A stretch of 64,000 nucleotides of DNA, taken from Dendrobates tinctorius. Taxonomy: Eukaryota. Within the stretch, counting starts at the first letter, position 1. Each line of letters begins with the position of its first letter. Both the position numbers and the translations under genes were made by a program. Below, piece after piece: positions 1 to 64,000 of the stretch. The notes below the pieces were generated by a model that was not told the origin of the DNA, ran no database searches, and saw only the letters and a program-made list of their open reading frames with translations. The DNA lies in the NCBI RefSeq assembly GCF_039654945.1, contig NW_027361676.1, forward strand, positions 47,182,001 to 47,246,000, in the 5' to 3' direction.

Positions 1-1490
1 TCTAGATGTGTGGTGAGCACTTTAAACTCCCAAGTGCTTTACAGAAGTTTATAACGTAGAGCCGTGAAAATAGAAAAATCATATTTTCTCCATAGAAATG
101 ATCTTTTACCCCAAGATTTTTATTTTCACAAGGGTAACAGGAGAAATTAGACCTCAAAGTTGTGCAATTTGTCCTAAGTACGCCAATACCCCATATGTGG
201 GGGTAAACCACTGTTTGGGTGCATGGCAGAGCTTGGAAGGGAAGGAGCGCTGTTTAACTTTTTTAATGCAGAATTGGCAGGAATTGTAATCGGACGCCAT
301 GTTGCATTTGGAGAGCCCCTGATGTGCCTAAACAGTGGAAAACGCCACAAGTGACACCATTTTGGAAATTTGACCCCTTAAGGAATTTATCTAGATGTGT
401 GGTGAGCACTTTGAACCTCCAAGTGCTTCACAGAAGTTTATAATGCAGAGCCATGAAAAAAAATCATTTTTTTCCTCAAAAATGATTTTTAGCCCACAAT
501 TTTTTATTTTCACAAGGGTAACAGGGGAAATTGGACCCGAAAAGTTGTTGTATAGTCTGTCTTGAGTACGCTGGTACCCCATATGTGGGGAAACCACTGT
601 TTGGGCACATGTCGTGGCTCAGAAGAGAAATAGTGACATTTGAAATGCAGACTTTGAATGGTCTGTGGACGTCATGTTGAGTTTGCAGAGCCCCTGAAGT
701 GCCTAAACAGTAGAAATCCCCCCACAAGTGACCCCATTTTGGAAACTAGACCCCCAAGGAGCTTATCTAGATTTATAGTGAGCATTTTGAATCCCCAAGT
801 TCTTCACAATAACCGTGAAAATAAAAAATATCATATTTTTTCCACAAAAATGATCTTTTCACCCAAAAATTTTTACTTTCACAATGGTAACTGGAGAAAT
901 TGGACCACAAACATTGTTGTGCAATTTGTCCTGAGCACTCTGATTCTCCATATGTGGGGGGAATCACTCTTTGGGTGCATGGCAGAGCTCGGAAGGGAAG
1001 TAGCGCTGTTTTGGAATGCAGACTTTGATGGAATGGTCTGCAGGCATCATGTTGTGTTTGCAGAGCCCTTGATGTCCCTAAACAGTAGAAATACCCCAAA
1101 AGTGACCCCATTTTGGAAACTAGAGCCCCCATGGAGCTTATCTAGATGTGTTGTGAGCACTTTGTACCCCTAAGTGTTTCTCAGAAGTTTATAATGCAAA
1201 GTTGTGAAAATAAAAAATCATTTTTCTCCACAAAAATGATATTTTAGCCCCCAATTTTTTATTTTCCCAAGGGTAACAGGAGAAATTAGACACCATATTT
1301 GTTGTGCACTTTGTCCTGAGTATGCTGATGCCCCATATGTGGGGGTAATCCACTGTTTAGGCGCACAGGAGTGCTCAGAAGGGAGCGAGCACCATTTTAC
1401 TTTTTGAAAGCAAAATTGGCTGGAATCAATGGAGGTGCCATGTCGCGTTTGGAGACCCCCTGATGCACCTAAACAGTTGATACCCCCAAT
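1..1490. repeat. Tandem repeat, ~375-390 bp unit, about 4 copies, inside the piggyBac-like element
   Basis: The unit start tctagat(g/t)t...gtgagca recurs at 1, 390, 766 and 1141. Confidence 0.9.
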
Positions 1491-1740
1491 TCTACCGCAA
1501 CTCTAACCCCAACACACCCCTAACCCTAATCCCAACCATAACTCTAACCACAACCATAACCCAAATCCCAATCCTAACAATAACCCTAACCACAAACCTA
1601 ACTCCAACACACCCTTACCTTAATCCCAACCCTAACCCTACTCCTAACCCTAACGCTAACCCTAATCGTAAGCCTAACCCTAATCCTAACCCTAACCCTA
1701 ACTTTAGCCCAACTCACTTTAGCCTAACGCTAACCCTAAT
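1490..1740 (+). repeat. Degenerate telomere-like (CCCTAA)n tract
   Basis: Many ccctaa/cccaa/ctaa hexamer variants. Confidence 0.85.
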
Positions 1741-2489
1741 GGAAAAATGGAAATAAAATATTTTCTTTTTTCATTATTTTTCCCTAACTAAGGGGGTGAT
1801 AAAGGGGATTTATTCACTATTTTTTTATTTTGATCCCTGTGATAGGGCCTATCACAGTGACCAAAATGAACCAATAGGAAAAATCTTCATATTGTTACCG
1901 GCTGCCGGCCAGCAAATGTTGCCGGGCACATTGCACATGTGCCCGCCATTTTCTTACCAGAAGAAGATGCCAGTGTCCATGGGGGGAAGCCAGGAGAGCA
2001 AGGGACACTGGGAAGTACTAGGGAGATCGGGGACCCTATTTCTCTCTCCTCTGATGTGCAAGGTTTAAGTACCCTTAATTGCCACAGTGAAAAGGCATAT
2101 CGGTGGTCAATAAGGAGTTAATGTTTGGTGAGACATGTCTTGTTTATAATGTGGTGGAAAATCCAGTATCAAAAGCGTGTTAACCTTTAGACTGGAGGGG
2201 ACGCCCATGTGGGTCTGTAGTGTTGATATTCCAGGAATTTCTCTGTCTTCGCCGTTCGCTTCTCACAGTTGATGTTTTTGGACAGGTGATGTCACCATTC
2301 CGTGTGAAGTTTTGCTTTTTTGCTTATGTAGTGTGCAATGTAAGTACTTTACTTTTGTGATTTATATCATGCAAAAGTGTATGCAATATCATACTATTTC
2401 CTGTTTTCAGTAAGCATTTAATTACTGTAATAAAATTAATCGCCTTCTTTAACGCCGTATCCGATCCCTTTAAGTACTTGGCAAAACAG

Positions 2490-3817
2490 TCATCCTCTCA
2501 TGACCTGTAGTAATGGCACCAGTTTGAACTTGATATCAGAATAAAAGACACCTGTCTGCAACCTCAAACAGTCCCACTCCAAACTCCACCATGGTGAAGA
2601 CCAAAGAGCTGTCAAAGGACACCAGAAAAAAAAAATTGTAGCCCTGCACAAGGCTGGGAAGACTGAAGGAAAGCAGCGTGGTGTGATGAAATCAACTGTG
2701 GAAGCAATAATAAGAAAATGGAAGACATACAAGACCACTGTTTATCTCCCTCAATCTGGGGCTCCATGCAAGATCTCACCACATGGGGTCAAAATGATCA
2801 CAAGAATCATTGACAAAAATCCCAGAACCACACGGGGGACTTAGTGATGACCTGCATAGATCTGGGACCACCATAGCAAAGGCTACCATCAACAACAGAC
2901 TACGCAGCCAGGGACTCAGATCTTGCAGTGCCAGACATGTCCCCTGCTTAAGCCAGTACTTGTCCGGGCCTGTCTGAAGTTTGCTAGAGAATATTTGGAT
3001 TATCCAGAAAAGTATTGGGGAATGTCATATGGTCAGATTAAACCAAAGTAGAACTGTTTGGTAGAAGCAAAACTCATTGTGTTTGGAGGAAATAGAATGC
3101 TGAGTTGCATCCAAAGAACACTATACCTACTGTGAAGCATGGGGGTGGCAACATCATGCTTTTGGGCTGTTTCTCTGCAAAGGGACCAGGACGACTGATC
3201 TCCGTGTACGTGAAAAAATGAATGGGGCCTTGTATCTTGAGATTTTGAGTGCAAACCTTCTTCCATCAGCAAGGGCATTGAAGATGAAACATGGATGGGT
3301 GATTCAGCATAATAATGATCCCAAGCACACCACCAGGGCAACAAAGGAGTGATTGTGTAAGAAGCATATGAAGGTCTTGGAGTGATCTAGCCAGTCTCCA
3401 GATGTCAACCTCATAGAAAACTTTTGGAGGGATTTGAAAGTCCATGTTGCCCAGCGACAGGCCCAAAGCATCACTGCTCGAGAGGAGATCTGTTTGGAGG
3501 AACGGGTCAACATATCACCAACAGTGTGTGCCAACCTTGTGAAGACTTACAGAAAATGTTTGACCTCTTTCATTGTCAAGAAAGGATATATAACAAAATA
3601 TTGAGATGAACTTTTGTTAATGATCAAATACTTATTTTCCACCATAATTTGCAAAATAAATGTTGCCAAATCAGACATAGTGATTTTTTGGATTTGTTTT
3701 CTCATTTTGTCTCTCAGAGTTGTGGTAGCCTATGATGTCAATTACAGGCCTTGCTCATCTTTTTAAGTGGGAGAACTTGCACAATTGGTGACTGACTAAA
3801 TACTTTTTTCCCCACTG
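2490..3817 (+). mobile_element. Decayed Tc1/mariner transposon, left end truncated
   Basis: Right TIR ...aaatacttttttccccactg|TA. Internal transposase remnants. Confidence 0.85.
2591..3604 (+). pseudogene. Tc1 transposase pseudogene
   Basis: Starts [11 protein letters not shown]; contains [15 protein letters not shown] and SPDVNLIENLW-like motifs; ends TKY*. Many frameshifts and stops. Confidence 0.85.
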
Positions 3818-4929
3818 TAGCTCAGCTTTCCCACCATCTCTATTGCTCCCAATCTGCTGTCTAGTACTTCACACTAGGAGCATGCACAGAAAATTCTGGT
3901 GACTGCTTGTGACCAAAAGACCCAGCCTAGAGTTATTATTGGGCTGGAAAGGCAATGTGAAGGACATACTGAGAACAAAACAGTGGGTAGAAAGCCGTGG
4001 GTGCAGTGGAGAGGTGAGCAGTGAATTGAGGTTGATTTTTACTTTTTAATCTTTTGCTACTCTCTATTATTCAGCAAGATAGCAACTGCAGCTAACTGCC
4101 ATTTTACTCAATTTGCCTTGAACAAATAGAAAACATTCATTATTCTACAGAATGTAAATTTTTGCTAAATTTTAAGGGAATTCAAACCCAATCAAATATA
4201 TTCATTCATCTCCATTAATTAGCTAAGCAAACTAGCTGCAATATATTTTTCATTAAACAAGAGCTTTATTAAAAATTCAGTTCATGCATTTTCATTAATC
4301 CATAACAGTGCACAATTTAGTGTGCAATTACAAGCAAATATTTTAGGGATGAGCAAAAATGCTCGGTGATGCTTGGATATGGCTCGAGTAGCTGGGTGCT
4401 TGCATGTGCTCAGCACTTGACGAGCATTGGCTGCTGCTCGAATTTGAAGCTTGATTCCCACTTTGCATGTCTGGTGCCTTTTACACAGCCAATAATCAGG
4501 CAGAGATTGCCTGCTAGTCACTGTAATGTCATAGCCATCTTGGTAGTGGCATTACTGTGATTGGCGGACCTCATTGCAGAGGTTATATAAAGTCTGGCTC
4601 CACCATGCTCACTGACACCATTACACTGCTCAGGGACTGTTCCAATTGGAGGGAGATAGCAGTTTTTCACGCCTGTATGTGCACAGATTAACCAACCAGA
4701 GTCCTCTAGTGTTGATACTGGTGCTGATGCTGAACCATTATACTAACAGTCCTAAAGGCTAATCGTGTGCTTTTTCTGTTTGCATCAGATATATTCTGTA
4801 TTTAGCCTAGAGACCATTGCAGAAGCAGGGAGAGTAGCAGAATTAAGCCTCTAGGCAAAGATTAGAGCTTTGTAGTCATTGCTAAATGTATAGCTGCTGC
4901 ACGTGACAAGATTCTTTTCTGGGGTGAAA

Positions 4930-5060
4930 AATTTGTCATCAATAGAGTCTTACATTATGGTGGTATATTAAACTCCAAAAAAATTCAAAACATTTTCTAA
5001 ATTCAATTTGTTATCCATAGAATATTACATGCTTTGCTTTACATTTCAGTGGTATATACT
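4930..5060. repeat. ~90-bp tandem repeat, left part (interrupted at 5063)
   Basis: ttacatt..gtggtatat.aa.ctccaaaaa...aatttgttatccatag; the same unit resumes at 13242. Confidence 0.75.
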
Positions 5061-5289
5061 GCTAGAAATCAGCGAACCTTTTAAGGTTCCGTTCAGCTTG
5101 GCTCTCCAAACATTTCACGGAACTCATCAGAACCCCATTGAATTTAATGGGAATCAAAACAAAAAAACGCCTAGAGAATAGCTTCAGGGGAGCCTAAAAG
5201 CTGCCAAAACAGCTTAAATTAGGGGCAGACTACAGGAAATGTGGCATAAATTTACCCAGAGTACAAATAGTATAGTGCACAGCATGGAT

Positions 5290-6170
5290 GCATGAGACTG
5301 TGCTTGGACCAGCATTTCTAGCTTAAACATTGATCGGTGGATGAGTGGCAGACGTAGGCCTGGTGCTCTAAGAGCCTTGCCAAATTCAGCCAACACACAT
5401 AAAGGAGACTCAACTTGGAGTCCACACCATTCCAAAAGTTAGGATCACACACCATGAAAATGGGATCAATTGACCCACAATAGAAATTTTTTAAAGGTGT
5501 AGTAGTTAGGCATGGGCCATGCATGAGACAGGGTCTGGGTCAGGAGCTACAGCTTTGAAACTAAGTTGAGATTAAGAGATGGGTGATGAACAGTGTAGTC
5601 CTACTGTTCTGGGAGCCCTGCCAAATTCAGGCAATTCACATGAAGGAGACTCAACTTGGAGTCCAAACATTTCCAAAAGTTAGGGTCAGACACCATGAAA
5701 AGTGGCATCAATTGACCCACTGTAGAAATGTTATAATGTTGCAGCATGTACGGATGGGACAGGGTCTGGCCCAGCATTTCTAGCTTACAAGTTGATCAAT
5801 AAGAGATGGATAAGGGACAGATGTAGGCCTGGCAGTATGATATCCCTTCCACTTCAGGCAACCCAATAGATGGAGACCCAAATTGGAGTTTACACGCTTC
5901 AAAAAATTATTGGCATACACCTCAAAAGTGACATCAATTTCCCCAGAGTAGAGATAGTATAATGGCACTCTCTCACCACTTCCACTACAGGCAACCCTTC
6001 AGATGGAGACAAAACTTGGAGTCTCCACTTTTCAAAGCATTTTTGGCAGACAGCACTGAAGTGGCATCAATTTCTCCAGAGTAGAAACTGTGTAATGTTG
6101 CTCTGACACCCTTTTCACTACAGGCAACCCACCAGATGGAGACCCAATTTGGAGTCTCCACATTTCAAAA
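5290..6170. repeat. Degenerate tandem repeats (~130-240 bp) inside the inner hAT element
   Basis: ggagac..aa.ttggagt recurs near 5404, 5645, 5872, 6005 and 6139. Confidence 0.65.
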
Positions 6171-6459
6171 AATGATCTTCAAGGCTTACCGCTGTATGGC
6201 TGCCAAAGAAAAGTAGATGTTGTCAGTTGTCTTTGCATAGAACGAGCTTGTGTTTGTTCAGTAGAGCTTTCAGTAGCATTACCACCTACCTCACGTATAC
6301 CTCAGACACCATGCCTATTCCCCCTTTCATCATGACCTTGCCTTTTTTCCCACTCATGTTGGATGTACACCTCCCCTCTTTTAACCAGCAGTTTCACAAC
6401 TCTAGGCCCAGACCTGTCAATCACCTGTCACTAAATTAACAATCAGTATTTATTTGCTG

Positions 6460-6770
6460 AGATCATTTGTCTGGACCAAAATAAGCACAAATCATTTAAA
6501 TGCTGCAATGTGAACTGGTGGCTGGACCACATAGTTAGCTCAAAGGATTTATATTCTGAAATTTGGATTGGTGGCTGGACCACACAATTAGCACAAAGGA
6601 TTTATATGCTGAAAATGTAGACAGGAGGCTAGACCACACAATTAGCACAAATGATTAATATGCTGAAGTGGGAACTGGTCACTGTACCACAGCAACAGCA
6701 GCAGTATGGATTTGTATGCTGAAGTGGTGACTTGTATCTGCACCACAGAATTAGCACTCCAGATATGCTG
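6460..6770. repeat. ~52-bp degenerate minisatellite
   Basis: gctggaccac..aattagcacaaa.gatttatatgctgaa recurs about 6 times. Confidence 0.7.
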
Positions 6771-6885
6771 GAAGGCAGATTTGATCCTATCTATCTGAAC
6801 TAGCTGAGAATAAACTGCTTAGCTAACTTTTCGACTACTTGCTGCAGCAGCCTCAGTACGCTGTTACACTCACAAAATGGCACCA

Positions 6886-9592
6886 AATCATAGAATCATA
6901 GAATCATAGAATCGTAGAGTTGGAAGGGACCTCCTGGGCCATCTGGTCCAACCCCCTGCTCAAAGCAGGATTCGCTAAATCATCCCAGTCAGATGTCTGT
7001 CCAGCCTCTGTTTGAAGACTTCCATTGAAGGAGAACTCACCACTTCTCGTGGCAGCCTGTTCCACTCATTGATCACTCTAACTGTCAAAAAGTTTTTTCT
7101 AATATCTAATCTGTGTCTCCTCCCATTCAGTTTCATCCCATTGCTTCTAGTCTTTCCTTGTGCAAATGAGAATAAAGTTGATCCTTCTACAATGTGACAG
7201 CCCTTTAGATATTTGTAGACAGCTATTAAGTCTCCTCTCAGTCTTCTCTTTTGCAAACTAAACATTCCCAAATCCTGCAACCTTTCCTCATAAGACAGGG
7301 TTTGCAGACCGGTCACCATTCTGGTCGCTCTTTTCTGAACTTGCTCCGGTTTGTTGATGTCTTTTTTAAAATATGGTGCCCAAAACTGGACACAATATTC
7401 CAGATGAGGTCTGACCAAAGAGGAGTAGAGGGAAATAATGACTTCACATGATCTAGACTGTATGCTTCTGTTAATACATCCTAGAATTGCATTTGCCTTT
7501 TTTGCTGCTGCATCACACTGTTGACTCATATTCAGTCTGTGATCTATTAGTATACCCAAGTCTTTTTCACATGTGCTGTCACTTAACCCTATTCCTCCCA
7601 TTCTATATATGCTTTTTTCATTTTTATTGCCCAGATGTAGTACTTTGCATTTCTCCCTGTTAAAAACCATGCTGTTAGTTGCTGCCCACTTCTCCAGTTT
7701 ATTTAAATCTTTTTGAATCCTCTCTCTCTCTTCTCTAGTATTAGCTATCCCTCCTAGCTTTGTGTCATCAGCAAATTTAATCAGTTTACCCTCAATTCCT
7801 TCATCTAAATCGTTGATAAAGATGTTGAACAATATAGGGCCCAGGACAGAACCCTGTGGTACCCCACTTGAGACATTCTTCCAACTGGATGTGCAGCCAT
7901 TTACGATCATTCTTTGGGTCCGATCACTAAGCCAGTTATGAATCCACCAAACAGTTGCCTTGTCCATTCCATACTTAGTCATTTTTTCAATAAGGATTGT
8001 ATGAGAGACTTTGTCAAATGCTTTGCTGAAGTCAAGATATACTATATCTACAGCATTTCCTTGATCCACCCAATCAGTATTACCGTCATAGAAGGAAATT
8101 AAATTAGTCTGACATGACTTATTAGTTACAAACCCATGCTGACTCTGCTTAATCACTTCATTCTTATCCAGGTATTGACATACATGTTGTTTAATAATTT
8201 GTTCAAAGATCTTTCCTGGTATAGAAGTCAGACTCACCGGCCTATAGTTGCCTGGGTCCACCTTCTTCCCCTTTTTGAAGATAGGAACAACATTTGCTCT
8301 TCTCCAGTCTTCTGGCACTTCTCCTGTTCTCCAAGAATTTTCAAAGATTATGGAGAGGGGTTCAAAAATTTCTTCTGCTATCTCCTTCAGTACTCTGGGG
8401 TGTAATTCATCTGGACCTGGAGACTTGAATTCATTTAGGTTAGCTAAGTGTTTCCTCACTATCTTTCTGTTTATAGATATCCTGGATTCTTCTATTCCCT
8501 TAATAGGACAGTGAATAACAGTTGATGTTACATTTCCTTTCTGAGAGAAAACAGATGCAAAATAGGAATTTAAAAGTTCAGCCTTCTCAACATCCTGTCT
8601 TACCATTTCATCATTTTCATCCTGTAAAAATCCTATAGCATCTTTGACTTTTCTTTTACTTTTGACATATCCCCAAAATCCTTTATTATTGCTTTTGACA
8701 TCTCTTGCAAGCCTCAATTCATTTTCAGCTTTAGCTAATCTGATTTGTGCCCTGCAGGTTCTGTAGACAGCATTATATTCTTCTTTAGATATGCCTCCCT
8801 CTTTCCATTTTATAAACATTTTTTTCTTCCTTTTTAGCATGTGCTTAAGTTCTGTGTTCATCCATCCTGGTTTCCTTAAATGCTTCCTATTCTTCCCTCT
8901 TTTTGGAATTGTTAACAACTGTGCTTTGAGAATTTCATTTTTCAAGATTTCCCATCCTTCCTGGACATTTTTGTCTTTAAGGATATCCAGCCATTGGATC
9001 CCTCCAATTCTCTTTCTGAATCCCTTAAAATCTGCCCTTCTGAAATATAAACCTTGACATCTGAGTCTTCACAGGTCTTCCGCCTCTAGTTATCCAAAAT
9101 TCTAAAATAGCATGGTCGCTACCTCCTAGGGTCCAAGCCACTTTTACCTCCTCAACCATTTCCTCCCTGTTTATAAGAATTAGATCCAAGGTAGCAGTTC
9201 CCCTTGTTTTCTCCCTTACCTTTTGGAAGATAAAGTTGTCAGCAAGAGAGGATAAGAATTTCCTTGACCTGTTAGTTTTGCCTGAGAGAGATTCCCAACA
9301 AATGTCTGGATAGTTGAAATCTCCCATGACAACTGTCATATTTTTTGGAGAACTTGGCCATTTGATGCATAAAGAGTTCATCCATATCTTCAGTTTGCAC
9401 AGGCGGCCTGTAGTAAATGCCTACAATGGTGTCCTTTCCATTGTTCTGTCCTTGTATTCTTACCCAAACAGTTTCCACAGAACTCCCAGTCTCTGAAGCT
9501 TCAATCTCTGTGCAGATATATGCGTTTCTAACATACAATGCAACACCTCCTCCTCGTTTATCAAGTCTGTTTCTTGCAAATAAGTTGTATCC
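6886..9592 (-). mobile_element. CR1 LINE, 5'-truncated
   Basis: (ATTCTATG)n 3' tail at 6886-6917 on the minus strand. APE endonuclease remnants (GGGVALY, YYRPP, GDFNYPDI, SDH) and an RT ORF. Confidence 0.97.
6975..8945 (-). pseudogene. CR1 ORF2 RT and C-terminal region (open for 656 codons; upstream endonuclease part 9025-9592 is frameshifted)
   Basis: [59 protein letters not shown]. Confidence 0.95.
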
Positions 9593-10939
9593 TATCCAAA
9601 GGTAGTAACAGAGCAAATTTATATTTTATCATGTGTACCCTTGTATGGAGAACAATACAAGTTTGTGCCCCAAAAAATGAAAAGATGAAATGTAGCCTGC
9701 TTTTGGTAGCACAATAGTAAGAAAATAAATTTTGATTTTATCATGTGTACCTCTGTATAGAAAGCAATATCAGCACCCAAAAATTTCAAAATGACGTCTA
9801 GCCTGCTGTATAACATTATTAACGGAAAATAGTGTTTTTTAACTGTGGTTGAGGCCTGTATATAATCAAAAATATGTTCAAAACTATTTCAAACTGAGAT
9901 CTAGCCTGATGTTTCACGTTTGTAACCGAAAATAAATGTTTTTTTTAATGTGTATGAGCTCTGCAAACAGCTTAATTTCACCACCACTAATTGACAAGGT
10001 GGGATATGGCGTGCTGAAGCACATTAGCAACAGCCCCCAAAATAATTTTTTTACTATGCAACAGCTCTACACACAGAACAATTTCACCGCCACAAAATTA
10101 CAATGTGGGATGTGGTGGGCTGTGTCACATTTAGCACCAGAAAACAATTTTGTATTTAATCTGTATGAGCTATGTAGACAGTTGAATTTCACCAACACTA
10201 AATGACAATGTGTTAAATGGCATGCTGAATCACGTTAGCAACTGCCCCCCTAATTTTTTTTACCATTCAGCAGTGCTACACACAGAACTATTTCTCAAAA
10301 TTTAACGTAGGATATTGCAAACTGTATAACGTTTAGCAACAGAAAAAGAATAATGTGCATAAGCTCTGGAGACAACTTAATTTCACAGCCACAAAGTTAC
10401 AATGTGGGATATGGCGGGCTGTATCATGTTTAGGAACATAATTTTTTTAATGTATGTCAGCTTTGCAAATAGCTTCATTTCACCTCCACAAAATTACAAC
10501 ATGAGATATGACAGGATGTATCACATTTAGCAACAGAATTTTTTTTTTAATGTGCTGAACTCTGCAGACAGCTTCCTTTCACCGTCACAAAATTACAATG
10601 TGGGATATGGTGGGCTGTATCACGTTTAGCAACAGAAATTTTTTCTGTAATGTGCGGGAGCTCTGCAGATACCTTCATTTCACTGCCATAAAAATACAAC
10701 ATGGGATACGGTTCGTTGTATCACGTTTAGCAACAGAAATATAGATCTCTTTAATGTGCATGAGCTCTGCAGACTACTTAATTTAACTACCACAAAATTA
10801 CGATGTGGGATGTGGCGGGATGTATTACTTTTAGCAAAAGAAGGTTTTGTTTTTTAATCTTCATGACTTAAGCAGACAGTTGAATTTCACCGACCCTAAA
10901 TGACAAGGTTATATATGGCATGTTGAATCACATTAGTAA

Positions 10940-11787
10940 GGCTGGTTTCACACTTGCGTTTTTTTGCGCTGTATTTTAGCGCTAAAAACCGCATGCGCTT
11001 TTTTCCCTAGATTTTGTATGGGATGCGCTTATGTGCGCATACACATGCGTTTGTATGCGTTTTTACGTGCATGCGTTTTTTTGTGGTGTGCACTCGGGCG
11101 CACAAAATGCATCCTGTTGCATTTTTTGGGCGTCCGACATGCCTCAAAAAAACGCATGCACGCGCAATGCGTTTTTTTACAGCAAGACACCCATTATAAG
11201 TCTATGGGTGTGCATATGTGCGTATTGGCATGCTCATGTATGTTTTTTTGCGCATGCGTTTTTAGGTTGACCATTGGTTAGACAATGGAAATTAGGGGTT
11301 TGGGTTACAGTTAGGGTTAGTTAAGGGGGTTTTGGGTTAGGGTTAGGGTTTGGGTTAGGGTTAGTATGGTTTGGTTAAGGTTTAGGGTTTAGGGTTAGGG
11401 TTAAGGTTTGGGTTAGGGTTAGTAGGGTTTGGTTAAGGGTTAGGGTTAGTATGGTTTAGTTAAGGGTTAGGGTTATGGTCAGGGTTAGGGTTAGGGTATG
11501 GTTTGGTTAAGGGTTAGGGTATGGTTTGGTTAAGGGTTAGGGTTTTGGTTAGTAAAGTCATGGTTTGGGTTAGTGTGAGGGGCCAACTAATGTTGGAAAA
11601 AAATGCAAACGCGGTAAAAATGCACTAAAAACGCATACAAACGCATAAAAATGCTGCTTTTTTTTCATGCATGCTCATAAAAATGCTTGAAAAAAACGCA
11701 GCATTTGTATGCGTTTGTATGCGTTTTTTCCATGCGTTTTTTTGCGGGAAAAACGCGCTGCAAAACAAAGCAAGTGTGAAAGTAGCC
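10940..11787. mobile_element. PIF/Harbinger-type MITE with a central telomere-like tract
   Basis: TIRs ggctggtttcacacttgc / gcaagtgtgaaagtagcc (16/18 match), TAA/TTA flanks, and inverted tgcgttttt/aaaacgca subterminal arrays. Confidence 0.85.
11291..11575 (+). repeat. Degenerate (TTAGGG)n interstitial telomere-like repeat
   Basis: Runs of gggttagggtta with variants. Confidence 0.9.
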
Positions 11788-13241
11788 TTAAACATTTTTT
11801 ACTGTGTAACAGCTCTATGCACAGAACATTTTCTCCTCCACAAAATTTCAACGTGGGATATAGCGTGCTATATCACGTTTAGCAGCAGAATTTAGTTTTT
11901 TTTAATGTGCATGAGCTCTGCAGATAGCTTAATTAAGTTTTTTTCACCACCACAAAATTACAGTGTGAGATATGGTGGGCTTTATCACATTTAGCAACAG
12001 AATTTTTTTTTCTTTAAAATCTGCATGAGCTACACAGACAGTTGAACTTCACCACCACTAAAAGCAAGGTGAGATGCGGCATGCTGAATCACGGTAGCAA
12101 CTGCCCAAAAAATTATTTATCATCACTAACAACTCAAATCACAGACCAATGTCATCACAAGACTAAAGGGCAAGGTGACATATGCCTTGCTGTGTCACAT
12201 TTAGCAAGTGAAAAAATAAGATTTAGAAAGGTCTACTCATGCATGGAGCATGATAGAATCAATGCACAACACACTTCTATAAAAAGTGCCTTGCTGTCAT
12301 TATCTGTGGACCTCATTAATGGCACAAAAAATCTGCTGGAAGGTTGATTTCCCAGCCACAGAGGACACTAGCTATCTAAGCTATATGACTAACAAACAAT
12401 CTCCAAGCTAACTACCTAAAATCTGAACAAGGAAAAAGAAGACCACTATGATGAATGCACACCACAATTGTAATTTGTGGATAGAAAAAGCTTTATTGAC
12501 AACAACGCATAAAAACATCTAAAAACAGTGGTAAGGAACAAACCGCATGTGCCCTGCTCCTATATACAATAGATAATATACAAAATATGCAGCAGCCCTA
12601 TATGGACCAGCAACCTGCAAGAAAACAACATGTGCTAGAAGTTCATATATATACCCACAATAGGAAGAGGGTCCAAACCAGAGAAACCATGTGATAACCT
12701 GGATATACAAAAATTGTATATGTAAGTACAATAGTCAAGCAAATTTAATTATATTGCAGTAGACCCAAGAATACAATATACCGCACATGCTGTCTGTAGT
12801 AATTGAGCATCATCAGCTGCCTCTCTGCACTGTTACAGTGTCAAAATGCCACTAAAAAACATCTCCACTCTTTATATAGAGAGGGACATGTGATTTCAGC
12901 AGCCAGTGACATAAGCCATTGTATCAGGACAATGTGGATATTTCCTTCTCCCTGACTGGATAGCAGCAATGTGCACACATAACATTAGGAGAAAAAAAAA
13001 AAAAGTTACCATGCACGCCGTTCCCACATGCCCTATGCTCATCATGCACCACCATGTAGCCAAAGTGCTCAAAATGCTTTAGTGACAACGCAAATATTTT
13101 CATGCACTTTTTACCTAATGTTTCTCATTTTTTCTGATTTTATAAATAATGCTTGTGTTTCCGTTCACAAATCTGAATGTGCCATATTTGTGTAGATTTT
13201 ATGTTTGGCAATTGTTTTTCGAACACATTCGTTCATCACTA

Positions 13242-14040
13242 TATATAACACTCCGAAAAAGTGTCCAAAAATTTTTTGGGATTGAATTTGTTATCCATAG
13301 AGGATTACATGCTTTGTTTTAAATTTCAGTGATATATAACACTCCTAAAAAGCATTCAAAACATTTTCTGGCTTGAATTTGGCAACCATGAAGTATTACA
13401 TGATTTGTGTTATATTTCAGTGGTACATAACACTCCAAAAACCATTCAGCTATTTTTCTGGATTTAATTTGTTGTCCATAGAGTATTAAGTACCTTATTT
13501 TACAATTTGGTGGTATTTGACACTACAAAAAACAAGAGAAAAATGTTCTGGATTTAACAAGTCATCCATGAAGTAATGCTTGCTTTAATTTGCATTTCAG
13601 TGATATATAAAACTCCAAAAAACTATTCAAAAATTTTAGTGGATTGAATTTGTTATCCATAGAGTATTACGTGCCAAAAAAGCGTTCAAAATTTCTTATG
13701 GGTTGAAGTTGTCATCGACAGAGTGTTATGTGCTTTGTGTTACATTTTGGTGGTGTACAACACTAGAGAGTTCAACAACGTTTTTCTGGATTCAATTAGT
13801 CATCTATATTACATCCTTTTTTTACATTTTGGTGGTATGGAACACTCCAAAAAAGCTTTAAAAAACAAACTTTTTCTGGATGCAATTTGTATTCCACGGA
13901 GTATTTCATGCTTTGTTTTACATTTTGGTGGTATATAACACACTAAAAAAGCTATAAAATTTTGTTTTATTCAATTTGTTATCCATAGCGTATTATTCAC
14001 TTTGTTTTAGACTTGAGTTGGATATAACACTCCAAAAAAT
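13242..14040. repeat. ~90-bp tandem repeat, right part (~9 copies)
   Basis: ataacactcc at about 13246, 13337 and 13427 and onward; period 90-91. Confidence 0.85.
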
Positions 14041-14133
14041 GAATGTAGGGGTACATCCACTACAGTTAAAAATATTTGAATGAGACCCAAAAGTTGTTGC
14101 TTTCAAGGGTCTATGGATGACTGGATGACCCGC

Positions 14134-14968
14134 TGTTAGGCGTCAGGTTTCTGCGTCTGCTCTGCAGGAATCCAGAGCCTCACATTCTGCGGTCTCATGC
14201 TGTCTATCTACTGCAGAGAAGATTACTTTGCAGCAGACCGCTCCAGAGACTAAGTTCCTCTTTGCTCCTACTGGGCATGCTCACGAGACGATCTCCCATT
14301 GGAGATCGGGAGTCATGTGCCCAGGTCCTGCTCCAGATCTCATTGGTCCATCTCGGAGATATGGAAGGTCCCGCACGGCTATAAAAAGTTAAGCCATGCG
14401 CTAGTATAGACTTTTCAAGCTAAATGTGTGAATGATGACGGATTTATGACTCTGGTGGCTGACTCATTTGAAACCCCTTCCCTCTGATATTATGCATGCG
14501 GATAGGGAATTAGTGCAGCAGTCAGCGCCAGTCAGTGGCAAGCCTTAGGCCACTTTGCACACCGCACCTCTGCTCTAGCATCTGATATTGCGCCTGCTTC
14601 CTAGCTTTGTCGACTAGTGGCTGAGTCCTACGCCACGCTGCAGTTGCAGTCCTCTTAGGTCTAGATGGACGCAGCTCCTCTGCCTTGAGTCCTGCTCCTG
14701 TGACCAGATACCGTGTGTACATTTCCCTGTGGTCTGTGACACTAACAGGCTCAGCGTTTTTGTATGTTTATGTTGCGGCGCCTCTGTGTGTGAACAGAGC
14801 CCGCTTTGTGCATTTGAACTTGGTGAACTTGAACCCGTGCGCATTATACAGCCATATTGCTCATCTGTCATTACCTAGCAGCGGTGTAACACCTACTGAA
14901 CGGTGGACCCCGAGTGGCGAACGCACTTTATTATTTATTTTATTTAGTGCGTTCCGCCGTTCCTAACA
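14134..14968 (+). mobile_element. Solo LTR (835 bp), Gypsy-like
   Basis: TGTTAGG...CCTAACA inverted termini. Perfect 5-bp TSD CCCGC (14129-14133 / 14969-14973). TATA-like ctataaaaag near 14379. Confidence 0.9.
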
Positions 14969-15809
14969 CCCGCCTTATACATTTTTTCTGGCTTTGAACT
15001 ATGTACCAAAGCTTTATGAGTATATGAGTACCACAACTACACTTTGTTCACAATACTTGAATGAGGTACTACATTTGGTGCCTTCAAGGGCGAATGGATC
15101 ACCCTACTTGTTATTTTCGGCAGTCTTTGCACTAAGTTCATAGCATTTATGAGTCTAGGAGTACCACTTCTTGACAATTTGATAATGATCTGTATGACTC
15201 CCTCCTTTATGTCCATTACAGGGTGTATCTGAGTCTCTCTTCCATCTAATTTTTGTAAGCTCTCACATACTTAATAATTTGACCTGACATTTACAATTTT
15301 TTAACAAAAAAATATGAAAAACTTATACAAATCAATAAGAAAATCAATTTTGGTTTACTTAAATTATATTTTTTTAAAATCTTTTTAAAATGTGGCCTTA
15401 TATATAAGTCATTATACAGAAAAGAATGTTTCCTAGCATTTTTTGTCAGTAAACTTCAAATTCTTTGTGATTTTGAAAGTTTTATTGTCAGTGCTTAAAA
15501 TGGAGTAAAAGTGTGACATCATTGTTCTCAGCAGCAATCTGGGAATCGTAGATGCTTCAAGAGGTCTTTCCCATTCTGTTCTCTATCCATTTAGCATTTT
15601 TTCCATCCATTTCAGCATTGTCATTGCCTCCAGACCTCCTTGTAGGGTCTGCTGGAAAAATGCTAGGCTTTCCCATTGACTCCCGTTATAATTGTTACTC
15701 AAAACGAGGACCCTAGCATTAGGATTTGCTTGGTTCGAGTAACAAGCATTCATGCCTTTTATTGCTTATTCATCCCTATTATATTTCTAATTTGTCACTA
15801 AATATTTAA

Positions 15810-17251
15810 CCCCTTAGTGACAGTGCCAATTTGGTACTAAATGACCAAGCCAATTTTTACAATTCCGAACACTGTTATTTTATGAGGTTATAGCTCTGGA
15901 ACACTTCAATGTATCCCACTGATTATGAGATTGTTTTTCATAACATATTGTACTTCATGTCAGTGGTAAAAATTTCTTCTATACAACTTACGTTTATTTA
16001 TAAAAAAAAACTGAACTTTTGCAAAAAATTTAAAAATATAGCAATTTTCAAAATTTTAATTTTGTACCCTTAAAACAGAAAGTGGTGTCACACAAAATAG
16101 TTATTAAATAACATTTCCCACATATCAACTTTGCATCAGCACAATTTTGGAAACATAATTTTTTGTTAGGACATTATAAAGGTTAAAAGTTGACCAGCAA
16201 TTTCTCATTTTTCCAACAAAATTTACAAAACCTTTTTTTAGGGATCACCTCACATTTGAATTGAGCTTGGGGGTCAATGTAACATAAAATACCCAAAAGT
16301 GACCATTCTCAAAACTGCACCTCTCAAGGTGTGCAAAACCACATTCACGAAGTTTATTAATCCTTCAGGTGTTTCACGAGAACTAAAGCAATGTGGAAGG
16401 AAAAAAATGAAAATTTTACTCATTTCACAAAATATTTCTTTTGGAACCAATTTTGTTTTATTTTCACAAGGGTATCAGGAGAAAATGGACCGCAAAATTT
16501 GTTGTGCAATTTCTCCTGAGTACGCCACAACCCTAACTTTAGCCCAACCCTAACTTTAGCCCAACCCTAATTTTAGCACATCCCTAATTTTAGCCCAGCC
16601 CTAACCCTAGCCCCAACTCTAACCCTAACTTTCGCCCAACCCTAATGGAAAATTGGAAATAAATACATTTTTTTATTTTATTATTTTTACCTAACTATAG
16701 GGGTGATAAAATGGGGTTTGATTTACTATTTTTTTTATTTTGATCATTGTGGTAAGGTCTATCACAGTGATCAAAATGAACCAATAGGAGAAATCTCATA
16801 TTACTGATGGGTGCCAGCCAGCAGATCTCAGCGGGCGCAATGCGCAAGCGCCCATCATTTTTTTCCTGAAAGAAGATGCTAAGGGCTGGGGGACAGAGCC
16901 AGAGGGACCAGGGGACATCGCAGATACCAAGGATACTCTGGGGATCCCATTTCGCTCTCCTCTTATGTGCTAGGTCACATCAGAAGAGAGAGAAAAAAAT
17001 AGGAAATCAGACTTTTTTTGCGGTTGCCGTTATTCCATGAATAACGGCGATCGCCACACCGGGATAGGTAAAAACTGACCTGAATCATACTCTCTGGGGT
17101 CTCAGCTACCCCCTGTAGCTGAGACCCTGGAGAAATTCCAACTCTTGGGAGTGACATACCCTTATTTCTCTGCACCGTTAAAAAGCAGTGTTGAGGAATA
17201 TGTATCATTAACTTGCCGCCGTTAAAAGGCGTATCGGGAGTCGTTAAGGGG
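15810..17251. mobile_element. Complete non-autonomous piggyBac-like element (deletion derivative of the family at 1-2117)
   Basis: TTAA|ccccttagtgac ... gtcgttaagggg|TTAA. One partial ~380-bp unit and a ccctaa-rich tract at 16527-16645. Confidence 0.85.
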
Positions 17252-17403
17252 TTAAAGGGAGCTATGTCAAAGTAAATGAGCAATAATCTATACCCAGCTC
17301 TAGTTTAAAGGAGTTTCATTTTTAGAGATACCTCTTTTTAAATTGCAAGTGCATCAGTGCTTGAATGGTGTCTACAGGTCTTGAAGAACATGTTGCGGTA
17401 CAT

Positions 17404-18710
17404 ATTATTAAACAACATGTATGTCAATACCTGGATAAGAATGAAGTGATTAAACAGAGTCAGCATGGGTTTGTAACTAATAAGTCATGTCAGACTAACT
17501 TAATTTCCTTCTATGACGGTATCACTGATTGGGTGGATCAAGGAAATGCTGTAGATATAGTATATCTTGACTTCAGCAAAGCATTTGACAAAGTCTCTCA
17601 TACAATCCTTATTGAAAAAATGACTAAGTATGGAATGGACAAGGCAACTGTTAGGTGGATTCATAACTGGCTTAGTGATCGGACCCAAAGAGTGGTCGTA
17701 AATGGCTGCACATCCAGTTGGAAGAATGTCTCAAGTGGGGTACCACAGGGCTCTGTCCTGGGCCCTGTATTGTTCAACATCTTTATCAACGATTTAGATG
17801 AAGGAATTGCGGGTAAATTGATTAAATTTGCTGATGACACAAAGCTAGGAGGGATAGCTAATACTAGAGAAGAGAGAGAGGATTCAAAAAGATTTAAATA
17901 AACTGGAGAAGTGGGCAGCAACTAACAGAATGTTTTTTAACAGGGAGAAATGCAAAGTACTACATCTGGGCAATAAAAATGAAAAAAGCATATATAGAAT
18001 GGGAGGAATAGGGCTAAGTGACAGCACATGTGAAAAAGACTTGGGTATACTAATAGATCACAGACTGAATATGAGTCAACAGTGTGGTGCAGCAGCAAAA
18101 AAGGCAAATGCAATTCTAGGATGTATTAACAGAAGCATACAGTCTAGATCACATGAAGTCATTATTTCCCTCTACTTCTCTTTGGTCAGACCTCATCTGG
18201 AATATTGTGTCCAGTTTTGGGCACCACATTTTAAAAAAGACATCAACAAACTGGAGCAAGTTCAGAAAAGAGCGACCAGAATGGTGACCGGTCTGCAAAC
18301 CCTGTCTTATGAGGAAAGGTTGCAGGATTTGGGAATGTTTAGTTTGCAAAAGAGAAGACTGAGAGGAGACTTAATAGCTGTCTACAAATATCTAAAGGGT
18401 TGTCACATTGTAGAAGGATCAACTTTATTCTCATTTGCACAAGGAAAGACTAGAAGCAATGGGATGAAACTGAATGGGAGGAGACACAGATTAGATATTA
18501 GAAAAAACTTTTTGACAGTTAGAGTGATCAATGAGTGGAACAGGCTGCCACGAGAAGTGGTGAGTTCTCCTTCAATGGAAGTCTTCAAATAGAGGCTGGA
18601 CAGACATCTGACTGGGATGATTTAGTGAATCCTGCTTTGAGCAGGGGGTTGGACCAGATGGCCCAGGAGGTCCCTTCCAACTCTACGATTCTATGATTCT
18701 ATGATTCTAT
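17404..18710 (+). mobile_element. CR1 LINE, 5'-truncated 3' end, same subfamily as 6886-9592
   Basis: Near-identical RT peptides in ORFs 17365-17901 and 17930-18592, with a frameshift in a GA run. ATTCTATG tail at 18687-18710. Confidence 0.97.
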
Positions 18711-19875
18711 ATAATACAATCTGTCAGAACTATAGGTGCTGATTCAAATCAGTTCACCATTTATAATCAGAAAAAAGGGCCTGAGTAGGATCCCAACGTT
18801 TTGATATCCAAATGCCCTAATCGAACATATGGTCCAGATTTTTTCATAAAACAATCCATTTAAAGAAATTTGTTATTAAAGCATAAATGTTTTACACCTA
18901 TGACTGTAATGTTGAAGCTTTTAGACCAAATCATTTGTTATTCAGTGCTTTCAAGGAATCTTTTCATGTGTCTATTCCTTAATAATAAAATAAAATTGGA
19001 TTCTCTGTCAATTTAGAATTTTATACCTTTCAGAAATTCAGATACTTAACTTTTAGATTCATGCAAAAATCCAAACTTTTATTTTTATAATATTGCCAGC
19101 AAATCCTATTTTTTTCAAGTTGTGAATATTCCACCTGGGCCTAAAGTCTGGTAGTAACAAACATAATTTAGGTTTTCTGCTCTCCCTTATAAAATCAATA
19201 AGATCGTCTTCAACTTAAAAATTGCACATTGGGAAATACATAGCATACATTTTTGAAAGAGTGCACCTGTTGATTCAAGCAGTGTCAAGCCTTAGTACAA
19301 TAGACCAACAATTAGAAATATGCTACAAATATTTTTTTGTTAAACAGAAATATAATTTTACAAGAGGAGCAGAGAAGACATTGTATGTAAGCTGTACAAG
19401 TTTGTATTTAGGAATTCTTTTCAACTCAAACACATTAAGCTATAGGTTGATTTCAAGTGACTTATACTTACCTTTAAACTTAAAAACTATCAAATAGTAC
19501 CACGTGTAACACTGTTCTAGGTTTAGACAATTAAGTTTATTAGACAATTCTCTATTGCCTTTTGATTACTATTGCATTAATCCACTGTGTATAAGGACAC
19601 ATGGTGGATAAATATTTTGTAACCACATTAGTTAGTATTAAAAACATAATGCATCATTTTGACAAGAAAATGTTAGCTCAATAATAAATGATATTTTTAG
19701 AGTGAAAATAAAAAAATGAAACATGTAACTTCAACACACTTGTCACTTACCTGACTACTTTGACAATGGTACTATTTTTAATTCACATTATAATATAATG
19801 CTGGGATATAGCTAACACGGAAGAATCATTTTCTGAAAAACAATATTTTCAATAGTAACATACTGTAGCTAATAA

Positions 19876-19879
<4 letters not shown>

Positions 19880-19912
<33 letters not shown>
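19880..19912. repeat. (TA)n(CA)n microsatellite
   Basis: Directly visible. Confidence 0.9.
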
Positions 19913-19914
<2 letters not shown>

Positions 19915-19942
19915 GTATATCTATACATATATATCTATCTAT

Positions 19943-20702
19943 TGTAAGGTAGAACTGTCATTCAAGGAGGGGGACACTCGCTTGGCAGCCAATAAATCAC
20001 ATCCAGCACGGGTTTTCCATAAAATCATAACAGTCCTTGCGGTTTATTAGGCATCAAGCCATGACCAGCAACAGAAAGTTCATATAAACGGCATAGCTTC
20101 CATGACAGAGCTTCACTCTGTTAGCAATGTCCAATACACAGGCTCTCAAGCCTCAGTTATATCCCCTGTCAGGGTTTACCTCATGGCTGCTTCTCCATGC
20201 TTCAGACGTCCATTCCTTCCTTTGGGAACTCTCAGATGCCGGCAGCCATTACTCATAGCATTCATGTGCTGTCAGGCAGGAAGCCCCATCTCCCAGCGGG
20301 ACCTTCCACATTGGACCAACCGGGTCCAAGCATTTACTCCATGTGACCTACCCTGGCCACCTTATATGGTCTTAGCCACGCCCACCGGGTCACATGTCTA
20401 TGACCTCATCACAGGTCCTTCAACCACTCATACACACTCTACAATAGCGTTCTAAACACACACCCTCAGTGGGTTTGTAGGTAACTGGGTACACCCATCT
20501 CCCCAGCTACCTGGAGACTTCTCCCTGACAAATTGAAACAGCACCTCAGCAGTATCACTGCTGATCAACACACACATAAGTCTCCATCTCAAGGCCACCC
20601 ACCTTGAGATACATAACGGTCATTAAGGATTCTGCCATTCATCCTCTCTCTTACAACATCCACACAGCACCCCCTAGCAGACACAGTGGTCACTACACCA
20701 CA
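19943..20702 (-). mobile_element. 3' LTR (760 bp) of a minus-strand LTR retrotransposon
   Basis: The minus strand begins TGTGGTGTAG and ends CTACCTTACA (7/10 inverted match). AATAAA on the minus strand at 20043-20048. Preceded by a polypurine tract. Confidence 0.75.
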
Positions 20703-20704
20703 TA

Positions 20705-20719
20705 CCTCCCCCTCTCTTC
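20705..20719 (-). other. Polypurine tract (PPT)
   Basis: GAAGAGAGGGGGAGG-TA-TGTGG on the minus strand, 2 nt before the LTR. Confidence 0.8.
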
Positions 20720-21005
20720 AAACTTGTGGGGTTGAACACACAACACTACACCAGGATCTCGAGACCGGGCACTCATTACACATTGCTCCACAGGTCGAGA
20801 GAACCGTCTCCATCCGTCATACGGCCTCATTTCTACGTTAGGCCTCCCCCGCCCCCAGCGGTCAGAATATTGGTCGTTGTCTTTGCCCCTCCAGTCACGG
20901 TCTGTCTGTGTCATCAGACACTGTTTAGTCATCACATGCCTCTCCTTGTCTGTTCTGTTCCCCGACCATCTCCCTTGGTTGGTACGGTCTTAAGTCTTAG
21001 TTAAG

Positions 21006-21720
21006 TGTTATGAATGGGTCACCAAGGAGGAAAAAACCTAAACATGCTAAGCCCAGAAAAAACAGAGAGGTTGGTAACTATGCAGATTGCAGATCCCTGA
21101 TCCTAACCACACAACTAGCAGCAGCCGTGGAGCATACCTACGATGAACTTAGACGCCTCGTCATGGCCAGAGGACTAAATAAGCCTAAAGCAAGAAAAGG
21201 GGAAAACTAACTGCCCCAGAGCAGACCCCAAATGAATAGACAGCCTTCACACATGTATTGACGGTGAAACAAGATGAAAGCACAAACACAGGCAGGAAAA
21301 TAGGCTCAGCAAACGATGGGGCCCAAACTAACTAGAAAGAAAAGGAAAGGCACTGTCTGCAATCTGCCCAAAACCCTACAAAAATAATGTCCAACACTTC
21401 TAATAACAAAATTAACCCTGAAGTCACTAGACTTCTCCCACTATATCAGCGCTCTGAAATATTCTGAGACAGAGCAAAAAGAGGCCAATCTAATAAGGGA
21501 CAAAAAGCAAATTGGCAAATACAGATAAATAAGAGTGGAAATTCAGCACAACCCCAGCCGGGGCTGGCTGACCACACAAAAAACTGAATAGAACAACAAA
21601 ATCAAGTGTGGACATTTGCAGAGAAACTTTGCTTGAGCTGACTGGAACAGAGCTGAGAACCAAGACCTGACAAGCAGAAGGAATCATCAGCACCAGAGTA
21701 GGGCGTCGGCTGTCTTAAAT
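21006..21720 (-). mobile_element. Truncated LTR of a second Gypsy-like family, nested in the element above
   Basis: Abrupt start at TGTTATGA with a switch to A-rich non-coding composition. No matching ...CA end or TSD, so the other end appears deleted. Confidence 0.5.
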
Positions 21721-23245
21721 CCAATCTGAGATTCCTGAGGTCCAATCGTCATCCTCATTATCAGGTGGCAGATCTCTACTGATCAAATCAGCCTCACTAC
21801 CTCCTGTTACCACCAGAGGGAGCCTGGAAGGAGAACTCAATGAACTCACATCAGTTAAGCCTACTGTCTGGCCTGAGTCTGACTGATTCAACGTCTCACA
21901 GGAACTACGATCTCTCAGCTTCGTCCTGCCAGTCGAACTACCACTTGATGACATTCTTCGGCCATTTGCCATATCACTTCTTGGAGGAACCCTTCGGTTC
22001 CTTACCTCTTGGGTCGAAGGCGGCCACCACCTGGTGTTCCGTACCTCTTTATTGATTCACCAACGGTCCAGCCTCAATTGCTCAATCTCTTGCAGGTACC
22101 CCACTCGGTACTCCAAGAGCATCTGAAAGTTTCTCAGGCTTTCAACGGAGCCAACCACCATGATGGGCACCATGGCCTCTACTGGATACCTGGTCTTCAT
22201 CATCAGGAGGGATCCTCGCCCTCACCACACCGGAGATATTCACAAGGTCTTGCATTACCTTCCCGAGTCTTCTGATGATTCTTCCAGTCAGACCTTTGGG
22301 TACCGGAACTGCATCTTTTCGCAAACTCAGCCGATCTATAGTCTCCCTTGCTAACTCTTGGCGTCGAGCAGCTTTCATATTACTCCACCTGACCAACTGT
22401 TTGGCATGGAGACATTGAACATACATCTCTTTCAGGACATCTATTCGGTTTGCTGTATCTTCCCTGGCTGATATTATCACCAACTGCCGAGTCTCAGGTG
22501 CCCAGTGCACCTTACACGCTTTGACCATCTCTTTGAAAGCCTCATGCACACCTTCCTCAGCACAGGCTTCTTGCATGTCTTCTGGTATATCAATCACAGC
22601 CTTGAAGGTCGTTGTCTTGCTCTCTTCCTGGACCGAAGACTCTGGCTTTACCACGGACATTTCCTTCACTACAGTTGACCCAACCTGGTGACTGTCTTCT
22701 TCAGTTCTTAGCTCACCAGCTTCACGAGGTTTTATCTCTTCATGACCCTCTGCCAAGAGGGGCACCAGCAGCTCCGTCCCACTGCAGAAGACCTTTTACT
22801 ACTCCTCTGAGTTCTTCCATCTCTTCCCTAAGGGTCTTGTTGACATTTTGCCACATTGACAGGTGACCTCTGAGCTCAGAGACTTCCTTCTCTAGCTTTT
22901 CTATTCTGTGCTCTCTTTCTCTCTCAGAACCACAGTCACCCCCAGAGTCTGAGTCACCCCAGCCTGTCGAGTAATCCTCCCAGTTACCCACTAAGCATGT
23001 GAATACTTCAGCTGTCTTATCAATCAGGTCTGTAAGTTGGGCAGACGTACCCCTTCATCCAGTCACATCTACCTCTGACCTGTCCACATCAGTAGCAGTC
23101 ACCATCTCAATATCTGTTAGCCCAACCGTAGACACGTCTCCAACCTCTTGCCCTAGGTCATCAAACCTGACAAAGTCCCAGCCCCACTCCAAGGCATAGA
23201 CTAAGTCCCATGGTATCCTGTCCCCTTGGTACTCAGCACCTATGG
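21721..23245 (-). pseudogene. FXR1-like: Degraded ORF: acidic/coiled-coil N-terminus fused to fragile-X-family KH0-KH2 region (homology ~22615-22035)
   Basis: IDIPEDMQEACAEEGVHEAFKEMVKACKVHWAPETRQLVIISA matches FXR1 [74 protein letters not shown] matches [31 protein letters not shown]. After a frameshift near 22185, AMVPIMVVGSVESLRNFQMLLEYRVGYLQEIEQLRLDR matches [38 protein letters not shown]. FXR1 sequence is recalled from memory. Confidence 0.85.
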
Positions 23246-23568
23246 GCTAGTAGTCCCATCATCCGGCTAATATGCTGAATTTAAAAAAAAAAAACATACT
23301 ACATATATACTACATTCATACAACATACATACATACTACATACTACATACATGCTACATATATACTACATTCATACAACATACATACTACATACATGATA
23401 CATATATACTACAGTCATGGCCAAAAGTTTTGAGAATGACACAAATATTATATTTTCACATGATCTGCTGCCCTCTGGTTTTTATGTGTGTTTGTCAGAT
23501 GTTTTTATCACATACAGAAATATAATTGCAATCATATTATGAGCAACAAAAGGTTATATTGACAGTTA

Positions 23569-24512
23569 GGCTGAGTTCAGACGTAACGTTTTTTTCGCGT
23601 TTCCGCGGCGGTTTTAACCGTGCGATTTTGCCGCGAAAACGCAAAAAATAAGCATCCCATGCATTCCTATGGGATTCCGCAATGCTGTGCTAATGCTGCG
23701 GTTTTTACCGCGGCGGAATCGCTTCGCGGTAAAAACCGCAGCATGCTCATTAATTTGCGGAATCGCGGCGATCCCGCACCCATAGGAATGCATTGTTCCG
23801 CTTACTTTCCGCATGTGGCTGTGCCCACCATGAGGAAAGTAAGCAGAACAATTGCGGATGGTACCCACGGTCCGGAGGAGAGGAGACTGTCCTCCGGGCT
23901 TTGGGTACCATATCCCTGTAAAAAATAGAATTTAAAATAAAAAATATTGTTATTCTTACCTTCCGACGTCCCGCGCAGCCTTCCCGCCTCTCTCCACGCT
24001 CTCGTTCCCAGTAGTCCTTTGCGAAAATGCTCGCGATGATGTCCTTTCTCGCAGGATCGCGAAGTCTCGCGGTCATTCGCGCGACGTCATCGCGAATCAC
24101 CGCGAGACGTCGCGATCCCGCGAGAACTGACGTCATCGCGGGCATTTTCGCAAAGGATTACTGGGAACGAATGCGCGGGACGTCGGAGGGTGAGAATAAC
24201 ACTATTTTTTTTTTTTTTTTTACATTCTATCTTTTACTACTGATGCTGCATAGGCGGCCTCAGTAGTAAAAAGTTGGTCACACTCGTCAAACACTATGTT
24301 TGACGAGTGTGACCAACCTGTCAATCAGCTCTCCAAGCGATGCTCCAGATCGCTTGGAAAACGCTAGCATTTTGCAAGCTAATTACGCTTGCAAAATGCT
24401 AGTTTTTCCGCGGGAAAATCGCGGGAATTTAAAACGCGATTTTCCCGTGGACTGGAATTCCGGAATTCTCGCGGTAATTTCCGCGAGAGTTCCGGTACGT
24501 GTGCACTTAGCC
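23569..24512. mobile_element. PIF/Harbinger-type MITE (CpG-rich, young)
   Basis: TIRs ggctgagttcagacgta / tacgtgtgcacttagcc (14/17). Absent from Tc1 copy B, whose empty site is gacag-tta-gaatgag. Flanks TTA/TAT. Confidence 0.85.
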
Positions 24513-24535
24513 TATGAATGAGTTAATGCAGCAAG

Positions 24536-25552
24536 TCAATATTTGCAGTGTTGACCCTTCTTCTTCAGGACCTCAGCAATTCTCCCTGGCATGCTCTCAA
24601 TCAACTTCTTTATCAAATCCTGACTGATAGCAGTCCATTCTTGCAAAATCATTGCTTTTATTTTGTCTGAATTTGAAGGTTTTTGTTTGTCCACCCATCT
24701 CTTGATGATTGACCACAAGTTCTTAATGGGATTAAGATCTGGGGAGTTTCCAGGCCATGGTCCCAAAATCTCAATGTTTTGTTCCCTGAGCCATTTAGTT
24801 ATCACCTTTGCTTTATGGCAAGGTGCTCCATAATGTTGAAAAAGGCATTGTTGATCGCCAAACTGCTCTTGGACGGTTGGGAGAAGTTGCTCTTGGAGGA
24901 CATTCTGGTACCATTCTTTATTCATGGCTGTGTTTTTAGGCAAGACTGAGAGAGAGCCCATTCCCTTGGCTGAGAATCCACCCCACACATGAATGGTTTC
25001 AGGATTCTTGACAGTTGGCATGAGACAAGACTGGTGGTAGCGCTCACCTGGTCTTCTCCGAATAAGCCGTTTTCCAGATGTCCCAAACAATCGAAAAGGG
25101 GATTCATCAGAGAAAATGACTTTACCCCAGTCCTCAGCAGTCCACTCCCTGTACCTCTTGCAGAATATCAGTCTGTCCATGATGTTTTTTCTGGAGAGAA
25201 GTGGCTTCTTTGCTGCCCTCCTTGAGACCAGGCCTTGCTCCAAGAGTCTCCGCCTCACAGTGCGTGCAGATGCACTCACACCTGCCTGCTGCCATTCCTG
25301 AGCAAGCTCTGCACTGCTGGTAGCCCGATCCCGCAGCTGAAACACTTTTAAGAGACGGTCCTGGCGCTTACTGGTCTTTCTTGGGCGCCCTGGAGCCTTT
25401 TTGGCAACAAGGGAACCTCTCTCCTTGAAGTTCTTGATGATGTGATAGATTGTTGACTGAGGTGCAGTCTTTCTAGCTGCGATACTCTTCCCTGTTAGGC
25501 CATTTTTGTGCAGTGCAATGATGACTGCACGTGTTTCTTTAGAGATAACCAT
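24536..25552 (-). CDS. Full-length Tc1-family transposase ORF (338 aa), predicted catalytically dead (D->Y, E->K)
   Basis: MVISKETR...GRPRK...IFSDES...FQHYGAP...SPDLNPIKNLW...CKY*. There are 35 residues between the second and third triad positions. Confidence 0.85.
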   Translation of the reverse strand: MVISKETRAVIIALHKNGLTGKSIAARKTAPQSTIYHIIKNFKERGSLVAKKAPGRPRKTSKRQDRLLKVFQLRDRATSSAELAQEWQQAGVSASARTVRRRLLEQGLVSRRAAKKPLLSRKNIMDRLIFCKRYREWTAEDWGKVIFSDESPFRLFGTSGKRLIRRRPGERYHQSCLMPTVKNPETIHVWGGFSAKGMGSLSVLPKNTAMNKEWYQNVLQEQLLPTVQEQFGDQQCLFQHYGAPCHKAKVITKWLREQNIEILGPWPGNSPDLNPIKNLWSIIKRWVDKQKPSNSDKIKAMILQEWTAISQDLIKKLIESMPGRIAEVLKKKGQHCKY

Positions 25553-25946
25553 GGTTAACAGAAGAGAAATAATGATGCCAAGCACCAGCCTCCTTTTAAA
25601 GTGTCCAGTGGTGTCATTCTTACTTAATCATGACAGATTGATCTCCAGCCCTGTCCTCATCAACACCCACACCTGTGTTAATGGAGCAATCACTGAAACG
25701 ATGTTAGCTGGTCCTTTTAAGGCAGGGCTGCAATGATGTTGAAATGTGTTTTGGGGGATAAAGTTAATTTTCTAGGCAAATATTGACTTTGCAAGTAATT
25801 GCTGTTAAGCTGATCACTCTTTATAACATTCTGGAGTATATGCAAATTGCCATTAGAAAAAATGAAGCAGTAGACTTTGTAAAAATTAATATTTGTGTCA
25901 TTCTCAAAACTTTTGGCCATGACTGTACATTCATACAACATACATA

Positions 25947-27561
25947 CAGTCATATGTAAAAGTTTGGGCACCCCTATTAATGTTAACCTTTTTTCTTTAT
26001 AACAATTTTGGTTTTTGCAACAGGTATTTCAGTTTCATATATCTAATAACTGATGGACTCAGTTATATTTCTGGATTCAAATGAGGTTTATTGTACTAAC
26101 AGAAAATGTGCAATCTGCATTTAAACAAAATTTGACCGGTGCAAAAGTATGGGCACCCTTATCATTTTCTTGATTTGAACACTCCTAACTACTTTTTACT
26201 GACTTCCTGAAGCACTAAATTGGTTTTGTAACCTCATTGAGCTTTGAACTTCATAGCCAGGTGTATCAAATCATGAGAAAAGGTATTTAAGGTGGCCACT
26301 TGCAAGTAGTTCTCCTATTTGATTCTCCTATGAAGAGTGGCATCATGGGCTCCTCAAAACAACTCTCAAATGATCTGAAAACAAAGATTATTCAACATAG
26401 CTTTTCAGGGGAAGGATACAAAAAGTTGTCTCAGAGATTTAACCTGTCAGTTTCCACTGTGAGGAACATAGTAAGGAAATGGAAGAACACAGGTACAGTT
26501 CTTGTTAAGCCCAGAAGTGGCAGGCCAAGAAAAATATCAGAAAGGCAGAGAAGAAGAATGGTGAGAACAGTCAAGGACAATCCACAGACCACCTCCAAAG
26601 ACCTGCAGCATCATCTTGCTGCAGATGGTGTCACTGTGCATCGGTCAACAATACAGCGCACTTTGCACAAGGAGAAGCTGTGTGGGAGAGTGATGCGAAA
26701 GAAGCCGTTTCTGCAAGCACGCCACAAACAGAGTCGCCTGAGGTATGCAAAAGCACATTTGGACAAGCCAGTTACATTTTGGAAGAAGGTCCTGTGGACT
26801 GATGAAACAAAGATTGAGCTGTTTGGTCATACAAAAAGGCGTTATGCATGCGCTGTATTGTTGACCGATGCACAGTGACACCATCTGCAGCAAGATGATG
26901 CTGCAGGTCTTTGGAGGTGGTCTGTGGATTGTCCTTGACTGTTCTCACCATTCTTCTTCTCTGCCTTTCTGATAGTTTTCTTGGCCTGCCACTTCTGAGC
27001 TTAACAAGAACTGTACCTGTGTTCTTCCATTTCCTTACTATGTTCCTCACAGTGGAAACTGACAGGTTAAATCTCTGAGACAACTTTTTGTATCCTTCCC
27101 CTGAAAAGCTATGCTGAATAATCTTTGTTTTCAGATCATTTGAGAGTTGTTTTGAGGAGCCCATGATGCCACTCTTCATAGGAGAATCAAATAGGAGAAC
27201 TACTTGCAAGTGGCCACCTTAAATACCTTTTCTCATGATTTGATACACTTGGCTATGAAGTTCAAAGCTCAATGAGGTTACAAAACCAATTTAGTGCTTC
27301 AGGAAGTCAGTAAAAAGTAGTTAGGAGTGTTCAAATCAAGAAAATGATAAGGGTGCCCATATTTTGCACCGGTCAAATTTTGTTTAAATGCAGATTGCAC
27401 ATTTTCTGTTAGTACAATAAACCTCATTTGAATCCAGAAATATAACTGAGTCCATCAGTTATTAGATATATGAAACTGAAATAGCTGTTGCAAAAACCAA
27501 AACTGTTATAAAGAAAAAAGGTTAACATTAATAGGGGTGCCCAAACTTTTACATATGACTG
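25947..27561. mobile_element. Foldback Tc1 derivative made of two inverted 5' halves
   Basis: TA|cagtcatatgtaaaagtttgggcacccc at both ends. 26849-27561 is the reverse complement of 25947-26660. Confidence 0.95.
26345..26878 (+). pseudogene. Truncated Tc1 transposase: DNA-binding domain up to the first catalytic D (mirror copy on the minus strand, 26772-27164)
   Basis: MGSSKQLSNDLK...GYKKLSQRF...SGRPRK...VLWTDETKIELFG, followed by the junction. Confidence 0.85.
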
Positions 27562-27589
27562 TATATACTACATACATACTACATAAATT

Positions 27590-28120
27590 AATTGCATGCT
27601 AATGACAAATTGTCATCCCATCAAACATAATGAAACAATATACAGGGAGAGCAGATGAGGATAATATGACCTATCGCATACTAAGACAGAGAGAAACATG
27701 AGCGAAGCTCAAAAAAACGCGATGAAAGGTCCACACATAATATCATAAAATATAAATTTATTAATATACTTCATTACACATAACATCAAGTACAAAATAA
27801 GGACAGATAGGGATACAGGGCCGTGTAGTGACACAACCATACCAAATGGGCACAACAGCAAAGGGGCTGGAAAATGGAGAGCCAATCAAAGGTGGTAGAC
27901 TAATAGTGTCTTAATAAATACAAATCACCAAGGTCCTCAATTGGAAATAACTGGCAAGTATGGCACACATTCCCATAATTGTGCAAATATACCATGAATG
28001 GCACCACGACGATAATAAAGGTCCAATTTAAATGTACCTGAGGACAACACCCAGCAGCTTCCAGAGTCCAAGCACCCACCCCGAAGCGCGTTTCCGATGG
28101 TTAATCCTTCATCAGGGGGT
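27590..28120 (-). mobile_element. Penelope-like pLTR fragment of a different family, abutting the 5' end of PLE1 in opposite orientation
   Basis: Minus-strand minimal hammerhead motif, AT-rich 3' sequence and minus-strand AATAAA (tttatt near 27757). Confidence 0.5.
28079..28119 (-). ncRNA. Minimal type I hammerhead ribozyme (degenerate)
   Basis: cccc CTGATGA a ggat taacc atcg GAAA cgcgct TC gggg on the minus strand. Confidence 0.65.
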
Positions 28121-28979
28121 ACCTACTATTTTTTGTATTTTCCACGTGGATCTCAGAGCTAATCAGATATTCTTGTAATTATTATATGTTGCAATTTTAT
28201 GTTCGGATATATAATATATTTAATATATAATAACATTTTCTGCTAGATAATATGACGTTTTACATCCCTCTGATGCTATGACTAGTAATAGAATGGTCAC
28301 CATGCGTAAATTCTCACAGGGCCATTGCCCGACTGAATTTTGGTGACATCATTTATAGTGGGAGGGTGCTATAATTATTAAATTTTATTGTTTATATAAA
28401 TAGATATTAAGACATCCCTTTGGGATGCTATCTTTATATGCAGAGTTATATATATATATATGTATCCTTTTTTCTTTCGTCTCTATATGTATATCATGGT
28501 CTTCCAGCCAGTAATTACAAAGACCGCTATGTAAAATTCTTGTGAATTCTTTGGCTCTGAGAATGATAATATCGCCCGTGGAAGAGTGGTGCTTTTGGTT
28601 ATATTGTATGATTATTGTAATTAGCGCTAAGTAGAGTTTTCCTAACGTTTCTCTAATGTTCTCCCTGATGGTTGCGTGACTCCACTCTGATTTGTCCTTT
28701 TCCTGGCCAGAAGTTAAAATGGCCGCTGCGGGGTTGCGCATGCGCGGCTAGCCCCGTGTTGGATTGGCGTCGCGGAAGGCGTCAATACAACCTGGGGTGG
28801 GACAATGACATCAGGAGAGCAGTGTCTCTCCTTGTCCCTCCCTCAGGCGATGACAGCCGGACGTGACGTGCCGGGACCGGGGCCCGCCTCTCATGCGCTC
28901 TTTCACTCCTACAGCGGCACTAATTTCGGACACCTGTTCTTTGGATATTTACACCCCGCATGTTCAGCAGCACCACACA

Positions 28980-29020
28980 AGCCCCCCGACGAAGTCCAGC
29001 GCGAAACGTGCATAGGGGCT
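28980..29020 (+). ncRNA. Minimal hammerhead ribozyme variant in the PLE1 5' pLTR
   Basis: agcccc CCGACGA agtccagcgc GAAA cgtgca TA ggggct; 6-bp stem I. Confidence 0.6.
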
Positions 29021-29714
29021 TTTTGGATTTGACACGCTGCATATGCATTTTCCACATGGGTAAGCATGGTCATTTTTTCAATTTTCCCCCATACCTTCAT
29101 GCACATAGCACTTTAATGGAAGGTTTTGCTTGATCCACTAGGTCACTTAGCATGGATTACACTTTGGTTAAAATAATGGACTGTTAACGGTGGGATTATA
29201 TTACATTGTGATGAATTTTTGAACCGCTTTGGGGGTTTTTAATACAAGTTTGTACCATTGCATTTGCTATGTATGTGCTGCGATCCTACTCCCCTTTCTT
29301 TTGTGTCATCCCTGGTATCTGATCATATGATTGTATTTTTAATCTACTTTTTGCACCTGTATTAATAAAGAGCAAATAATTTTGACACTATAAAACTGAC
29401 TTTTTTCATTGATTGTTTGGGCATTTATACTCCTTATTTCTATCTAGGTTTATACATTCTTTTAAAGGAGTTGTCCTTGTGTTATGTCCTCATGAACATT
29501 CTTTTTCCAGCATAGGAAAAAGTATTATGTTCACTGTTATGTTGGATTTTGCTAAACTGAGCATTTTTCCTTGTGTATTCACAGCTTCTTCCAGCAGTAT
29601 GGATCATAAGGCACGTGAAAAGACGTGGCTTTCAAAATCAGGTCTTTGGTGATGACACTAGTGTGGTTTTAAATACAAGAGAAATGGACGAATCAGTATC
29701 TAGACTCAAATAAG

Positions 29715-31278
29715 GTCATGGCCAAAAGTTTTGAGAATGACACAAATATTATATTTTCACATGATCTGCTGCCCTCTGGTTTTTATGTGTGTTTGTCAGA
29801 TGTTTTTATCACATACAGAAATATAATTGCAATCATATTATGAGTAACAAAAGGTTATATTGACAGTTAGAATGAGTTAATGCAGCAAGTCAATATTTGC
29901 AGTGTTGACCCTTCTTCTTCAGGACCTCAGCAATTCTCCCTGGCATGCTCTCAATCAACTTCTTTATCAAATCCTGACTGATAGCAGTCCATTCTTGCAA
30001 AATCATTGCTTTTATTTTGTCTGAATTTGAAGGTTTTTGTTTGTCCACCCGTCTCTTGATGATTGACCACAAGTTCTTAATGGGATTAAGATCTGGGGAG
30101 TTTCCAGGCCATGGTCCCAAGATCTCTATGTTTTGTTCCCTGAGCCATTTAGTTATCACCTTTGCTTTATGGCAAGGTGCTCCATAATGTTGAAAAAGGC
30201 ATTGTTGATCGCCAAACTGCTCTTGGACGGTTGGGAGAAGTTGCTCTTGGAAGACATTCTGGTACCATTCCTTATTCATGGCTGTGTTTTTAGGCAAGAC
30301 TGAGAGAGAGCCCATTCCCTTGGCTGAGAAGCCACCCCACACATGAATGGTTTCAGGATTCTTGACAGTTGGCATGAGACAAGACTGGTGGTAGCGCTCA
30401 CCTGGTCTTCTCCGAATAAGCCGTTTTCCAGATGTCCCAAACAATCGAAAAGGGGATTCATCAGAGAAAATGACTTTACCCCAGTCCTCAGCAGTCCACT
30501 CCCTGTACCTCTTGCAGAATATCAGTCTGTCCATGATGTTTTTTCTGGAGAGAAGTGGCTTCTTTGCTGCCCTCCTTGAGACCAGGCCTTGCTCCAAGAG
30601 TCTCCGCCTCACAGTGCGTGCAGATGCACTCACACCTGCCTGCTGCCATTCCTGAGCAAGCTCTGCACTGCTGGTAGCCCGATCCCGCAGCTGAAACACT
30701 TTTAAGAGACGGTCCTGGCGCTTACTGTTCTTTCTTGGGCGCCCTGGAGCCTTTTTGGCAACAAGGGAACTTCTCTCCTTGAAGTTCTTGATGATGCGAT
30801 AGATTGTTGACTGAGGTGCAATCTTTCTAGCTGCGATACTCTTCCCTGTTAGGCCATTTTTGTGCAGTGCAATGATGACTGCACGTGTTTCTTTAGAGAT
30901 AACCATGGTTAACAGAAGAGAAACAATAATGCCAAGCACCAGCCTCCTTTTAAAGTGTCCAGTGGTGTCATTCTTACTTAATCATGACAGATTGATCTCC
31001 AGCCCTGTCCTCATCAACACCCACACCTGTGTTAATGGAGCAATCACTGAAACGATGTTAGCTGGTCCTTTTAAGGCAGGGCTGCAATGATGTTGAAATG
31101 TGTTTTGGGGATAAAGTTAATTTTCTAGGCAAATATTGACTTTGCAAGTAATTGCTGTTAAGCTGATCACTCTTTATAACATTCTGGAGTATATGCAAAT
31201 TGCCATTAGAAAAAATGAAGCAGTAGACTTTGTAAAAATTAATATTTGTGTCATTCTCAAAACTTTTGGCCATGACTG
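29715..31278 (-). mobile_element. Tc1 DD35E element, copy B (left terminal CA and TA missing)
   Basis: gtcatggccaaaagttttgag ... ttttggccatgactg|TA. Near-identical to copy A. Confidence 0.95.
29890..30906 (-). CDS. Full-length Tc1-family transposase ORF, copy B, same D->Y and E->K substitutions
   Basis: About 6 amino-acid differences from copy A; FQHYGAP and NPIKNLW are shared. Confidence 0.85.
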   Translation of the reverse strand: MVISKETRAVIIALHKNGLTGKSIAARKIAPQSTIYRIIKNFKERSSLVAKKAPGRPRKNSKRQDRLLKVFQLRDRATSSAELAQEWQQAGVSASARTVRRRLLEQGLVSRRAAKKPLLSRKNIMDRLIFCKRYREWTAEDWGKVIFSDESPFRLFGTSGKRLIRRRPGERYHQSCLMPTVKNPETIHVWGGFSAKGMGSLSVLPKNTAMNKEWYQNVFQEQLLPTVQEQFGDQQCLFQHYGAPCHKAKVITKWLREQNIEILGPWPGNSPDLNPIKNLWSIIKRRVDKQKPSNSDKIKAMILQEWTAISQDLIKKLIESMPGRIAEVLKKKGQHCKY

Positions 31279-34200
31279 TACTTGTGTAATAAGAAAATAT
31301 GTCTGTGGTGGAATAAGGCATTCCTAGAAAGATATTTGGAAAAGGGTTTGATCTCAAGAGGCCTCCGTGTGCAGGTCTTCCCTTCCTTTGCTATTGAAGA
31401 TGAAGCATTGAAAAAGCAATGGGAGGATCTGTCTTCTGGCTGTTCACAGGGATATATGGGGTAACTTTTTAAATCCAACACATCATCTCTTCAAGAGGTT
31501 GAATTGGAGATGAATAATTTACAAGAATCCCTGAATAGCAAACTATCTTCAGAAGAATCCTCACAATTACAAAAACAACTTGAAAATGATTTTTCAAAGT
31601 GGGAAAAGGAGATAGTGGCTTCAAAAACTAAAAAATATCAGCGGGATCAACTGGACTATAAAAATAACCAGGCATATTGATGGAGGAAGAAACAAACTCC
31701 AGTTCAATCTATGCCCAGAACCCATCGTAATTCCTTCTCGTTAGCTTCATCTATGGACGAGGAGCCACAAAGTAGTGGCCATCTTATTAATGTCCATCAG
31801 GAGAGATTTGGTATGGGAAGACAAGGGCACTTTAGGGGAAAATCCTCCAATAAATGGAAAATAACCCCACCCCAATCATTGGAGAAAAAAACTAAAACTA
31901 GGAATGCCTTAGAGGTAATTAATCTTTCCACCCATTCTTTGACTAAAAATCAACTTGAGGTTTTGAGTCTGGGCCTGAATTTTGTTCCTACTAATGATTT
32001 TAACTTTTTTTCAGCCATAAAAGACATACAATTGTTTCTAAGAAAAGTCTTACTACGTAAAAACTTCACACGAAATCGATTGACAGGACTACTTTGTGTT
32101 CGGCAGCAGAACAGGAAGCTTTGGGCATACTGGAGAAATTAGAACGGGAGGGATCATCCAGTCCTCCAGGTATTTTTCCTACTTCTGTTGTGCCGAAGTC
32201 AACCACTTTCCCCCCTTTTTCCCTATGCCCGCCAATTGAGATCTTCAACAAACTTGTTGTGGAAGATATAAAAACACTAACAAGGACACATAAGGGGGAT
32301 AATTTGACAAGGGCACATAGAGTTGCTCTGAAAGAGTTAAGATCTTTAAAGGATATTGTTATCAAATCAGCGGATAAAGGGGGAAATGTGGTTATTTGGC
32401 CAACATTTAAGTATGAAAAAGAAGCCCTTCGGCAGTTAAGAGATCGTGAATCCTATACCATTCTTCCACAGAACCCTATTAGCACTTTTAGTGGGGCTAT
32501 TTATGAAGTTTTGGATAGGGCCTTCAACCAAGGCATTATTCCCAAAAAGATCTTTGATGGATTATTAGTCAAAAGTCCGGTGGTTCCCACCTTTTATCTT
32601 CTGCCGAAGATACACAAAGATCCAGTGGATCCTCCAGGGCGTCCGATTGTCTCTGGCATGGGAGGGCTCTGTGATCCCATATGTAAGTTCATTGAATACT
32701 ATCTTCATCCCCTAGTGGAGACACTGCCCTCCTATGTCAGGGACACTACGGACGTCCTGAGAAAATTAGATGGTCTCCACCTTGAACCTGGCATGTTGTT
32801 TGCTATGATTGATGAAGAGTCCTTGTATACATGCATTGGACTTAAAGACGGATTGGAAGCGGTAGAGTTTTTCCTTGACTTGAGTAATTTAGATCCAGCA
32901 TTGCGGTCCTTGATCTTAGAACTGCTTGAGTTTATTTTAACTCACAATTATTTCACCTTTAAGGATAAATTCTACCTGCAGAGACGTGGCACTGCAATGG
33001 GCGTGGCTTGTGCGCCATCTTACGCTAACCTCTTCCTGGGTTACTGGGAGCGGGAAGTTTTCGGGGATGGCGCATGTGCCGCATTCCATGTGCAGTGCTG
33101 GTATCATTACATTGACGATGTTTTTATAATTTGGCAGGGCACCGAATCTGATCTCCTCGACTTCATTTGTGGTCTCAATCAAAATGGTCGCAACATTAAA
33201 TTGACCCACAGGGTGGCGGCGGATGAGATCGACTTTTTGGACATTAAGATTACATTATGTGGGGATGGTGCGATTCAAACTGACTATTCCAGAAGAAAAC
33301 ATCTGTTAACTCGTTACTTCATGCATCATCTGCCCACAATTTTTCGACCATTCGAGCCATTCCTGTGGGTCAGTTTCTGAGAATGAATCGAATATGCTCC
33401 ACCGATGAGGTCTTTGAGGATCGGGCTTGTGATCTTACTCAGAGGTTCCGAGACCATGGATATAGCATGAGAAATATTAGGTCGGGTTATTCTCGTACCA
33501 GGAGGACCCCTCCCCAACAACTCCTTGATTCTAAACAGCATGCCAGATTTCATAAGGAACAACCACTAAGATGTATTATGACCTATAAAAATCAGTGGAG
33601 TAAGATTAGAGAGATCATGGGATAACACTGGTCTGTTCTGCAAACGGACACCACATTAAAGGGAATCTTACCTGACAGACCCCTCTTGACAGCTAGGAGG
33701 GGAAGAAATTTGAAAGACTTTCTCGTGAGAAGTCATTATGTGGCTAGACCCACTAACCCTTTTTGTGCGAAGCCCCAGAGGTGGGGGTGTTACCCATGTG
33801 GCTCAGGTCTGGCTTGCCAAAATATCATCAGGGCAACTACATTTAAAGCGGCTGATGGTAGTACTGAATACCAAATTACAAATTATATCTCTTGCAGCAC
33901 CACATTTGTGGTATATTATGCTGTATGTGCATGTGACTTGATCTACGTGGGCCTCACCTCCAGGGAACTCTGCACTAGGGTTAGGGAACGCGTAAGGGAC
34001 ATAAGGGCGGCAAGGGATATTTCGGATGTTACAACACTCAAGACTATCCCTCGGCAATTTAAGCAAGTCCATAATTGCGATCCACGGACATTCAAAGTCA
34101 GAGGAATTGATAGAGTACATCTTGGGACTAGAGGTGGAGATTATAAGAAGATCTTAGCCCAGCTGGAGTGCCGATGGATAGTCACCTTGGGTTCCATGAC

Positions 34201-35867
34201 ACCTCATGGACTCAATGAAAAGCTATCCTTTGCCCCCTTTTTATAGTGCTATTTTGTCTTTCTGGCTATTATATATCTTATATATATTTTGTTTTGGTTC
34301 TTGTTTTTAATTGCTGTTTTTATTCCCTCTTTTTAGTGTACAATTAGTATGAGATATTGAATGCATTATGAGGGTCCATACTGATTGCATGATTTCATCA
34401 TGTCCGTCTGGAATTTTGGAATAAAGGGAGGAAAAATAATATTGTGGAACCCTTTTTATTCGTGTGTAGAACATGCAATCGCATTTTTTGTATTTTCCAC
34501 GTGGATCTCGGAGCTAATCAGATATTCTTGTAATTATTATGTTGCAATTTTATGTTTGGATATATAATATATTTAATATATAATAACATTTTCTGCTAGA
34601 TAATATGACGTTTTACATCCCTCTGATGCTATGACTAGTAATAGAATGGTCACCATGAGTAAATTCTCACAGAGTCATTGCCCGATTGAATGTTGGTGAC
34701 ATCATTTATAGTGGGAGGGTGCTATAATTATTAAATTTTATTGTTTATATAAATAGATATTAAGACATCCCTTTGGGATGCTATCTTTATATGCAGAGTT
34801 ATATATATATATGTATCCTTTTTTCTTTGGTCCCTATATGTATATCATGGTTTTCCAGCCAGTAATTACAAAGACCGCTATTTAAAATTCTTGTGAGTTC
34901 TTTGGCTCTGAGAATGATAATATCGCCCGTGGAAGAGTGGTGCTTTTGGTTATATTGCATGATTATTGTAATTAGCACTAAGTAGTGTTTTCGTAACGTT
35001 TCTCTAATGTTCTCCCTGATGGTTGCGTGACTCCACTCTGATTTGTCCTTTTCCTGGCCAGTAGTTAAAATGGCCGCTGCGGGGTTGCGCATGCGCGGCT
35101 AACCCCGTGTTGGATGGGCGTCGCGGAAGGCGTCAATACAACCTGGGGTAGGACAATGACATCAGGAGAGCAGTGTCTCTCCTTGTCCCTCCCTCAGGCG
35201 ATGACAGCCGGACGTGATGTGCCGGGACCGTGGCCCGCCTCTCATGCGCTCTTTCACTCCTACAGCGGCACTAATTTCGGACACCTGTTCTTTGGATATT
35301 TATACCCCGCATGTTCAGCAGCACCACACAAGCCCCCCGACGAAGCCCAGTATATGCATTTTCCACATGGGTAAGCATGGTCATTTTTTCAATTTTCCCC
35401 CATACCTTCATGCACATAGCACTGTAATGGAAGGTTTTGCTTTATCCCCTAGGTCAGTTAGCATGGATTACACTTTGGTTAAAATAATGGACTGTTAAGG
35501 GTGGGATTATATTGCATTGTGATGAATTTTTGAACCGCTTTGGGGGTTTTTAATACAATTTTGTACCATTGCATTTACTATGTATGTGCAGTGATCCTAC
35601 TCCCCTTTCTTTTGTGTCATCCCTGGTAACTGATCATATGATTGTATTTTTAATATACTTTTTGCACCTGTATTAATAAAGAGCAAATAATTTTGACACT
35701 ATAAAACTGACTTTTTTCATTGATTGTTTGGGCTTATATACTCCTATTTGTGTATAGGTTTATACATTCTTTTAAAGGAGTGTCCTTGTGTTATGTCCTC
35801 ATGAACATTCTTTTTCCAGCATAGGAAAAAGTATTATGTTCACTGTTATGTTGGATTTTGTTAAACT

Positions 35868-36206
35868 TAATGAAGTATATATGTAGCATGTATGTAGTAT
35901 GTATGTATGTTGTATGAATGAAGTATGTATGAAGTATGTAGGTATGTTGTATGAATGTAGTATATATGTAGTATGTATGTTGTATGAATGTAGTATATAT
36001 GTAGCATGTATGTGGTATGTAGTATATATGTATGTTGTATGAATGTAGTATATATGTATCATGTATGTAGTATGTATGTATGTTGTATGAATGTAGGATA
36101 TATGTAGCATGTATGTAGTATGTATGTATGTTGTATGAATGTAGTATGTATGAAGTATGTATGCATGTTGTATGAATGTAGTATATATGTAGTATGTATG
36201 TAGTAT
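35868..36206. repeat. (GTATGTA/TAGTATG)-type simple satellite
   Basis: Directly visible low-complexity array. Confidence 0.9.
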
Positions 36207-36339
36207 GTTTTTTTTGTTTTTGTTTTTTTACATTCAACACATTAGCCGGATGATGGGACTGCTATTGTCCCATCATTCGCAAATGTGTCAATCACTGTCA
36301 GTGTAGCAGGCATCGCCCGATGGGACTTGTAGTCCCATC

Positions 36340-36640
36340 GGACGATGCCGGCACACACACAAGACCCCCGGCAGGCCCGCACAGACCACCAGCAGCCGGC
36401 ACAGGCCCCCGGCAGCCGGCACAGACCACCGAGAGGCCTGTACAGACCACCGGCAGCCGCCACAGGCCCCCGGCAGCCGGCACAGACCACCGACAGCCAG
36501 CACAGGCCCCCTGAGAGGCCTGTACAGACCACCGGCAGCCGGCACAAGCCCCCGAAAGGCCCGTACAGACCCCCGACAGTCAGCACAGACCCCCCGCAGT
36601 CGGCACAGACCGCGCCTCATGATGCCCACAGACCGCGCAT
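36340..36640. repeat. GC-rich ~20-bp minisatellite of the hAT family
   Basis: ccggcacagaccaccggcag variants. Confidence 0.85.
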
Positions 36641-37252
36641 CATGATATCATTTCAGCAGCCAATCACAGCCACAACAGTGGCTCATTGCATTATGGGGAC
36701 TTCTGATTCCGGTATCCGATATTGAAAAAATATTGGTACTCGGTATCGGAATTTCGATACATCGATTATCGGCCGATACCCGATATTTGCAGTATCGGAA
36801 TGCTCAACACTACTAGTCAGTGATACATAATACTGACCGGCCAGTTACAATGCTTCACTAAGGGGGCCTATAAGTCAAGTGACTGATCACATGAAAAACA
36901 TATGATCAGGTTAATGATGCACCCAGCCTGGTCTACGGCACATGTGCTGTTGTACAAGATCATGGCAGAGGATGCTCCAAAATACATTTGTGTATGGCGT
37001 GCTTGTTCGTGCACGAACCCCAAACATGGACTTCTCCAGAAAGTTTGTGTTATTGTTTGGGTTCGGCACCTCAAAAATGTGTATGGACCCTGAACATGGA
37101 ATTCTCCAGAAAATGTGTGTTACTGTTCGTGTTCAGCATCCCAAACATTTGCTGCTTCCCACTCTGTCATCTGTTTAACAGCATGAGAAACACCTTCAGC
37201 ACTCATTGGAGGTAAGATCACTGCCACCAGTCATAGAGCTGCATTTCCCATG

Positions 37253-37293
37253 CCATCCTGACGAAGGCTAAGTGCCGAAATGTGCGTTGGGGA
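37253..37293 (+). ncRNA. Minimal type I hammerhead ribozyme in a short PLE-like fragment (~37200-39500, split by a Tc1)
   Basis: CTGACGA a ggc taagt gcc GAAA tgtgcg TT gggg. Canonical core and perfect 3-bp stem II; stem III is CpG-decayed. Confidence 0.7.
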
Positions 37294-37720
37294 GGGCGTC
37301 TATCCCAGGAGACCAGGAGCAGTATACATTGTAATTTACTTTTGTACTTTTACTTCAGAATTCATTATATGCTGTACTGTTCTTTATCCTGGTCAGCAGA
37401 CATGCAAGTCATATATTGACACTTTCTGTGTCTCTCAACACTATCTGCATTGTCTGCTAGGCATACCAGTTTACTGGCACCTACTGTTTTTTCACTAAAT
37501 TGCACTGCACTTTACTTATTGTTATATGGTGCGCCTTATATAGCTATATATAATAATTGTTTTTATTATTCTTAATATCCATATTTGATTCACACTGATG
37601 TTGTTTATCACTTTTTTTTGCATGTACTGCATTGTAATATTTTTTAGCACCATTTTTTGCACTATTCTCTGATTTGTATGCCCTATATCTGGATAGGATT
37701 GCCCCAATTTTTTCAGTATA

Positions 37721-39354
<1,634 letters not shown>

Positions 39355-39599
39355 TATGTAAAAGATTTTTTTATCCCACACATTGATGCTCTTCTCCATT
39401 TTTATCCTGTTATACTAATAAAATTTATATTTTAATCTGTGACTTATGGTCGTTATGTATTTTTTCGTGTGTTGTGCTCTTAGTGAATTTACGACTGTCC
39501 CTGTTATTAACATTCACGTGTCCAGTAGCTAGCTAGCAGTAAATACCACTTGGTTCTGTTATCCAGTTAATTGTAATTGCTAGCTTTCTCTATTCCTCC

Positions 39600-42180
39600 T
39601 TTTTTATGTGTCCATGCTCTCAGATAGCAGTGTTAGCCAGCATCTGTGACCGGTGGTAAAAAGTCAGCTGATGAGAGAGTACTACTCTCATCACCTGTTG
39701 TCACTGATATCAGCTAAAGCAGGTGCCACTGATGGAAGTATTCATTAGCCAGTGCCTGTGCTATAAATAAATTTTTTAAAAAATATGTGGGGCCTCTTTT
39801 ATTTTTGATAACCAGTGCAGGCAAAGCTGACAACTGTGTGTTGCAACCCTCAGCTGTCACCTTTATCATGGCTGGTTATCAAAAACAGAGGAGTCCCATT
39901 CCATTTTTTAAAAAATATTTAAATAAATAATTAAAAAACAGCATGTGGTTCCCCATTTTTTCAAAGCAGCCAAGCTAAATCAAGCAGCTGCAGGCTGGAA
40001 TTTTCAGACTTGTAAGGGGCACAGTAGCCACAGCCACAGCCAGAGTTCATAGCTTGAGAACCCTGGTGACCTTGCTTTCAGCACTGCTCACTGAGTGAGA
40101 ACTCTCTCACACAGTGATCGGTGCTGCAATTGAGGTCACTGGGGTTCATCATCTATGAACTCCTGTGACCACAATGTCCAAAACCTAATAAGAAGGGTAC
40201 TTCACACAATTATATAACACAAATCCCATGAAAAATAACATGGAACAAGGAAGAGATCCCAATAATAAAAAAATTAAAAAATCATTTTATTCAAAATTGT
40301 TTTAAAATGACAAAAGCATAATGCCATATAGGGGACGCCATAAACACTCAAAAAATCATCATGAGGAGAAAATACATGACCCAGACTAGAACATTTGTGA
40401 ACCAATCACATAACAATACATGTCAATTATCCAGATTTCATTCTATAAAAGACCATAAGTAATGTCCAAAATAGATAATATTCAAAAAATTATCCCTCCC
40501 CAAAAAGTGAGAAAAGTCTCTCTGTGAAATCAAGGCATGAATACTATAAGACCGTGTGTAAATGACACAGTCACCATGTGAGGCAACGCTGGGGTGAGGG
40601 GACGCTGGATTACACTCTCCTATAGAGGTAATTATACATCATTTTCTCTGTGCACTGTGGCGCTTTCCTGATTAGGTATTGCCTCACATGGTGACTGTGT
40701 CATTTACACACGGTCTTATAGTATTCATGCCTTGAGTTCACAGAGAGACTTTTCTCACTTTTTGGGGAGGGATAATTTTTTGAATATTATCTATTTTGGA
40801 CATTACTTATGGTCTTTTATAGAATGAAATCTGGATAATTGACATGCATTGTTATGCGATTGGTTCACACATGTTCTAGTCTGGGTCATGTATTTTCTCC
40901 TCATGATGATTTTTTGAGTGTTTATGGCGTCCCCTATATGGCATTATACTTTTGTCATTTTAAAACAATTTTGAATAAAATGATTTTTTTATTATTGGGA
41001 TCTCTTCCTTGTTCCATGTTATTTTTCATGGGATTTGTGTTATATATCTATGAACTCCTGTGAACTTTATCATGGCAGCTCAGTGCTACACACTTCAGTG
41101 TGAGCCAGATCTTCATGGGACAGTAAGGATTCTATTCACATCAGACAAGTGAGGGATATGGTTGTTTTATATTATCTGTTTTTTTCCAGGGGACATTGGC
41201 TTCAATGGATTAGGCATAAAGATGAGTATAACTTTACTTTTTATTTTAAGTTCTCACGCAGCAAATGGTGCCATAAGTGAGGTTACCATGGATCATCAGC
41301 TATGAACTGCGGTGAACTTTCTCACAACAGTTCAGCACTACACATTGCAGAAATGTGATCACGCTCCTGTTTCAGTGTGAGCCAGCTGGTGAGGAAAGTG
41401 GTCACAAATGTGACTATTCTCTAAATCATCCAGATCGTTGAGGGACAGTTTCGATTATCTTCACATTGGAAAGGTGAGGGATATGGTTGTTTGTTATTTT
41501 TCTTCTTTTCTTGGGACATATACTTCAGTGGTTTAGGTGAAAAGGTGAGTATTATGGTTGTTTATTATTTTCAGTCTTTTCCATGTGTCATGGGCTTCAA
41601 TCGATTAGGTGTAAAGGCAAGTATAACTTTTTTTTATTTTATTAACTGTAAATAAAGGAGTATGTGTCCTTATTTAAATTAAAGGATTTCATTCTGGATG
41701 TGTTTTTATACAATCTAACTATAGAGTTAGCAATGGGGCATCTTTTAGATGCCTCTCTATTACTAACCCCAGGGCTTGATGTCAGTGGCCATAAAATAGC
41801 TGACATCAACCCCACAACTATTACCCAACTTGGCACCACACCAAGGTAAGTGCAAAGAGCTGGGTAAAGCAACAGAATTGGTGCATCTAATAAATGTGCA
41901 ATTTCTGGGGTAGCTGTGGGCTGATGTTTTTAGGCTTGGGGAGCCAATATCCATGATCCTTACCTGTCTGGGAATACCATACTCCAAGATCTTACCACTG
42001 ATTAGAGACTGTGTTTGGCGTGCTGTCATGCAGATGACAGCATTGCAAACAATGGATTTTTCGGTCCCCCATTCAACTGAATGGGGTCTGGGCTCGGTTA
42101 CCATTCTGGTAGCCAAACTAAACTGTTTTATGATGTGCGGTGGAACCCCCCGGACCCGAACATCCAGGAGTTTGCCCAAC
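39600..42180. mobile_element. Decayed non-autonomous DNA transposon (hAT-like) sequence, boundaries uncertain
   Basis: Internal duplicated modules (41100-41240 vs 41390-41640). cccattcaactgaatgggg hairpin and ccgaac motifs near the right end. No clear TSD. Confidence 0.4.
40169..41045. mobile_element. Hairpin-shaped retro-insertion (PLE-type inverted pLTR) with an 18-bp TSD
   Basis: Arms 40211-40586 / 40679-41046. TSD atctatgaactcctgtga at 40151-40168 and 41046-41063. Confidence 0.8.
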
Positions 42181-42234
42181 AATTATGATATAGCCATCAC
42201 AAAACCTTGATAACAACATATCATATCTCTCTAG

Positions 42235-42290
42235 GATTATATGAAGATATGGAAGAAGTTGAGCTAGCCTACACTTACGGAGGATCTGTG
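42235..42290 (+). CDS. Candidate 56-nt host coding exon, gene unidentified: (G)LYEDMEEVELAYTYGGSV
   Basis: ctctctag| acceptor and |gttagt donor. Only one frame is open. It lies at the start of an AT-rich non-repetitive block. Confidence 0.3.
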
Positions 42291-43754
42291 GTTAGTTCTT
42301 CAAAACATTTGGAACAACCTCCCATTTGATTTTCTTCAATATCTATGTGCAAGTGTCTCTAGATGAATTGAAAGTTTGATCCGACTTTGCATTTTGCTAG
42401 TTAATCAAAATAAATCATTAAGACTTCTACTGTTTAAAACATTTTGAATTTGCAGCACCTTTTCCACTCCTGCCTAAAGCATTTGCACAATACTGTATGT
42501 AGATTGTTCTTCATTTCAATCTCTATTAGCAAGAGCATGAAGTAAAGGTGGAAAATTGGATAAAGAATAGAGAGATTTAAAAGATGATTTGATGAGTTCC
42601 TCAAGGTTAGAGATAAAACATGAAGGTTTCAAATAAAACATTCATGTAGAAATAGTACACATTAACTTAACTTCATTTCTTTTCTTTATGAGGACCTACT
42701 TGGTGGAAATTTATCATCATGGTAGCTGGGAAGCATTGACCTAAATTGTTTTTTGTATTTTTTTAAAGAATGATATTATTTCTTTATATCATTATAAAAT
42801 AAGATCCATATAGGCACTATTACCAAGGGATTATTTTAGATTGGCATAATTATGCAAAACCTTGAAACTGTTATCTAGACATTACTCTAATGCTGTACTT
42901 TGGTATAGTAATTATATATTGTTTATTATCATATATCTCATAATATTTGATAAACAACTAACATAAATTAAACCTTTATTGTGTCATTACCTTAGCAGCT
43001 ATATTTAATAGGGTATAAAAGTATCTGCTCATCTTTAAATTTCTAAAGTACAAACTGATAAAACATGGAAGAATCAAACAAGCATAAATTTACCCAGGAG
43101 TACAGTAGTTGGATGACTTACAAAAGAAAAATCTGGGCAGCTGGCTCATCAATGTGGCATTGTTTGATTAACTGTCATTAACTGGTGTCTAATTGTGCAT
43201 CACTATTTGCTTTGCCATATAGTCTGGTAATATGGCATGTACTCATTACACATTACACAAGCTAAAGTTTTGTTTATTTTTGTTTAAAAAAGTTAATTAA
43301 AATGTATCTGTAGTGGGCATAAATTTTGACATTTGCAGTTTTTCCTGATTTGTCTGATATCAATCATTTTTTGCTATTATTGGACTAAGCAAAATCTTCT
43401 CAGCACTTTCTCACATTTGTAAATATACCCTACTAGTTATTCTCTATGACCATGAAAACCGTCCAAGTATAGTAATTCAAAGACTCATTCACTGTGATTT
43501 GAGTATATAATTTAATTAAAAATAGAGATTAAATTAGACAGTGAAACTAATTATAAAAAAATTACAAAACAAACTTGTTTTTATTAACACACCAGGCTTA
43601 CTAAAGGAAAATACCAGGGTTGCCAGGCTGCCAGTCCAGGCATTTTGCCAAAATATTGGTTGTGAGAAATTACTTGGAAAACGTAACATGCAGCTGTAAT
43701 TGTATGTTTAATTACATCTTATAATTTAAACATTTTTGTATGTATATATATATA

Positions 43755-44820
43755 GTAGCTGAAGAGCCCGGCGCTGCCCAGGCATAGTAACTAACTATGG
43801 TTAGTTATAGCAAATTATAATTATCCTCCATCCCATAGTCCCGTGCCCATATACCCATCATACATATCCACAATCCCATAGGCCCGTTCCCATATACCCA
43901 TCAAACATGTCCTCCATCCCATAGTCGAGTGCCCATATACCCATCACACATCCTCCATCCCATAGTCCCATGCCCATATACCCATCACACATCCTCCATC
44001 CCATAGTCCCGTGCCCATATACCCATCATACATATCCACAATCCCATAGGCCCGTTCCCATATACCCATCAAACATGTCCTCCATCCCATAGTCGAGTGC
44101 CCATATACCCATCACACATCCTCCATCCCATAGTCCCATGCCCATATACCCATCACACATCCTCCATCCCATAGTCGAGTGCCCATATACCCATCATACA
44201 CATTCGCCATCCCATAGCCTAGTGCCCATATACCATCACACATCCTTCATCTCATAGTCCCATGTCCATATACTCATCATATATATCCTCCATCCCATAG
44301 TCCCGTGCCCATATACCCATCATACATATCCACCATCCCATAGTCCCATACCCATATACCCATCATACATATCCTCCATCCCATAGTCCAGTGCCCATAT
44401 ACCCATCACACATCCTCCATCCCATAGTCCTGTGCCCATATACATATCCATCATCCCATAGTCCTGTGCCCATATACCTGTCATACATATCCTCCATCCC
44501 ATAATCCAGTGCCCATATACCCATCACACATCCTTCATCCCATAGTCAACCATTATGACATCATAATAAGCGGCGGGGCTTGATACACACACACTTTTTC
44601 CCCATTATGTAGATAGGGGCAAAATTGTTTGATGAATTGGAATGTGCAGGGTTAAAATTTCGCCTTACAACATAGCCTAGGACACTCTTGGGGTCCAGAC
44701 GTGTGACTGTGCCAAATTTTGTGGCTGTAGCTGCGATGGTGCGGATGCCAATCTCAGACATACACACATACATACATACATATATACATACATACACACA
44801 CTTGAGCTTTATAAATTAGA
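43755..44820 (-). mobile_element. Non-autonomous Helitron
   Basis: The minus strand starts TCTAATTTATAAAG and ends with a GC hairpin (cctgggcagcgccggg) about 12 nt before CTAC|T (CTAG variant). No TSD. Confidence 0.7.
43823..44547. repeat. 39-41-bp minisatellite, about 18 copies
   Basis: atcctccatcccatagtcccgtgcccatatacccatcacac. Confidence 0.95.
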
Positions 44821-45519
44821 CATGTATATACAGTATATATATATACCTATATTTTTTCTTGATTTTTCTATGTCATACTTGGCTTGAACATTATTCTTTA
44901 TCTATGGTCTATGTGTAAAAATGAAAATTCTGATATTACAATTATTGAAAAAAATGAAATTCATTCTTTTCAATCCATTTCAAACAATCAGCTGGCTTCA
45001 TTAAAGAAAAAGTCCGTCAAAGATTTTTTCCTCTTAATAGATTGCAATCATCAAATAATATAGCACTGTTTTGGAAGGATTGCTAATTTTGCATTTATAC
45101 CCAGTAAATTCTTCTCTTTTCTTTGCTCTATGTAGAAATAGGATGTCTTTTTTTTTTGCATCAGTCATCTCCCTCTTCAACTCCAGAACTAGCTGCTCAG
45201 TTCCTCCTTCCTGCCAAGGACTTTTGCAGGGATGATTCATGCAGGGACCAGAGACTTTTTGTTTCTAAATAAAGCTTAGAAGGATTCAGATGGCATATTT
45301 TAATCACATCATGTCATAGACCTAATGGAAAAAAGCAGAATTATCTGCTTAAAAAAGAAAAACTAGATGTGCATTTCCTGAAGGAAGTACAGATAGTGCT
45401 TTGAAATGGTGCCCGGGCTGCCCCTTTAAGAGAAACTTGGCTGCTGCCCCAGCAAGATTTTCAACTCAGGATCCGTTTTAACTGTGGGTGCCTCTCAGGG
45501 GCCACTTTGGCCTGTGTGG

Positions 45520-46090
45520 CCCCTCAGGGTCTGATTTGGTGGGTGGCACCCCACAGGATCTGATTCGGTGGCCTAGGCTCCTCAGGGCTTGAATTGGTGG
45601 ATGGGATCCCTCAGGGTCCGATTTTGTGGCTGGGGCCCCTCAGGGTCCGATTTGGTGGGTGGAGCCACTCTGGCTCCGATTTGGTGGGTGAGGCCCCTCA
45701 GGGTCTAATTTGGTTGGCGGGGCCAATCTGGGTCTGATTTGGTGGGCGGGGCCACTCTGGAACCAATTTGGTGGGCGGGGCCACTCTGGGTCTGATTTGG
45801 TGGGCGGGGCACCTCAGGGTCCAATTTGGTGGATGGGGCCCCTCAGAGTCTGATTTGGTGGGCGGGGCCCCTCAGGGTCTGATTTGATGGGCGGGGCACC
45901 TCAGGGTCTGATCTGGTGGGCGGGGCCACTCTGGGTCCGATTTGGTGAGCAGGGCCACTCTGGGTCCGATTTGGAGGCCAGGGTGGCTCAGCCTCCGATT
46001 TGTAGGCCAAGGTCGATCAGCCTCCGATTTAGAGGCCAGGATGGCTCCGCCTCCGATTTGGAGCCTGGGGTCACTCAGCTTTCGATTTGG
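45520..46090. repeat. 29-bp G-rich minisatellite, array 1
   Basis: gggtccgatttggtgggcggggcccctca. Confidence 0.9.
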
Positions 46091-46734
46091 TGCGCCGGCC
46101 CTTTATGACTCATTTCGGTGCGCCGGCCCTTTAAGAATCACTTTGGCGCGTCGGCCCTTTAAGTGCCAGTTTGGCTCACTGGGCTTCTAAATCCACTTTA
46201 GCGCACATTCTCTCTCAGGACATGCATCATGTGATGAAGCTAGATTTGCATTTGTGCTGTTGGTTTTGCTTTAAGAGCTGAAATTATCTGGCAGAAACTG
46301 TGTCCTGGAGGGGTCATGTGAAGTTCGTAGGTGTTGGCATAGTAACTGGGTCTGCCTGTGCATATCAATGAGCTTAACTGCCATTTGAATCGCCTCAGGG
46401 CATGAAATGCATTGAGGAAAATGTTTTTTCAAACGCAAATTGTGCAAAAACTACAAATCCGATCGACACGAAAATTACTTAGCACACCACTCGTGGACAT
46501 TGGCTTCTAAACGACACCTCAACGGAGTAGTGGTTCGGGCCGCATTAACTGCGGAAAATCAACTGAATAATAATAAGAAGACTAGATGTGTATTTCCTGA
46601 AGGAAGTACAGATAGTGCTTTGAAATGGTGCCCGGGCTGCCCCTTTAAGAGAGACTTGACTGCTGCCCCTGCAAGACTTTCAACTCAGGATCCCTTTTAA
46701 CTGTGGGTGCCTCTCAGGGGTCACTTTGACCTGT

Positions 46735-47790
46735 GGGGCCCCCGGGTCTGATTTGGTGGGTGGGGCCCCTCAGGATCTGATTCAGCGGCCTGGGCTACTC
46801 AGGGCTTGAATTTGTGGGCAGGGCCCCATAGGGTCTGATTTGGTGGGTGGGGCCCCTCAGGGTCCGATTTGGTGGGTGGGGCCCCTCAGGGTCCGATTTT
46901 GTGGTTGGGGCCCCTCAGGGTCCGATTTTGTGGCCGGGGCCCTCAGGGTCCGATTTTGTGAGTGGGGCCCCTCAGGGTCTGATTTTGTGGTTGGGGCCCC
47001 TCAGTGTCCGAACTTGTAGCCGGGGCCCCTCAAGGTCCTTTTTGTGGGTGAGGCTCCTAAAGGTCTGATTTTGTGGGCGGAGCCCCTTAGAGTCCAATTT
47101 GGTGGGCGGGGCCACTCTGGGTCCGATTTGGTGGGCGGGGTGCCTCAGGGTCCGATTTGGTGGGTGGGGCCTTTCTGGGTCCGATTTAGTTGGCGGGGCC
47201 CCTCAGGGACTGATTTTGTGGGTGTGACCCCTCAGGGTCTGATTTTGTGGGTATAGCCCCTCAGGGTCTGATTTTGTGTGTAGGACCCTTCAGGGTCTGA
47301 TTTTGTGGGTGGGGTCACTCAGGGTCTGATTTTGTGGGTGGGGCCCCTCAGGGTCCGATTTTGTGAGTGGAGCCCCTCAGGGTCCGATTTTGTGGCCGGG
47401 GCCCCTCAGGGTCCGATTTTGTGGCCGGGGCCCCTCAGGGTCCGATTTTGTGGCCGGGGCCCCTCAGAGTCTGATTTAGTGGATGGGGCCCCTCAGGGTC
47501 CGATTTGGTGGGCGGGGTCCCTCATGGTCTGATTTGGTGGGTGGGGCCCCTTAGGGTCCGATTTGGTGGGCGGGGCCACTCTGGGTCCGATTTGATGGGT
47601 GGGGCCCCTCAGGGTCCGATTTAGTGGACAGGGCCCCTTAGGGTCTGATTTGGTGGGCGGGGCCACTCTGGGTCCGATTTGGTGAGCGGGGCCACTCTGG
47701 GTCCGATTTGTAGGCCAGGGTCGATCAGCCTCTGATTTGGAGGCCGGGGTGGCTCAGCCTCCAATTTGGAGCCTGGGGTCATTCAGCTTT
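46735..47790. repeat. 29-bp G-rich minisatellite, array 2 (about 36 copies)
   Basis: Same unit; period 29 is visible at 47401/47430. Confidence 0.92.
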
Positions 47791-49319
47791 TGATTTGGCG
47801 CGCTGGCCCTTTAAGACTCACTTTGGTGCGCCGGCCCTTTAAGAATCACTTAGGCGCGCCAGCTGTTTAAGAGCTAGTTTGGCTCACTGGGCTTCTAAAT
47901 CCACTTTGGCGCACATTCTCTCTCAGTGGCGTGCGTCATGTGATGAAGCTAGATTTGCATTTGTGCTGTGGGTTTCGCTTTAAGAGCTGATATTATCTGC
48001 CTGAATCTGTGTCCTGATGAGGTCATGTATAGTTCGTAGTCCTTGGCATAGTAACTGGGTCTGCCTGCGCTTATCAATGAGCTTAACTGCCATTTCAATC
48101 TCCTCAGGGCATGTTTTGTCTGTGGCAACATTTCCCCATTGAAAAGCATTGAGACAATGCATTCCAATGACGGGAAAAAAAAATTTCTAACGCAAATTGC
48201 GCAAAAACTACAAATCCGATCGACACGAAACATACTTAGCACACCACTCGTGGACGCTGGCTTCGAAACGACACCTCAACGGAGTCTGTGCGTGTAACGG
48301 TTCGGGCCGCATTAATTGAGGAAATCAACTGAATAATAAGAATAATTTAGCAGCGTTCGGATTACAATATAGTGGCTTTTTCAAAGCACTATAATGAGCA
48401 ATTGTTTGTACAAAGTGCCATATAATATGATGACTGCAATGTATTAAGAGGATACATATAGTGGTGGTAAGGCATTTTTTAAGAAGAACCACTCTTACCT
48501 CATATTAAAGAAAAGTATGCAAAAACTGCAGTTTAAATTGAAGTAAAATCTTATGAGAATCCACAGAGAATGATTTTCTTATGACTCTTACTTGCTCAAC
48601 TTATCACATGATGTAATCCAGTCAACCTGTAGAGGATCCTAGAGACATCACTATCTTTATTTTGTATGTATTTTATACATCAGTAAAGAAGTGGTTTCTA
48701 CAGTTTGATGTGTAATTCTGGCTTCTATGAAACAAGAGTAGTGTTGAGCATTCCGATACCGCAAGTATCGGGTATCGGCCGATACTTGCTGTATCGGAAT
48801 TCCGATACCGACTTCCGATATTTTTTCAATATCGGAAGTCGGCATCGGAATCGGAAGTTCAAAGTTGATTGACAGCCGAAATGACGTCATCATGATGCGC
48901 GGTGTGTGCGCATCATGATGCGCCGTCATTTCGGGCCTTCCGGGGGTCTCTGCCGGCCTGCCGGGGGGGCTGTGTGGACTGCCCGGGGTCTGTACCGGCC
49001 TGCTGGGGGGCTGTGCCGGCCTGCCGGTGGTCTGTGCACCCTGTGGGGGTCTGTACGGGCCTGCCGGGGGGCTGTGCCGGCCTGCCGGTGGTCTGTGCAC
49101 CCTGTGGGGGTCTGTACCGGCCTGCCGGAGGGCTGTGCCGGCCTGCCGGGGGGCTGTGCTGATGTCCGGGGGTCTGTGCAAGCATCGTCCGATGGGACTA
49201 TAAGTCCCATCTGGCGATGCCTGCTACCATGACAGTGATTGACACATTAGCCAATGATGGGACAGTAGTAGTCCCATGATCCGGCTAATGTGTTAAATGT
49301 TAAAAAAAAAAAAAAAAAA

Positions 49320-51170
49320 ATACTACATACATACTACATACATACTACATGCATGCTACATACATACTACATGCTACATACATACTACATATATACTACA
49401 TGCATGCTACATACATACTGCATGCTACATACATACTACATACATACTACATACATACCACATATATACTACATACATACTACATGCATGCTACATACAT
49501 ACTACATACATACTACATACATACTACATGCATGCTACATACATAACACATATATACTACATGCATGCTACATACATACTACATGCTACATACATACTAC
49601 ATATATACTACATACATACTACATACATACTACATGCATGCTACATACATACTACATGCTACATACATACTACATATATACTACATGCATGCTACATACA
49701 TACTACATGCTACATACATACTACATGCATGCTACATACATACTACATGCTACATACATACTACATATATACTACATGCATGCTACATACATACTACATG
49801 CTACATACATACTACATATATACTACATACATACTACATACATGCTACATACATACTGCATGCTACATACATACTACATACATACTACATACATACTACA
49901 TACATACCACATATATACTACATACATACTACATGCATGCTACATACATACCACATACATGCTACATACATACTACATACATACTACATACATACTACAT
50001 GCATGCTACATACATAACACATATATACTACATGAATGCTACATACATACTACATGCTACATACATACCACATACATACTACATACATACTACATGCATG
50101 CTACATACATACTACATGCTACATACATACTACATATATACTACATGCATGCTACATACATACTGCATGCTACATACATACTACATACATACTACATACA
50201 TACCACATATATACTACATACATACTACATACATACTACATACATACTACATACATACCACATATATACTACATACATACTACATGCATGCTACATACAT
50301 ACTACATACATACTACATACATACTACATGCATGCTATATACATAACACATATATACTACATGCATGCTACATACATACTACATGCTACATACATACTAC
50401 ATATATACTACATACATACTACATACATACTACATGCATGCTACATACATACTACATGCTACATACATACTACATATATACTACATGCATGCTACATACA
50501 TACTACATGCTACATACATACTACATACATACTACATGCATGCTACATACATACTACATGCTACATACATACTACATATATACTACATGCATGCTACATA
50601 CATACTACATGCTACATACATACTACATATATACTACATACATACTACATACATGCTACATACATACTGCATGCTACTTACATACTACATACATACTACA
50701 TACATACTACATACATACCACATATATACTACATACATACTACATGCATGCTACATACATACCACATACATGCTACATACATACTACATACATACTACAT
50801 ACATACTACATGCATGCTACATACATAACACATATATACTACATGAATGCTACATACATACTACATGCTACATACATACCACATACATACTACATACATA
50901 CTACATACATACTACATGCATGCTACATACATACTACATATACTACATGCATGCTACATACATACTACATGCTACATACATACCACATATATACTACATG
51001 CATGCTACATACATGCTACATGCTACATACATACTACATATATACTACATGCATGCTACATACATACTACATGCTACATACATACCACATATATACTACA
51101 TACATACTACATACAATACATTCATACAATACATACATAGACATACAGTACATATAACATAGAGTAACAT
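49320..51170. repeat. (TACATACATAC)-type satellite, left arm
   Basis: Directly visible. Confidence 0.95.
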
Positions 51171-51369
51171 ACTTACCAATACCAATTCCTGCAGCCCGTA
51201 GAGAACGTCAGCATCAGCTGATGCTGCAGTTCTCTACCCAAGATCGTCGTGGGACACACTCGTGGACTGCTTCGGATCATGGGTGAGTATTTTTGTGGTT
51301 TGTTATGTTAATATTTATTCCGTAAAAGACAATGGCTTCGGGGAACAATGTGACAAGTATTGGTAAGTA

Positions 51370-52272
51370 TGTTACTCTATGTTATATGTACTGTATGTCT
51401 ATGTATGTATTGTATGAATGTATTGTATGTAGTATGTATGTAGTATATATGTGGTATGTATGTAGCATGTAGTATGTATGTAGTATGTATGTAGCATGCA
51501 TGTAGCATGCAGTATGTATGTAGCATGCATGTAGTATGTATGTAGTATGTATGTGGTATGTATGTAGCATGTAGTATGTATGTAGCATGCATGTAGTATG
51601 CATGTAGTATGTATGTAGCATGCATGTAGTATATATGTAGTATGTATGTAGCATGTAGTATGTATGTAGCATGCATGTAGTATATATGTAGTATGTATGT
51701 AGCATGTAGTATGTATGTAGCATGCATGTAGTATGTATGTAGTATGTATGTAGTATGTATGTGGTATGTATGTAGCATGTAGTATGTATGTAGCATGCAT
51801 GTAGTATATATGTGTTATGTATGTAGCATGTAGCATGCATGTAGCATGCATGTAGTATGTATGTAGTATGTATGTAGTATGTATGTGGTATGTATGTAGC
51901 ATGTAGCATGCATGTAGTATGTATGTAGTATATATGTGGTATGTATGTAGCATGTAGTATGTATGTAGCATGCAGTATGTATGTAGCATGCATGTAGTAT
52001 ATATGTAGTATGTATGTAGCATATATGTAGTATGTATGTAGCATGTAGTATATATGTAGTATGCATGTTGCATGCATGTAGTATATATGTAGTATGTATG
52101 TTGCATGTAGTATTTATGTAGTATGCATGTTGCATGCATGTAGTATATATGTAGTATTTATGTTGCATGTAGTATATATGTAGTATGAATGTAGCATGTA
52201 TTTAGTATGTAGTATGAATGTAGCATGTATGTAGTATGCATGTTGTATGTATGTAGCATGTATGTAGCATGT
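51370..52272. repeat. Inverted (GTATGTATGTA)-type satellite, right arm
   Basis: Reverse complement of the left-arm satellite. Confidence 0.95.
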
Positions 52273-52970
52273 AATTTTTTTTTATTTTTTTTTTTTACAT
52301 TCAACACATTAGCCGGATGATGGGACTACTACTGTCCCATCATTTGCTAATGTGTCAATCACTGTCATGGTAGCAGGCATCGCCCGATGGGACTTGTAGT
52401 CCCATCGGACGATGCCTGCACAGACCCCCGAAGCCTGCACAGACCACGGCAGGCCGGCACAGCCCCCCGGCAGGCCGGCACAGCCCACCGGAGCCTGCAC
52501 AGACCACCGGCAGGCTGGCACAGCCCCCCGGCAGGCCGGCACAGACCACCGGAGCCTGCACAGACCACCGGCAGGCCGGCACAGCCCCCCGGCAGGCCGG
52601 CACAGACCACCGGAGCCTGCACAGACCCCCTGGCAGGCCGGCACAGCCCCCCGGCAGGCCGGCACAGACCACCGGAGCCTGCACAGACCCCCTGGCAGGC
52701 TGGCACAGCCCCCCGAAAGGCCCGTACAGACCCCAGAGAGGCTGTACAAGGCAAAAACAGGGGGTTTTTTATTCCGATACCGGAAGTCCCATAGACTTGA
52801 ATGGGACTTCCGGTATCGGAATCGGCGATACCGATACTTTTTTTTAAGATCGGCCAATCCATTCCGATCCGATACTTTGAAGTATCGGACGGTATCGCTC
52901 AACTCTAAACAAGAGTTATTCAAGCTTTTCTTTTGATCCTGACAATTAATTCAACCCAGAGATCCCTATG

Positions 52971-53313
52971 CGAAAAAATGTTTCAGCTCACCCCTTAGCG
53001 TCATCCAGATAGCAGGAACCACACCGTCACACGGAGCCACCCTGACCTGGCGGATACAAGTCCAAAAACACAGTAATCTCCAGCGATCTCAGGCAGGAAG
53101 GTAGTTATCAAAAATATTCCTTTATTTCTTTTCGTTAAAAGAACATTTTAATCCATGATTAAGACTGTTTTGAGTTGAAACGTGTTGGATCTTTTACCAT
53201 CCACTGGGGTATCCACTACCTGTAACATGTTCTTTTAACGAAAAGAAATAAAGGAATAATTTTTATAACTATCGTCCTGCCTGAGATCGCTGGAGATTAC
53301 TGTGTGTTTGGAC
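52971..53313. mobile_element. Short hairpin-shaped PLE-type insertion with an 11-bp TSD and a degenerate hammerhead in the loop
   Basis: Arms 53060-53147 / 53226-53313. TSD agatccctatg at 52960-52970 and 53314-53324. atcc-atgatta-a-gact..agtt-GAAA-cgtg-TT-ggat at 53151-53190. Confidence 0.75.
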
Positions 53314-53980
53314 AGATCCCTATGTATCCCACCTAGAAAATAGTAGCAGTCTCATCCATACTGTGCTTTTTTTGCATAGCTCACCAGACTAGCATATAAA
53401 CATTTTATACCCATGATCCTAAATCAAAAAGGCAATAATCACTTCAATAAATATATTCCCAACAAAAATCATCACGTAAGGTACCGTGAGGATCAAAGAA
53501 GTGAAAAACAATGAGATTAATAAAATTATAAATGTTTATTAATTGCAAGTTAAAAATGACATAAATTGTATTAAAAAGACAGGACTGAGGTCTCCAACAT
53601 GGGGGGTAGGAAAAAAACAGCAAAAGATATATAGTCTCTCCAGAGGGTGCCAATTAGCTATTTAGAGTATATTCGAATTTCAAAATGAATCGGAAATAAT
53701 CCCACCAAAATGTTAAAGGCCTGTGTTCCAACAGCAATTACAAAGAACTTGCAACAGTGGGTACTATGAGTACTACAAAAGGAAAAAATGGCCTAGTATG
53801 CCAATTGGCTGGGGAGGGAAATAATATACAGAGGTTATATCTAGAATAGGAAGGCACAGCAAGGAAATAACAAAAATATGGTTAGTGCAATGTAAGGGGT
53901 AAGATGTTACCTGTCACTGACCGATGTGAAATGAGGCCAATGGAAAGGCTGTATGCTGGTGAACCTAGTTCCCCCACCGC

Positions 53981-54024
53981 CGCCCGACAGCACTGTTTCG
54001 CATAAGTTGCTTCTTCCCGGGGCG
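53981..54024 (-). ncRNA. Hammerhead-like ribozyme with a variant core (PLE2 pLTR copy 1)
   Basis: cgccc CGGGAAGAA gca actta tgc GAAA cag tg ctg TC gggcg; all three stems pair. Confidence 0.65.
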
Positions 54025-55185
54025 TTCTGACAGGTAAGGGTGTTCCTGCAATTTTTATAGCTACCGTGGATCCGTATAACCGGTCACGTGACCGGAGTTG
54101 TGTGCACAGGACCTGCCATTAGGTATTTTGATTCCGGTAAGATACCGGAAATGGAATAGGACCTGTGGATAGCGCGCGCGACCAGTTCCGCCCTCTTAAG
54201 TAAAAGGGACTTTCCAGGACCGCGCTCTGTGCTCCACAGTGGAATACACTGCGGTCACGTGTATGAGCGCTCCCGAAAGTCGGGGAAGGCCGTCAAACCG
54301 GGCGCGTGCTCATAGGTCACCAAGGAATACATGTGGGGCCAGTGTGGCAGTATTTACGTGTATAAAGATCATGACATGGAAAAGGAAAGGGGGCAGAAAA
54401 GGAAGAGGAAGAGGAACCAGGAAAAAAGGAAGGAGTGAAAACAGTGTCTCAGTGAAATGATGTATGAAAATAGGAGGATCGTGTAGTCAATAAAACATTA
54501 TCCAGTTTAAGCAATATGCAGAAAAAATGAATGATAATAAAGTGAATGTGTGAAAAATTGTGAATTGTGTATGTGAGGGAAATGTGGGGAGGGGGAAAAA
54601 AAGAGTCTGATGATATGTGAAGGGGGGCGGAAAGGTAATTGTGGGGATGGTAGACAAAGTCTCAGTCAAACCAAGCAAGAAAATATGTGAGGAAGAGGGA
54701 GGAGAACGGGCCTAAAAATAAACATGATTGATCCTGGAAGGGAAGAAGGGGAGGGGGGGGAGGGAAGGGGGGAGAAGGGGGGGGAGGAGTGGAGGATAAC
54801 TTGAGTGAAATGGAATATTAACCAAAGGAGACCCATGGAACAAGGGTCATATAATAAAGGAATATTAATGTGAATATAAATATTCAAAAAGTCCCAGCCA
54901 GGTGAATAGAGAAAATTCCTGATCCTCTTCATCCTCTCCACATATTCTGTCAGACCGAGGGAAATAATCAGGCCGTCATGTGATCAAATAATACGAATTT
55001 TCCATGTACTGCTTGTGAACCACGGATAACATCAGGTAGCGTTGAATTTATCTAAAAATAAGAATATTGATTTAAGAAAAGGGAAATTTGGAGCCTGAAT
55101 ATAAAAAAAACTAAGAATAAAAGACATTAAAAAAGACAATTATAATACAACGAACACCTAAAACAACCTGACTCAGGATATGCAG

Positions 55186-57397
55186 TTAAAGGAAGGAGTT
55201 GAAACCAAAATTTTCATTGAGACCGTAAGGGGTAATGGTCCCTAAACGGTAAATCCATTTACTTTCAAGTTGTGCTAGGATTTTGCTCAAATCTCCTCCA
55301 CGTATGCCTAATTCAATTTGATCAATGGCTTTGAATAGGAGACCCTTGGAATTACAATTGTGATGAAATTTAAAATGGCGTGGAAGCGTTTTTAAAAGGG
55401 AAATATCCTCAATGGTTTGGGCTTTTTGAATGTCCCGGATATGTTCCCGTATACGTATTTTAAATTCCCGGGTTGTTAGCCCTATATAGACAAGGTTGCA
55501 GGGACAAGTTGCATGATATATGATGCCCTGAGAGGAACAGGTTAAATGTTTGCGAATTTCAAAGGTCTGAGATCCATCATGGTTAGTAAATAGATGTGCT
55601 TTTTTTGTATGGGTGAGTATCAAACCAGACAAAGCTGGATCCAAATTACTAGTCTGAAGATACCAGGCAGTGGCTCTAAGTCCATCCTCATGTCTTATCG
55701 AGGTGTAAAGGGATTCAATATCCGCAGTTACCATTATCATGTGTTCATCCAAATAAAGATTATTTAATTTTTGGAGAGCTGCCGTGGTATCCTGGATTTA
55801 AGAAGGTAAGGTAAGCACTAAAGGTTTTAAGAAAAAGTCAACAAAATTTGAAATAACTTCACATAAGCCTCCATTGCTTGAGATGATGGGTCTGCCTGGA
55901 GGATCACTGGGGTCCTTGTGTAATTTGGGAATTAGATACAGAGTAGATAATTTGGGATGATGCTTACGAATTGTTTCCACCATATTTTTAGGGACTATTC
56001 CTTGTTCAAAGGCTTGTTCAATTATTTGGAGCAATTCTGCTTGGAATTTTGATAATGGATTAAATGTTAATTTTCGATAACAAAGAGGGGTATTAAGCAA
56101 CTTATATGCTTGTTGTTCATACAGCTTTTTTGGCCATATTACCAAGTTTCCCCCTTTGTCAGCAGGTTTGAATACTACATCTTTGAGCGACTGTAGATGT
56201 ATTAAAGCTTCTTTTTCTTCCCTACTTAAATTGGAAAGCCAAGGAGGTTTTGTTGGTAATGCCTCTATTTCCGCCGTGAGCACTTGTGTAAAAATCTCCA
56301 CAGCGGGGCAGAGACTGATGGATGGAAATTTCCGGGACTTATTAAATAAATTATGTGGAAAATTGCTTACCTGAGGACTGTTGTTTTCCTGTAGAAGATC
56401 CTCTAAATTTCTTAACGCCTCCCTCTCTTCCACTGTGGAGAAGTTATTATTGAGACCGTCTTTGTGATGAAATCTCTTTAAAATGAGTTTCCTGGAGAAG
56501 AGGTGTAAATCCCTCACCACACTAAAAGTGTCCAAAGGACATGTGGGCGAGAAGGTTAGGCCTCGCTCCAGGAGTCTTACCTCCACAGGGGACAATTGAT
56601 GGGTGGATAAGTTGATTACCTTCAGCTGGTCACCCTGGACCCGTAGATTCCTGGATCTCGTGAAGATATCTGGTACTCTGGTGCCGGCTCTGAGGGTCAT
56701 TCCACTGTTCGTGGTTTCTCCATTAGGATTTTCCCCATCACTCATGGAGGTGTTAATGTCAGATGTGGATGGTACAGAGCTTTCAGATGAAGTTCTGTGT
56801 TGGGAAGGTTTTGATGATCTTTTGTTAGTTGCTTTATTTTTATTTTTAGGGCTTGATTTCTTGATTTGCCACCGATATATTTTGTTTGTGTCATAGTCAT
56901 TTAGATCCCTTTGAAATTTTTTTTATCTTATTCTGACATACCTCACTCTCCCATTTGTCCACATCTTTGTTGATATCCGTCAAAATCTTATCAAAATTTT
57001 CCACTGGTACATCCTTCAGGAGTAACTTCTCCAGTTCTTCAATATCAGAATCAATAACTTTTAATGACATGGTGTTTTTGTCAATAATGATCTGTATAAA
57101 CTCCAAGGAGCAGGATGTTGCAGCGGAGACCCATCTTTTTAATAAGATGTCATCATCAAGATCAAATGAGGGGTACAGCTGTACCCTGAGACCCCTAGGA
57201 ATTATTTGTTTGTCCATATAATTCTCCAAGGCCGATCTATTCCACCATATTCGTGTTTTTTTATATAGAGCATTCCTATATTGTTTGATCAAATCTTGGT
57301 TGGCATGAACTGTATCCTGAGTGATGTTGGAGGACCCCTGTCTAAATAGATCAGATGCCTTAGCCTGCCAGGACTTTTCCCTGGCTTTAAAGTCCAT
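55186..57397 (-). pseudogene. PLE2 ORF, minus arm: N-terminus present, RT core deleted in frame, GIY-YIG present
   Basis: MDFKAREKSW...WWN...IIPRGLRV. 1-bp frameshift in an A-run near 56920. VINLS, KPADKGG, PPGRPIIS. Stop at 55798. Junction SGLILT|HTKKAH at 55610/55611. Confidence 0.9.
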
Positions 57398-58019
57398 CCT
57401 AAGAAGGAAACGAATGATCTGTCTGTGAAACACAGAAAAAGTAGTTATACCCATGATCCTAAATCAAAAAGGCAATAATCACTTCAATAAATATATTCCC
57501 AACAAAAATCATCACGTAAGGTACCGTGAGGATCAAAGAAGTGAAAAACAATGAGATTAATAAAATTATAAATGTTTATTAATTGCAAGTTAAAAATGAC
57601 ATAAATTGTATTAAAAAGACAGGACTGAGGTCTCCAACATGGGGGGTAGGAAAAAAACAGCAAAAGATATATAGTCTCTCCAGAGGGTGCCAATTAGCTA
57701 TTTAGAGTATATTCGAATTTCAAAATGAATCGGAAATAATCCCACCAAAATGTTAAAGGCCTGTGTTCCAACAGCAATTACAAAGAACTTGCAACAGTGG
57801 GTACTATGAGTACTACAAAAGGAAAAAATGGCCTAGTATGCCAATTGGCTGGGGAGGGAAATAATATACAGAGGTTATATCTAGAATAGGAAGGCACAGC
57901 AAGGAAATAACAAAAATATGGTTAGTGCAATGTAAGGGGTAAGATGTTACCTGTCACTGACCGATGTGAAATGAGGCCAATGGAAAGGCTGTATGCTGGT
58001 GAACCTAGTTCCCCACCGC

Positions 58020-58063
58020 CGCCCGACAGCACTGTTTCGCATAAGTTGCTTCTTCCCGGGGCG
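58020..58063 (-). ncRNA. Hammerhead-like ribozyme with a variant core (PLE2 pLTR copy 2)
   Basis: Identical to copy 1. Confidence 0.65.
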
Positions 58064-58831
58064 TTCTGACAGGTAAGGGTGTTCCTGCAATTTTTATAGC
58101 TACCGTGGATCCGTATAACCGGTCACGTGACCGGAGTTGTGTGCACAGGACCTGCCATTAGGTATTTTGATTCCGGTAAGATACCGGAAATGGAATAGGA
58201 CCTGTGGATAGCGCGCGCGACCAGTTCCGCCCTCTTAAGTAAAAGGGACTTTCCAGGACCGCGCTCTGTGCTCCACAGTGGAATACACTGCGGTCACGTG
58301 TATGAGCGCTCCCGAAAGTCGGGGAAGGCCGTCAAACCGGGCGCGTGCGCATAGGTCACCAAGGAATACATGTGGGGCCAGTGTGGCAGTATTTACGTGT
58401 ATAAAGATCATGACATGGAAAAGGAAAGGGGGCAGAAAAGGAAGAGGAAGAGGAACCAGGAAAAAAGGAAGGAGTGAAAACAGTGTCTCAGTGAAATGAT
58501 GTATGAAAATAGGAGGATCGTGTAGTCAATAAAACATTATCCAGTTTAAGCAATATGCAGAAAAAATGAATGATAATAAAGTGAATGTGTGAAAAATTGT
58601 GAATTGTGTATGTGAGGGAAATGTGGGGAGGTGGAAAAAAAGAGTCTGATGATATGTGAAGGGGGGCGGAAAGGTAATTGTGGTGATGGTAGACAAAGTC
58701 TCAGTCAAACCAAGCAAGAAAATATGTGAGGAAGAGGGAGGAGGACGGGCCTAAAAATAAACATGATTGATCCTGGAAGGGAAGAAGGGGAGGGGGGGAG
58801 GGAAGGGGGGAGAAGTGGGGGGGAGGAGTGG

Positions 58832-60528
58832 AAAATATGGTGGAAACAATTCGTAAGCATCATCCCAAATTATCTACTCTGTATCTAATTCCCAAATTAC
58901 ACAAGGACCCCAGTGATCCTCCAGGCAGACCCATCATCTCAAGCAATGGAGGCTTATGTGAAGTTATTTCAAATTTTGTTGACTTTTTCTTAAAACCTTT
59001 AGTGCTTACCTTACCTTCTTACATCCAGGATACCACGGCAGCTCTCCAAAAATTAAATAATCTTTATTTGGATGAACACATGATAATGGTAACTGCGGAT
59101 ATTGAATCCCTTTACACCTCGATAAGACATGAGGATGGACTTAGAGCCACTGCCTGGTATCTTCAGACTAGTAATTTGGATCCAGCTTTGTCTGGTTTGA
59201 TACTCACCCTTTTGGAATTTTTACTAACACATAACATCTTCACCTTCAATAATAATACATATCTACAAACCCAAGGCACCGCTATGGGGGCCTCCTGTGC
59301 CCCATCCTATGCTAATCTTTTTTTGGGGGCATGGGAAAGGGAAATATTCCTGGGGGATACCATGGCGGGTATCAACCTTGTTCAGGGTTGGATGAGATAC
59401 ATCGATGATGTATGGTTTATTTGGGAAGGTTCAGTGGCTGATCTACATAACCTAATGGCTAAATTAAATGAAAATGAGGTTAACATTAAATTAACATACC
59501 AATTTGGTAGAGAATTGGAATTCTTAGATCTTAAAATTTCAGCATCCATAGAGGGAATTATCAGCACCAATTTATACAGAAAATCTACGGCAACGAATTC
59601 TCTATTACATGCCACATCATCCCACCCTTCTGCAACCATCAAGGGGATACCTACCGGTCAATTTCTGAGGGCGAGATGCATTTGCTCTAATGATGCTGAC
59701 TTTGAGTGGCAAGCGGCGGATTTGACTAAAAGGTTTTTAAATCGAGGTTACAGTAAACGGAGCATAAAAAATGGTTATAGGAGGGCTAAAAACACATCCA
59801 GAGAAAAATTATTGTACTCGGCTCCTAAAAAACGGCATGAAATGCCTGATTAAATCAGATTTATTTCAACATTTAATAACCAATGGGAAGATCTGAAATT
59901 TCTTTTTAAGAAACATTGGCATATCTTAAAAACAGATCCCATTTTACAAAAAATTCTTCCCTCTACTCCATCCTTAGTGGCTAGGAGGAGTCGTAATCTG
60001 AAGGATCTATTGGTCCACAGCCACTATGATTCTACTACTAAACCTGGATGCAATCCTTTAAAATCTGGCTTTTTCCCCTGTGGCCTTTGCAAAGCATGCA
60101 TCAATACAAAAAAAGCACATCTATTTACTAACCATGATGGATCTCGGACCTTTGAAATTCGCAAACATTTAACCTGTTCCTCTCAGGGCATCATATATCA
60201 TGCAACTTGTCCCTGCAACCTTGTCTATATAGGGCTAACAACCCGGGAATTTAAAATACGTATACGGGAACATATCCGGGACATTCAAAAAGCCCAAACC
60301 ATTGAGGATATTTCCCTTTTAAAAACGCTTCCACGCCATTTTAAATTTCATCACAATTGTAATTCCAAGGGTCTCCTATTCAAAGCCATTGATCAAATTG
60401 AATTAGGCATACGTGGAGGAGATTTGAGCAAAATCCTAGCACAACTTGAAAGTAAATGGATTTACCGTTTAGGGACCATTACCCCTTATGGTCTCAATGA
60501 AAATTTTGGTTTCAACTCCTTCCTTTAA
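58832..60528 (+). pseudogene. PLE2 ORF, plus arm: 5'-truncated, RT core and GIY-YIG, one stop at 59851
   Basis: GTAMGASCAPSYANLF, WMRYIDDVW, PCGLCKAC, GIIYHATCPCNLVYIGLT, PYGLNE. Confidence 0.92.
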
Positions 60529-61685
60529 CTGCATATCCTGAGTCAGGTTGTTTTAGGTGTTCGTTGTATTATAATTGTCTTTTTTAATGTCTTTTATTCT
60601 TAGTTTTTTATATTCAGGCTCCAAATTTCCCTTTTCTTAAATCAATATTCTTATTTTTAGATAAATTCAACGCTACCTGATGTTATCCGTGGTTCACAAG
60701 CAGTACATGGAAAATTCGTATTATTTGATCACATGACGGCCTGATTATTTCCCTCGGTCTGATAGAATATGTGGAGAGGATGAAGAGAATCAGGAATTTT
60801 TTCTCTATTCACCTGGCTGGGACTTTTTGAATATTTATATTCACATTAATATTCCTTTATTATATGACCCTTGTTCCACGGGTCCCCTTTGGTTAATATT
60901 CCATTTCACTCAAGTTATCCTCCACTCCTCCCCCCCCCTTCTCCCCCCTTCCCTCCCCCCCCCTCCCCTTCTTCCCTTCCAGGATCAATCATGTTTATTT
61001 TTAGGCCCGTCCTCCTCCCTCTTCCTCACATATTTTCTTGCTTGGTTTGACTGAGACTTTGTCTACCATCCCCACAATTACCTTTCCGCCCCCCTTCACA
61101 TATCATCAGACTCTTTTTTTCCCCCTCCCCACATTTCCCTCACATACACAATTCACAATTTTTCACACATTCACTTTATTATCATTCATTTTTTCTGCAT
61201 ATTGCTTAAACTGGATAATGTTTTATTGACTACACGATCCTCCTATTTTCATACATCATTTCACTGAGACACTGTTTTCACTCCTTCCTTTTTTCCTGGT
61301 TCCTCTTCCTTTTCTGCCCCCTTTCCTTTTCCATGTCATGATCTTTATACACGTAAATACTGCCACACTGGCCCCACATGTATTCCTTGGTGACCTATGC
61401 GCACGCGCCCGGTTTGACGGCCTTCCCCGACTTTCGGGAGCGCTCATACACGTGACCGCAGTGTATTCCACTGTGGAGCACAGAGCGCGGTCCTGGAAAG
61501 TCCCTTTTACTTAAGAGGGCGGAACTGGTCGCGCGCGCTATCCACAGGTCCTATTCCATTTCCGGTATCTTACCGGAATCAAAATACCTAATGGCAGGTC
61601 CTGTGCACACAACTCCGGTCACGTGACCGGTTATACGGATCCACGGTAGCTATAAAAATTGCAGGAACACCCTTACCTGTCAGAA

Positions 61686-61729
61686 CGCCCCGGGAAGAAG
61701 CAACTTATGCGAAACAGTGCTGTCGGGCG
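61686..61729 (+). ncRNA. Hammerhead-like ribozyme with a variant core (PLE2 pLTR copy 3)
   Basis: Identical to copy 1. Confidence 0.65.
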
Positions 61730-62263
61730 GCGGTGGGGGAACTAGGTTCACCAGCATACAGCCTTTCCATTGGCCTCATTTCACATCGGTCAGTGACAGG
61801 TAACATCTTACCCCTTACATTGCACTAACCGTATTTTTGTTATTTCCTTGCTGTGCCTTCCTATTCTAGATATAACCTCTGTATATTATTTCCCTCCCCA
61901 GCCAATTGGCATACTAGGCCATTTTTTCCTTTTGTAGTACTCATAGTACCCACTGTTGCAAGTTCTTTGTAATTGCTGTTGGAACACAGGCCTTTAACAT
62001 TTTGGTGGGATTATTTCCGATTCATTTTGAAATTCGAATATACTCTAAATAGCTAATTGGCACCCTCTGGAGAGACTATATATCTTTTGCTGTTTTTTTC
62101 CTACCCCCCATGTTGGAGACCTCAGTCCTGTCTTTTTAATACAATTTATGTCATTTTTAACTTGCAATTAATAAACATTTATAATTTTATTAATCTCATT
62201 GTTTTTCACTTCTTTGATCCTCACGGTACCTTACGGGATGATTTTTGTTGGGAATAGCATATA

Positions 62264-63870
<1,607 letters not shown>

Positions 63871-64000
63871 TAGACTAATTTTTACCTTACAATTCTAGCC
63901 ATAGCAGCAGCCTTTAGACTTTAACTTTTACTTATAGTTAAAACTAATAAAATGGCTTTACTAAATCCTACAAATATAAGATATAATTTGCTTTCTATAC

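What the first reader, a model, noticed from the sequence alone, without database searches (positions are those of the whole stretch)
19943..23247. LTR retroelement carrying a captured fragile-X (FXR1/FMR1) RNA-binding module
Seen: a degraded minus-strand ORF (23245->21721; about two frameshifts and two stops) lies upstream of, and co-oriented with, a PPT (20705-20719) and a TG...CA LTR (19943-20702). About 190 codons align, by recalled sequence, to three consecutive blocks of FXR1: KH0 (DIPEDMQEACA...PETRQLVIISA), KH2 ([28 protein letters not shown]) and the post-KH2 helix/NES region (MVPIMVVGS.ES..NFQMLLEYRVGYLQEIEQLRLDR). A later DW motif (SGISDW) recalls FXR1 DELSDW. Known: this region spans several exons in the host gene, so an intronless copy implies capture through RNA. 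Inference: protein divergence is high but disablements are few, so the captured module probably evolved as a coding part of a retroelement family rather than as a plain processed pseudogene. FMRP-family proteins bind RNA, ribosomes and Argonaute/PIWI pathways, so the element may have used it for RNA packaging, translation control or counter-silencing. I cannot check whether this family has been described.
Basis: partly seen in the sequence, partly recalled or inferred. Interest (0 to 1): 0.92.

Follow-up and report, generated by a model that had tools for sequence, protein, structure and literature searches.

The report
Frog retrotransposon carrying fragile-X RNA-binding module
This stretch is a dead, cut-off copy of a frog jumping-gene family that swapped its own copying enzymes for part of the host's fragile-X-related gene FXR1 and has kept that part working as a protein, which is an unusual case of a mobile element stealing and using a host RNA-binding protein.

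Summary
The minus strand 22777-21856 encodes a fragile-X-family module (Pfam KH0 E=1.3e-13; human FMRP structures E=1.8e-13 and 1.2e-6), with KH1 missing. It lies upstream of a real PPT (20719-20705) and a real 3' LTR (20702-19943).

Corrections:
- The source gene is FXR1, not FMR1.
- The 'SGISDW' motif lies inside an unrelated 847-bp nested insertion (21006-21852) and is spurious.
- This copy is dead: 5'-truncated, three stops, two frameshifts.

Complete relatives with paired LTRs and 4-bp target-site duplications exist in Dendrobates tinctorius and Anomaloglossus baeobatrachus; Ranitomeya variabilis has a likely one. They have no RT or integrase. Their internal region is one reading frame: degenerate protease, coiled coil, FXR1 module.

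- All retro-borne modules form one clade inside frog FXR1.
- dN/dS among copies is 0.28-0.57, and every bootstrap interval excludes 1.
- The KH2 GxxG loop is kept in 19 of 20 relatives.
- The younger the LTR pair, the longer the open frame.

So this is a non-autonomous LTR retroelement family whose captured module is a selected coding part, not a processed pseudogene. A distantly related Hyla sarda element carries an FMR1-derived module at the same position.

The scan's first readers noted at least ten other copies in this genome (unchecked). I found no paper describing the family. Expression and function are untested.

The parts
19943..20702 (-). 3' LTR (760 bp, TG...CA). It has a TATAAGG box near 20365 and an AATAAA signal near 20045.
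   Evidence: It aligns over its full length to both LTRs of L003 and to the 5' LTR of L001 (76-79%). The termini and signals were read.
20705..20719 (-). Polypurine tract, 2 nt upstream of the LTR
   Evidence: The same arrangement (purine run, 2-5 nt, then TGTGG) is seen in L001-L003.
20720..20998 (-). 3' end of the element's long reading frame (remnant), with a stop at 20992-20990. In intact relatives this frame runs through the PPT into the LTR.
   Evidence: tblastn to P0002 residues 378-478 (71% identity) and to P0007 residues 761-841.
21006..21852 (.). Nested insertion of an unrelated high-copy repeat. It is flanked by a 7-bp duplication at 20999-21005 and 21853-21859.
   Evidence: P0002 is collinear across the site. 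Contigs in runs X13 and X16 skip 854 bp with 7 shared letters. Depth over 21053-21607 is roughly 10-50 times that of the flanks.
21856..22173 (-). FXR1-derived module, second piece. It holds the last strand and helix of KH2, the post-KH2 helix, and a degenerate C-terminal region ending in a '...SDSGQTVG' motif that MAFFT aligns to FXR1's TESDQTV in relatives. There is an in-frame stop at 22059-22057.
   Evidence: tblastn to P0003 residues 297-402 (75%); alignment A1.
22181..22777 (-). FXR1-derived module, first piece. It holds a linker, KH0 (22618-22367), the KH1-less junction, and the first half of KH2 (22309-22187). The GxxG loop reads RRLG here. A frameshift separates this piece from the next one.
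   Evidence: Pfam KH_9 E=1.3e-13. PDB 4qw2 E=1.8e-13 and 2qnd E=1.2e-6. tblastn to P0003 residues 94-292 (77%).
22782..22991 (-). Coiled-coil segment of the element's protein (EKLEKEVSELRGHL...EELRGVVKGLLQ). It is not FXR-derived. A frameshift and a deletion of about 16 codons lie at its 3' end.
   Evidence: tblastn to P0003 residues 40-77 (84%). In the AlphaFold model of P0003 the homologous residues 2-83 form one helix with pLDDT above 90. Only weak coiled-coil-type Pfam hits were found.
22992..23247 (-). Remnant of the element's region downstream of its protease-like domain, with a stop at 23057-23055. The element is cut off at its upstream end here: the 5' LTR, PBS and about 1.5 kb of internal sequence are missing.
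   Evidence: blastn to L001 9441-9876 (75%). tblastn to P0007 residues 175-270. No second LTR is in the window.

Best explanation
SHOWN
- The stretch is a dead, 5'-truncated copy of a non-autonomous LTR retroelement family of dendrobatoid (poison-frog) genomes.
- Complete members are about 4.8-5.3 kb: LTR, PBS-like TGGTGGAG..., one long reading frame, PPT, LTR, with 4-bp target-site duplications.
- The frame encodes no recognisable Gag, RT, RNase H or integrase. It encodes degenerate retropepsin-like domain(s), a long coiled coil, and an intronless module copied from host FXR1 mRNA.
- The module starts at the KH0 boundary (FXR1 residue about 120-126), so it lacks the Tudor/Agenet domains.
- Anomaloglossus copies keep KH0-KH1-KH2 and most of the C-terminus. 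Dendrobates and Ranitomeya copies, and the window copy, have lost KH1 and most of the RGG region.
- All retro-borne modules descend from one capture of frog FXR1.
- The module has evolved under relaxed purifying selection (dN/dS about 0.3-0.5), keeps confidently predicted KH0 and KH2 folds and the KH2 GxxG loop, and stays open in the youngest copies.

INFERRED
- The family is copied in trans by an autonomous LTR element that I did not identify.
- The coiled-coil-plus-KH protein is needed for the element's spread.
- Most likely it multimerises and binds the element's own RNA as it is translated. It would then bring that RNA into RNP granules or the partner's particles. That would be a surrogate nucleocapsid, comparable to LINE-1 ORF1p.
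- The confidence of 0.8 is for the identity and the selected coding status. The specific RNA-packaging mechanism I put at about 0.3.
For: - Homology: Pfam KH_9 E=1.3e-13 and PDB FMRP hits. The nearest protein is P0001 (D. tinctorius 'FXR1-like', 74% identity).
- Complete elements:
  - L002: LTRs 97.2% identical, duplication GTAC.
  - L003: LTRs 95.4%, duplication GCAC.
  - L005 (Anomaloglossus): LTRs 99.1%, duplication GCAT.
  - L006: LTRs 99.8%.
- Pfam hits reaching the curated cut-offs in the internal frames are KH_9 and KH_1 only; FXMRP1_C_core reaches its cut-off in P0004 alone.
- The protease-like part is supported only weakly (Atlas feature score 0.88, structure TM 0.63 by target).
- Trees: the retro copies form one clade (100/98* and 100/100*) nested within neobatrachian FXR1. 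The FXR1-plus-retro branch is 100/99*.
- L005 is collinear with host FXR1 residues 126-577 without introns. The host gene has at least 9 exons across that part.
- dN/dS is 0.28-0.57, and the bootstrap 95% intervals are all below 1.
- AlphaFold model of P0003: helix 2-83, KH0 151-242 and KH2 246-341 at pLDDT above 90. The best Foldseek hits are FMRP KH1-KH2 (E=4e-10) and the FMRP N-terminal KH0 (rmsd 1.2 A).
- GxxG is kept in 19 of 20 relatives where it can be read.
- Open frame against LTR identity:
  - 100%: 1363 codons
  - 99.8%: 1180
  - 99.1%: 405+702
  - 98.4%: 251+181+421
  - 97.2%: 317+552
  - 95.4%: 184+446
- Copy number: 458-2357 run contigs per run lie on the stretch. There are 16 annotated D. 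tinctorius proteins.
Against: - Expression is not shown. The runs that hold the family are only guessed to be RNA, and they are contigs.
- No autonomous partner was identified.
- dN/dS of 0.3-0.5 is weak constraint compared with host FXR1, whose branches in the tree are near zero.
- The compared copies are mostly ones that gene predictors called as proteins. That favours open frames.
- dS may be inflated by CpG decay.
- Multimerisation was not supported or refuted (the complex prediction gave no answer).
- The superfamily of the backbone (Ty3/gypsy, ERV or other) cannot be assigned without pol.
- The window copy itself is broken and truncated and has lost the first G of GxxG. It says nothing about function.
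Confidence: 0.8

Rival explanations
1. Passenger cargo. The FXR1 piece was transduced once and has simply been carried along by a non-autonomous element. It would contribute nothing to the element's spread. The apparent constraint would come from ascertainment (only open, annotated copies were compared) or from RNA-level constraints.
For: - The elements need trans factors anyway, since they have no RT or IN.
- The constraint is only moderate (0.28-0.57).
- KH1 and the RGG region were lost without stopping amplification.
- The compared set is biased towards gene-model copies.
Against: - The window copy is dead and was not ascertained as a protein, yet it also gives 0.34-0.57 against relatives.
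- The frame is uninterrupted for 1180-1363 codons in the youngest elements and decays with LTR age.
- GxxG and the KH cores are retained across subfamilies that differ by dS of about 1.
- A second lineage, in Hyla, keeps an equivalent module from another paralog.
Confidence: 0.12
2. Counter-defence or host-mimic function. The Tudor-less FXR1 module would act as a decoy or dominant-negative against host FXR1/FMRP-linked silencing (Argonaute/PIWI, MOV10). Or it would hijack translation. In this reading it does not package RNA.
For: - The precise loss of the Tudor/Agenet protein-interaction domains, with the RNA-binding and dimerising parts kept, fits a decoy.
- FMRP partners with MOV10 and AGO (review PMC8799784).
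- RNA viruses exploit FXR proteins: alphaviruses (PMC4980055) and beta-coronaviruses (PMC11001562, PMC10897489).
Against: There is no direct evidence. The module is diverged from the host protein (about 35-50% identity). A trans-acting benefit would be shared with competitors, so it is harder to keep under selection in a non-autonomous element.
Confidence: 0.06
3. Ordinary processed pseudogene of FXR1, or of a divergent paralog, that happens to lie next to a solo LTR.
For: In the window alone there is one LTR, a broken frame and no 5' LTR.
Against: - The same module, the same upstream element-derived sequence and the same PPT/LTR junction recur between paired LTRs with target-site duplications at unrelated loci in three genera.
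- The module has no poly(A) tail or duplication of its own.
- dN/dS is below 1.
Confidence: 0.01
4. Host gene family. The FXR1-like proteins would be domesticated host genes that were duplicated together with flanking LTRs.
For: NCBI annotates them as genes: 'FXR1-like', 'FMR1 homolog', 'restin homolog', 'uncharacterized'.
Against: - The copies are flanked by near-identical LTR pairs with their own 4-bp duplications.
- The reading frame runs through the PPT into the LTR.
- Many copies are broken.
- Copy number is in the hundreds or more.
Confidence: 0.01

Closest known systems
Host FXR1 (fragile-X-related protein 1) of frogs
   Same: Both have KH0, KH2 with a GxxG loop, the short FXR1-type KH2 loop, the post-KH2 helix and fragments of the C-terminus. 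The retro copies nest inside neobatrachian FXR1 in the tree.
   Different: The retro copies have no Tudor/Agenet domains. KH1 is missing in dendrobatid copies, and the RGG region is mostly lost. They are intronless, fused behind a retroelement protease remnant and a coiled coil, multi-copy, and about 35-50% identical to the host protein.
Acutely transforming retroviruses and other LTR-element gene transductions (maize Bs1 and other plant LTR retrotransposons, review PMC13317346; crocodilian ERVs, PMC4299795; extra ORFs in bdelloid LTR elements, PMC5408684)
   Same: A spliced host mRNA segment replaces part of the element's own coding region. The result is replication-defective and depends on a helper.
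   Different: Here the cargo is an RNA-binding module. It has been kept open and under constraint through long amplification and subfamily divergence (dS up to about 1 or more) in a vertebrate germline. Known animal cases are mostly single, short-lived or non-coding captures. That last comparison rests on my own knowledge.
LINE-1 ORF1p
   Same: As an analogy of architecture only: an N-terminal coiled coil followed by RNA-binding domains, encoded by the element's own RNA.
   Different: There is no homology (KH rather than RRM/CTD). Trimerisation, cis-preference and chaperone activity are untested here.
LARD/TRIM-type non-autonomous LTR elements
   Same: They have paired LTRs, a PBS and a PPT, lack RT and IN, and are mobilised in trans.
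   Different: Those are defined by non-coding interiors. This family keeps a reading frame of about 1200 codons.
Hyla sarda element (L008, gene model XP_056378965.1), found here
   Same: Same layout: LTRs (100% identical), duplication ATGC, PBS TGGTGGAGGATGC, two protease-like domains, a long coiled coil, then a fragile-X module starting at the KH0 boundary, all in one frame of 1363 codons.
   Different: Its module groups with FMR1, not FXR1 (100/100*), and it keeps KH1. The backbone is only distantly similar (protease-like E about 1e-7).

Membership tests
LTR retrotransposon (structural definition) | Two direct LTRs with TG...CA termini flanking the internal region | tested here: met
   Met in family members L002, L003, L005, L006 and L008. 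The window copy keeps only the 3' LTR, 19943-20702.
LTR retrotransposon (structural definition) | Short target-site duplication flanking the whole element | tested here: met
   GTAC (L002), GCAC (L003), GCAT (L005), ATGC (L008). It cannot be tested in the window because the 5' end is missing.
LTR retrotransposon (structural definition) | PPT next to the 3' LTR and a PBS next to the 5' LTR | tested here: met
   The PPT is at 20719-20705 in the window. TGGTGGAG... lies 2-4 nt after the 5' LTR in L001-L003, L005 and L008. Its match to tRNA-Ala is from memory only; no tRNA gene was available to compare.
Autonomous LTR retrotransposon (Ty3/gypsy, BEL, ERV) | Gag capsid, reverse transcriptase, RNase H and integrase domains | tested here: not met
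   No such Pfam hit was found in any internal frame or annotated protein of the family. Only a degenerate retropepsin-like region is present (DPG/DSR in place of D[ST]G). The superfamily therefore cannot be assigned.
Fragile-X protein family (FMR1/FXR1/FXR2) | N-terminal tandem Tudor/Agenet domains | tested here: not met
   Absent from the window and from all retro-borne copies. Homology starts at FXR1 residue about 120-126.
Fragile-X protein family (FMR1/FXR1/FXR2) | KH0 domain | tested here: met
   Pfam KH_9 E=1.3e-13 in the window. Modelled KH0 of P0003 superposes on FMRP 4qvz at rmsd 1.2 A.
Fragile-X protein family (FMR1/FXR1/FXR2) | KH1 domain | tested here: not met
   A gap of about 60 residues covers KH1 in the window copy and in all Dendrobates and Ranitomeya copies. 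KH1 is present in the Anomaloglossus and Hyla elements.
Fragile-X protein family (FMR1/FXR1/FXR2) | KH2 domain with a GxxG loop | tested here: inconclusive
   KH2 homology is present (2qnd E=1.2e-6). In the window the loop reads RRLG and the domain is split by a frameshift. In 19 of 20 relatives the loop is G[RK]xG.
FXR1 orthology group (as donor) | Groups with FXR1 rather than FMR1 or FXR2 in a tree | tested here: met
   The FXR1-plus-retro clade is 100/99*, nested within neobatrachian FXR1 at 98/98* and 96/97*. The short FXR1-type KH2 loop aligns without a gap.
Processed pseudogene (LINE-mediated retrocopy) | Stand-alone intronless copy with a poly(A) tail and its own target-site duplication, evolving neutrally | tested here: not met
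   The module is embedded in frame in an LTR element. It has no poly(A). It recurs within paired LTRs. dN/dS is below 1.

The most novel reading that the evidence does not exclude
One lineage of non-autonomous LTR retroelements in hyloid frogs has acquired the KH0-to-KH2 RNA-binding core of fragile-X proteins at the same domain boundary more than once: FXR1 in Dendrobatoidea and FMR1 in Hyla. Alternatively it swapped one paralog for the other by recombination with host mRNA. In either case it uses a coiled-coil-plus-KH protein as a substitute for Gag or nucleocapsid, to get its RNA copied by a helper element.
Probability: 0.3. Interest if true: 0.88.

Novelty: new variant of a known kind. Interest (0 to 1): 0.78.

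Why it matters
Capture of host genes by LTR retroelements is known. Most captures are short-lived fragments or oncogenes in defective viruses. Here a vertebrate germline retroelement family has kept a host RNA-binding module open and constrained. It did so while diversifying into subfamilies across at least three poison-frog genera. A related element in a tree frog carries the equivalent piece of a different paralog.

This would give a natural experiment on two questions. One is what the KH0-KH2 core of fragile-X proteins can do without the Tudor domains. The other is how a non-autonomous element secures its own RNA for a helper's machinery.

There is also a practical point. NCBI gene models named 'FXR1-like', 'FMR1 homolog', 'restin homolog' and 'uncharacterized protein' in these frog genomes are retroelement frames, not host paralogs.

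Tried and rejected
- No second LTR or second copy of the element is in the window (self-BLAST).
- Homodimer prediction of P0003 residues 1-345 gave no answer (score 0.10, below the mark). It is not evidence either way.
- Expression could not be shown. No listed run is on record as RNA, and the four runs laid are contigs whose RNA status is a guess.
- The PBS could not be assigned to a tRNA. No tRNA gene is in the window or in the eight loci.
- Exon structure from Xenopus or chicken FXR1 failed because those isoforms are not on record. The D. tinctorius host gene worked instead.
- Whether KH1 was lost by deletion or by skipping of host exon 8 is unresolved. Exon 8 covers residues 211-267 (57 aa). 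The gap is about 60 aa, and it can be placed either as residues 215-274 or as exon 8 plus 3 residues.
- The autonomous partner was not found. The Ty3/gypsy element next to L001 (12007-19688) has different LTR termini and a different protease. tblastn of the family's N-terminal part against the window gave only the element itself and one weak hit at 37904-38026.
- Six literature searches for this family found nothing: FXR1 + LTR retrotransposon, poison frog + FXR1, retrotransposon + KH0 + FMRP, KH domain + LTR retrotransposon, D. tinctorius genome + transposable elements, and the D. tinctorius genome paper itself.
- A family consensus was not built (see the referred steps).
Full report
**What is in the window**

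Read on the minus strand, the stretch ends in a 760-bp LTR (20702-19943, TGTGG...TTACA).

The LTR aligns over its full length with both LTRs of a complete Dendrobates tinctorius element (L003) and with the 5' LTR of another (L001), at 76-79%. It carries a TATAAGG box and an AATAAA signal. The box is conserved in the D. tinctorius copies.

Upstream, the frame 22777-21856 encodes a fragile-X-family module:
- Pfam KH_9 (KH0) scores E=1.3e-13.
- Human FMRP N-terminal structures score E=1.8e-13.
- FMRP KH1-KH2 scores E=1.2e-6 over the KH2 part.
- KH1 is absent.

Further upstream, 22782-23247 is not FXR-derived. It is a coiled-coil segment and a post-protease remnant of the element itself.

**State of this copy**

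Compared with intact relatives, the copy has these defects:
- stops at 23057-23055, 22059-22057 and 20992-20990;
- frameshifts near 22782/22777 (with about 16 codons missing) and 22181/22173;
- no 5' part. There is no second LTR in the window, and homology stops near 23247-23270, next to a microsatellite-like array.

It also carries an 847-bp nested insertion (21006-21852) flanked by a 7-bp duplication. Three results show the insertion is secondary:
- P0002 reads straight across the site.
- Contigs in two public runs join 20998 to 21853 with 7 shared letters.
- The inserted segment has roughly 10-50 times the depth of its flanks, so it is a separate high-copy repeat.

The stop at 22059-22057 is private to this copy: the other copies laid in the runs read differently there.

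**The family**

The nearest protein is a D. tinctorius gene model called 'FXR1-like' (P0001, 74% identity). Word-index and exhaustive profile searches found KH1-less relatives only in D. tinctorius, Ranitomeya imitator and R. variabilis. D. tinctorius has 16 such gene models, variously named 'FXR1-like', 'FMR1 homolog' and 'uncharacterized'. Tudor-less but KH1-containing relatives occur in Anomaloglossus baeobatrachus.

I fetched their loci. In every case the intronless module lies between direct repeats:

| Locus | Species | LTR identity | Target-site duplication |
|---|---|---|---|
| L002 | D. tinctorius | 97.2% | GTAC |
| L003 | D. tinctorius | 95.4% | GCAC |
| L006 | D. tinctorius | 99.8% | unreadable (AT microsatellite) |
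| L005 | A. baeobatrachus | 99.1% | GCAT |
| L004 | R. variabilis | 98.4% (repeat pair; ends not delimited) | not checked |

A PBS-like TGGTGGAG... follows the 5' LTR, and a PPT precedes the 3' LTR. The interiors (about 3.5 kb) give no Gag, RT, RNase H or integrase hit.

Their single long frame encodes three things:
- short GVESQKG-type repeats;
- one or two retropepsin-like domains with a spoiled active site, supported only weakly;
- a coiled coil followed by the FXR module. The frame then runs through the PPT into the LTR.

Public runs of two organism labels hold hundreds to thousands of contigs at 85-99% likeness to the window stretch. The scan's first readers noted at least ten further copies in this same genome. 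I could not check those notes.

**Origin of the module**

Two maximum-likelihood trees agree on four points:
- All retro-borne modules fall in one clade (100/98* and 100/100*).
- That clade is nested within neobatrachian FXR1. The FXR1-plus-retro branch is 100/99*.
- The KH1-containing Anomaloglossus copies are sister to the KH1-less dendrobatid copies.
- The window copy is sister to the D. tinctorius P0001-P0003 group.

The Anomaloglossus element is collinear with host FXR1 residues 126-577 without interruption. In the D. tinctorius host gene (L007, 83 kb) that part is split over at least nine exons. Capture through spliced RNA is therefore supported. The 5' junction lies in the middle of a host exon and is the same in both lineages, which argues for one capture.

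KH1 loss corresponds to a gap of about 60 residues. That gap can also be read as host exon 8 (57 residues) plus three. I cannot tell deletion from exon skipping.

**Is the module a selected coding part?**

- Pairwise Nei-Gojobori dN/dS over 240-304 codons is 0.28-0.57. Every bootstrap 95% interval is below 1, including pairs that involve the dead window copy.
- An AlphaFold model of the intact relative P0003 gives one long N-terminal helix (2-83), KH0 (151-242) and KH2 (246-341) at pLDDT above 90. Foldseek returns FMRP KH1-KH2 and FMRP KH0 (rmsd 1.2 A) as the best hits.
- The KH2 GxxG loop is retained in 19 of 20 relatives. It is lost in the window copy.
- The longest open stretch falls with LTR age.

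| LTR identity | Open stretches (codons) |
|---|---|
| 100% | 1363 |
| 99.8% | 1180 |
| 99.1% | 405+702 |
| 98.4% | 251+181+421 |
| 97.2% | 317+552 |
| 95.4% | 184+446 |

Caveats:
- The compared copies are mostly ones that gene predictors accepted.
- dS may be inflated.
- The sample is small.

**How it probably works**

*Shown:* a pol-less, Gag-less LTR element whose only long frame is a coiled-coil plus KH0-KH2 protein under constraint.

*Inferred:* it is mobilised by a helper element, and the protein serves the element. My preferred mechanism (about 0.3) is as follows. The protein multimerises through the coiled coil. It binds the RNA that encodes it and delivers that RNA to RNP granules or the helper's particles. 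This is analogous in layout to LINE-1 ORF1p.

A decoy or counter-silencing role is a rival. RNA viruses recruit host FXR proteins to build replication complexes (PMC4980055, PMC11001562, PMC10897489), and FMRP partners with MOV10 and AGO (PMC8799784). So both directions are plausible. A dimer prediction gave no answer.

**A second lineage**

Among weaker hits, a Hyla sarda gene model (P0055) led to locus L008. It holds:
- a 5.27-kb element with 100% identical LTRs and duplication ATGC;
- PBS TGGTGGAGGATGC;
- one frame of 1363 codons with two protease-like domains, about 300 residues of coiled coil, and a KH0-KH1-KH2 module that again starts at the KH0 boundary.

That module groups with FMR1 (100/100*), not FXR1. 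The backbone is only distantly similar to the dendrobatoid one: the protease-like part scores E about 1e-7 to 4e-8, and a 77% match covers the LTR end and PBS. The choices are two related elements capturing different paralogs at the same point, or a paralog replacement by recombination. I could not decide between them.

**Novelty**

Six searches of the paper library and a read of the D. tinctorius genome paper found no description of this family. Gene transduction by LTR elements is a known kind, so I class this as a new variant of it.

I also do not state what would reopen the broken frame.

Noticed in passing
window 21006-21852 (duplication at 20999-21005 and 21853-21859): An 847-bp insertion of an unclassified repeat with a 7-bp target-site duplication and no obvious terminal inverted repeats. 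Its core (21053-21607) has far higher contig depth than the retroelement around it, so it is a very abundant family in its own right.
   Followed up: partly
L008:4176-9445 (Hyla sarda, CM056039.1): A very young LTR element (LTRs 100% identical, duplication ATGC) with one frame of 1363 codons. The frame ends in an FMR1-derived KH0-KH1-KH2 module. The NCBI gene model XP_056378965.1 joins this module to a Penelope-like RT fragment about 20 kb away and is probably chimeric.
   Followed up: partly
window 24536-25585 (minus strand): An open 349-codon Tc1/mariner-type transposase frame lies immediately beside the truncated end of the retroelement. A first-reader note (s1-377196) covers it.
   Followed up: no
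window 23294-23418, 35830-36264, 49266-52331: Arrays of a short GTATGTAGTAT-type repeat occur at the element's truncation point and at two other places in the window, in both orientations. They may mark the rearrangement that removed the element's 5' part.
   Followed up: no
L001:12007-19688 (D. tinctorius): A separate Ty3/gypsy-type element with gag, protease, RT and integrase frames sits just after the broken 3' LTR of the FXR1-bearing element. Its LTRs are about 95-97% identical. Its LTR termini and protease differ, so it is not the obvious helper.
   Followed up: partly
L005:7408-10899 (Anomaloglossus baeobatrachus): The NCBI model XP_075194923.1 splices out about 84 codons of what is a continuous retroelement frame. 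The true frame spans about 1160 codons, broken by two in-frame stops (after 7638 and at 8857-8859). It keeps the FXR1 segment that the model removed.
   Followed up: yes
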